A stretch of DNA of 39,086 nucleotides from Verrucomicrobiota bacterium. Its GTDB lineage: Bacteria; Verrucomicrobiota; Verrucomicrobiia; Opitutales; Cerasicoccaceae. The notes beneath the pieces are model-generated. The model did not search any database, was not told the DNA's origin, and saw only the letters and a list, made by a program, of their open reading frames with translations. Numbering within the stretch: position 1 is the stretch's first letter; each line of letters starts with the position of its first letter. Shown piece by piece: positions 1-39,086 of the stretch. The DNA is taken from NCBI GenBank assembly GCA_039818205.1, contig JBCBUK010000023.1:1-39086 (forward strand), written 5' to 3'. The position numbers were made by a program, and so were the translations under genes.

Positions 1-103
1 CGAGATTCCAACCATTTCCTGGGGGCGCTGCGTGCAAAACAACGGATCGCAGCAGGATTACAGACAATATCGCAGCCAAAGTGCGAATTGCATACGTATT
101 CAT
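1..103 (-). CDS. 5' end of a secreted protein running off the window edge, possibly a GH16 glycoside hydrolase
   Basis: Not in the ORF track. Reverse complement from the ATG at 103 reads MNTYAIRTLAAILSVILLRSVVLHA-APPGNGWNL: a Sec signal peptide followed by a G-W-x-L start typical of GH16 N-termini. SD-like AGAAAGG lies just upstream. Product guess is weak (34 codons visible). Confidence 0.6.
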   Translation of the reverse strand, partial: MNTYAIRTLAAILSVILLRSVVLHAAPPGNGWNL

Positions 104-1090
104 TGAATACCTTTCTTTAGGGGTTATTTAGGGTGTTGGGAAACTAGCCCGGTGATTTACAGCATTCGGAAAAATCAGCCGGTAAGGGGGAATTAGTTTC
201 CAATATAAACGAGTGTATCTTATCTAATAGTCTTTCTGACGAAATTTGACAACTTAAAAACCCCAAAAAGCGAGGATTGAACCAAATTAGTCACGTCTAT
301 TCCCTTTAAATAAATGTTTCTATCGTGTTTAATTGAGTTCCAGGCGATAAATCGCCATTTTAGACTGATTGAATTTGTATAAATCCACCCTCAATTCTGA
401 GGTTTATAATCGATTGAAGAGAGGTGTTTGTGCTTTCATCACTAGTCTTGTTTGATTGGCGATAGCTGATTTTCAATTTTTGCCTACTCGCCTTTTCTGT
501 TAAACGCTTGATGGACATTAATGAATGAATCTACGTTAAATTTCTCGCGCAGTTTTCGCCTTTGATTCTCGCGCCCGAAAGAATCAATTCGTTGCCATAA
601 TGCCCCCAATGATGAAAACCGGAACTTTGCTGACCGAGCAAAAGGCTACGCTTCGGGCCGCGCGTTTGCGTACCCTTGAAACAGCAGCGAAACCTGAGGC
701 AGCAAGAAGGCTCACTCATACGGATAGTCGAGCCAACCCGCGGAGAGTTGCTCGCCTACATAAGAAACTAATCTAATTCAAGGTTAACACCCTAAAACGG
801 GGCTTCACTTAACTATGCACGAGCCAGGTTTTTTTGTAAATTTTTTGTTTATCAAACAAACTACAACTTCTCAGCGGAGTTTAATTGCGCATAAATACTC
901 TTTTAATATCTGCTATTCAATGACTTAAAAATTCCAAATCAAACACCTGCAATTGAGATCGAAAATTCATTTTCGCTTCAATACACGAATAAAATGCCGT
1001 ATGTTAGTCTCCATCAGAATAAATAATATACACTAATTTGTTGTCGATCGGCCACCAGCCGAAGACACCAACTAGAAATCGAACTACTGC

Positions 1091-4000
1091 ATGAACAAAA
1101 CAACGAGTTTTTCCCGATATACTCGTATGATTCTGACTGCGCTCGCTATGAATTCCGCGCATAGCCAGCCCTACCCTGCGTCGGATCCAACCAACACGGG
1201 AGGTTGGGTACCATACGAACCACTAACAGACGAATTCGACGGAGCTTCCGTCGATACCGACAAATGGGAGGCACTGTCATGGACCGGTCGAATGCCAGTC
1301 TACCACGCTTTCGACAATTGCTCAGTAAGTAGCGGTGAATTAATCATGACCACCGAACTGCAAGCAGGAGCAACCACACCGGTTACTGATACCGCGTACG
1401 CGATTGACGCTGGATACCTGCAAAGCACCCATGTCCTACGGTATGGATACTATGAGATCCGGATGAAGGCCTTGGATTTTCCGATCGTAACCACTTGGTG
1501 GCTAACCGGCGGAAGCGCAACCTATGACCGTGAGATCGACATGTTCGAATGTGGCGCTGGGGTCAGTGGACGAGAATACCGGCTCTCCTATAATTTCCAC
1601 ATCTGGCGGACTCCGACCCGCGACGGTGTCGACGGCACCCACACGCCAGCCAATCCGCCGAACGTCACCCTGCCCTTCAAGATGGTTGATGACTATCACG
1701 TCTATGGCTTCGAGTGGAATAAGGACGAGATGAACCTCTACGTAGACGGAGCGTTTGTCGCTACCTACCCGACTGATAGCTTCAAAGTCGGTCAACGACT
1801 GATGATCGGAAACGAGTACAATCAATACATTACTACGCTTGCGGAAATGAGTAGCAGTTTGGCCAAATTGCCAGCGACCTACAATGTAGATTACGTCCGA
1901 GCCTGGCTAAAGCCCGACACCGATGCCACTTGGTATGTCAACGAAGCCCATGGCGACGATAGTAACAGCGGTGCCAGCTGGGCAGATGCCAAAAAGACAA
2001 TCGGCGCAGCGATCGATGAAGCCTATAACGGCGATTCGATCTGGGTCGCCGAGGGGGTTTACCGTGAGTATTTGACCATCCACGGTGTTCACAATCTCAA
2101 ACTATATGGCGGAATGCCAGTCGGCTCAACGTCTCTGAACGAGCAGGACCATGGCCGCTACCCAACGATCATTCAAGCCCCACCAGACGGCTACAATCTG
2201 ATCTCGCTACGCAACAATGACGGATGCCGCATCGACGGATTCACGATTCAGGGTACGACCAGGTCATGGCAATATGGCCTCAAAGCCGAAGGCCCTTCCA
2301 ACAATGTTGTCATCGCCAATTGTCGCCTCAGCTGGAATATTATCACGGAGGCCGGAAAAGGAGGCGGTGGAGCAATCGTCACGGGACGTGGCGACACCCA
2401 TGTGAAATTTGATTACTGCGTATTTTCCAACAATGAAAATAAGGGAAGCGGCCCGGGCTTAAGCATTAGCGCTGCCCTTGCCGGTCCCCTAGTCGAACTC
2501 GATCGATGCCTCTTTGTAGAAAATACCGCACCAGGTTCTGGCGGTGCAATCGGCATGCTGAACTGGAGCAACAACCCTGACAGTATTCTGCGGCTAACGA
2601 ACAGCGTCATCGCCAATAACACCAGTGGCACCAATCGTGGTGCCATTGAGATGAACTACGGCTCATTGGAAATGACAAACTGCACCGTGGCCGGAAACAG
2701 TAACATGGGCATACGCATCAGCTCCCAATTTACGCCGCGGCAGGCCGACATCAAGAATACCATTGTCGCAAGCAATGGGACCACCGGGGTCTTCTCCCAA
2801 TGGGATGGATTTGCTCTCACCAACAACCTGTTCTTTGACAACCCAACCCAAGTCAATCGGAATGGCTCGCTCAACAATGTCAGCGACATTAACAACTTAG
2901 TGAACTCGGCAAACAACGTTGTCGACGACCCTCAGCTCTTCAACTTGGCAAGTAACGATGTTCGTATCCAAACGGGCTCTGGTGCCATTGACCTTGGCAC
3001 AGCCACCGGTGCACCCAACATCGACTTTAACGGTAATCCTCGACCGCAAGGAAGCGGCATCGATATTGGAGCCTTTGAAGCCGCCACCACTCTCAACGCC
3101 CAGAACTCGATTGGCGAATATAACGCCGAGATTCCTGGGCGCGTGGAAGCGACTGCGTTTGATCTCGGTGGAGAGGGTATCGCCTTTCATGACAACGCGG
3201 TTGCCAACCAAGCTTCATTTTTCCGCGGAAACGGGCCGGAGACTGAGTGGAAATCAAACGAAACAACACCCAACATCGGCTGGACCGCCGCCGGAGAATG
3301 GATTGAGTTCACCGTCGACGTAACCGCAGGAACCTACGAGATGACTATGCGTATCGCCACGATCCACGATGGCCGACGTTTGCGTTTCCTCTTAGATGGT
3401 CAGGAGATCACGACTGCAACCGTTCCAAACACCGGCAGCTGGACGGCGTTCTCAAACGTGCCACTTGGCGACGTCTCCTTTACCGGCGGCAGCGATCAAG
3501 TGCTCCGCGTTGAGTTTCTTGATGGTGGCGTGAACTATAGCTGGGTCGAATTCTTCCCAACACCAATCGGCAACATAGACGATATTGGCACCCCACTCCT
3601 CGCGGGATCGTTCACCTACGACAACGGTTTCTATTACGTCAATGGTAGCGGTTCGGACTTATTCAATAGCGGAATCGATCGTTTCAATTTCGTGGATCAG
3701 ACATTGGATGGCGATGGGTTCATCGTTGCCAAGGTGGCCGACATGTATGCCGACAGTGTTTGGGCAAAGAGCGGTATCATGCTCCGCGAATCGCTCGCCA
3801 CCGGCTCGAAATACATCACTCTGGTACAACGCCCGGGTGGTGAGCTTGCGTTCTATTGGCGAGACATTGACGACGCCATTCCAGTCAACTCAAATGGCTG
3901 GTCACTTGGCGATTCAGCAACCGTCAACTGGCTGGCAATTGCCCGTCGAGGCGATGAGTTTCGCGGCTACTACTCGACCGATGGCCTATCGTGGCAATTG

Positions 4001-4513
4001 GTCGCTGCTCCCCAGAGCTTGACCATGAGTAGCACGCTTTATGTTGGTCTTGTCGCGACACCGATTTCAGCCTCCGAGTTCAACAAAACCATCTTCTCCG
4101 AGGTCTCAGTCGGGACTGAGCCTGAGGTTATGGTCCCAGCACTAACGGATAGCGATAGCGATATGATCCCTGATGACTGGGAAATCGCCAACGGCCTAGA
4201 CGCTCTCGTGGGTGACGCCAGCAGCAACCCTGATGGCGACAAATTCACATCCTACGAAGAATATGAGTTTGGCACCAATCCACTCGACTTCGACAGTCAG
4301 TTCGATCTGCAGATGGTGAAAGAGGTCTCTGGCTTCAAGATCACCTTTTCCACCGAAGCCGGAAGAAACTACATCATCAGGCGGACTGAGAATCTCAATA
4401 ATCCTTTCGCCCCCTTTACCACCATCGCGGGAACGGGAGGAGTCGTGGAGGTGAACGATACCACTTCAGCGACGCGAGCATTCTATATCGTCGACGCGGA
4501 GATTGCACCCTAA
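1091..4513 (+). CDS. Secreted modular GH16 glycoside hydrolase (GH16 + parallel beta-helix + CBM6 + ConA-like domain + acidic C-terminal module)
   Basis: Signal peptide. GH16 hallmarks TDEFDG, YGYYEIRMK, catalytic EIDMFE (E148/D150/E153) and YHVYGFEW. YVNEAHGDDSNSGASW..AKKTI starts a beta-helix region ending in PRPQGSGIDIGAFE. CBM6-like IPGRVEA...IGWTAAGEWIEFTV. ConA-like WAKSGIMLRES. Acidic DSDSDMIPDDWE tail. Confidence 0.88.
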   Translation: MNKTTSFSRYTRMILTALAMNSAHSQPYPASDPTNTGGWVPYEPLTDEFDGASVDTDKWEALSWTGRMPVYHAFDNCSVSSGELIMTTELQAGATTPVTDTAYAIDAGYLQSTHVLRYGYYEIRMKALDFPIVTTWWLTGGSATYDREIDMFECGAGVSGREYRLSYNFHIWRTPTRDGVDGTHTPANPPNVTLPFKMVDDYHVYGFEWNKDEMNLYVDGAFVATYPTDSFKVGQRLMIGNEYNQYITTLAEMSSSLAKLPATYNVDYVRAWLKPDTDATWYVNEAHGDDSNSGASWADAKKTIGAAIDEAYNGDSIWVAEGVYREYLTIHGVHNLKLYGGMPVGSTSLNEQDHGRYPTIIQAPPDGYNLISLRNNDGCRIDGFTIQGTTRSWQYGLKAEGPSNNVVIANCRLSWNIITEAGKGGGGAIVTGRGDTHVKFDYCVFSNNENKGSGPGLSISAALAGPLVELDRCLFVENTAPGSGGAIGMLNWSNNPDSILRLTNSVIANNTSGTNRGAIEMNYGSLEMTNCTVAGNSNMGIRISSQFTPRQADIKNTIVASNGTTGVFSQWDGFALTNNLFFDNPTQVNRNGSLNNVSDINNLVNSANNVVDDPQLFNLASNDVRIQTGSGAIDLGTATGAPNIDFNGNPRPQGSGIDIGAFEAATTLNAQNSIGEYNAEIPGRVEATAFDLGGEGIAFHDNAVANQASFFRGNGPETEWKSNETTPNIGWTAAGEWIEFTVDVTAGTYEMTMRIATIHDGRRLRFLLDGQEITTATVPNTGSWTAFSNVPLGDVSFTGGSDQVLRVEFLDGGVNYSWVEFFPTPIGNIDDIGTPLLAGSFTYDNGFYYVNGSGSDLFNSGIDRFNFVDQTLDGDGFIVAKVADMYADSVWAKSGIMLRESLATGSKYITLVQRPGGELAFYWRDIDDAIPVNSNGWSLGDSATVNWLAIARRGDEFRGYYSTDGLSWQLVAAPQSLTMSSTLYVGLVATPISASEFNKTIFSEVSVGTEPEVMVPALTDSDSDMIPDDWEIANGLDALVGDASSNPDGDKFTSYEEYEFGTNPLDFDSQFDLQMVKEVSGFKITFSTEAGRNYIIRRTENLNNPFAPFTTIAGTGGVVEVNDTTSATRAFYIVDAEIAP

Positions 4514-4543
4514 GTGCAAGCCGCGTCGGCCAAGCGCACAGCC

Positions 4544-5359
4544 TCACCGATATCGTCCGATTTGCTCAAGCAGAAACACCTCACGACGAGGCCAGGCAAA
4601 TCGGACGATCAACACTCCAAAGACCATCACTAGAAATGTCGTCCAAAAGCTCGCAAGCCACAAGCCGTTGACGAGTCCCGCGCCTAAAAAACTCAGCAGA
4701 ACGCTAGCAATAACTGACAATGGGAGAAACAAAGATCCCGCGGCGTGATACCCTTCCAAAATTGAACGCCCCCCAAAGTAGTGGATCACACCCGCAATCA
4801 TAACCGCGACTGCGAACCAAGCAACAAAGTTGCGCCAAGGCACACCATAGTAAGCACCTCCAGACTCCCACAACCAATAGCCGCGAACTTGAGTTGCGAC
4901 CGGCTCCAAAGCGAAATCGATAGCCGTCGCCGCAAGGCCCACACCCAAAACAATTAGAAACGAAGATCCGCGGCGCCCCTGTGCAACCGTACCAATCAAC
5001 AAATATAGCGGATAGACGACAACCCACCAGGCCAATGGAATCGCCCAAGGCAAAATACCGGCAATCTGAGGTCCAAACTTTTCCGTGTAGTGATAGGTCC
5101 CAAACGGGAAACCCGTCAATGCGCCCAACAATTCCACGGCTCCCGACGCAACAGCAACCCACAGGAATGCCGCAAGCGTTTTTGCCCACCCGATTCGTCG
5201 AGTCGCATCAAGGAAGATGACACTCGCCGCCAACACCATAAAAAGCAGGTCTTCGAAATTGCCAACTGGCGACTCATAAGGAATGGCCAATACCACTAAG
5301 CCTACCAAGAACCATATGGCATACCACGCAAGCAGGAGATGGAAAACACGGCGGAACAC
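4544..5359 (-). CDS. cruF: CruF-like carotenoid biosynthesis membrane protein (carotenoid 1,2-hydratase family)
   Basis: Multi-pass membrane protein with family motifs ELLGALTGFPFGTYHY, PWAIPLAW, DFALEP and YYGVPWRNFVAW. Confidence 0.75.
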   Translation of the reverse strand: MFRRVFHLLLAWYAIWFLVGLVVLAIPYESPVGNFEDLLFMVLAASVIFLDATRRIGWAKTLAAFLWVAVASGAVELLGALTGFPFGTYHYTEKFGPQIAGILPWAIPLAWWVVVYPLYLLIGTVAQGRRGSSFLIVLGVGLAATAIDFALEPVATQVRGYWLWESGGAYYGVPWRNFVAWFAVAVMIAGVIHYFGGRSILEGYHAAGSLFLPLSVIASVLLSFLGAGLVNGLWLASFWTTFLVMVFGVLIVRFAWPRREVFLLEQIGRYR

Positions 5360-5422
5360 AGGGGTAATAATAAAAGTTTATCGGCTGTGGGTGCAAGCTG
5401 CAGCAAGAAATTTACCAACATT

Positions 5423-5755
5423 TCATCCATTCTCAGGCCACCAGACAGCTAACCATACCGTTTTCTCTCGTTCGCTCGTCCATGCGACCCGGTGACGTCG
5501 ACCGGCCGGTAACAGGAAACAATCGCCGCGTTCGAGGGTGACTGTCTCGACCTTCCCATTGTGATCAACTTCAAGGCCAGCGGCCCCTTCCAGCACGACC
5601 ACCCACTCGTTCTGGTCCTGGTCATACCAGAAGTCGGGCGGCGAAGCCTGTCCGTTCGAAACAATTCTTTCGATCCGTAACTGGTCGTTTTTAAGCAAAT
5701 CATCGAACTGCTCGCCATCCAATGCCGCACCGATCTGGGTAAAAATATTTTTCAT
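5423..5755 (-). CDS. Cupin-domain protein
   Basis: RIERIVSNGQASPPDFWYDQDQNEWVVVLEG and LPAGRRHRVAWT cupin motifs. ATG at 5755 (MKNIF) preferred over the TTG at 5770. Confidence 0.8.
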   Translation of the reverse strand: MKNIFTQIGAALDGEQFDDLLKNDQLRIERIVSNGQASPPDFWYDQDQNEWVVVLEGAAGLEVDHNGKVETVTLERGDCFLLPAGRRHRVAWTSEREKTVWLAVWWPENG

Positions 5756-5881
5756 TGGTATCGGGTCCAATCTAAAGAATTCAGTTCCATCTGCGAATTA
5801 TTTCCTGCACCCTTCTGGGCGGTATGCCTCGGGTCCTGAGTTTTAAGAATCACCTGCGGTCAACTATTGCCTTGTTAAAAT

Positions 5882-8089
5882 GTGGATCGCTCCCCTATTT
5901 TGCCCGGCGTGCTGCAAATTACGAGAGGTATCAAGCCATTGCTACTCGGCGTGGGAATAACAGGTGTTGCGTGGGCGCAACTGCCGGAGGTCGACGTTGA
6001 AATTCCACAGATCGAAGCCGATTCACAAGAATTCGACGAGGAAAACAACCGGATCGTGGCAAAGGGCAATATCGAGCTCAGCCATGGAAAAATCATCCTC
6101 AAGAGTGACGAACTCGAGATCGAAACCGATGAATCGACGCTGCGGGCTAAGAATCAAGTCCAGTTGACCCGGGAAGCCTTCCGCATCTTGAGCGATGAAG
6201 CCGAGTATGATTATTTCAAACGAAGCTTCCTCGCGAGCGATTTTCGCCTCGGTCGGCACCCTATCTTCCTTGAGGGCGACGTAATCGAAGGTGACAACGA
6301 TGAAATCAAGGTAAAGGACGGCACCTTGTATTTTCAAGAACCCGACCCTTACGCTTTTAACATCCGAGCCAGCAGCTTCTCTGTACAGGACTCCGAGCGG
6401 CTTGTCGTCGACGACGCGACCTTTCTAATCGGCGATGTCCCATTCTTTTATCTCCCTCATTTTGAACAGGATTTGAAAGATGATGCCCCGATCACCTACA
6501 AAGGTGATGGCGGATTCCAAAACAACCTGGGCGGCTTTATTCAAAACCAGGTGAAAGTCCGGCTCTATCCGGAGCTGCGTCTCGGCGCGAATCTCGACGG
6601 CTACTCCAAGCGCGGCTTTCTGGGTGGCCCGGTCGGCGACTACAATTGGTCTTGGGCTCCCGGTGGGAACTTTATGGTCGGATCGATCGACACTGGCTTC
6701 ATCCATGACCTGGGCTCTACCAGCGATCGAGGAATCGATTCGCTTGGACAGCAGATCGGCCGAAATCGATTCTTCACCGAATGGAGACATCTCGGTGAGA
6801 TTAATGGAAACATCGACCTGACCAGCACGCTCAGCTGGTGGAGTGACTCGGAAATTACCCGCGACTTCCGCCCGGAGCTCTTTTACGACAACCAAGTTCC
6901 CGATAGCTTCGCCCAAGCTTCCTACCGAGGAGAAAACTATGTTGGCTCCGTTTTTCTGCGCTATCAGCCTAATGAGTGGGAACTTGTTGCCCAGCGCCTT
7001 CCCGAGGTCAGCTACAATGTCCTCCCATCAGAGCTTTTCGAAACTGGCATCTACCAGCGCCTCGATACGAGCTTCGTACTGCTAACCGAGAAAAACCCAA
7101 CCGGTCGATTTCGTGCAGCAGAATCCAATCGCGTTAACGCCTACTACGGCTGGTCTCGACCCACCAAAATCACGGACTGGATGACCGCAACTCCGGTAGC
7201 CGGCGCCATGCTGACCAACTACTGGCAAACCTATTTCCGATCCGGATCCTTCACGCGGGTCCTTGGCGAGGTCGGTGTGGACGTGGAGCTGCTTGCGACC
7301 GGAGTCTGGGACGTTAAAGATGAGTTTTGGGGCATTGACGGGCTTCGCCATGTGATGCGACCCGTGATGCAGTACCGATTCATTCCTGCCGCCCAGGCCG
7401 GAAACACGATCATCCCGCCAATCGACACCCGTGCAGCGTTCCAGACCTACCTCGACCCCATTGGCCTGGCCAATAAGCGCAACATCGATGACCTCTTTGC
7501 CGAGAATACTCTGCGCTACGGTATTGAAAACGCCTTCCAAACCCGCGCGAAGGGCTATGGCTCCTACAATTTGGCCGAGTTCAACGTCTACCACGAGCTG
7601 CACTTTGACGAACGCCCAGATGTGTTCATCGTCAATCCCCCGTATCGCCCTTTTTTCCGTCGTGGTCAGCGTTTTGCCTCAGATATTTTCACCGAAATGA
7701 CGCTTCGCCCGGCCTATTGGTTCGCCTCCAGCATTTTTATCCGAATCGACCCAAACTCCCCCGGAATCAACGAAGTAAACACGCGAACCCGCATCGTTGA
7801 TGGCGAAGAATGGAGCGCCTACGTGGGCACAAACTACGTCGATGACGTTCCCGGTGCGACCATCAATCAATACATCGTTGGTGGGGACTATCGCTTGAAT
7901 GAGCGGAACATGCTTCGAACCGAGTTCCGAATCGACGCAGACATCGGCGAACTGGTGGAGCAATACTATAGTTGGCAGACACGATTTGCAAACTCCTGGG
8001 ACGTCGAGGTTCAGGTCGGGTATTTGCAAGGTGCTACTAGAGAAGATGGTATACAAGCGAAAGTAAAAGTTCGGTTATTAACTTTCTAG
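5882..8089 (+). CDS. lptD: LPS-assembly outer-membrane protein LptD family
   Basis: Signal peptide, N-terminal OstA-like jellyroll (IEADSQEFD...AKGNIEL), VPFFYLP motif, QRLPE, LRHVMRP, beta-barrel body and terminal Phe. Confidence 0.8.
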   Translation: MDRSPILPGVLQITRGIKPLLLGVGITGVAWAQLPEVDVEIPQIEADSQEFDEENNRIVAKGNIELSHGKIILKSDELEIETDESTLRAKNQVQLTREAFRILSDEAEYDYFKRSFLASDFRLGRHPIFLEGDVIEGDNDEIKVKDGTLYFQEPDPYAFNIRASSFSVQDSERLVVDDATFLIGDVPFFYLPHFEQDLKDDAPITYKGDGGFQNNLGGFIQNQVKVRLYPELRLGANLDGYSKRGFLGGPVGDYNWSWAPGGNFMVGSIDTGFIHDLGSTSDRGIDSLGQQIGRNRFFTEWRHLGEINGNIDLTSTLSWWSDSEITRDFRPELFYDNQVPDSFAQASYRGENYVGSVFLRYQPNEWELVAQRLPEVSYNVLPSELFETGIYQRLDTSFVLLTEKNPTGRFRAAESNRVNAYYGWSRPTKITDWMTATPVAGAMLTNYWQTYFRSGSFTRVLGEVGVDVELLATGVWDVKDEFWGIDGLRHVMRPVMQYRFIPAAQAGNTIIPPIDTRAAFQTYLDPIGLANKRNIDDLFAENTLRYGIENAFQTRAKGYGSYNLAEFNVYHELHFDERPDVFIVNPPYRPFFRRGQRFASDIFTEMTLRPAYWFASSIFIRIDPNSPGINEVNTRTRIVDGEEWSAYVGTNYVDDVPGATINQYIVGGDYRLNERNMLRTEFRIDADIGELVEQYYSWQTRFANSWDVEVQVGYLQGATREDGIQAKVKVRLLTF

Positions 8090-8177
8090 GTAAAGTCACA
8101 GTTCCTATTTTATAGATTTTTTACTCGACAAAATACGGGAAACCACCTAATTTGCGCATGTATTTGGAGCATAGCGC

Positions 8178-8633
8178 ATGAAGTATCCTACCCTCAGTCG
8201 ACAAAAACCATCTGGTTTCACCCTAATTGAGATCATGATTGTCGTGATCATCTTAGGGGTGATCATTACAATGGCGCTGCCCGCCTTGAAAGCGGTTCGC
8301 GAACGTGCCCTCGTCTCGACCTTTGTTAATGATTTCGGAACCTTTGAGGAAGCGATCAATCGCTACAGCCTGGAAGAAGGCGAATATCCAGCAGATACCA
8401 CCGACGCCCTATTCCTTGAATACATTAGAAATGACCTCGTTAGTGATCGGACTGTGATCGGGGGTCGTTATTTCGCTCAAGATTCCGGCACGGCTTACGA
8501 AATTGGTGTCAACGGTTACACGGTCAACGATCGCATCGCTATCATGATTGATGAAGAGCTTGATGATGGGAATCTAGGCTCAGGTCGATTGACCGGTGGC
8601 GGTGGAAGCATCCGCCTAACCATTGAAGGGTAA
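8178..8633 (+). CDS. Type IV pilin / T2SS pseudopilin with N-terminal methylation motif
   Basis: G|FTLIEIMIVVIILGVIITMALP prepilin cleavage and methylation motif with Glu at +5. Confidence 0.88.
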   Translation: MKYPTLSRQKPSGFTLIEIMIVVIILGVIITMALPALKAVRERALVSTFVNDFGTFEEAINRYSLEEGEYPADTTDALFLEYIRNDLVSDRTVIGGRYFAQDSGTAYEIGVNGYTVNDRIAIMIDEELDDGNLGSGRLTGGGGSIRLTIEG

Positions 8634-8736
8634 AATTTCCGTTCTGAGCCGCAACGAAGCGCAACGGTTTACGACGTCAGTCGGCGTGGGCTTTTCCGGG
8701 ATTGCATATTGATGCGAAGCCATTTCGTATAGCGAC

Positions 8737-9597
8737 GTGTCAGATTCGAATACATTGGTCCAGGAGGATTCGCTAGCCCCTAATCGGGAATTGGCCATTC
8801 GTTTGCCGGTTTTCGAGGGACCGCTCGATCTTCTGCTTTTTCTCATTCGTAAGAATGAAATCGATATCTATGACATCCCCATTGAGCGAGTCACCCGTCA
8901 ATATCTGGACGTCCTAAACTCAATGGAACAATTGAAACTGGAGGTAGCGGGCGACTTTTTCGTGATGGCAGCCACGCTCATGTACATCAAGAGCCGCATG
9001 CTCTTGCCGACCAATGAACAGATCAAACAGGCTGCAGAGGAGGAAGAAGAGGCAGATCCGCGTTGGGAACTGGTTCAACAGCTGCTCGAATACAAAAAGT
9101 TTAAAGAAGTCGCCTATCAGCTCCAAGATTTGGTTGAGCAACAACAAGACCTGATTCCACGCCACTACCGCGAAACCTCTGACCAAAAGGAAGCACGCCC
9201 GCTCAAACCGACCGATAAGATCGAGCTCTGGAATTGCTTCAATCTCGTCCTACGGCGCCTCGCCGAAGGCATGCAAAGCGGCGAGATCCATGACGAACAG
9301 GTGTCAGTGTCCGATCGCATGGAGTTCATCTTGGAAACTCTGGAAACCCGCGACCAATTCCATTTCACCGAGCTCTTTGAAAAAAAAGCCTATGGAATTA
9401 ACATGCTCGTTTCGACTTTCTTGGCAGTTCTCGAACTCAGCCGCCTGAAGAAACTGTATGTGGAGCAAGATGAGACTTTTGGCGACATCGTTTGTCAAAA
9501 ACGGTTTGAATCCGACGATGCCGACGAAGACGCAGGATTCGAAGATGAGGAAGAACCTATCAGCGAGGCAGGTGAATCCGAAACATCCGCAAGCTGA
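8737..9597 (+). CDS. scpA: Segregation and condensation protein A (kleisin)
   Basis: FEGPLDLLLFLIRKNEIDIYDIPI, MAATLMYIKSRMLLP, DPRWELVQQLLEYKKFKE and FLAVLEL. Confidence 0.95.
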   Translation: MSDSNTLVQEDSLAPNRELAIRLPVFEGPLDLLLFLIRKNEIDIYDIPIERVTRQYLDVLNSMEQLKLEVAGDFFVMAATLMYIKSRMLLPTNEQIKQAAEEEEEADPRWELVQQLLEYKKFKEVAYQLQDLVEQQQDLIPRHYRETSDQKEARPLKPTDKIELWNCFNLVLRRLAEGMQSGEIHDEQVSVSDRMEFILETLETRDQFHFTELFEKKAYGINMLVSTFLAVLELSRLKKLYVEQDETFGDIVCQKRFESDDADEDAGFEDEEEPISEAGESETSAS

Positions 9598-9731
9598 GTA
9601 TTAGGTCAAAACCACTCACTGAGATCGGGTCGGCAAAGGCCATCCATACCAACCCAAAGGCAAGATACGTTTGCCAAAACGCTTTCTCCTGTTCAGGGCA
9701 GGCTAATTAAGCATATTATCCAACACGAGCT

Positions 9732-12062
9732 ATGCCACTAGAAGAATCAATCATCGAGCTCTTAGGCTCAAAAAGCTATTCCCCCCTACGCCAGGAGGAG
9801 CTTGCCGATACCTTAGGCCTCAAAAAGAACGACAGAAAGAAGTTACGACGCACCCTTCACAAACTCTTGGATGAAGGAGTCATTGCGCGCGTGAAGAAGG
9901 ACCGATTCGTCCTGCCCAAGGATGCCGATCTTGTTTCAGGAACAATCCAGTTCCGACAAAGCGGCTCGGCCCGCATGTTGCCCGATCCAAAACCCGGTCA
10001 GGCAACCAGAGACCCCTTGGAAATTCGAGCGGAGGATACGGGAGTCGCCCTTCACGGTGACAAAGTCCTCGTCCGAATCGAAGACGACAACAAACGGTTC
10101 CGAGGCGGATTCCGTTCTGGTCGGCGGCGGGATGATAACTACGGCAACCAAAAATATGCTCGAGTGATCCGTATTCTGCAGCGTGCCCGCGATACGATGC
10201 CCGGGACGCTTAAGCGATCTCGCATGTTCTGGTACGTGATCCCCGACGATCCAAGAATCATCCAGGACATTTTGGTCTCCCCGCCCGAGAATCTACCGAT
10301 CATCCCAAGTCCGAAAGAAGAGGATAAAGTGATCGTCCGCATGCTGGAGTGGAAACAGCGTCACATGAACCCCGAGGGCGAGATTATTGAAGTGCTCGGA
10401 AAGACCCACGAGCCCGGTGCCGAATTCAAGGCATTGCTGCACAAGTTTGATTTATCCCCCGAGTTTCCAACCGCAGTCAGCGAGCAGGTATTGGATATCG
10501 CTCCGAAGGTCAGCAACAAGGATATCGGGAATCGAAAAGACTGCCGAAAGCTCTTCACGTTCACCATCGATCCTGATGATGCCAAGGACTTTGATGACGC
10601 CCTATCAATCGAAGTTCGCAAAGGTGGTGGCGTTCGAATCGGCATTCACATCGCCGATGTTTCCGCATATGTGAAGCATAACTCGCCACTCGACCGCGAG
10701 GCACAAAAACGGGGCAACTCGACCTATCTGGTCGGCTGCGTGATCCCGATGTTGCCCCACGCCTTATCCAATGGCATCTGTTCGCTCGTGGAGGCCGAAG
10801 ACCGATTGGTTAAGACGGTCTGGCTAAACTTTGACGCAAAGGGTATTCTACGCGGGCAGTCCTTTTCCAACTCGGTCATCCGCTCCAACAAACGCTTAAC
10901 TTATGGCCAAGCGTTAGCGCTGCTGAAAGAAGACGACCTGCAGGCAGTACGGGACCTACCGCTTCCTCCTGCCCACCAGACTGGGTCCACGGGCCGCGCA
11001 CTGAACGATCTCAGCGACGAGGAACTCACCGAGCTACAAACTGGAGTCCGCCACCTATGGGCGGTTGCCTCAAAGCTGCGGAAAAGCCGTTTCAAAAAGG
11101 GCAGCCTCGAGCTTGATATGCCCGAAGTGAAAATTTATGTCGATCCCGACGGCTATGCCGATCGAATTGTACAGATCGAATACGACGAGAGTCACCAATT
11201 GATCGAAGAGTTCATGCTGATTGCCAATGAAGTCGTTGCGAAACAGCTCTCGATGGCTGGCCTACCCTACCTGTCCCGGGTTCACGACGAACCAGATCCA
11301 GACAAGCTCAATGAGCTGCGCCAGCAGATGATCATTGCCGGCTTGAAATGTGGCGACCTGACCAAGCGCGGCGAGGTGACCCGGCTTCTGCGGCAGATCA
11401 AAGATCACCCCCAGGGATATACGTTGAGAATCTCCTTTCTTCGCAGCCTCAAGCAAGCCTGTTATCGTGCGGAAGCCGATGGCCACTATGGCTTGCATAA
11501 GCAGTTCTACGCCCACTTCACCTCACCGATCCGGCGGTACTCTGACTTGATTGTGCATCGCATATTCGATTTTCATTTGACCAAATCCGGCAATGACACC
11601 GCACCCTCGCGCCCACCGAAAATCTACTCGAAAAACGAACTCGACCGTTTAGGCGAACACGTCTCCATCACGGAACGAAACAGCCAGGAGGCCGAACGAG
11701 AATCCAATAAGATAAAACTCCTTGAATATTTTGAGCGAGAGACCGACCGGCCGAAAAAGCAAATTTTCCAAGCCGTCATCACCGATGCGCGCAACCACGG
11801 ATTGTTTATCGAGCTCACTCATTCAATGGCCTTTGGATTGGTGCATATTTCGACGCTCCAAGACGATATCTATCATGTCGTTGACGGAGGCGCCGCACTG
11901 CTAGGTCGCAAAAAACAGAAACGCTACAGTGTGGGGGATACGGTAGATGTTCAGATTGAAAGGGTCGACCGTTTCAAGCGACAAATGGATTTTCGTTTAT
12001 TGGACCAAATTGAAGAAAAACCAAGCCGGCGGCCAGGACGTCGCCGAAGAAGAGACCGCTAA
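9732..12062 (+). CDS. rnr: Ribonuclease R
   Basis: N-terminal HTH and cold-shock domains, catalytic TIDPDDAKDFDDA, IEEFMLIAN, HFTSPIRRYSDL, C-terminal S1 domain and basic tail. Confidence 0.93.
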   Translation: MPLEESIIELLGSKSYSPLRQEELADTLGLKKNDRKKLRRTLHKLLDEGVIARVKKDRFVLPKDADLVSGTIQFRQSGSARMLPDPKPGQATRDPLEIRAEDTGVALHGDKVLVRIEDDNKRFRGGFRSGRRRDDNYGNQKYARVIRILQRARDTMPGTLKRSRMFWYVIPDDPRIIQDILVSPPENLPIIPSPKEEDKVIVRMLEWKQRHMNPEGEIIEVLGKTHEPGAEFKALLHKFDLSPEFPTAVSEQVLDIAPKVSNKDIGNRKDCRKLFTFTIDPDDAKDFDDALSIEVRKGGGVRIGIHIADVSAYVKHNSPLDREAQKRGNSTYLVGCVIPMLPHALSNGICSLVEAEDRLVKTVWLNFDAKGILRGQSFSNSVIRSNKRLTYGQALALLKEDDLQAVRDLPLPPAHQTGSTGRALNDLSDEELTELQTGVRHLWAVASKLRKSRFKKGSLELDMPEVKIYVDPDGYADRIVQIEYDESHQLIEEFMLIANEVVAKQLSMAGLPYLSRVHDEPDPDKLNELRQQMIIAGLKCGDLTKRGEVTRLLRQIKDHPQGYTLRISFLRSLKQACYRAEADGHYGLHKQFYAHFTSPIRRYSDLIVHRIFDFHLTKSGNDTAPSRPPKIYSKNELDRLGEHVSITERNSQEAERESNKIKLLEYFERETDRPKKQIFQAVITDARNHGLFIELTHSMAFGLVHISTLQDDIYHVVDGGAALLGRKKQKRYSVGDTVDVQIERVDRFKRQMDFRLLDQIEEKPSRRPGRRRRRDR

Positions 12063-12100
12063 ATTTGACCTGATTCAAACAATTCACATAGTTCGCCACC

Positions 12101-12646
12101 ATGAAAAACTACGATTACCAGCTGACATTAGAATCCCTTTGGGAAAAAGCCGTCACGCAATACAAAGATGGCCAACGCGGAGCCAACACCTATTTCTCGG
12201 AAGACGAGACGCAATGGCTTCGGGAGAATGGAATCACGCCCCAAGAAATCTATGATTTTGCCGAGGACCATAATAACTACGATAGTGATCCCGATTTCAT
12301 CACTTTTGCGACCATTACCAACGTCCGCCGCTCTTACTTCCTCAATCAAATGGGCGGTCAGTACACGGGAAAGACCGTGCCACCATCGGAGTACCCCGCG
12401 AAAAACGATGCCGTTGACGGCATCGTTTGGCTGCCTCGCCTAATTGAAAAGGCTCGCACGAAGCTGCGCGGAGAACTCGATAGTGACACCATGTATGATT
12501 GCGGTGGGGACCGTAAATTTTTCAAACAGCACGACATCAGCCCATCGGAATTCCTCCAATTCGTTGCCAGGAATTTTGACGATGGTCAGGCAATTATCAG
12601 CTGGGTGAAGCAACGCTCCCCTGCAATCGAGTCTGTATCTGCATAA
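12101..12646 (+). CDS. DUF5069-like protein, paralog 1
   Basis: GIVWLPRLIEKARTKLRGEL..DTMYDCGGDRKFF resembles DUF5069. About 60% identical to the next ORF by manual alignment. Confidence 0.75.
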   Translation: MKNYDYQLTLESLWEKAVTQYKDGQRGANTYFSEDETQWLRENGITPQEIYDFAEDHNNYDSDPDFITFATITNVRRSYFLNQMGGQYTGKTVPPSEYPAKNDAVDGIVWLPRLIEKARTKLRGELDSDTMYDCGGDRKFFKQHDISPSEFLQFVARNFDDGQAIISWVKQRSPAIESVSA

Positions 12647-12663
12647 TATCAAATCTAACTCTC

Positions 12664-13191
12664 ATGGAACACTACGATTACCACGTCCGCCTAAATGAAC
12701 TTTGGCAGAAGGCCGTCGACCTGTATAAGTCCGGCCAGGAAGGTGCCGAATCCTACTTTAGCGAAGAAGAAACTGCCTGGCTCGCTCAGAATGGCATTAC
12801 GGCACAAGAAATTTATGACTTCGCCGAGGATTATAACGATGTTGGCGAACCCAACTTCACCACCTTCGCGATGATTACCGATGTGCGGCGAAGCTATTTC
12901 CTCAACGAAATGAAGGGCGAGAAGACAGGCAATGTCACCGATCCCGGGTCTTACGCCGCTAAGGACTCGGAAGCAGCAGGCATCCGCTGGCTACCACGAA
13001 TCATCGGGAAGGCCCGTGCCAAACTCCGTGGCGAGCTGTCTCCAGACACCATGTATAGCTGTGGGGGTGATCGGAAATTCCTCAAGGAAAACGACATCCA
13101 CGCTGCACAGTTTTTGCAAGTCGTCGCAGAAAATTTTGACAACGACGATGCGATCATCGATTGGGTAAAAAAGGAGACCAACAAGGCCTAA
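12664..13191 (+). CDS. DUF5069-like protein, paralog 2
   Basis: GIRWLPRIIGKARAKLRGEL..DTMYSCGGDRKFL. Tandem duplicate 17 bp downstream of paralog 1. Confidence 0.75.
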   Translation: MEHYDYHVRLNELWQKAVDLYKSGQEGAESYFSEEETAWLAQNGITAQEIYDFAEDYNDVGEPNFTTFAMITDVRRSYFLNEMKGEKTGNVTDPGSYAAKDSEAAGIRWLPRIIGKARAKLRGELSPDTMYSCGGDRKFLKENDIHAAQFLQVVAENFDNDDAIIDWVKKETNKA

Positions 13192-13219
13192 CCCGCAGAA
13201 GAGCCCGTCAATTTAATCG

Positions 13220-13244
13220 CAAGCCTGGGAATATCTCAGGCTTG
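13220..13244 (+). terminator. Hairpin after the rnr-DUF5069 run (possible terminator)
   Basis: CAAGCCTGGGA-ATA-TCTCAGGCTTG forms an 11-bp stem with one G-U pair, but the U-tract is weak. Confidence 0.45.
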
Positions 13245-13297
13245 TCGCGTTTCCGTTATGTGCTAGCGTCGTTGATCTTCGAAACCTACACAGTAGA

Positions 13298-14683
13298 ATG
13301 AATATCGTTACAAAATCGTTTTTGGTATCCGTCACCTGCCTTGGCGCGGCACTCCTTCCGGCATCCTTAACCGCCGCAAAAGTGCTGCCGGTCCTGAACA
13401 GTCGGATCGTCGACCACACAATAACCGGTTCTGGGGTTACGGTTAGAATTGATTTAGATACGATTTTCGGCACCGAAGAAATTGATGACCAGGCGGTGCG
13501 GTTCACCTCGCAGTTTCCCCTAGACAGCAGCGACAAGTTTGTGATCGACCTCGCGTTGTTCAGCAATCGGACCCCGATCACCCGCACAAATTTCCTGACC
13601 TACGTCAACAGCGGCGCCTACGACAACCAATTCATCCATCGTCGACCACGAACTGATTTCGTTATCCAAGGTGGCAGCTGGTTTGTAAATTCTGACCCCA
13701 GCCTGACGCCGATCACTCCGAACGACCCCATTCAGAACGAGTTTGGAATATCGAATACCGAGTGGACGCTTTCCATGGCAAAACTCTCTGGTGATCCCGA
13801 CAGCGCGACAAGTGGATGGTTCATTAGTATTAGCGAAAATTCAGCGATTCTCGACCCGCAAAATGGTGGCTTCACGGTGTTTGGCCGCGTGCTACAATCA
13901 ACGCAGGATGACACAGCATTCCTCAGTTCAACCGACAACTTTCCGGTTCAAACGCTCAATGCAACTTTCGCTGAGATTCCATTGAACAATTTCGTATCGC
14001 CAAGCCTCTTTATTGAGAACCTCAATCTTTTCAGCTCGGCAACCCTTGTGCCAGTTACAGGAGCCGATGCAGGCGAATTGACCGACCTGACATATGCGGT
14101 GGTGACGAACAACAACGAGTCGCTATTCCAAGCTTCCATCGATGGCAATGACCTGGTCCTCACGACCACTCCGAATGGCTTCGGGAATGGAGCATTGCTC
14201 CTGACCGCAACTGACAGTGTGGGCAACATTGTAGAAACGACCGCGACCTTCGTCGTTGAACCATCGACCTTTGACTACTGGCGAAGCCAGAACTTTACGG
14301 GTGACGACATCACCGATGATGCCGTTAGCGGGCCAACTGCAGACTTCAATAACGATGGTTTCACGAATTTAGATGATTACAGCATTGGTGATGAAATACT
14401 CGCTTTTCGTGGACCTCAAACCCTTTCCGAATTCACGATCAACGATACGTCAGATACGCCAACGCTGGTGTTTCCATTTCGCAACGACGTTACCGATATC
14501 GAGTTCACGATCGAGTACAGTCCTGATCTTGGGGCGACGCCTTGGGCCTCAATCCCATTTAACATTACCGATCGCACCACCGATGGCATCCTCGATACAA
14601 TCACCGTCGAAATAGATACCTCCGGCCTGACTCCAGGTGCGGATGCATTCTTCCGGCGGGGGATTCGATTTATCACAAACTAG
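13298..14683 (+). CDS. Secreted cyclophilin-type peptidyl-prolyl isomerase with C-terminal extension
   Basis: Signal peptide. Cyclophilin motifs TPITRTNFLTYV, FIHR, FVIQGG, TLSMAK, SATSGWFI and FTVFGRV. Followed by an Ig/cadherin-like segment and an acidic C-terminal module. Confidence 0.88.
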   Translation: MNIVTKSFLVSVTCLGAALLPASLTAAKVLPVLNSRIVDHTITGSGVTVRIDLDTIFGTEEIDDQAVRFTSQFPLDSSDKFVIDLALFSNRTPITRTNFLTYVNSGAYDNQFIHRRPRTDFVIQGGSWFVNSDPSLTPITPNDPIQNEFGISNTEWTLSMAKLSGDPDSATSGWFISISENSAILDPQNGGFTVFGRVLQSTQDDTAFLSSTDNFPVQTLNATFAEIPLNNFVSPSLFIENLNLFSSATLVPVTGADAGELTDLTYAVVTNNNESLFQASIDGNDLVLTTTPNGFGNGALLLTATDSVGNIVETTATFVVEPSTFDYWRSQNFTGDDITDDAVSGPTADFNNDGFTNLDDYSIGDEILAFRGPQTLSEFTINDTSDTPTLVFPFRNDVTDIEFTIEYSPDLGATPWASIPFNITDRTTDGILDTITVEIDTSGLTPGADAFFRRGIRFITN

Positions 14684-14721
14684 ACGCGTTGGCTCATCAG
14701 ACGAGAGAAGCCGAAGGCCGG

Positions 14722-16896
14722 TTAAAACAACTCGCCCTGAACGCTCTCTGTGGCCTCACCAAGGAACTCTGCGTAGCGCTTGTGCCATTCGTCCAACTTG
14801 CGAAGATAATAATTCGGATCGTAAGGCAAGGTCTGCGCATCAAACGAATCTAACGGACGCGCCGTCTGCCAATCAGGGTTCTTTTTCTTCTCCCCATAAG
14901 TGATGAAGTATTTCACATACTCACCCATACGTGGAATTGGATCCAGTCGCAACGCCACCTCTAATGACGCGCGACGTGATTTGGTTCCCGCTTCGACCGC
15001 ACTCCGATAGGCTTCGGGATTTTGGGATAGATATTCGCGCTTGGCCAACTGGCCAACGGGCACGTCGCTAGAAGCGAGCTGCTCACGGTATTGAGTTTCG
15101 AGCTCCATCGGCGTGTCTTCCGTAGCCCCGAGCCGCCAATAAATCAATCGGTTCGTAAGATTCTTTAGAATCGGTTCCATACCGCGAGAGCGCAAAGCCG
15201 ATCCCGCGATACTCACCTTCTCACCATCATAGAGCGCATAGTTCTTTGCCTTGTAGCAAAACATCGATTGATACCGACCGTCGAATTCGAGCTCAATCCC
15301 ATCCGGCATAATCTGGCTCACTTTGTCGAGCAAAGTTTCCGGAGTCGAAAAGTATTCCTCGCTCGCCAGATAGATTCCATCGGTATCGGCTTCCAAAACC
15401 GTGCACCCAAGGCGCTCAAACTCCGCAATCAATTGCTGAATCAACCCCCTTCCCTGCTTCGTAACTTCGGCAGCCAGATCACCATCGGCAAAGCGGGCTC
15501 CACCAAATCCAAGATATCCGTAGAAGGAATTGATCAAAATCTTATAGCTAGCCTGCCGCGCATCGTATTCTTTGCGCAGCACCGGATCAGTCTCCTCCCG
15601 GGCGAGTTTCTTATACTCCAGGCGATAGGTCCGCAATTCTTTGAGCATGGGAATGAATACGCCCAGCGAATCATTCACGGGATTGCGGTCGAGGTGCAGG
15701 AGCAAGCTCGGATAGAGCGAAGCCACATCGAAGTGCAACACGTTTTGGTAAACGCCTTGGACAAAACTTTTGCTGAATGCCCCGGCATAGGGTTTCACTT
15801 CACTGGGCTGGGGGATGGATTGGTTGGCGTGAAAATACTTCTCGAGAAACAATAGATCGACCTTGGCACCAGTTCCGCGAAGACAGGCCTCCTGGAGAGT
15901 CATTGGAAACACTTGTACCTGAGCGACGTAAGTCGGCAAAAGCAATGCCGCAATGCCTTCCGTCTCCCGCAAATCGTCGACCAAGTAAGCCCGAAACTGT
16001 TCGCGATCCTCGGAAAACATCACCTGGATTTTCTCCGGCTCGATATAAGTTCGATCGTCGGCCTCCGTGGTCACGCCAAGATACTTCGCCGCCGCTTTCA
16101 AAGTATAAGAAGGCAAATCCCGCGTTGTGACATCATACAGTTGAATCGCCAGGAAGGTATCGAATATGGTGCGACCAGGCAGATCACAACGTGGAAAATC
16201 GATCCATCTCTCAGCGACCCGCAAGCGACTATTGCGGAATGTCGCCTTCTGCCCGAAGCGTCCCCAAGCGCACGGCACTTTGAATCGCCGGCAGCGATGC
16301 TTCAGGAAGTCGAAATCGAACTTGAAAATATTGTGACCTTCAATGATGTCCGGATCCCAATCGGCAAGAACCTCATTTAGTTCCTTCAGGATCGCCGTTT
16401 CCGATTCATCATCGATCGCGACAACCTCCAACAGCTGAGTCCGCTCCCCCATTCGCAAACCAATCGCAATCACCCGGTCATCTCCACGGGTGGGATCCGG
16501 AAAACGGTTCGGCTCGCCGCTAAACGTTTCGATATCCAACTGGCACCGTCGCAACTCTCCAAAGGTCATCCCGTTAAAAAAGCGCTGTTTCGACGTCATC
16601 AAAAACTGATGCTCCAGCGGCTTAAGCGTCTCGAACGAAGCCTCACCTTTCTGCGCTTTGAGAAAATCTGTCAGTTCTTTCGGGGAATCCAGAGCCTTTC
16701 GCCACTGATAGGCACCCTCTCCGCCCAGGCGCTCCGATCCTTCAAGATCTTGATCCAACCACGTAAATGGCCGAAAGCTGAAGGAAGTCGTCAAGCGGAC
16801 ACCGCCACTTTCAACTTGGGCAGCCTGCACTTGCCCGGCTTTATCCAACCAAATTCCGGTTATCGGCTTTTTGCTATCTGACACCCAAACAAGCAA
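14722..16896 (-). CDS. polB: Family B DNA polymerase with 3'-5' exonuclease domain
   Basis: ExoI LDIET, ExoII GHNIFKFD, ExoIII YLVDD. Motif A FDVASLYPS, motif B KILINSFYGYLG, motif C EADTDG, then KNYA. Start may be the GTG at 16884. Confidence 0.92.
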   Translation of the reverse strand: MLVWVSDSKKPITGIWLDKAGQVQAAQVESGGVRLTTSFSFRPFTWLDQDLEGSERLGGEGAYQWRKALDSPKELTDFLKAQKGEASFETLKPLEHQFLMTSKQRFFNGMTFGELRRCQLDIETFSGEPNRFPDPTRGDDRVIAIGLRMGERTQLLEVVAIDDESETAILKELNEVLADWDPDIIEGHNIFKFDFDFLKHRCRRFKVPCAWGRFGQKATFRNSRLRVAERWIDFPRCDLPGRTIFDTFLAIQLYDVTTRDLPSYTLKAAAKYLGVTTEADDRTYIEPEKIQVMFSEDREQFRAYLVDDLRETEGIAALLLPTYVAQVQVFPMTLQEACLRGTGAKVDLLFLEKYFHANQSIPQPSEVKPYAGAFSKSFVQGVYQNVLHFDVASLYPSLLLHLDRNPVNDSLGVFIPMLKELRTYRLEYKKLAREETDPVLRKEYDARQASYKILINSFYGYLGFGGARFADGDLAAEVTKQGRGLIQQLIAEFERLGCTVLEADTDGIYLASEEYFSTPETLLDKVSQIMPDGIELEFDGRYQSMFCYKAKNYALYDGEKVSIAGSALRSRGMEPILKNLTNRLIYWRLGATEDTPMELETQYREQLASSDVPVGQLAKREYLSQNPEAYRSAVEAGTKSRRASLEVALRLDPIPRMGEYVKYFITYGEKKKNPDWQTARPLDSFDAQTLPYDPNYYLRKLDEWHKRYAEFLGEATESVQGELF

Positions 16897-17000
16897 GGGA
16901 CTTTGCCACGGTTCTGCAACCCCAACCTAGCCCGGACCACAAGCCGCACTCCCCCCTTGACAGTCGGCTGCGACATGACTCAATCCTGACGGTTTGTCTA

Positions 17001-17852
17001 ATGAAGTTTCATAAGTATCACGCTCTGGGGAACGATTACCTCGTTCTCGATCCGAAAGATGGCAATCTACCCACGCCAAAACAAATCGTGGCCGTCTGCC
17101 ACCGTAACTTTGGGCTTGGCTCCGACGGAATTCTCTATGGCCCACTAAAAACCGAAAATGCCGACTTTGGGCTGCAGATTTGGAACCCCGACGGTTCTGA
17201 GGCCGAAAAGAGCGGAAATGGTCTGCGCATTTTTGCCCGCTACCTTTTCGATCAGGGTCAAGTTGGCGCACAACCCTTCACGGTTGAAACCCCTGGCGGA
17301 ATCGTGAAAATCGAGATTCACAACGACGGAGCGGCCATCGAGGTCGAGATGGGCCAGGTCTCCTTCCACAGCGACATCATTCCAGTTACCGGCGAATCAC
17401 GCGAGGTGCTCGACGAATCCGTGGAGATCAATGGCAATACCTACCAGTATTACGCTGCGACGATCGGCAACCCTCACGTGGTGCTCCCACTTGACGAGCA
17501 CACGCCCACTCTTGCCTGCGAACTTGGACCCGTCCTTGAGAATATGACTGAGCGCTTTCCCAATCGGACAAACGTCCAGTTGCTCAAGATATTGGACCGC
17601 AACAATATACAGATCGAAATCTGGGAACGCGGTGCCGGCTACACCCTCGCCTCGGGTTCCAGCAGCAGCGCGGCAGCCGCCGTTGCCCACAAAATGGGCG
17701 TATGTGACAATTCCATCATGGTTCACTGCCCCGGAGGTGATATAAAAATCAACATCGGCGAGAACTATGCTGTTACAATGACGGGGCCAGCGACCCGGGT
17801 CGGCGAATTCCTTATGGACTCCGGCGTACCCGACCAGGTTATTCCTGGCTAA
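17001..17852 (+). CDS. dapF: Diaminopimelate epimerase-family protein (Ser/Ser active-site variant)
   Basis: KYHALGNDY, RNFGLGSDG, NPDGSEAEKSGNG, IGNPH, FPNRTNV and ERGAGYTLASGS. The fold is clear, but both canonical Cys are Ser, so the activity is unconfirmed. Confidence 0.8.
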   Translation: MKFHKYHALGNDYLVLDPKDGNLPTPKQIVAVCHRNFGLGSDGILYGPLKTENADFGLQIWNPDGSEAEKSGNGLRIFARYLFDQGQVGAQPFTVETPGGIVKIEIHNDGAAIEVEMGQVSFHSDIIPVTGESREVLDESVEINGNTYQYYAATIGNPHVVLPLDEHTPTLACELGPVLENMTERFPNRTNVQLLKILDRNNIQIEIWERGAGYTLASGSSSSAAAAVAHKMGVCDNSIMVHCPGGDIKINIGENYAVTMTGPATRVGEFLMDSGVPDQVIPG

Positions 17853-17903
17853 CGCTTGCCTCCAAGGTGTTAATTGGCATAATAATCGCAGCAACAAGAA
17901 TTT

Positions 17904-18155
17904 ATGAGACCAGAAGCGGAAGGAAAAGAGAACAAAGCGAGCCTACTCGGACTTGGGCTCGATTGCAAAGACGGACATAAGCGTATTACTCAAGGCGAAA
18001 AATTTTCAATTGTCGGTGGTTCTCAAGAGACCCACGACCGCATGACCGAGACAGTTGTGAAGACCTTCGAAGACCTGAAACGCAAAGGACGAGAACTCGA
18101 AAATACCGCCCCGCAAGAGGTCGCCGAACTATTGCATAAAAATACTCCTGATTAA
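17904..18155 (+). CDS. Small hypothetical protein
   Basis: 83-aa ATG ORF filling the intergenic gap, with globular-looking LLGLGLDCKDGHKRITQG..FSIVGGSQETH. Possible promoter TTGCCT-N16-CATAAT at 17856-17883. Confidence 0.75.
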   Translation: MRPEAEGKENKASLLGLGLDCKDGHKRITQGEKFSIVGGSQETHDRMTETVVKTFEDLKRKGRELENTAPQEVAELLHKNTPD

Positions 18156-18177
18156 GCATTTACGTTATTTACCGCAC

Positions 18178-18206
18178 TTGACAAGTGAGTGACAGTTTTC
18201 AAAACT
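18178..18206 (+). promoter_or_regulatory. Possible sigma70 promoter giving a near-leaderless transcript
   Basis: Perfect TTGACA, 17-nt spacer, degenerate -10 AAAACT. The ATG follows 7 nt later with no SD sequence. Confidence 0.35.
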
Positions 18207-18213
18207 TAGACCT

Positions 18214-19248
18214 ATGAGCGACTCCAACCCTGACCAAGAACGGAAGCGTCTTGAAGAAATCGCCGCCAAACTCCCTGGCGAAGTCGTATCTCGAGAAGTT
18301 GCATTCCCCAAAAAACGCCAGCGACCTAAGGCACGCCTGCCTGAACCGGTTCGCCAAAAAATCGAGGATGAGACCTCGAAAGACGCGGCCTCCGACTCCG
18401 CTGCAGATGCAGCCGCCAAGTCTGCGGAAAAGCCAAAATTTAAAGTCACTCGCTCGCCATTTGCTCCTCGCATTGACCAGCCGGCCAAGACCATTGAGCC
18501 GGAGACGTCCACTAGCTGGACGGATGATGAGGAAGAAGCAAAGCCCGCTGCCAAAGCTCCTGTAGCCAAAACGCCGGAACCAAAGGCCAAGGCTGAGCCC
18601 AAACCACTTCCAACCAAACTCGAGGTCACCAAGCCGGCTCCTACCAAGGTAGAACCTGCTGCCAAGGAAGCTCCTAAGCCAACTCCAGTTGAGAAAAAGG
18701 CAGAGCCCAAGGCACCCGAGGTCGCGAAGCCAGCCGCTAAAAAGGTTGAAGAGGAGCCAGCAGACAACATCACGCCTTTCATGCCAGAGCCGGCAAAGGC
18801 TCCTGCAGCCAAGCGCGAAGTAACTCCCGCGCCGAAAAAGGTCGAGGAACCAGCGCCCAAGAAGGAAGAAAAGCCAGCGGCAAAAGCGGCACCGATTTCT
18901 CCGAAAAAAGAGGAAAAGCCCGCAGCCAAAGCATCGCCCATCTCTCCGAAGAAGGCAGCTCCGACCAAACTTCCGGTTCAGCCTGCAGCGAAGACCGAGG
19001 AGAAGCCAGCCGAAGAGAAACCGGCCGAAGCTCCCGCTACTTCCCCGACTCGTTTGCCAAAACCCGCAGCCGCCGCTCCAAAGGCAGCACCGCGCCCCAA
19101 AGCAGCCCCGACTCAGGTTCGCCACGGTCACGAAGAAGAGATCGAAGAGGAAGAAAGCGTCAGTTTCGCGTGGGTTGCAGTTGACGCAATTGCCGCAGCG
19201 GTTTCTCTTGTTTTCGCAGTGCTCGTGTTTATGAATTCGGGTCTGTAA
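18214..19248 (+). CDS. Pro/Ala/Lys/Glu-rich disordered protein with C-terminal membrane anchor
   Basis: Low-complexity P/A/K/E body, acidic EEEIEEEE stretch, terminal hydrophobic helix. Same strand as its neighbours. Confidence 0.8.
   Translation: MSDSNPDQERKRLEEIAAKLPGEVVSREVAFPKKRQRPKARLPEPVRQKIEDETSKDAASDSAADAAAKSAEKPKFKVTRSPFAPRIDQPAKTIEPETSTSWTDDEEEAKPAAKAPVAKTPEPKAKAEPKPLPTKLEVTKPAPTKVEPAAKEAPKPTPVEKKAEPKAPEVAKPAAKKVEEEPADNITPFMPEPAKAPAAKREVTPAPKKVEEPAPKKEEKPAAKAAPISPKKEEKPAAKASPISPKKAAPTKLPVQPAAKTEEKPAEEKPAEAPATSPTRLPKPAAAAPKAAPRPKAAPTQVRHGHEEEIEEEESVSFAWVAVDAIAAAVSLVFAVLVFMNSGL
18856..18954 (+). repeat. Intragenic 45-nt tandem repeat (about 2.2 copies)
   Basis: Encodes PKKEEKPAAKAAPIS-PKKEEKPAAKASPIS-PKK. 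Synonymous positions have diverged. Confidence 0.75.
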
Positions 19249-19277
19249 GGAACGCTTGAGGCAAACGACTTATAAAC

Positions 19278-19607
19278 ATGGCATCTGAGAAAATACATAA
19301 TCTCTCCACCGACACCTTTGATGGTGTAGTGAACGAAGCAGCCACGCTGGTTCTCGTCGACTTCTGGGCACCCTGGTGTGGCCCTTGTAAGGCGATCGCA
19401 CCGATCCTGGACGAACTAGCCGACGAAATGGACGGCAAGGTTCAAATCTGCAAGGTGGACGTTGACAATAACAGCGAGCTCGCTGGCAAATATAACGTGC
19501 GGGCGATTCCAACTATGCTTGTTTTCAAGAACGGCAGCGTGGTTGATCAAATCGTCGGTATGACGAGCAAAGCTGATCTCAGCGCTAAGTTAGAGGCTCA
19601 AGCCTAA
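19278..19607 (+). CDS. trxA: Thioredoxin
   Basis: LVDFWAPWCGPCK active site and cis-Pro motif AIPT. 109 aa. Confidence 0.97.
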   Translation: MASEKIHNLSTDTFDGVVNEAATLVLVDFWAPWCGPCKAIAPILDELADEMDGKVQICKVDVDNNSELAGKYNVRAIPTMLVFKNGSVVDQIVGMTSKADLSAKLEAQA

Positions 19608-19639
19608 GAAGACCCCGAGTCACTAATACTAACTTTCTG

Positions 19640-19673
19640 ATCCCGCATTCCTCGCGAATGCGGGATTCTTTTT
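19640..19673 (+). terminator. Rho-independent terminator of trxA
   Basis: ATCCCGCATTC-ctcgc-GAATGCGGGAT perfect 11-bp stem followed by TCTTTTT. Confidence 0.88.
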
Positions 19674-19737
19674 GTCCAATTGAATAGGGCCAAACACATA
19701 GCTGGATTAGGCCCTCTCAAGGCATAGAAATCAGTAC

Positions 19738-19773
19738 AAAAAGAGTCCCCGCCGAACGACTCGGGCGGGGACT
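19738..19773 (-). terminator. Minus-strand Rho-independent terminator
   Basis: AGTCCCCGCC-N10-GGCGGGGACT perfect 10-bp stem, followed on the minus strand by CTTTTT. Confidence 0.85.
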
Positions 19774-19774
19774 G

Positions 19775-19802
19775 GCTGCTACTACTACTACTGCTACTAC
19801 TG
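19775..19802. repeat. Imperfect trinucleotide repeat (CTR)9
   Basis: g-ctg-cta-cta-cta-cta-ctg-cta-cta-ctg read directly from the sequence. Confidence 0.9.
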
Positions 19803-20018
19803 ACTGAAATGATGGGTTTTATCCCAACAATTATTTCGTCAATATATTAATCGACTTGTTCCGAAAAACCTTTCGCAATTATGCGAATTTTTTCCGGAAA
19901 AAGGTGTTTTTTAAACAAGGGCTGCCAGTTGATAATCAACTATCGCGAAACCCTAAGGACTATAATTTAGTCCTTACAATCAAATTCCTGGATCCCAATA
20001 CCGAAACTGGCCCCAGAT

Positions 20019-20213
20019 CTAATTATCGTATCCGACTGGCTCGTCGTCAGATAGGTATTTGAACTCGTCTGCCTGACGCTGAGTTTCATAATCGAGGACC
20101 TTCTTTTCCTTCTCGTAGGTCGCGCGCTGCTCAGGGGTCACCTGAGCCGATTCACAGCCACTAAGAGCAACGAATGCCAAAATTGAAGAGAGAAACGATA
20201 CGGATATTTTCAC
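20019..20213 (-). CDS. Small lipoprotein, last gene of the ccs operon
   Basis: MKISVSFLSSILAFVALSG|C lipobox. Its GTG overlaps the ccsA stop codon (GTGA). Confidence 0.7.
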   Translation of the reverse strand: MKISVSFLSSILAFVALSGCESAQVTPEQRATYEKEKKVLDYETQRQADEFKYLSDDEPVGYDN

Positions 20214-22024
20214 GACTTAGTCAGTTTACTTCCCCAAAACTTAATCGGAGTCAAGCCGATGGCAATCACCAAGACCTGGCTGAACCAAAAGATCATCAGC
20301 CAACGGAAGGCAGCATCCATAAACCCATACGAGTGCAACCCGATGCCCAACATATTGGTCCCAAACCAACTCCAAGCGGTGATGATATTGCCAAAAATGG
20401 CCAAAAGCATAAATCCACGAGCCTTCACCAGACCGCCCCAGCGCGCGTGTAACATCAAGGCGCCCCAGAGAACGATCAGTAGCGCACCATTTTCCTTAGG
20501 GTCCCATCCCCAGAAACGGCCCCAGCTTTGGTCCGCCCAGATTCCCCCAAGCATAGTCCCGACAAAGCTGAACAGAATACCGAAGCACGTGATCCCGTAG
20601 CACATCCGGTAGAGAGTCGAGGCCATGTCTTTCGTAATACCCGGCGTCAACACGCCGCCGATCACATACAAGATTCCGAGGCCACCGGCCAAAAATACAG
20701 CACTGTAGCCCGCGGTAATGATGATCACGTGAGTAGCCAGCCAGAAATTCGAATCGAGAACTGCCTGCATCATCTCCAATGTGTCTCCCGAGAGACTCAA
20801 ATTATGCGCGATTACGAGCGTACTAAAACCAACAAGGGCGGACACGAAGCTCCCCAAGCCATTCTTGCCGATCTTCTCAAGAACGATGCCCAAAATAATC
20901 GCAACCCAACCCACAAATATGGCCGATGAGTAAAGATTCGTTACCGGCGGCCGTTCTTGAATGTACATTCGGGCGAATAATGCAAAGGTATGAACCGCAA
21001 ATGCCCAGCATAGGAGCCAGAACGCCGATTTCTGTAAGGTCGACGAACCATTCAACCAATACACGGCAACCAGGAGCATGATAATCACATAGATGATGCT
21101 CGCTTGGTAAAATGGTTCAAGGCGGTTAAAGAACTGCTCAAATCCGACGCGTCCAGTATCATAGTCGGGCTCGAGTAAGGTCTGAAGCTCCTCAGCCTCC
21201 GATAGGAAGGCCGCTGCATCGCCGTCAATGTAGGCGGTACCCATATTCCCATAACCACCGACAACTGGATTCAGTTCGCCCGTGCGAATCGTCTCGAGAA
21301 GCGCCTCACCAATGTTCAACCAAGCCTCAGGATTCTCGGCGTTCTCCGGCGGCGGAGCGATACCCAGTTTCGCAGTTCCTGATATGCGCATGTAATACTG
21401 TGCGAGGCTAAGGAAAGGCACCAAAACTTCCTCGTTGTAGGTCTCACCACGTTCACGGCGACCAAACTCTTCGGCACCTGGAATCGCGATCTGCGGCCAG
21501 ACAGCGTATTCTGGCCCGGGGTCAAAAGACGTGCCGATCTGGTTGTAGAACATCAGCGAGTTGGCGAGCTTTAGCAGGGCTTTGTCGAATGCGTTTCGCT
21601 GCTTCGGCTCTTCAGGAACCTGACGAGTTTGTTGATCGATTATCGTAAAGTGAGGCTCCAACTCATTCCATGAGAAATACTTGCGATCTTTTTGCTCCCA
21701 TCCAAAGAGCCCCAGAACATCGGGATTATCAATCCGAAAAACGGGGTAGTCGTCGGCTACACTTGGTTTGAAAGCGAGATCCAAGAGCCATTGGTCTGCG
21801 GTAACCTTCTCACCGTCCGAGGTCTTGACCGTCGTCTTTCCCTGTAAGACCCGTAAGCTATTCCGTGCAATCGAATCCAGAGGAAGGACTCTCCCCCCGC
21901 TTTGGACCGGCAATTTGGCAAATGCCGCTACATCAAACTCTCCCTTACTAGCGTTCTTAAATAGGCCGCTAAGAGTGATTAGGATGCCAAGGGCAAGCGC
22001 GATATGGGGAATGTATTTCTTCAT
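20210..22024 (-). CDS. ccsA: System II cytochrome c biogenesis protein CcsA/ResC with large N-terminal periplasmic domain
   Basis: WWD motif WADQSWGRFWGWDPKE, RPPVTNLY, VLDSNFWLATH and GLHSY heme-ligand histidines. Confidence 0.92.
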   Translation of the reverse strand: MKKYIPHIALALGILITLSGLFKNASKGEFDVAAFAKLPVQSGGRVLPLDSIARNSLRVLQGKTTVKTSDGEKVTADQWLLDLAFKPSVADDYPVFRIDNPDVLGLFGWEQKDRKYFSWNELEPHFTIIDQQTRQVPEEPKQRNAFDKALLKLANSLMFYNQIGTSFDPGPEYAVWPQIAIPGAEEFGRRERGETYNEEVLVPFLSLAQYYMRISGTAKLGIAPPPENAENPEAWLNIGEALLETIRTGELNPVVGGYGNMGTAYIDGDAAAFLSEAEELQTLLEPDYDTGRVGFEQFFNRLEPFYQASIIYVIIMLLVAVYWLNGSSTLQKSAFWLLCWAFAVHTFALFARMYIQERPPVTNLYSSAIFVGWVAIILGIVLEKIGKNGLGSFVSALVGFSTLVIAHNLSLSGDTLEMMQAVLDSNFWLATHVIIITAGYSAVFLAGGLGILYVIGGVLTPGITKDMASTLYRMCYGITCFGILFSFVGTMLGGIWADQSWGRFWGWDPKENGALLIVLWGALMLHARWGGLVKARGFMLLAIFGNIITAWSWFGTNMLGIGLHSYGFMDAAFRWLMIFWFSQVLVIAIGLTPIKFWGSKLTKS

Positions 22025-23373
22025 GCCGCTGCTTTCTTTTTAAGGCGGGAGACAAAGCGTGAGAGGCTAATCCCAAATTGAATGGTCATCCCAAGACCAA
22101 CCATCAGGACTGCCCAGTATGGCAACGTCCAATAAGGATTGCGGACGACCTGCAGGATAGACGTCTTATCTTCGTTGGCAAAGCTCGCCTGGAAAAAGGT
22201 CAGCCCTTCGTAGCGCAACGGATGATTCATATAAATGAGCACCGGCCGATTCTCACCCGTCTCAGGATTATCGATGACGACATCACTGGAAAAATTCTTC
22301 GGAATCTGCGTCCCCGGATAGAGATCGTGTTTAAAGTCTTCGAGCTGCAGTGTGTAAGGCAGATAGTGGCGTTTGAACCGAACCGCGATATCGTAGCGTT
22401 TGCCTTCGTACACAAAGCCTTGTGGAGGAATGCCGGGACCAAAGCCCGAGCTCAGCAACCAGCTTCCCTGCGACTTTCCGCCAGGAGCAATCACCTCCAC
22501 AACGGCGGCACCCAGGTTGCGCTCATCTTGGGCGAACGTTGGCGGCTGCTCCTGCAAGATGCCACCCATCCGCGGTGCAAAACCCTTCAATTCTAGGCCG
22601 TCCGAGCGCAAGATTGGCGCGCCATCCTCTGCTATCACAATGACTGAGGGATCGCTCAAACTGGTGATCGAGCGATTGACTTGGCGAAACTGCGACTCGC
22701 TCATGTTGGCGCCACCTGATGCCATCTGCTGATATTGCCCCAGAAGCGAAGCCCGCATCCCGGCACCGGCATTTTGCATCGCTGCGTGAGGGATGACCTT
22801 AAAACCGTTGGGCAACTCGATCGGTTTGCCGGAGTAAAGCATCGTAAAGGGAACGCTGGTAACGATATCGTCGGTCGCACCAGAGCGGTCAATCAGGACC
22901 AATTCCTCGTGGTGAAATGAGGTAGAGTAGTTGACCGGGGGTCCCCCCTCGTCCAGCTGCATATTGCTCTCTTCTTGCATGGCCGCGGTCAGAAAGCCGC
23001 TCACGAGCAAGAGAAGAACGCCGAAGTGCAAGACTACGATACCGACCTTTTTCCAGGATGGCTTAAAGTAGCGGAAGTGGGCGCAGGTCAAGTTGACCAA
23101 AAGTAGCGCACCAAGCGTCTTGCCGCCCGGCAACGGGAAAACAATGTGGGCCAGGTCGGGATCAAAAAAATGGGACGTGAATACCTTGAAAAGCGAAAGA
23201 AAAGGCGTGAGTACATACCAGCTCTCAAAGTAGAGCTCTTGCGTGTGGTGAATGCCCCACTGAACCTGATCCAAAGTTCCAAAGAAGACCAAGACAATCG
23301 AAAAGAATAACAGCGCGACTGTTAGACCCAAGGATCCGAAAAACCGGAATACAGAACTAAAAAGCGAGTTCAT
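22021..23373 (-). CDS. resB: System II cytochrome c biogenesis protein ResB/CcsB-like
   Basis: Three N-terminal TM helices with HFGVLLLL, F..DLYPGTQIPKNFSSDV, MNHPLRYEGLTFFQASF and a C-terminal TM. ATGA overlap with ccsA. Confidence 0.82.
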   Translation of the reverse strand: MNSLFSSVFRFFGSLGLTVALLFFSIVLVFFGTLDQVQWGIHHTQELYFESWYVLTPFLSLFKVFTSHFFDPDLAHIVFPLPGGKTLGALLLVNLTCAHFRYFKPSWKKVGIVVLHFGVLLLLVSGFLTAAMQEESNMQLDEGGPPVNYSTSFHHEELVLIDRSGATDDIVTSVPFTMLYSGKPIELPNGFKVIPHAAMQNAGAGMRASLLGQYQQMASGGANMSESQFRQVNRSITSLSDPSVIVIAEDGAPILRSDGLELKGFAPRMGGILQEQPPTFAQDERNLGAAVVEVIAPGGKSQGSWLLSSGFGPGIPPQGFVYEGKRYDIAVRFKRHYLPYTLQLEDFKHDLYPGTQIPKNFSSDVVIDNPETGENRPVLIYMNHPLRYEGLTFFQASFANEDKTSILQVVRNPYWTLPYWAVLMVGLGMTIQFGISLSRFVSRLKKKAAA

Positions 23374-23376
23374 TCC

Positions 23377-24027
23377 TTAGTTCGCGGGAGGAAACGAAAC
23401 CGAGGACAGGAACTGGCTGAATGATCCTCGTTCGGTATTAACCAGGCTCGTTGGGCCTTGCATTTTGAAAAACCAAGTGCCGCCTCCGCGGGGTACGATT
23501 GCTCCCAAAATCGATTGACCTTTGGGGCCATCCAACTGAACCAAATGTGCATGTGCATCTCCAACATCCAAATGTTGCATTTCCGATGCCAGTTTATCTT
23601 GAGTGACTGGAGAAAGACCAATTTGGCCGCGCCAGCGATTGACGTTGGCGAGGTCGCCTCCGACATCACCCGGGAACACAGTGACCGAAACATCGGCTGT
23701 TCCATTGGCACGGGTGACCTTCCAAGAACCCTTGCGAATCGACCCCAATGGCTGGGCTGTCCAGCCGCTAGGTGCCTGCCATTCGGGCGTCACAAAAGCG
23801 CCTGCTTGAGCCGCCATGCCAGGAAGCGCCGTCATTCCGGAGCCGGAAGCGCCTGCAAATGGCGGCGTTGGCTGGGCGGGAGCAACATTTTCCTGAGCGA
23901 CGGATTCCGCGGTCGGTTCTTGCTGATCCTTTGGTACCTTGTAGGTCTCAACCTCAGGTTTGGGCTCACAACCCACAACCATGAATCCAACAACGACTGC
24001 GGCCGCGACTGACTTTACGAGACTCAT
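23377..24027 (-). CDS. Uncharacterised lipoprotein heading the ccs operon
   Basis: Lipobox VVG|C, Pro/Ala linker and a globular domain (WQAPSGW...GGDLANVNRWRGQIG...WFFKMQG). Ends 3 bp before resB. ATG at 24027 preferred. Confidence 0.78.
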   Translation of the reverse strand: MSLVKSVAAAVVVGFMVVGCEPKPEVETYKVPKDQQEPTAESVAQENVAPAQPTPPFAGASGSGMTALPGMAAQAGAFVTPEWQAPSGWTAQPLGSIRKGSWKVTRANGTADVSVTVFPGDVGGDLANVNRWRGQIGLSPVTQDKLASEMQHLDVGDAHAHLVQLDGPKGQSILGAIVPRGGGTWFFKMQGPTSLVNTERGSFSQFLSSVSFPPAN

Positions 24028-24106
24028 AAACGGCAAACCATTGACCAGCGGGAGAAAAGGTCAAGGCGAACCGAATTATGAGAGCCCAGCTAATATCAAT
24101 AATTAG

Positions 24107-24781
24107 CTACGCTTGAGACGGTTCTACCAGATTCAAGAACTCTTCCGCGAAGGTGAGCAGGTCCGGGTAGACTCCTTCGGCTGCCGGATTGCACTTCTTT
24201 AACTCGTCGACGTCGTGGCTGCCAGTGCCAACGGCATAACACCGAATGCCCCCCGCATGGGCCGCATCGATATCAAATGGAGAATCTCCGACCAAAATTG
24301 TTGTCTCTGGATTAGCCCCAAGGCGCTCGAGCGCGTATTGCGTAAACTCTGGTTCAGGTTTTCGCCAAGCGGTGTCGTAGGTTCCTATGATGTCGTCCAG
24401 ATACTGTTCGAGACCGAGGTGATGGAGAATCTTTCGCGAGTTCTCGCCGTGCTTGTTGGTAAAAACGGCCGTCTGACGATTGTTCGCCTTGAGCTCCTTC
24501 ACCAGCCATTCCGCACCGGGAAGCAAATGCAGATCCTCGAGCATAATCTCGTTGAAATGCTCACGAAATAGACCCTCCCCTTGCTCAGCCAGATCTTGGC
24601 CCAACAGACGCCCCATCGTCACCCGCACTGAGCCACCGACCGTTGCCCGCACCGTCTCGTAGGTCACGGGCTCGAGGTCGAGTTTCTCGATCGCATAGCA
24701 ATAGCACCGATAGATACACTGGAAGTGATCGATCAGCGTGCCATCCAAATCGAAGAGTACTGTTTCAACGTCCTGACGCAT
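24107..24781 (-). CDS. HAD-superfamily hydrolase (phosphoglycolate phosphatase-like)
   Basis: FDLDGTLID, FTNK, KPEP and VGDSPFDI motifs. Confidence 0.9.
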   Translation of the reverse strand: MRQDVETVLFDLDGTLIDHFQCIYRCYCYAIEKLDLEPVTYETVRATVGGSVRVTMGRLLGQDLAEQGEGLFREHFNEIMLEDLHLLPGAEWLVKELKANNRQTAVFTNKHGENSRKILHHLGLEQYLDDIIGTYDTAWRKPEPEFTQYALERLGANPETTILVGDSPFDIDAAHAGGIRCYAVGTGSHDVDELKKCNPAAEGVYPDLLTFAEEFLNLVEPSQA

Positions 24782-24828
24782 AACTTTCCTCAGTGCGGTA
24801 TCGAATCCAAAGCAGGCTGTGCGGACAA

Positions 24829-26571
24829 TTACTCCGCGTCCGGCCCAAAGGTTTGAGCTTCCAACTCAGCTTGTTCGATTCGCTTTTGTGCCTCCATGAT
24901 CTTCACGATGGAACTGAGGGGAGCAGAAAGTGTCGCCTTGGCGCGGCCATTACCGAGTGTGACACCGCCAGCGGCTGGCTCGAGATCGGCACTGCTCAGG
25001 TCTTTATAGACCTGCTTGGCACTTTGGCTCTGCATCGAATTGGACTCGATCATCATATCGATGAGTGGCTTAAAATCGATCTGGTAGCCCATCGCCTCGC
25101 CCGACGCTAGCTCGATACGAGACGCCGCGTTGTTCTCGACAGCTTTTCCACCCGCAACCACCTTTGCCAGCGCTTTGAGCGCGTCGATATTGTTGGCGGT
25201 AACCACGTTACCATCCACCACGGCAAAATAGCTTTCTTCGGTTTCGTATTCGGGCTGGGCGTCATTCTCGTCTTCGTGCAGAGACAAGCCGGTATCAACC
25301 TTGATCTTAGAAATCATTTCGTTTATCGGATCACCAGCGACTTCACCAACGTTTTCCTTTAGCACGAACTCCGCCGCGGCCTCATCGGAAAATTGCATCT
25401 CAGCGAGGTGCTTTAGAACAGCTGGCAAGATATCGTCGTAGTAAGACTTCGAAATCTTGACGAGCTCGTCATTGGACAGATTGCCCGATGCTACCGAAGA
25501 GGAAATCGCTGCATCATTGTCAAAATCCAGGCTACCGGCGGTGCTATTGCCTGCTTTAGAGAAATAGATGGCGTTGGTCTGAGCCGCGCGCTTCAACAGC
25601 GCCTTGCCCTCGTCCGTCGCAAGCTTGAGCGCACGGTGATTCAAAACGCTATAATACTCAGCAACGGCTTTCATATCGATATTGGAAACATAGGTTATCG
25701 GCGCACTTGCGCTAACGAATTCACCCACTGTAGAACTGCCACCAGCTTTGGCTGAAAGCATTGTATATTCGGGGGTTCCCTCCAAGGCCTGTAATACGGT
25801 ACCCAAGGAGATCGCCTGGTTGTTGATATCGATCCCGAAATCGTAGTAGTCCAGATTCTCACCAATGGTCGCCAAAAAATCGATGTAACGCAGCTTAAAC
25901 CCGAGATCTTCGTCCTTCTCAGAACCACCACTCATTAGGTGCTCATCGGTTACTTCTTCTTTTAGCGTATTGACCCAGGTGCTCATCTTCTCGGGCCCGA
26001 TAAAGAAGCGGAAGGTTACGTCAAAGTCGTCAACCGACTTCCCCATGGCCGCGAGCTCCGAAACGTTCTTCACCAGCTTGAAGTTTTCAGGGCTACTCGA
26101 GAACAAGGTCCACCCGTCACGATCTTCCACGCTAAATCCTGGAGCAAGCATCGCTGCCATTGGATTACCGGGGTCCGCCTGCGCGGTGAGTGCATTGCGC
26201 AACGCAGCCGAGTCACTCATCTTGCTCAAAATCACGAACGGCATCTCTTCTGAGTCCGTCGAATCAAATAGGAAAACCGTCACCGGCTCTGTTTCGGAAA
26301 CACCCGCAAAGTTTGGGTAGCCAAACGCGCCCAGAAACAAGAGCGGCAACATCTCGGTCTCCTGCCCAGGGTTCACCTGTCGCGCTACGCCCATCAAGCT
26401 ATCCGTAAACGCCCGAACTGGCGGGAACTTAATCGCGGCCAAGACGTTGTCATTACCCTTGGAGCTACCAGCGTCCTGAGCGCCAGCAGAGAAAGGCAAA
26501 AGGGCAGCCGCCGCAATGATCGTTAATTGACGAATACGACGTTGAAAAACGGGTTTCACAATAAGATTCAT
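24829..26571 (-). CDS. Secreted hypothetical protein (about 580 aa)
   Basis: Long ORF with a basic n-region and signal peptide ending AGA|Q. ATG at 26571 preferred. No family recognised. Confidence 0.78.
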   Translation of the reverse strand: MNLIVKPVFQRRIRQLTIIAAAALLPFSAGAQDAGSSKGNDNVLAAIKFPPVRAFTDSLMGVARQVNPGQETEMLPLLFLGAFGYPNFAGVSETEPVTVFLFDSTDSEEMPFVILSKMSDSAALRNALTAQADPGNPMAAMLAPGFSVEDRDGWTLFSSSPENFKLVKNVSELAAMGKSVDDFDVTFRFFIGPEKMSTWVNTLKEEVTDEHLMSGGSEKDEDLGFKLRYIDFLATIGENLDYYDFGIDINNQAISLGTVLQALEGTPEYTMLSAKAGGSSTVGEFVSASAPITYVSNIDMKAVAEYYSVLNHRALKLATDEGKALLKRAAQTNAIYFSKAGNSTAGSLDFDNDAAISSSVASGNLSNDELVKISKSYYDDILPAVLKHLAEMQFSDEAAAEFVLKENVGEVAGDPINEMISKIKVDTGLSLHEDENDAQPEYETEESYFAVVDGNVVTANNIDALKALAKVVAGGKAVENNAASRIELASGEAMGYQIDFKPLIDMMIESNSMQSQSAKQVYKDLSSADLEPAAGGVTLGNGRAKATLSAPLSSIVKIMEAQKRIEQAELEAQTFGPDAE

Positions 26572-26686
26572 GCGAGGGTCTCTAGACAGATGCTGGACGG
26601 GTGACAAACCAATTCCTGAGACGGAGATTCGTTCGATGCAGGCTTTACAGAACCTTTAGGGTAAGGCAGAAGAATACTCCCTACTC

Positions 26687-27679
26687 ATGCTACGTATACG
26701 CCTAATCACCCTACTGTTATTACTCGTGGCACCCATGCTCCAGGCACAAACGCCCGAAGCAACCGAACTGGAGCCAATTCCGAAACAGGACATCGGTTAC
26801 ATTGATGCACTCGTGCTCGGCCTGGTCGAAGGCATTACCGAATACCTACCAATTTCCTCAACCGGTCACCTGATTTTAACAAACCGTTTGCTCGGTCTCG
26901 ACGCGGCAACGCCACTGGTCGATAAGGAAACTGGCATGTCCCTGCTCGACGACGAGGGAAATCCGGTGACACTCGAGGACGTAGCCAACGCCTACGCAAT
27001 TATTATTCAAGCGGGCGCAATTGCTGCCGTTGTCCTCCTCTACTGGCGCCGCCTGCTCGACATGGCCTTTGGCCTCCTCGGAAAAAGCCCGACTGGCTTC
27101 AAGCTCGCTCGGAATTTGATCGCTGCATTTCTGCCGGCCGCGGTCCTTGGGCTACTCCTGGATGACCTAATCGAAAGCTATTTGTTCAACCCGACCTCGG
27201 TAGCCATTGCCTTGATCGCAGGCGCCGGACTGATGCTTGGCGTCGAAGCCTGGCGGAAAAAGCAACCGCCCAAGGACGAAGCGAACACCAAGGATCTCCA
27301 CCAAATTTCGATCCCTCAAGCCGTCGTCGTCGGTTTCCTGCAGTGCGTCGCGATGTGGCCCGGAACCAGCCGGTCTATGATGACGATCGTGGGCGGCTAT
27401 GTCATTGGTTTAACTCCGAAACGAGCTGCAGAATTCAGCTTCCTCCTTGGCCTCATCACGCTAACAGCGGCATCAGGCTATAAAGCGGTAACCCTTGGGC
27501 CGACCATGCTCAAAGCGCTTGCGCCGGGGCCCGCCCTGTTCGGGATTGTCGTCGCCTGGATTTCGGCTGCGCTGGCAGTCAAATGGCTGGTCGCCTATCT
27601 ATCGAAACACGGGCTTGCATTATTTGCGTGGTATCGCCTTGTCCTAGCGGTCCTCGTCTTCGCATTCCTTGTTTTCTAG
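26687..27679 (+). CDS. uppP: Undecaprenyl-diphosphate phosphatase (BacA)
   Basis: LGLVEGITEYLPISSTGHL, IQAGAI, PGTSRS, AAEFSFLL and FAWYR. Confidence 0.93.
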   Translation: MLRIRLITLLLLLVAPMLQAQTPEATELEPIPKQDIGYIDALVLGLVEGITEYLPISSTGHLILTNRLLGLDAATPLVDKETGMSLLDDEGNPVTLEDVANAYAIIIQAGAIAAVVLLYWRRLLDMAFGLLGKSPTGFKLARNLIAAFLPAAVLGLLLDDLIESYLFNPTSVAIALIAGAGLMLGVEAWRKKQPPKDEANTKDLHQISIPQAVVVGFLQCVAMWPGTSRSMMTIVGGYVIGLTPKRAAEFSFLLGLITLTAASGYKAVTLGPTMLKALAPGPALFGIVVAWISAALAVKWLVAYLSKHGLALFAWYRLVLAVLVFAFLVF

Positions 27680-27692
27680 TCGCTCAAGGATA

Positions 27693-28625
27693 ATGCTTAT
27701 TCGCTTCTTCCTTCCGCTGGCAATTGTCGTATCGGCTTTGGCGCTTTGGCAGCCTGGCCTTTTCACCTGGGCGAAACCCGGTATTCCCGCTTTGCTTGGA
27801 ATTATCATGTTTGGGATGGGAGTGACGCTCACCACCCAAGATTTCCATCAGGTTTGGAACCATAAGCGCCTGGTTGCGATTGGGGCTTTCGCCCAGTTTA
27901 CCTTGATGCCAATATTGGCCTGGGCAATTAGCAAACTCCTCCAACTGCCAGTTGAGGCAATGATCGGGATGATTCTCGTCGGTGCCTGCCCGGGAGGAAC
28001 CGCCTCCAACGTGGTCACTTACCTGGCACGGGGCAACGTCGCGCTTTCGGTGTCTCTGACTACGGTTTCGACCCTCCTGGCGCCACTACTGACCCCGCTT
28101 TGGGTCAAACTGCTAGCGGGAGCAGTCATCGACGTACCAACCGGCAAGATGTTTCTCAGCGTCGCCCAGATTGTGCTGGCTCCAGTGATTGTTGGGCTCG
28201 TGGTTCGCCAGCTGCTCGGGGATCGATTGAAGCCCATGCTCAAGGCGTTTCCGGCGGTCGCGATGGCGGTAATCATTTTCATTATCGCGATCGTAATCGG
28301 CCTCAACCGCCCTAACATCTTGGCATTCCCGGCGTTGATTATGATCGCGATTGTCCTGCACAATATACTTGGGCTAGCGTCCGGCTACGCATGTGGATGG
28401 CTATTCCGGGCCGATATCGCCGACCGGCGAACCTTGGCGATCGAAGTCGGCATGCAAAATTCTGGCCTAGCGGTCGCGCTTGCCAGCCAGTTTTTCGGCA
28501 GTCTTGCGGCCCTCCCCGGTGCTTTGTTTAGCCTTTGGCACAACGTCTCGGGCGTCTCGCTGGCCACCTATTGGGCCGAACGCACCCCGACCTCAAAATC
28601 GACTAAGGAAACCGCGAAGTCCTGA
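27693..28625 (+). CDS. Bile acid:sodium symporter (BASS) family transporter
   Basis: MFGMGVTL, QFTLMP, CPGGTASNV, EVGMQNSGLA and FSLWHN. AAGGA RBS precedes the ATG at 27693. Confidence 0.9.
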   Translation: MLIRFFLPLAIVVSALALWQPGLFTWAKPGIPALLGIIMFGMGVTLTTQDFHQVWNHKRLVAIGAFAQFTLMPILAWAISKLLQLPVEAMIGMILVGACPGGTASNVVTYLARGNVALSVSLTTVSTLLAPLLTPLWVKLLAGAVIDVPTGKMFLSVAQIVLAPVIVGLVVRQLLGDRLKPMLKAFPAVAMAVIIFIIAIVIGLNRPNILAFPALIMIAIVLHNILGLASGYACGWLFRADIADRRTLAIEVGMQNSGLAVALASQFFGSLAALPGALFSLWHNVSGVSLATYWAERTPTSKSTKETAKS

Positions 28626-28632
28626 ACAAAAC

Positions 28633-29874
28633 CTAGAATGGAGCGGGAGCCGAACGAATTCCATCAACCGACTTGCAGGCATGGATCGCAAATGAATCCG
28701 CATAATCTGGATGGCACACTGGATAGGTGGCGTTGACGACCTCCTTGAGCTGGCTGAAGGCGTCTGTGCGAACAATGGCACCGCTGGCACCCTTGTCCCC
28801 GCCGCCCAACATCCGCTCGCCGTAGACGCCCTCAACGGTGCGCGCGAGGTTGCACATCGTTTCCAGCTCACGGCCGCTGATCTCGTAGTCGTCGCGCAGG
28901 CCAATACCATCGGCCCGGAAGATGGCTCCCACTTGGGCAATGTCTCCTTCGCGCCAGGCGTTAAGCATTTCGCCGAAACGCTGATTAGCCTCAAACAAAT
29001 ACTTTAAGCGGCCTTGCAGGTGTTCAAAGTCCTCTTGCAGATGCTCGACTGCCGCCGCAAATTCCGATTTCGAACGAATCCGCGCGATGCTTTCGTGCCC
29101 AAACTCGCGTTCCAAAATCTTAGTCAATTCGCGACACTCATCCCGGCGAATTCGATAGGTGGATTTTTCAAGTCCTGGCCGCTTCGTGCCCGTGTCCAGA
29201 CTGACTATGCGGAAATCCTCGGCATCTCCGCCAAAGGGAATGTGTTCAATGGTGTTTGTTTTTGGATTGTAGTGAGCCCCCATTCCCTCGCGGGCGAAGT
29301 AGATCATCAGCTGATCCAATTTACCGCAAGGCGATCCAATATATTGATTCTCAACCATTTGCGCCAAGTCAACAATCTGCATCCCATCGTCAATACTGAC
29401 GTCGTTGACCTCCAACAGGGTCAAAAGCAAATTCAGGCAAAGTGAAGCGGAACGGGACATGCCGCCGCCTGGGATGTTTCCATAGACGACCGCGTCAAAA
29501 CCCTGATTAATCGGGTATCCATTCTTTCGCAGGATGTAGGCAGCTCCCATTGGAAAGCGAGCCCAGCTGTCCTTGTGCGTACCTGCCGGAGCCTCTTCGC
29601 CGAGTGCAAAATCCACGAGACCATCACCCGGGAAATTTTCACTGAATATCCGAACCCGGCCAGTGGTATTGGGCTTATAAGCCATCCAGATAAAGCGATT
29701 GGTGCCCACACCAAACAATTCCATTCCATTGTAGTCGCCATGCTCAACACCAAGGCAAAAACGAGAGGAACTGCGGCGTACCGTACCGCCGGATATATCT
29801 AAGCCCACGCTCTTAGCAGCCGTAATCAGGCGCTGAGCAATTTCTTCATTCATAAGTTCTACAGTTTGGCTCAT
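28633..29874 (-). CDS. GHMP-family sugar kinase, galactokinase-like but divergent
   Basis: RFCLGVEHGDYNG, IPGGGMSRSAS, PCGKLDQ, LRDDYEIS..EL and RMLGGG. Start uncertain (29880, 29874 or 29853). Confidence 0.8.
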   Translation of the reverse strand: MSQTVELMNEEIAQRLITAAKSVGLDISGGTVRRSSSRFCLGVEHGDYNGMELFGVGTNRFIWMAYKPNTTGRVRIFSENFPGDGLVDFALGEEAPAGTHKDSWARFPMGAAYILRKNGYPINQGFDAVVYGNIPGGGMSRSASLCLNLLLTLLEVNDVSIDDGMQIVDLAQMVENQYIGSPCGKLDQLMIYFAREGMGAHYNPKTNTIEHIPFGGDAEDFRIVSLDTGTKRPGLEKSTYRIRRDECRELTKILEREFGHESIARIRSKSEFAAAVEHLQEDFEHLQGRLKYLFEANQRFGEMLNAWREGDIAQVGAIFRADGIGLRDDYEISGRELETMCNLARTVEGVYGERMLGGGDKGASGAIVRTDAFSQLKEVVNATYPVCHPDYADSFAIHACKSVDGIRSAPAPF

Positions 29875-30107
29875 CTTCAATCGTTCTCTAGGTTATTCTA
29901 GCCCAGTAGCTATAGCGTGGATTGATATATTGTTATCTTTAGTCAGTTACACAGAATATTCCTTATATATCGTCTGGCGTATGAAAGAACAGTTACCGAA
30001 CGCGTTCGGACCATATGATACATATCAGAGACTAGTTTACAATTATCGATTTGACATTTTAAGAGATGTTTAAATCTTTTTTTTAAGATTTTGGGTCATT
30101 CGTTCTC

Positions 30108-31256
30108 GTGAAAAATATAGCAATAATCGTGGAGACTTCGCTCGCCTCCGGGCGGCAGATCTTGATGGGAATCTCACAATATTTATCAGAACGGGACGAC
30201 TGGTCAGTCTCCCACCACACCGGTATCCTGGGCGCAATGGATCTGGCTGCGATCCAGCATTGGACGGGGGATGGCATCATTGCGCGCATTGCCAATCCCG
30301 AGATTGAGGCGATCATTCGCTCAAAGGGAGTGCCAATAATTGACGTCCTAGGAAACGTCGCGCCGCAAGAGGTCCCGCTCGTCAAATGCGACGATCGACT
30401 GATCGGAAATCAGGTGGCAAATCACTTGATGGAACAGGGACATCGGAAATTTGCGTTTCTCGGCATCGAGCACCAATCGTGGTCCCAGGAGCGCGAATCA
30501 GGATTTGCTGATTCCGTCGCTAAGCACACAGGTGAAGTCTACACCCACTACGTGCAACTTGAGGACCACGATGCCCCGAACTACCTCAGCGACGAAGAGT
30601 CGATCATCAGATGGATTCGCACCCTGCCCCTGCCAATTGGGCTAATGGTTGCGAGTGATCAGCTAGCGCCGATCGTCTTCGAGGCTTGCCGCATGCTCAA
30701 CTGCTCGATCCCGGAAAGCGTCTCAGTGGTCGGTGTCGACAACGACCGCCCGTTTTGCAATTTATGCCGCCCACAACTCACCAGTATCGAACCGAACCAC
30801 TCAGGAGTTGGGTACTTAGCGGCGGAGCTGCTCAATCGGCTGGTCTCGGGTGACTCTGTCGAAAACCGGACCTACATGGTCAATCCACGACGCATCCATG
30901 TGCGGCGCTCCAGCGACACCCTCGCCGTTGGTGATCCGGCAATCCGCAAAGCGCTCCATTTCGTTCGGACCCATGCCTGTGCCGGAACCACCGTCGATGA
31001 AGTTGCCGCCCATGCGGGCTTGTCTCGTAGCGTCCTGCAGCGCCGATTCCGGGAGCTGTTAAAGCGTAGCGTCGGAGAATTAATCCTAGCCGAAAAACTC
31101 CGACGTGCCCGCGAACTTTTATCTGACACCAAACTCTCAATCAGTGACATTGCGGATAAGAGCGGCCTCAACTGCCAGGAGTATCTTAACCACATTTTCC
31201 GCAAGCACCTGAACACCACTCCCCGCCGATATCGCCTGCAACACCAGCAACCCTAA
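30108..31256 (+). CDS. XylR-type regulator (periplasmic-binding-protein-like sensor + AraC HTH)
   Basis: DGIIARI, IPESVSVVGVDND..C....PQLTSI, RRSSD, VDEVAAHAGLSRSVLQRRF and FRKHLNTTPRRYR. Confidence 0.9.
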   Translation: MKNIAIIVETSLASGRQILMGISQYLSERDDWSVSHHTGILGAMDLAAIQHWTGDGIIARIANPEIEAIIRSKGVPIIDVLGNVAPQEVPLVKCDDRLIGNQVANHLMEQGHRKFAFLGIEHQSWSQERESGFADSVAKHTGEVYTHYVQLEDHDAPNYLSDEESIIRWIRTLPLPIGLMVASDQLAPIVFEACRMLNCSIPESVSVVGVDNDRPFCNLCRPQLTSIEPNHSGVGYLAAELLNRLVSGDSVENRTYMVNPRRIHVRRSSDTLAVGDPAIRKALHFVRTHACAGTTVDEVAAHAGLSRSVLQRRFRELLKRSVGELILAEKLRRARELLSDTKLSISDIADKSGLNCQEYLNHIFRKHLNTTPRRYRLQHQQP

Positions 31257-31295
31257 GGGCTTCACGGAACGAGATCTTGAGTTGCTTTTGCGGCG

Positions 31296-32657
31296 CTAAA
31301 CGGTCTTTGAATACTGCTGACCGCTCGATTTGAGATAGGCATCAAAACGCATCGCGATGTTCCGAATAAAGAGGCGTCCCATACCGGTTACCACCATCTT
31401 GTGATCGCCAACCGAGACGAGGCCATCACTTTCCAGATCGCCAAATCCAGCGAGTTCCGCGGCAAAGTGCTCCTTAAAACTAAGGCCTAGTCGTTCGCTC
31501 ATCACGTCGTAATCGAGCTCGAGATCGCACATCAGGCGCATGATGGTTTCACGACGAATCTGATCCTCTTGGCCAAGCACAAAGCCACGTTCGATCGGAA
31601 ACTGCCCGGCCTCCACCAAGCTTCGGTAGGATACCAAGTCCTTCACGTTCTGCCGATAGGCATTGGACGATTGGGATATCGAGGAAATACCAAACGCACA
31701 AATCTCGGTATCCGCCCAGGTGCTGTAGCCTTGAAAATTTCGCTGAAGTGTCTTGCTGCGTTGGGCGACGGTGAGTTCGTCGTCCGGTCGGGCGAAATGG
31801 TCTAGGCCAATCATCGTGTAACCTGCGTTGGTCAAGGTTTCGATGATAAGTTTGAGGAGCTGCAACTTAGTGTCCGCATCGGGCAACGCATGCCGCTCAA
31901 GAATCTTCTGCGCGGGACGAATCCACGGGACATGGGCGTAGCTGAACACCGCAAAACGATCGGGCTCAAGTGCCAACACCTCCGCCAATGTGTCGGCGAA
32001 GGTTTCCGGCGTTTGGCGCGGCAAACCATAGATCAAGTCAAGATTGACCGAACGAAACCCAGCCTTGCGAAGCCAACGCATCGCTTGAGAATTGTCCTCT
32101 GAGGGTTGGACTCGGTGAATCGCCTGCTGCACCTCCGGATTGCAATCCTGGACGCCAAATGAACCACGTGTCACACCCATTTCAGCGAACGCCGCGACCT
32201 GTTCTTCGTGTAGCCGCCGTGGGTCAAGTTCGACACTGCACTCGGCGTTCGGGAGAAAACGGAAATGCCCGTGGATGATCTTTCCGAGGCGTCGAATCTG
32301 GTCCGCCGTCAGAAAGTTCGGCGTGCCGCCTCCGAAATGCAATTGAGCCACCTGCCGGCCAGGCTGCATGATCGCGGCCATCTGGGCGACTTCTCGCTCG
32401 ATCAGGTCGATATAAGCATCCGCCGCGGCGTGGTCGGTTGTGGTCACTGTATTACAACCGCAGAACCAGCACAGCGTCTCGCAGAATGGCAAATGAAAAT
32501 ACAGTGAAAGCGGCCCAGTCTCCTCTCGCGTGCTCACCAACAAGGATTCCGAATCGATCTCAGCGGCAAAATGGTTGGCCGGCGGATACGAGGTATAGCG
32601 GGGTCCAGGTTGGTTATACTTCTGGATCAGCGCTAGGTCTTGTTCAGAAAGCTGCAT
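31296..32657 (-). CDS. hemN: Oxygen-independent coproporphyrinogen III oxidase
   Basis: GPRYTSYP, HLPFCETLCWFCGC radical-SAM motif, GGGTP, IGLDHF and LQRNFQGY. Confidence 0.95.
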   Translation of the reverse strand: MQLSEQDLALIQKYNQPGPRYTSYPPANHFAAEIDSESLLVSTREETGPLSLYFHLPFCETLCWFCGCNTVTTTDHAAADAYIDLIEREVAQMAAIMQPGRQVAQLHFGGGTPNFLTADQIRRLGKIIHGHFRFLPNAECSVELDPRRLHEEQVAAFAEMGVTRGSFGVQDCNPEVQQAIHRVQPSEDNSQAMRWLRKAGFRSVNLDLIYGLPRQTPETFADTLAEVLALEPDRFAVFSYAHVPWIRPAQKILERHALPDADTKLQLLKLIIETLTNAGYTMIGLDHFARPDDELTVAQRSKTLQRNFQGYSTWADTEICAFGISSISQSSNAYRQNVKDLVSYRSLVEAGQFPIERGFVLGQEDQIRRETIMRLMCDLELDYDVMSERLGLSFKEHFAAELAGFGDLESDGLVSVGDHKMVVTGMGRLFIRNIAMRFDAYLKSSGQQYSKTV

Positions 32658-32669
32658 GAGACCGGATGC

Positions 32670-33278
32670 TTAGCCCTTGTTCTTAGAAAATCGATTCTCG
32701 GTTCCAGACAAAAGGCGTTGGATATTGCTCTTGTGCTTATACGCAATAAGGACCGCCAAAAGCGCCAGAAAGCTGGTCAATACAGTTGGTGAGCCCGCCA
32801 TTAGCGCCAACAAGGGCAAGCTGATACCAAAGACAATCGATGCCAGCGAAACGTATCGGGAGGTGTAAAAAGTCGCCACCCACACCAGTAGGCCGCCAAG
32901 CAATACAAACGGCGCAAGTGCCAGCAATCCGCCCATGGTAACCGCAACGCCTTTGCCACCTTTAAAACCGATAAAGATCGAGTAACTATGACCCAAGATT
33001 GCGCCGACCAGGCCCAGTATTGCGATTGATAGAGCGGCGTCGCCGTCCAGCAGCAACTTCGGAATGAGCGTCGCCACGAAGCCCTTTAGCAGGTCCAACA
33101 CAAAGCAAAGATTACCGGCGGTCTTACCGAGAACTCGCTTTACGTTCGTCGCCCCGGGGTTGCCGCTCCCTTCCTTGAGGATGTCGACACCGTGGCGTTT
33201 CGCGATGATCACCGCAAAGGGTATCGCTCCAAGAACGTATCCGAGCAAGAGGGCTCCGATGCAATTAAAGAGTTGCAT
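32670..33278 (-). CDS. plsY: Glycerol-3-phosphate acyltransferase PlsY
   Basis: GSGNPGATNVKR, DLLKG, GHSYSIFIGFKGGKGVA and KHKSNIQRLLSGTE. Confidence 0.95.
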   Translation of the reverse strand: MQLFNCIGALLLGYVLGAIPFAVIIAKRHGVDILKEGSGNPGATNVKRVLGKTAGNLCFVLDLLKGFVATLIPKLLLDGDAALSIAILGLVGAILGHSYSIFIGFKGGKGVAVTMGGLLALAPFVLLGGLLVWVATFYTSRYVSLASIVFGISLPLLALMAGSPTVLTSFLALLAVLIAYKHKSNIQRLLSGTENRFSKNKG

Positions 33279-33288
33279 AACTAATTAG

Positions 33289-33346
33289 AAAAAATGCAGC
33301 AGTTGGGCACCTCTGGCAACCCAGAACGGCTTCCCCGCTGCTGCAT
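33289..33346 (-). terminator. Long hairpin plus U-tract between serA and plsY
   Basis: ATGCAGCAG (33294-33302) pairs with CTGCTGCAT (33338-33346), enclosing TCTGG-caac-CCAGA. T-run follows on the minus strand. Confidence 0.55.
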
Positions 33347-33363
33347 CCGTCATACCGAACTAC

Positions 33364-34971
33364 TTATAGTTCAATGATTTTGAATTTCTCGATGAACTCG
33401 TGACCGGAGATTTCCTTTTGAGCCGCATCCGACGGTGCGCTATCGAGCTCAACAACGCTGATCGCGAAGCCTTCACCTTGATCACGCGCGAGCGAGAGAT
33501 TGGCGATGTTCACACCATCCTTGCCCAGAACCGTTCCCAGCAAACCAACCATACCGGGGACATCCTTGTTCTTCACTACCAGCAAGGAACCCGAGGTGTT
33601 TACTTCGACTCGATGGCCATCGATCGAGACGACCCGTGGAATCTGAGTCTTCCCAAAGAGGGTACCCTGGACGGTCCGCGTCTTGCCCGACGTTTCGATG
33701 GTTTGGACCTCGATCAATTCGGTGTAGGCGGCATCTTCGCTGCTCTTGGTAATCTCGACCTGCACGCCCAGTTCGTCCAACTTAGTTGGCGCATTGACGT
33801 CGTTAACGTTCGGCGAAATTTGATCCAAATATCCACGTTGAATCGCACGCGACAGTGGAGTCGCATCGAGTTTGATGATCTTTCCGTAGTAGGTGATCTT
33901 CATTTTCTCAACGCAGTCCTTCGATAGCTGCTGAATGAAGCTGCCGAGCTTCTGGCCCAAATCAAGGTAAGGCTTGAGGGCTTCGAGCGCCTTCGGGTCG
34001 ACCGTCGGCATATTGATCGCGTTGCGAACCATGCTACCATTGAGCGCATCGACCATTTGTTCTGCAATTTCGATGCCGACGCTTTCCTGAGCCTCCACTG
34101 TCGAAGCACCCAAGTGCGGTGTGAGAACAACATTGTCGAAGCTCCGTAACGGGCTATCTGCGGGCAGTGGCTCTTCCTCGAAGACATCCAGACCAGCCGC
34201 GGCGACTTTGCCGCTTTTCAAACCTTCGATCAAAGCGGCTTCCTTGATGATGCCACCGCGGGCACAGTTAAATAGGCGAACGCCGTCTTTCATCTTCGCG
34301 ATGGCGTCTTCATCGACCATGTATTTGGTCTCGGTCGTCAGCGGCATGTGGACCGTGATGTAATCGCTTTTGGCGAAAAGTGTGTCCAAGTCGACCTTCT
34401 CAAGGCCTAGCGTTTCGGCCCGACTTTCAGTCAAATAGGGATCGTAGGCGACTACGTCCATGCCGAACGCTTGAGCACGCTTGGCAACTTCAGCCCCGAT
34501 GCGACCCAAACCGCAAACACCGAGAGTTTTTTGATAAAGCTCAGAACCCTTAGGCAGCGTTTTCCGTGGAAAACCACCCTCTTTCATCTCCTTGTCGGCA
34601 CGTGCAATCGGGCGACTGCCGCAAAGCAAATGAGTAAAGGTAAGCTCGCAGGTCGCAACTGTGTTGCCACCCGGGGTGTTCATAACGATGACCCCGCGCT
34701 GAGTGGCAGCTGGGATGTCGACATTGTCGACACCAACACCGGCCCGGCCCACAACCTTCAAATTAGGTGCAGCTGCCAGGATTTCTTCGGAAACCTTGGT
34801 TTCGGAGCGAACCGCGATGCCATCGACGTCCGCTACAAGTTGCTTTACTTGCTCGGGTGAAGCGGACCAGTCGGCAATAGCTTCCCAGGCAACCACGACT
34901 TCATAGCCGGGTTGCTGCTTGAAATACTCAATGCCCGTAGGCGAGATCTTGTCAGCGACTAGTATTTTCAT
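33364..34971 (-). CDS. serA: D-3-phosphoglycerate dehydrogenase (long form with ASB and ACT domains)
   Basis: GRAGVGVDNVD, GLGRIG, NCARGG, LTPHLGAST and C-terminal ACT domain DVPGMVG. Confidence 0.95.
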   Translation of the reverse strand: MKILVADKISPTGIEYFKQQPGYEVVVAWEAIADWSASPEQVKQLVADVDGIAVRSETKVSEEILAAAPNLKVVGRAGVGVDNVDIPAATQRGVIVMNTPGGNTVATCELTFTHLLCGSRPIARADKEMKEGGFPRKTLPKGSELYQKTLGVCGLGRIGAEVAKRAQAFGMDVVAYDPYLTESRAETLGLEKVDLDTLFAKSDYITVHMPLTTETKYMVDEDAIAKMKDGVRLFNCARGGIIKEAALIEGLKSGKVAAAGLDVFEEEPLPADSPLRSFDNVVLTPHLGASTVEAQESVGIEIAEQMVDALNGSMVRNAINMPTVDPKALEALKPYLDLGQKLGSFIQQLSKDCVEKMKITYYGKIIKLDATPLSRAIQRGYLDQISPNVNDVNAPTKLDELGVQVEITKSSEDAAYTELIEVQTIETSGKTRTVQGTLFGKTQIPRVVSIDGHRVEVNTSGSLLVVKNKDVPGMVGLLGTVLGKDGVNIANLSLARDQGEGFAISVVELDSAPSDAAQKEISGHEFIEKFKIIEL

Positions 34972-35077
34972 GATGAGAAGCTAGGGATTGAAAGCGCCCG
35001 CTGATGAAAAGCAACTTCAGAAAGAGCTTTCATTCATACTAAAGCGGCGAAAATTGATATCATTAGAGCAGCTAACC

Positions 35078-35113
35078 AATAAATAAGCCGCCCTGATCTA
35101 CTCAGGACGGCTT
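35078..35113 (-). terminator. Rho-independent terminator of the 35150-35704 gene
   Basis: Minus-strand RNA AAGCCGUCCUGA-guaga-UCAGGGCGGCUU followed by AUUUAUU. The U-G pair forms only on the minus strand. Confidence 0.7.
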
Positions 35114-35149
35114 GGGTGTGCTGCTGGTATTTTACCCTAAAAATGGAAA

Positions 35150-35704
35150 CTAGCGACCAGGAGGTGGGCCCGGACGACGAACTGCGCTGACCCCTCCACT
35201 GACAGGAGCTCCAAAATCGCCGTCGAAGTTTTCGCCATTATCGTCTAGCAAATCCTTTGGTGCATTTGACAGGTCGACGCCCTCTTCCGTGATATCGAGA
35301 TAAACCGCCTGGCGCCCATTTTCGCGCTGGACCATGCGAACCGTGCCGCGCATCGAATTGTGGTCAGGACCATCCCGCCCATCTCGATCGAGATTGGTGC
35401 CATAGCGGCGGATCAATTTGTCGCGATCATCGCCGTCGGCAACTACCAGAATGGCGCCACCACCGGCCCGGGCATCCTCATCGATAGTCATCGCCCAGAA
35501 GAAAGTGTATGGGACATTTTCCGGGGCGTGCCGATGGAATCGGATGAATACGACATCCAGAGAGTGATTTTCGCCTTCGAATTCGGTCGCATAGGCCTTC
35601 ACATGCGCTGCGGTGTTCTCGCCGGAGGCCGCAGCAAACGCCCCCAAAGGAGCGGAAATGAGTAAACTCAGAGTAACAAATTTAATGGAGTCTGCGATTT
35701 TCAT
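35150..35704 (-). CDS. Secreted hypothetical protein
   Basis: ATG at 35704 gives the signal peptide MKIADSIKFVTLSLLISAPLGAFA|A. The upstream extension in the ORF track looks non-coding. Confidence 0.72.
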   Translation of the reverse strand: MKIADSIKFVTLSLLISAPLGAFAAASGENTAAHVKAYATEFEGENHSLDVVFIRFHRHAPENVPYTFFWAMTIDEDARAGGGAILVVADGDDRDKLIRRYGTNLDRDGRDGPDHNSMRGTVRMVQRENGRQAVYLDITEEGVDLSNAPKDLLDDNGENFDGDFGAPVSGGVSAVRRPGPPPGR

Positions 35705-35872
35705 AGTTGTTAAATGGTTCTGAAAAGGAAAACCACCGACGGGGCATAAAGTTGCAGCCTCAGGCGAAAATTTCGCAAAGGCCCTAGTCCCATCGCTGAG
35801 AAATCCAAACACTGATAACGATTTGAGGTTGCCAAGCGAAAATAATTCCACTCTATGAATCGGTTTCGGTTA

Positions 35873-35963
<91 letters not shown>

Positions 35964-36074
35964 AAGTGTCTATTTACTAGGCATTTATGAAATCAAAATT
36001 GGCAAGATTCAAAGAATACAGTTAGCCAATTAATTGGTTAAATCGGTCGATTTTGGCCAAAAATCTTGCCTAAC

Positions 36075-36104
36075 TGATACCAATCGATACCACATTGATA
36101 CCAA
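36075..36104 (+). repeat. Three direct repeats of GATACCA (candidate integrase arm-binding sites)
   Basis: GATACCA at 36076, 36086 and 36097, with 10-11 bp periodicity. Confidence 0.65.
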
Positions 36105-37237
36105 TGAAGGGTGATGTATCGGTGTCCAAGCGTAAGGATCGCGCGAATAAGCCTTGGCGCGTTTACTACTATGAAGATGGAAAACGCCGGGCGAAGCATT
36201 TTGACACTGAGCTGAATGCGGAGACCTTTGCTGACGAGAAGCGGCTAGATCGAAAATTGGGCACGGGCGAATTGGCCATGAGCCAAGGGGATCGAATCCT
36301 ATGGGCTGGTGTTCGCGCCTCGGCTGAACGGGCAGGCATCCCTTTGCCGGAGGCTGTTGAGATCGCAAAGCGCGCAATTGAGGATCGGAGGATTCAGGAA
36401 TGCAGCAATGAGGATCTCATTTTCGATTATATCTTGTGGTGTAAAAAACGGGGTCTGCGGGAGCGCACTATTGAAGATTATGAAAAGCATCTAAAATGGT
36501 TGAATGCTCAGTTCGATGCGCCTTTTGCGGAACTGAAGGGCGCTAAGATATCGGAGAGAATTTGCAGTCGATTCGACAACCATAATTCGCGGCGTATCTA
36601 TCGCGCGTCGTTGACGCCATTCTTTAAGTGGTGCGACAAGCAAGGCAAGCTGGACGCGAATGCGATTGGTCGAATCGATTGGGATAGACCTAGGTCGGAT
36701 GGTCAAGGCGTTGGTATTTTGACTCCTGATGAAGCTGAAAAGCTGATTCATGCTGTTCCAGCGAATCATCAGGCAGCGATTGCGCTGGCGATGTTCGCAG
36801 GGATTCGGACAGCTGGTGAGCTGGTGCGCTTGAAATGGAGCCATATTCGCTTTGATGCTAGAGTCATTGATATTCCTGGCGAGGTAGCAAAGACCCGTGA
36901 GTTTCGAAGAATGCATGACTTACCTGAAAACCTTTGGCTATGGCTAAATGCAAGTGAGGATCGCTCCGGGAATGTCTTGAAATGCCATTTGGAATCTTAT
37001 CGGAAGTTTATGGAGCGAGCTCGTGAGGCTGCGGGGATTAGGGTCTGGGTTCGTGATGTGATGCGTCATTCCTTTGGTAGCTATGGTTATCATAGAGGCA
37101 TAGAATGGTGCGTAGATACAATGGGCCACGTCGGCGGCTTTCGAACCTTTCAGAAGCACTATAAGGGGGCGGCTTCAAAAGCCGACTCCATTAGGTATTT
37201 TGCAATTGAGCCAACCAAGGCCCTTGTTAATAGCTAG
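36104..37237 (+). CDS. int: Tyrosine recombinase / phage-type integrase
   Basis: Arm-binding-like N-terminus (WRVYYYEDGKRRAKHF), core-binding domain (RTIEDYE), catalytic AGIR, AKTR, DVMRHSFGSY, MGH and KHY. Start uncertain (36095, 36104 or 36122). Confidence 0.9.
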   Translation: MKGDVSVSKRKDRANKPWRVYYYEDGKRRAKHFDTELNAETFADEKRLDRKLGTGELAMSQGDRILWAGVRASAERAGIPLPEAVEIAKRAIEDRRIQECSNEDLIFDYILWCKKRGLRERTIEDYEKHLKWLNAQFDAPFAELKGAKISERICSRFDNHNSRRIYRASLTPFFKWCDKQGKLDANAIGRIDWDRPRSDGQGVGILTPDEAEKLIHAVPANHQAAIALAMFAGIRTAGELVRLKWSHIRFDARVIDIPGEVAKTREFRRMHDLPENLWLWLNASEDRSGNVLKCHLESYRKFMERAREAAGIRVWVRDVMRHSFGSYGYHRGIEWCVDTMGHVGGFRTFQKHYKGAASKADSIRYFAIEPTKALVNS

Positions 37238-37285
37238 CGAAATAGATGTTGATTTGCTATCGATTGCCATTGAAGATCATAATCT

Positions 37286-38368
37286 TTGTTAAAATGGTTT
37301 GCCATATTGTTTTTCCCGTTGTCGCTAAACGCATCCGTTGAGTGGCAAGTTTGGGTGTTCATTGGCCAGAGCCTTATGGGAGGTCCAAGCGGTGATTCGA
37401 CGACCTACACTACCTATGATGACGATGGCGATATCTTAGAGTATACAATGGGTGAACCAAACAACGGATATCAAACCGTTCAAGTAGTGAAAGCTCGGCG
37501 CGAGCGATTGAGCCCATCTCAGGTCTTCGCGAGAAGAATGGTTCAAGAGCACAATGAAAAGAACGTATGCATTATTCGTTGCTCGCCTGGTGGATTCTCA
37601 ATAACTGCATTTATTGCTGAAGAGCGACGAGAGGTAGAAAAGAAGGAAAACAACGTTGACCTATGGCCTTATTGGGTTGATCTAGCGCGCGAAAAAATTG
37701 ATTTTCTTGTTCGGAATGGGGACACTGTAAACCTTCGTGGGGTTATTATGTTTCAAGGATCAAGTGATCGAACTGCCCCATTCGCTGAGCACTACGGAAC
37801 TCATCTTAAAAGATTAAAAGAAGACACACGGGAGAGGTTTGGAATCCATGATCTCCCTTGGATGCAAATCAGATCCCCTATCGGCGGTATTAATAGTGGC
37901 TGGAGGCGTGGACCGGTCCACGATGCCCAAGAAGCTGAATCCGATAGCGATCGATACGCAAAATGGATTTCAGCTGACAGCCCTCTGGGCCTCGAAAACT
38001 ACTTTCCAGATAGGGTGCACCCAGACCCAGCAAGCGCCGAAAGAATTGGCGTATTGGCCGCTGACGCATGGGTAGAGAATTTCGATGGTAATCACTCCAT
38101 GAGTCTAGGAAGATGGGCAATTGAAGAAGGAAAGTCTTCCGAGGTTGGTGATGATTCGTTGATCAAGGATTACATTAGCGTTGATTTCGGAGTTGACGCT
38201 AATGGGTTCAGGTTGGGTCTGGTGCCGGATGATCCTCATGTTACTGTTACTGTGTTTTGGTCCAAGGACTTAAAAAACTGGATTCCTATATCTGCCAATG
38301 AAGATGGAAGTTACCCAACAATGGGGGATGTGAATTTTTACAAGTCTATTGCGAGTTACTCAAGGTGA
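37286..38368 (+). CDS. Secreted SGNH esterase, SASA/CE6-like (carbohydrate O-acetylesterase)
   Basis: Signal peptide, block I FIGQSLM, block II PGGFSI, block III MFQGSSD and block V DRVHP. Confidence 0.75.
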   Translation: MLKWFAILFFPLSLNASVEWQVWVFIGQSLMGGPSGDSTTYTTYDDDGDILEYTMGEPNNGYQTVQVVKARRERLSPSQVFARRMVQEHNEKNVCIIRCSPGGFSITAFIAEERREVEKKENNVDLWPYWVDLAREKIDFLVRNGDTVNLRGVIMFQGSSDRTAPFAEHYGTHLKRLKEDTRERFGIHDLPWMQIRSPIGGINSGWRRGPVHDAQEAESDSDRYAKWISADSPLGLENYFPDRVHPDPASAERIGVLAADAWVENFDGNHSMSLGRWAIEEGKSSEVGDDSLIKDYISVDFGVDANGFRLGLVPDDPHVTVTVFWSKDLKNWIPISANEDGSYPTMGDVNFYKSIASYSR

Positions 38369-38373
38369 CACCT

Positions 38374-38859
38374 CTACTTGCCATCGCTCGACGCCTTAAC
38401 TCCTTCGGTTATTCCATTCAGAATAAGAGACCTGGTTTCAGCGTTGAAATGGCTAAGCAGTAGCGCCAATCGTGCAAATAGTCGCGATTGCTTTCTGGTC
38501 CAAGGTGCATTGGTATTGCCTGGCTCAATTCCACTTAGCAATTCCTCTAAGAAGTAACCGATTGACCGCGTAGATTTCTCGGGTAGACCTTGGCGCTCAA
38601 TTTGACTTAGAAAATTCCTAATCGAATCGCCGAGCGTGTGTTCCCCGGAATCTGTCTCCAGGTATGCGTTTATTAGACTTGGCCGTAAGTCAGGCTCTAC
38701 TCCATGGAGTATTCTAATAAAAGAATCTCTACCGATACTACCGCCATTGTATATGCGAGATAGCGTGGAAGGGTCTATACCAATTCGGTGGGCAAAATCC
38801 GTTTGGCTAAGGCAAAGCCTTTCCTGTTCGTCCCTTAGGGATTTCACAACCGCAAGCAT
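38374..38859 (-). CDS. XRE-family HTH transcriptional regulator (repressor-like)
   Basis: LSQTDFAHRIGIDPSTLSRIYNG helix-turn-helix. ATG at 38859 preferred over the TTG at 38877. Confidence 0.78.
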   Translation of the reverse strand: MLAVVKSLRDEQERLCLSQTDFAHRIGIDPSTLSRIYNGGSIGRDSFIRILHGVEPDLRPSLINAYLETDSGEHTLGDSIRNFLSQIERQGLPEKSTRSIGYFLEELLSGIEPGNTNAPWTRKQSRLFARLALLLSHFNAETRSLILNGITEGVKASSDGK

Positions 38860-39086
38860 ACTGTCTCTAATCGGCAAAATCCCCTCAAATTAAATGGGAA
38901 TAAGTGGTTAAATTGCAGAACTTCAACGAGACATTGCCGAAATGTTGCGCTCTTATACGATTACCATGTCGGATGTTAGTTCAGAAAAATACAATCTACC
39001 TAAACCAAATCCTGAGCAGAAATCGAAGCGCAAGCAGTCTGGGCAATAGACGTAGGAAGCATTGCTTGCCCGCTGAACAAGGGCGT

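Follow-up and report, generated by a model that had tools for sequence, protein, structure and literature searches.

A candidate small RNA with a UAG-repeat tract and its own terminator at the trxA-ccs junction of a Cerasicoccus genome

Anatomy of the trxA-ccs junction

The convergent junction between trxA and the ccs genes in this Cerasicoccus genome raises the question of what is encoded by a run of AGU and AGC triplets that stands on the minus strand directly before a strong terminator. The window, which is the whole stretch of 39,086 nucleotides that was analysed, carries trxA on the plus strand and the ccs genes on the minus strand, with 411 bp between the two gene sets (Table 1). A sequence-only reading had described this convergence, a terminator belonging to trxA, a second strong minus-strand terminator about 245 bp past the last ccs gene, and the repeat with a 5' hairpin directly before the latter, and the gene coordinates, the sequence and the predicted fold agree with it on each of these points. 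They likewise bear out its statement that no start-containing ORF covers the repeat: in a scan of both strands it is not crossed by any ORF beginning with ATG, GTG or TTG, and the sole ORF touching its edge is a 13-aa plus-strand ORF (19809-19850). Small-ORF readings (Val-rich and Ser-rich frames, and GCYYYYCYY* on the plus strand) were rejected because they have no start codon and no conserved frame, and a search for a small protein or leader peptide gave no conserved ORF with a start codon; in the copy of the element that we refer to below as type B, the small-ORF AUG present in this genome is CAG or UAG in congeners.

Table 1. Features of the trxA-ccs junction, in window coordinates
Feature	Position	Strand	Description
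trxA	19278-19607	plus	Pfam Thioredoxin match, E 2.5e-34
trxA terminator	19639-19667	plus	12 pairs, then CTTTTTGT
U-rich terminator tail	19736-19743	minus	CUUUUUGU
Whole candidate sRNA	19736-19842	minus	~97-107 nt; end-to-end match by covariance models
Terminator stem-loop	19744-19773	minus	AGUCCCCGCC(C)...(G)GGCGGGGACU; fold and covariation
AGY tract	19774-19806	minus	CAGUCAGUAGUAGCAGUAGUAGUAGUAGCAGCC; 33 nt, 6 UAG, 10 AGY; unpaired in centroid
5' hairpin	19811-19828	minus	UUGGG-AUAAAA-CCCA core; fold and covariation
Promoter-like block	19841-19866	minus	CGGAACAAGTCG 19863-19852 (GGAACATGTCG in congeners) and -10-like TATATT 19846-19841; columns invariant or nearly so in the six-genome alignment
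A-run, weak hairpin, T-run	19862-19893	minus	6-bp hairpin, 3/6 pairs GC; terminator-like site called on both strands
64-aa lipoprotein-like ORF	20019-20213	minus	
Cytochrom_C_asm protein gene	20210-22024	minus	
ResB gene	22021-23373	minus	

Read along the minus strand, the element runs from UUGGGAUAAAACCCA through CAGUCAGUAGUAGCAGUAGUAGUAGUAGCAGCC to AGUCCCCGCC...GGCGGGGACU and CUUUUUGU (19773-19736), where a GC-rich hairpin stands directly before a U run in the manner of an intrinsic terminator; the pattern scan for terminators missed this site. Folding of 19842-19736 gives a minimum free energy of -33.6 kcal/mol (z -3.90), and none of 200 shuffles folds as well. Nine AGU/AGC units are contiguous in the tract with the terminator next to them (Tandem Repeats Finder reports 19779-19801 with period 3 and 7.7 copies), and the tract is presumed to be the functional site. 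In the minimum-energy folds of the family members described below, the median share of the tract that is unpaired is 47%, which counts against the explanation that we favor. That explanation is that the minus strand of 19842-19736 would encode a trans-acting sRNA of ~100 nt, consisting of a 5' hairpin, an unpaired AGU/AGC tract with GUAGU/UAG motifs, and an intrinsic terminator, and that this RNA would be transcribed from its own promoter, with its true 5' end probably near 19834.

The promoter-like block could serve this purpose. Two observations weigh in the other direction: a consensus scan called no sigma-70 promoter upstream of the sRNA, which counts against own transcription, and the promoters of the four paralogues in this genome are mutually dissimilar, which counts against the favored explanation; one of the other members has TTGAAA-17-TATTAT upstream. 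A genome search with the 12-mer of the block, allowing at most one mismatch, gave 22 sites whose flanks have no visible pattern, and the idea of a regulon sharing this motif was set aside. The A-run, weak hairpin and T-run on the ccs side of the block are present at the same position in 6/6 Cerasicoccus genomes with differing stem sequences, and are probably the ccs operon's own terminator.

Conservation, paralogues and distribution

Comparison with five other Cerasicoccus genomes (the congeners, giving an alignment of six genomes with our own) shows that all five match a block of the intergenic region at 74-81% identity, and that only query positions ~107-294 of the 421-nt gap match; the remainder of the gap has no match in the five. 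The sequence-only reading had looked to the trxA-ccsA gap of relatives for conservation of the repeat and covariation of its stems, and the block is kept and the stems do covary, with a variable number of triplets. The tract flanks are invariant in 6/6 orthologues and the tract itself has 10-16 AGY units, with a long pure (AGU) run in one congener (G003). Among the six orthologues the 5' hairpin has one fully compensatory pair (UA to CG) and inner pairs of the terminator covary (GC/CG/UG and AU/UA); three congeners have a U tail with interruptions (CUAUCUGUGU or CUCUCUGUUU).

Since the minus-strand element stands behind ccsA in the same orientation in 5/5 congeners, it could be a 3'-end product of the ccs operon. 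The hairpin, tract and terminator would then be the conserved 3' end of the ccs transcript, with a role in cis in stability or 3'-end protection, or they would form a 3'UTR-derived sRNA. Consistent with this, trxA is the downstream neighbor in 0/5 congeners (within the flanks examined), the intervening hairpin is weak, and some members of the RNA family begin immediately after a stop codon, L070 (in genome G012) after that of a gene and G000:C3:184573 of our own genome after that of a coding gene. However, a non-alignable spacer of ~180-210 nt separates the last ccs ORF from the element, the conserved A-run, hairpin and T-run are followed by the invariant block with TATATT, and the other three members in this genome are at unrelated loci. 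UAG-rich tracts are also not a general feature of terminators: only 4 of 4,681 terminator-like sites in the genome have at least four UAG in the upstream 35 nt (6, 5, 4 and 4), and the maximum in control windows (n=4,677) is 3. We regard an origin as the ccs 3' end as unlikely. No gene lies downstream of the element on the same strand.

The UAG-tract feature exceeds chance. The 4.85 Mb of the genome, with both strands counted, contain just two runs of at least six AGY, each directly before a terminator and each in a member of the sRNA family. These observations bear on the simplest alternative, that the tract is a neutral trinucleotide microsatellite that lies beside a terminator and has no function. 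The variation of unit number between species and the long pure (AGU) run in G003 are typical of slippage, but the tract and both its flanks are retained in all six genomes within a spacer that is otherwise unalignable, other orders of the class give no matches, and the non-repetitive core of an older relative of the element is conserved well beyond Cerasicoccus (see below). A functionless microsatellite is, in our judgment, very improbable.

We define the 'UAG-tract' family by a 5' hairpin, a C-poor tract with at least three UAG, a GC-rich terminator, and an end-to-end match to the covariance model R1 or R2. The candidate sRNA has all of these, with six UAG and scores of 109.6 bits (R1, E 1.7e-25) and 88.6 bits (R2). 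R1 finds 1-7 matches per genome in 16/16 genomes of the taxonomic family at E<=1, and in 12/16 of them below 1e-5. R2 matches 15/121 genomes sampled from the order that holds Cerasicoccus and a Puniceicoccales MAG, which we take to be the Opitutales; in a sample of the class it matches 2/151, both from the same order as Cerasicoccus, with zero matches in the ~131 genomes of other orders. A match to a 22-nt pattern in a Cytophagales MAG (L021) falls within apparent coding sequence, lacks the architecture and was taken as chance.

The genome analysed here (G000) has four members of the RNA family; besides the one in the window they are located at C11:135496-135588 (plus), C11:29298-29396 (minus) and C4:~308250-308350 (plus). 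One of these, type B, has cysK and a MoxR-like gene as its neighbors, and its core UAGUAGCAGUAGUGGUAGCU, which is not repetitive, shows conservation in six genera as well as in additional families. From these comparisons, 19842-19736 would best be explained as type A, a Cerasicoccus-specific, repeat-expanded paralogue of the older type B, within a family that is patchily distributed across the order. In tracts of the family the median number of UAG is 5 per 34 nt and C makes up 11.5%, and the paralogues retain several UAG whose number and spacing vary, with no single fixed seed. In the family alignment 95.0% of 539 cells are paired, versus 65.0% in shuffled and 34-52% in slid alignments, 20/20 pairs change on both sides, and 0/500 shuffles reach any of the measures; this holds for the 5' helix (all 5 pairs change on both sides, 96.4% of cells paired) as well as for the terminator (12/12 pairs, 97.7%).

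Searches of Rfam 15 with the whole window at the gathering threshold return only a tRNA (35873-35959); in E-value mode the best match within 19600-20030 is VrrA, at 19 bits versus a gathering score of 50, and six paralogue and orthologue loci have 0 matches. Nor did we find a description of a UAG-tract RNA family in full-text literature, including that on Verrucomicrobiota and on RRM proteins and RbpB. That the RNA is undescribed, as the sequence-only reading had proposed, agrees with the Rfam result, and its own terminator and unstructured tract are strongly supported by the comparative evidence; its view of a single locus gives way to a four-copy, order-wide family. We conclude that the candidate is likely a real small RNA of a new family, and that its tract is probably a site for protein binding or for pairing to mRNAs.

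Complementarity to translation initiation regions

A tract of this composition could act purely as an antisense element, without the need for a protein partner: the AGY units would form a long degenerate seed for (ACU)n/CUACU stretches in the SD-poor initiation regions of many mRNAs and would block initiation. The sequence-only reading had pointed to an 8-nt complement before the AUG of the GH16 gene and to CUACU before that of uppP, and both are present as described, with ACTACTGC (1083-1090) abutting the ATG at 1091 of the gene for a 1140-aa GH16/CBM protein (in the transcript, ACUACUGC-AUG) and CCCTACTC before an ATG of the BacA/UppP ORF at 26687. Elsewhere in the genome, ACU leaders belong to the genes at C24:16540, C3:56225, C4:141754 and C4:298893. 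Gene starts for the genome-wide analysis were taken from a crude ORF caller (first ATG of ORFs of at least 150 aa, overlaps pruned; 3,332 ORFs), and positional signals are diluted because of start-call errors. The idea of CUACU as a special leader motif did not hold up, since it ranks 198th of 1024 5-mers at -25..-1, and its rank of 15 at -5..-1 belongs to a start context, A(-3)C(-2)C/U(-1), that is general in this genome.

Several features of the leaders nevertheless suit an antisense role. They are G-poor and have no Shine-Dalgarno peak, and (ACU)2 has the highest ratio of near to far density of 20 triplet-repeat classes (3.76, with 60 near and 37 far; the composition-matched ATC class gives 1.59), a signal that comes partly from the general start-codon context. 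The share of genomic copies that falls in -30..+3 is 28.4 per mille for complementary 7-mers, versus 9.0 for reversed and 8.75 for sense 7-mers, and among 1,596 genes the complementary 7-mers peak in the bin -10..-1 (28 versus a baseline of ~7). However, reversed-control 7-mers also peak at the start (34 versus ~15), and complementary sites of at least 9 nt in -40..+20 show no excess (52 for the target versus 66 for the reversed control, maximum 11 nt in both); relative to their own upstream windows, sites of this length are enriched 2.1x for the target and 1.4x for the reversed tract. When the four tracts and their reversals were compared with 3,323 start regions in an RNAduplex-type scan, the distributions overlapped, and for two of the four sRNAs the duplex energy did not distinguish the real tract from its reversal. 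Nor was an extended target found for the conserved core of type B: at four or fewer mismatches its 20 nt match only the antisense strands of three sRNA genes and two further loci, the latter with 4 mismatches and outside called ORFs and start regions. As a separate candidate, complementarity to 16S rRNA was rejected, with 0/7 test k-mers found in the main 16S copy.

Comparison of (ACU)2 in the leaders of four partial genomes (800, 800, 400 and 400 kb) is similarly divided, and all its counts are small. In G008, an 800-kb sRNA-positive sample from the same taxonomic family, the share of (ACU)2 that lies in translation initiation regions is 4.21x the baseline (21/485, rank 1), but the sRNA-positive G046 shows no enrichment (3/303, 0.95x), and of the two genomes without an sRNA match G220 has 2.51x and G111 0.62x. 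For the GH16 5' region, none of the five congeners gives a DNA match, and free variation in unit number and UAG spacing is unusual for a seed. We consider an exclusively antisense mode of action somewhat unlikely.

Candidate protein partners and related systems

The alternative to direct pairing is that the tract is bound by a protein. No match to Hfq (PF17209) is found in this 99.97%-complete genome, whereas five control genomes match, and the CsrA, ProQ and TrpBP (TRAP) models are equally without a match, with their positive controls matching. The only candidate partners found are two glycine-rich ORFs with a single RRM_1 domain (82.6 and 74.1 bits), of which one is at C39:929-1252 and the other on C2. 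RRM_1 is present in 15/15 sRNA-positive and in 77/106 other genomes of the order sample, a co-occurrence that says little because RRM_1 is widespread in the order (92/121), and that is weak evidence because related genomes are not independent. By sequence the RRM proteins are generic, with PABP, SF3b49, Hu and hnRNP A1 scoring alike, so that a UAG-specific RRM subclass is not indicated; no UAG-rich tract is present in the UTRs of their genes.

Absence of these matches also bears on the idea that the tract is the ligand of a classical RNA-binding protein, either as an Hfq class II (A-R-N)n sRNA, as a (G/U)AG array for TRAP or HutP, or as a CsrB-like sponge. Hfq distal-face class II sRNAs such as ChiX follow an A-R-N rule, which (AGU)n and (AGC)n fit perfectly in their place immediately before a U-tailed terminator, but no Hfq gene is detectable here. 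UAG is a triplet recognized by TRAP and HutP, and repeated UAG triplets serve as a protein recognition code in both cases; those arrays in Bacillus, however, have spacers of 2-4 nt, are located in 5' leaders and govern a terminator that comes after them, while the RNA described here has contiguous triplets and stops at its own terminator, there is no same-strand gene downstream to attenuate, and TrpBP was not found. For a CsrB/RsmZ-type sponge, the tract (19774-19806) has no GGA motif and the genome no match to the CsrA model. Any of these classical ligands seems most improbable.

In the explanation that we favor, the RNA would most likely act through the tract as a multivalent landing site for the glycine-rich single-RRM proteins, which would either be titrated or would help pairing via short (ACU)n/CUACU stretches around start codons. 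Taken as a whole, this mechanism, which would resemble that of FopS/GibS and RbpB, is quite possible, and we put it forward tentatively. In Bacteroides thetaiotaomicron, RbpB binds a probe with three copies of GUAGGAUA (KD 5.1 uM) and leaves a C/U motif unbound (10.1101/2021.04.27.441718), and FopS, a 14-copy family with a single-stranded stretch and a terminator, binds RbpB and acts as a repressor at susC initiation regions (PMC11697453). The two systems share multicopy paralogous sRNAs (four members here), a single-stranded functional stretch with a Rho-independent terminator, the lack of Hfq, CsrA and ProQ in the host (no match to any of them here), small single-RRM proteins with disordered tails (two RRM-1 genes here), a few members derived from 3' ends, and a polysaccharide-degrading host with poor Shine-Dalgarno usage; the G/U/A motif of RbpB contains GUAG, as the tract here does. 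They differ in that there is no sequence relationship, with no shared R1 seed or FopS homology and a published FopS consensus (PMC11697453) that is unrelated to the tract by eye. The host here belongs to the Verrucomicrobiota and has 4 copies rather than 14, the functional stretch is an internal, length-variable triplet repeat between two hairpins, and RRM binding and targets are predictions.

A match to the tract itself comes from eukaryotes. The oligonucleotide rGUAGUAGUAGUAGUA is a standard Musashi RRM ligand (PMC6584500); it is the same repeated sequence, bound via GUAGU units. Musashi is, however, a eukaryotic two-RRM protein, and the RRMs of Cerasicoccus are as close to many other RRMs as they are to Musashi or hnRNP A1. 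Marine polysaccharide degraders such as these have no detected Hfq, ProQ or CsrA, and the first answers to how bacteria of this kind use RNA-based regulation are coming from Bacteroides, via RRM-1 proteins. The locus provides a conserved, multicopy and easily mutated RNA family with an obvious candidate functional site, and Cerasicoccus type strains exist, with strains available for C. arenae, C. maritimus and C. frondis. Because the family is conserved in cultured strains, the site is obvious, and the repeat is known as a eukaryotic RRM ligand, the existence of dedicated sRNA partners of bacterial RRM proteins outside the Bacteroidota is directly testable.

A more specific form of the favored explanation is that the UAG-repeat sRNAs of the Opitutales would be multivalent decoys for the glycine-rich single-RRM proteins, an RRM counterpart of CsrB and CsrA, with a capacity tuned by microsatellite-like triplet expansion. 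We think this rather unlikely; if true, these RNAs would be the first post-transcriptional regulators defined in free-living Verrucomicrobiota, and a functional RNA site made from an expandable triplet repeat would be an unusual route to evolve regulatory strength. The CsrB/RsmZ and CrcZ sponges differ from the RNA described here in that its motif is UAG/GUAGU rather than GGA or A-rich, its tract is short (4-13 motifs) and sequestration is conjectural, but they resemble it in having many short motifs in unstructured RNA followed by a terminator, several paralogues, and a number of motifs that varies by species.

A predicted small RNA locus beside the ccs genes

The genome that holds the window (4.85 Mb, completeness 99.97%), taken here to belong to the order Opitutales in the phylum Verrucomicrobiota, has as its close relatives, by pattern scan, Cerasicoccus arenae, C. 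maritimus, C. frondis and a Puniceicoccales MAG. In the 411-bp gap where trxA and a minus-strand gene set converge, the minus strand carries a hairpin, a tract of AGU/AGC (AGY) triplets and a terminator (Table). The 107-nt stretch that contains them folds at -33.6 kcal/mol (z = -3.90, with none of 200 shuffles as good), the tract is unpaired in the centroid structure, and no ORF with a canonical start was found through the repeat. The sequence-only reading, which had described converging genes, a terminator belonging to trxA, a hairpin, a repeat, a second terminator and no start-containing ORF over the repeat, was therefore accurate on these points.

Features of the predicted small RNA locus, its neighbors, and related loci in the same genome (C23 is the contig of the window)
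Feature	Contig	Position	Strand	Remark
ORF, 344 aa	C23	18214-19248	+	just upstream of trxA
trxA	C23	19278-19607	+	flanking gene
trxA terminator	C23	19639-19667	+	trxA's own
GC-rich stem-loop, 10-11 bp, then CUUUUUGU	C23	19773-19744 (stem-loop)	-	terminator; 6 UAG upstream
AGY tract CAGUCAGUAGUAGCAGUAGUAGUAGUAGCAGCC	C23	19806-19774	-	between hairpin and terminator
Small hairpin	C23	19828-19811	-	5' of tract
Conserved block CGGAACAAGTCG...TATATT	C23	19866-19841	-	kept in alignment
A-run, weak 6-bp hairpin, T-run	C23	19893-19862	both	between ccs operon and sRNA
Lipoprotein-like ORF, 64 aa	C23	20019-20213	-	flanking gene
Cytochrome c assembly protein	C23	20210-22024	-	flanking gene
ResB	C23	22021-23373	-	flanking gene
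Type B copy, core UAGUAGCAGUAGUGGUAGCU	C11	135496-135588	+	between cysK and MoxR-like gene
Family member	C11	29298-29396	-
Family member	C4	308250-308350	+
Weaker look-alike	C30	14701-14803	-
Weaker look-alike	C22	38087-38191	-
Weaker look-alike	C3	184573-184672	+
Terminator-like site	C4	308310		5 UAG upstream
Terminator-like site	C11	135552		4 UAG upstream
Terminator-like site	C11	29334		4 UAG upstream

A BLAST search with the 421-nt gap as query, run on 40 relatives, gives matches in all five congeners (74-81% identity), limited to query positions ~107-294 (window ~19914-19727). The tract flanks UUUCAGUCAGUAGUAG and GUAGCAGCCAGUCCCCG and an upstream block, GGAACATGTCG..TAT(A/T)(T/A)T, are invariant in these alignments, and the orthologues differ in triplet count, from 10 to 16 AGY. 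Compensatory changes occur in the 5' hairpin and the inner terminator pairs of the ortholog alignment. The sequence-only reading's proposed comparison of the trxA-ccsA gap among relatives recovers a conserved block with covarying stems and a variable number of triplets. In six genomes an A-run/hairpin/T-run, its stem differing in sequence from genome to genome, occupies one position just 5' of the invariant block and resembles a weak terminator acting in both directions. All five congeners have the sRNA element behind ccsA in the same orientation, and trxA is its downstream neighbor in none of the five within the flanks examined. The sRNA may have its own promoter or may be cut from the ccs transcript; its constant position behind ccsA is consistent with a role in cis or as a 3'UTR, which we regard as unlikely.

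The invariant motif GGAACATGTCG of the putative promoter region (19852-19863, minus strand, and orthologues) is a near-palindrome around ACATGT that may be an operator for some regulator; a genome-wide scan allowing at most one mismatch found 22 sites and no obvious regulon. The 344-aa ORF matches no Pfam model and contains 15- and 18-nt tandem repeats (18995-19110) encoding a low-complexity region rich in proline, lysine and glutamate.

A multicopy family within one order

The first sign of a family came from weak BLAST matches at other loci in which an AGY tract runs up to a terminator. A covariance model of six Cerasicoccus orthologues (R1) matches all 16 genomes of the taxonomic family at E<=1, with one to seven matches per genome and a best E below 1e-5 in 12. 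A second model of 31 aligned matches (R2) finds 15 of 121 genomes in a sample of the order at E<=1e-3, several other families included, and two of 151 in a sample of the class, both from the same order; R2 matches none of the ~131 sampled genomes from other orders of the class, a number obtained as 150 minus the 19 whose families the order sample had already covered. In the 31-sequence alignment, which was fitted to the model and is thus biased toward structure, 95.0% of cells are paired (65.0% after shuffling, 34-52% after sliding), each of the 20 pairs has changes on both sides, and none of 500 shuffles reaches any measure.

In the widespread form (type B) a hairpin precedes ...UAGUAGCAGUAGUGGUAGCU(U/G)AAG, which is followed by a terminator of GCCGYCG type; the triplet-expanded form at this locus (type A) is found only in Cerasicoccus. 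The median family tract is 34 nt long with 5 UAG (A 34%, G 31%, U 23%, C 11.5%); random sequence of 40 nt would hold ~0.6 UAG. No conservation of small ORFs was seen, and where this genome's type B copy has an AUG, congeners have CAG or UAG. An Rfam comparison, also suggested by the sequence-only reading, matches no Rfam 15 family to this locus or to six other members, and the family is new in that sense. A full-text literature search found no published description of a UAG-tract sRNA family and no described sRNA regulators in Verrucomicrobiota; an expandable triplet repeat as the putative functional site of an sRNA is unusual.

The architecture is gene-like and conserved where the surrounding sequence does not align, the stems covary, the family is multicopy and confined to one order, and an ORF is lacking. 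On these grounds we conclude that the locus probably encodes a small RNA, clearly the best reading of the sequence.

A chance repeat was rejected. Over both strands of the whole genome there are two runs of at least six AGY, each immediately 5' of a terminator. Among 4,681 terminator-like sites called with lenient criteria, four have at least four UAG in the 35 nt upstream (Table), above the maximum of three in control windows (n=4,677).

At a locus in another genome (G012:C57:30060-30178, plus strand) a family-like tract begins at the stop codon of the upstream gene and runs into a terminator, reading ...AAG CAG UAG UAG UAA UAG UAG UAG UAG CAG C; it is at once a member of 3'UTR type and a set of tandem in-frame stops.

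Possible pairing with start regions

Leaders in this genome are G-poor with no Shine-Dalgarno peak, and ORF starts have a Kozak-like context, A/G(-3) C(-2) C/U(-1); the 16S rRNA nevertheless has CACCUCCUUUCU as its 3' end. A second 16S-like sequence near base 566 of the small contig C49 has a different 3' end (GGAUUACCUCCUUUUAGGG...) and may be of contaminant origin, or stem from an organelle or another organism represented in the assembly.

The earlier proposal was that the RNA pairs with CUACU leaders or titrates a UAG-binding protein. On our own crude start calls, on which all start-region counts rest, CTACT ranks 198 of 1024 5-mers in -25..-1 and 15 (13 genes) at -5..-1, and is therefore no special leader motif. 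Of all genomic copies of tract-complementary 7-mers, 28.4 per mille lie in -30..+3, against 9.0 and 8.75 per mille for reversed and sense controls; across 1,596 genes these 7-mers peak at 28 in -10..-1 over a baseline of ~7, and the reversed control also peaks (34 vs ~15). By near/far ratio (ACT)2 ranks first (3.76) of 20 triplet-repeat classes counted by strand, followed by AAC (2.05), with composition-matched ATC at 1.59 and sense AGT at 1.01. The (ACT)2 share in translation initiation regions is 3.35x baseline in this whole genome; in partial genomes it varies, being 4.21x (21/485) in G008, sRNA-positive and of the same family, 0.95x (3/303) in G046, sRNA-positive and of another family, and 2.51x (7/286) and 0.62x (1/161) in the sRNA-negative G220 and G111 (64% GC).

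This ACU enrichment at start codons in the family keeps pairing through a short seed alive, but purely antisense action of the tract on start regions seems doubtful, as contiguous complementary sites of at least 9 nt in -40..+20 show no excess (52 vs 66 for the reversed control) and no extended target was found for the type B core. Relative to their own upstream windows such sites stand at 2.1 for the target and 1.4 for the reversed control, and the longest is 11 nt for both. A duplex-energy scan of start regions was uninformative, and the GH16 gene has no DNA match in congeners over its 5' region.

A candidate protein partner

Pfam models of Hfq, CsrA, TRAP and ProQ have no match in this genome and do match control genomes. 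The RRM_1 model finds two glycine-rich single-RRM proteins, and the Cerasicoccus RRM is generic by sequence. Of the 121 genomes sampled from the order, 92 have RRM_1, with 15/15 among sRNA-positive genomes vs 77/106 among the others. This would fit a link, but the evidence is weak, since kin are not independent.

RbpB, an RRM-1 protein of Bacteroides thetaiotaomicron, binds a probe with three GUAGGAUA copies (KD 5.1 uM) and not a C/U motif (10.1101/2021.04.27.441718); the multicopy sRNA family FopS, with 14 copies, a single-stranded stretch and a terminator, is RbpB-bound and represses susC initiation regions (PMC11697453). The standard ligand of the Musashi RRM, rGUAGUAGUAGUAGUA, is described as four GUAGU motifs (PMC6584500).

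The UAG-rich tract is presumably the functional site of the sRNA, and its several UAG would be read by an RRM protein as a recognition code. We favor such a code over a single antisense seed because the tract retains several UAG whose number and spacing vary, and because the RRM is the only classical RNA-binding fold found and is known elsewhere to bind the same repeat. By analogy we tentatively suggest an RRM-associated, FopS-like, trans-acting sRNA, this family sharing with FopS the multicopy state and the single-stranded stretch with a terminator. Protein recognition and short-seed pairing would be compatible, as in FopS/RbpB.
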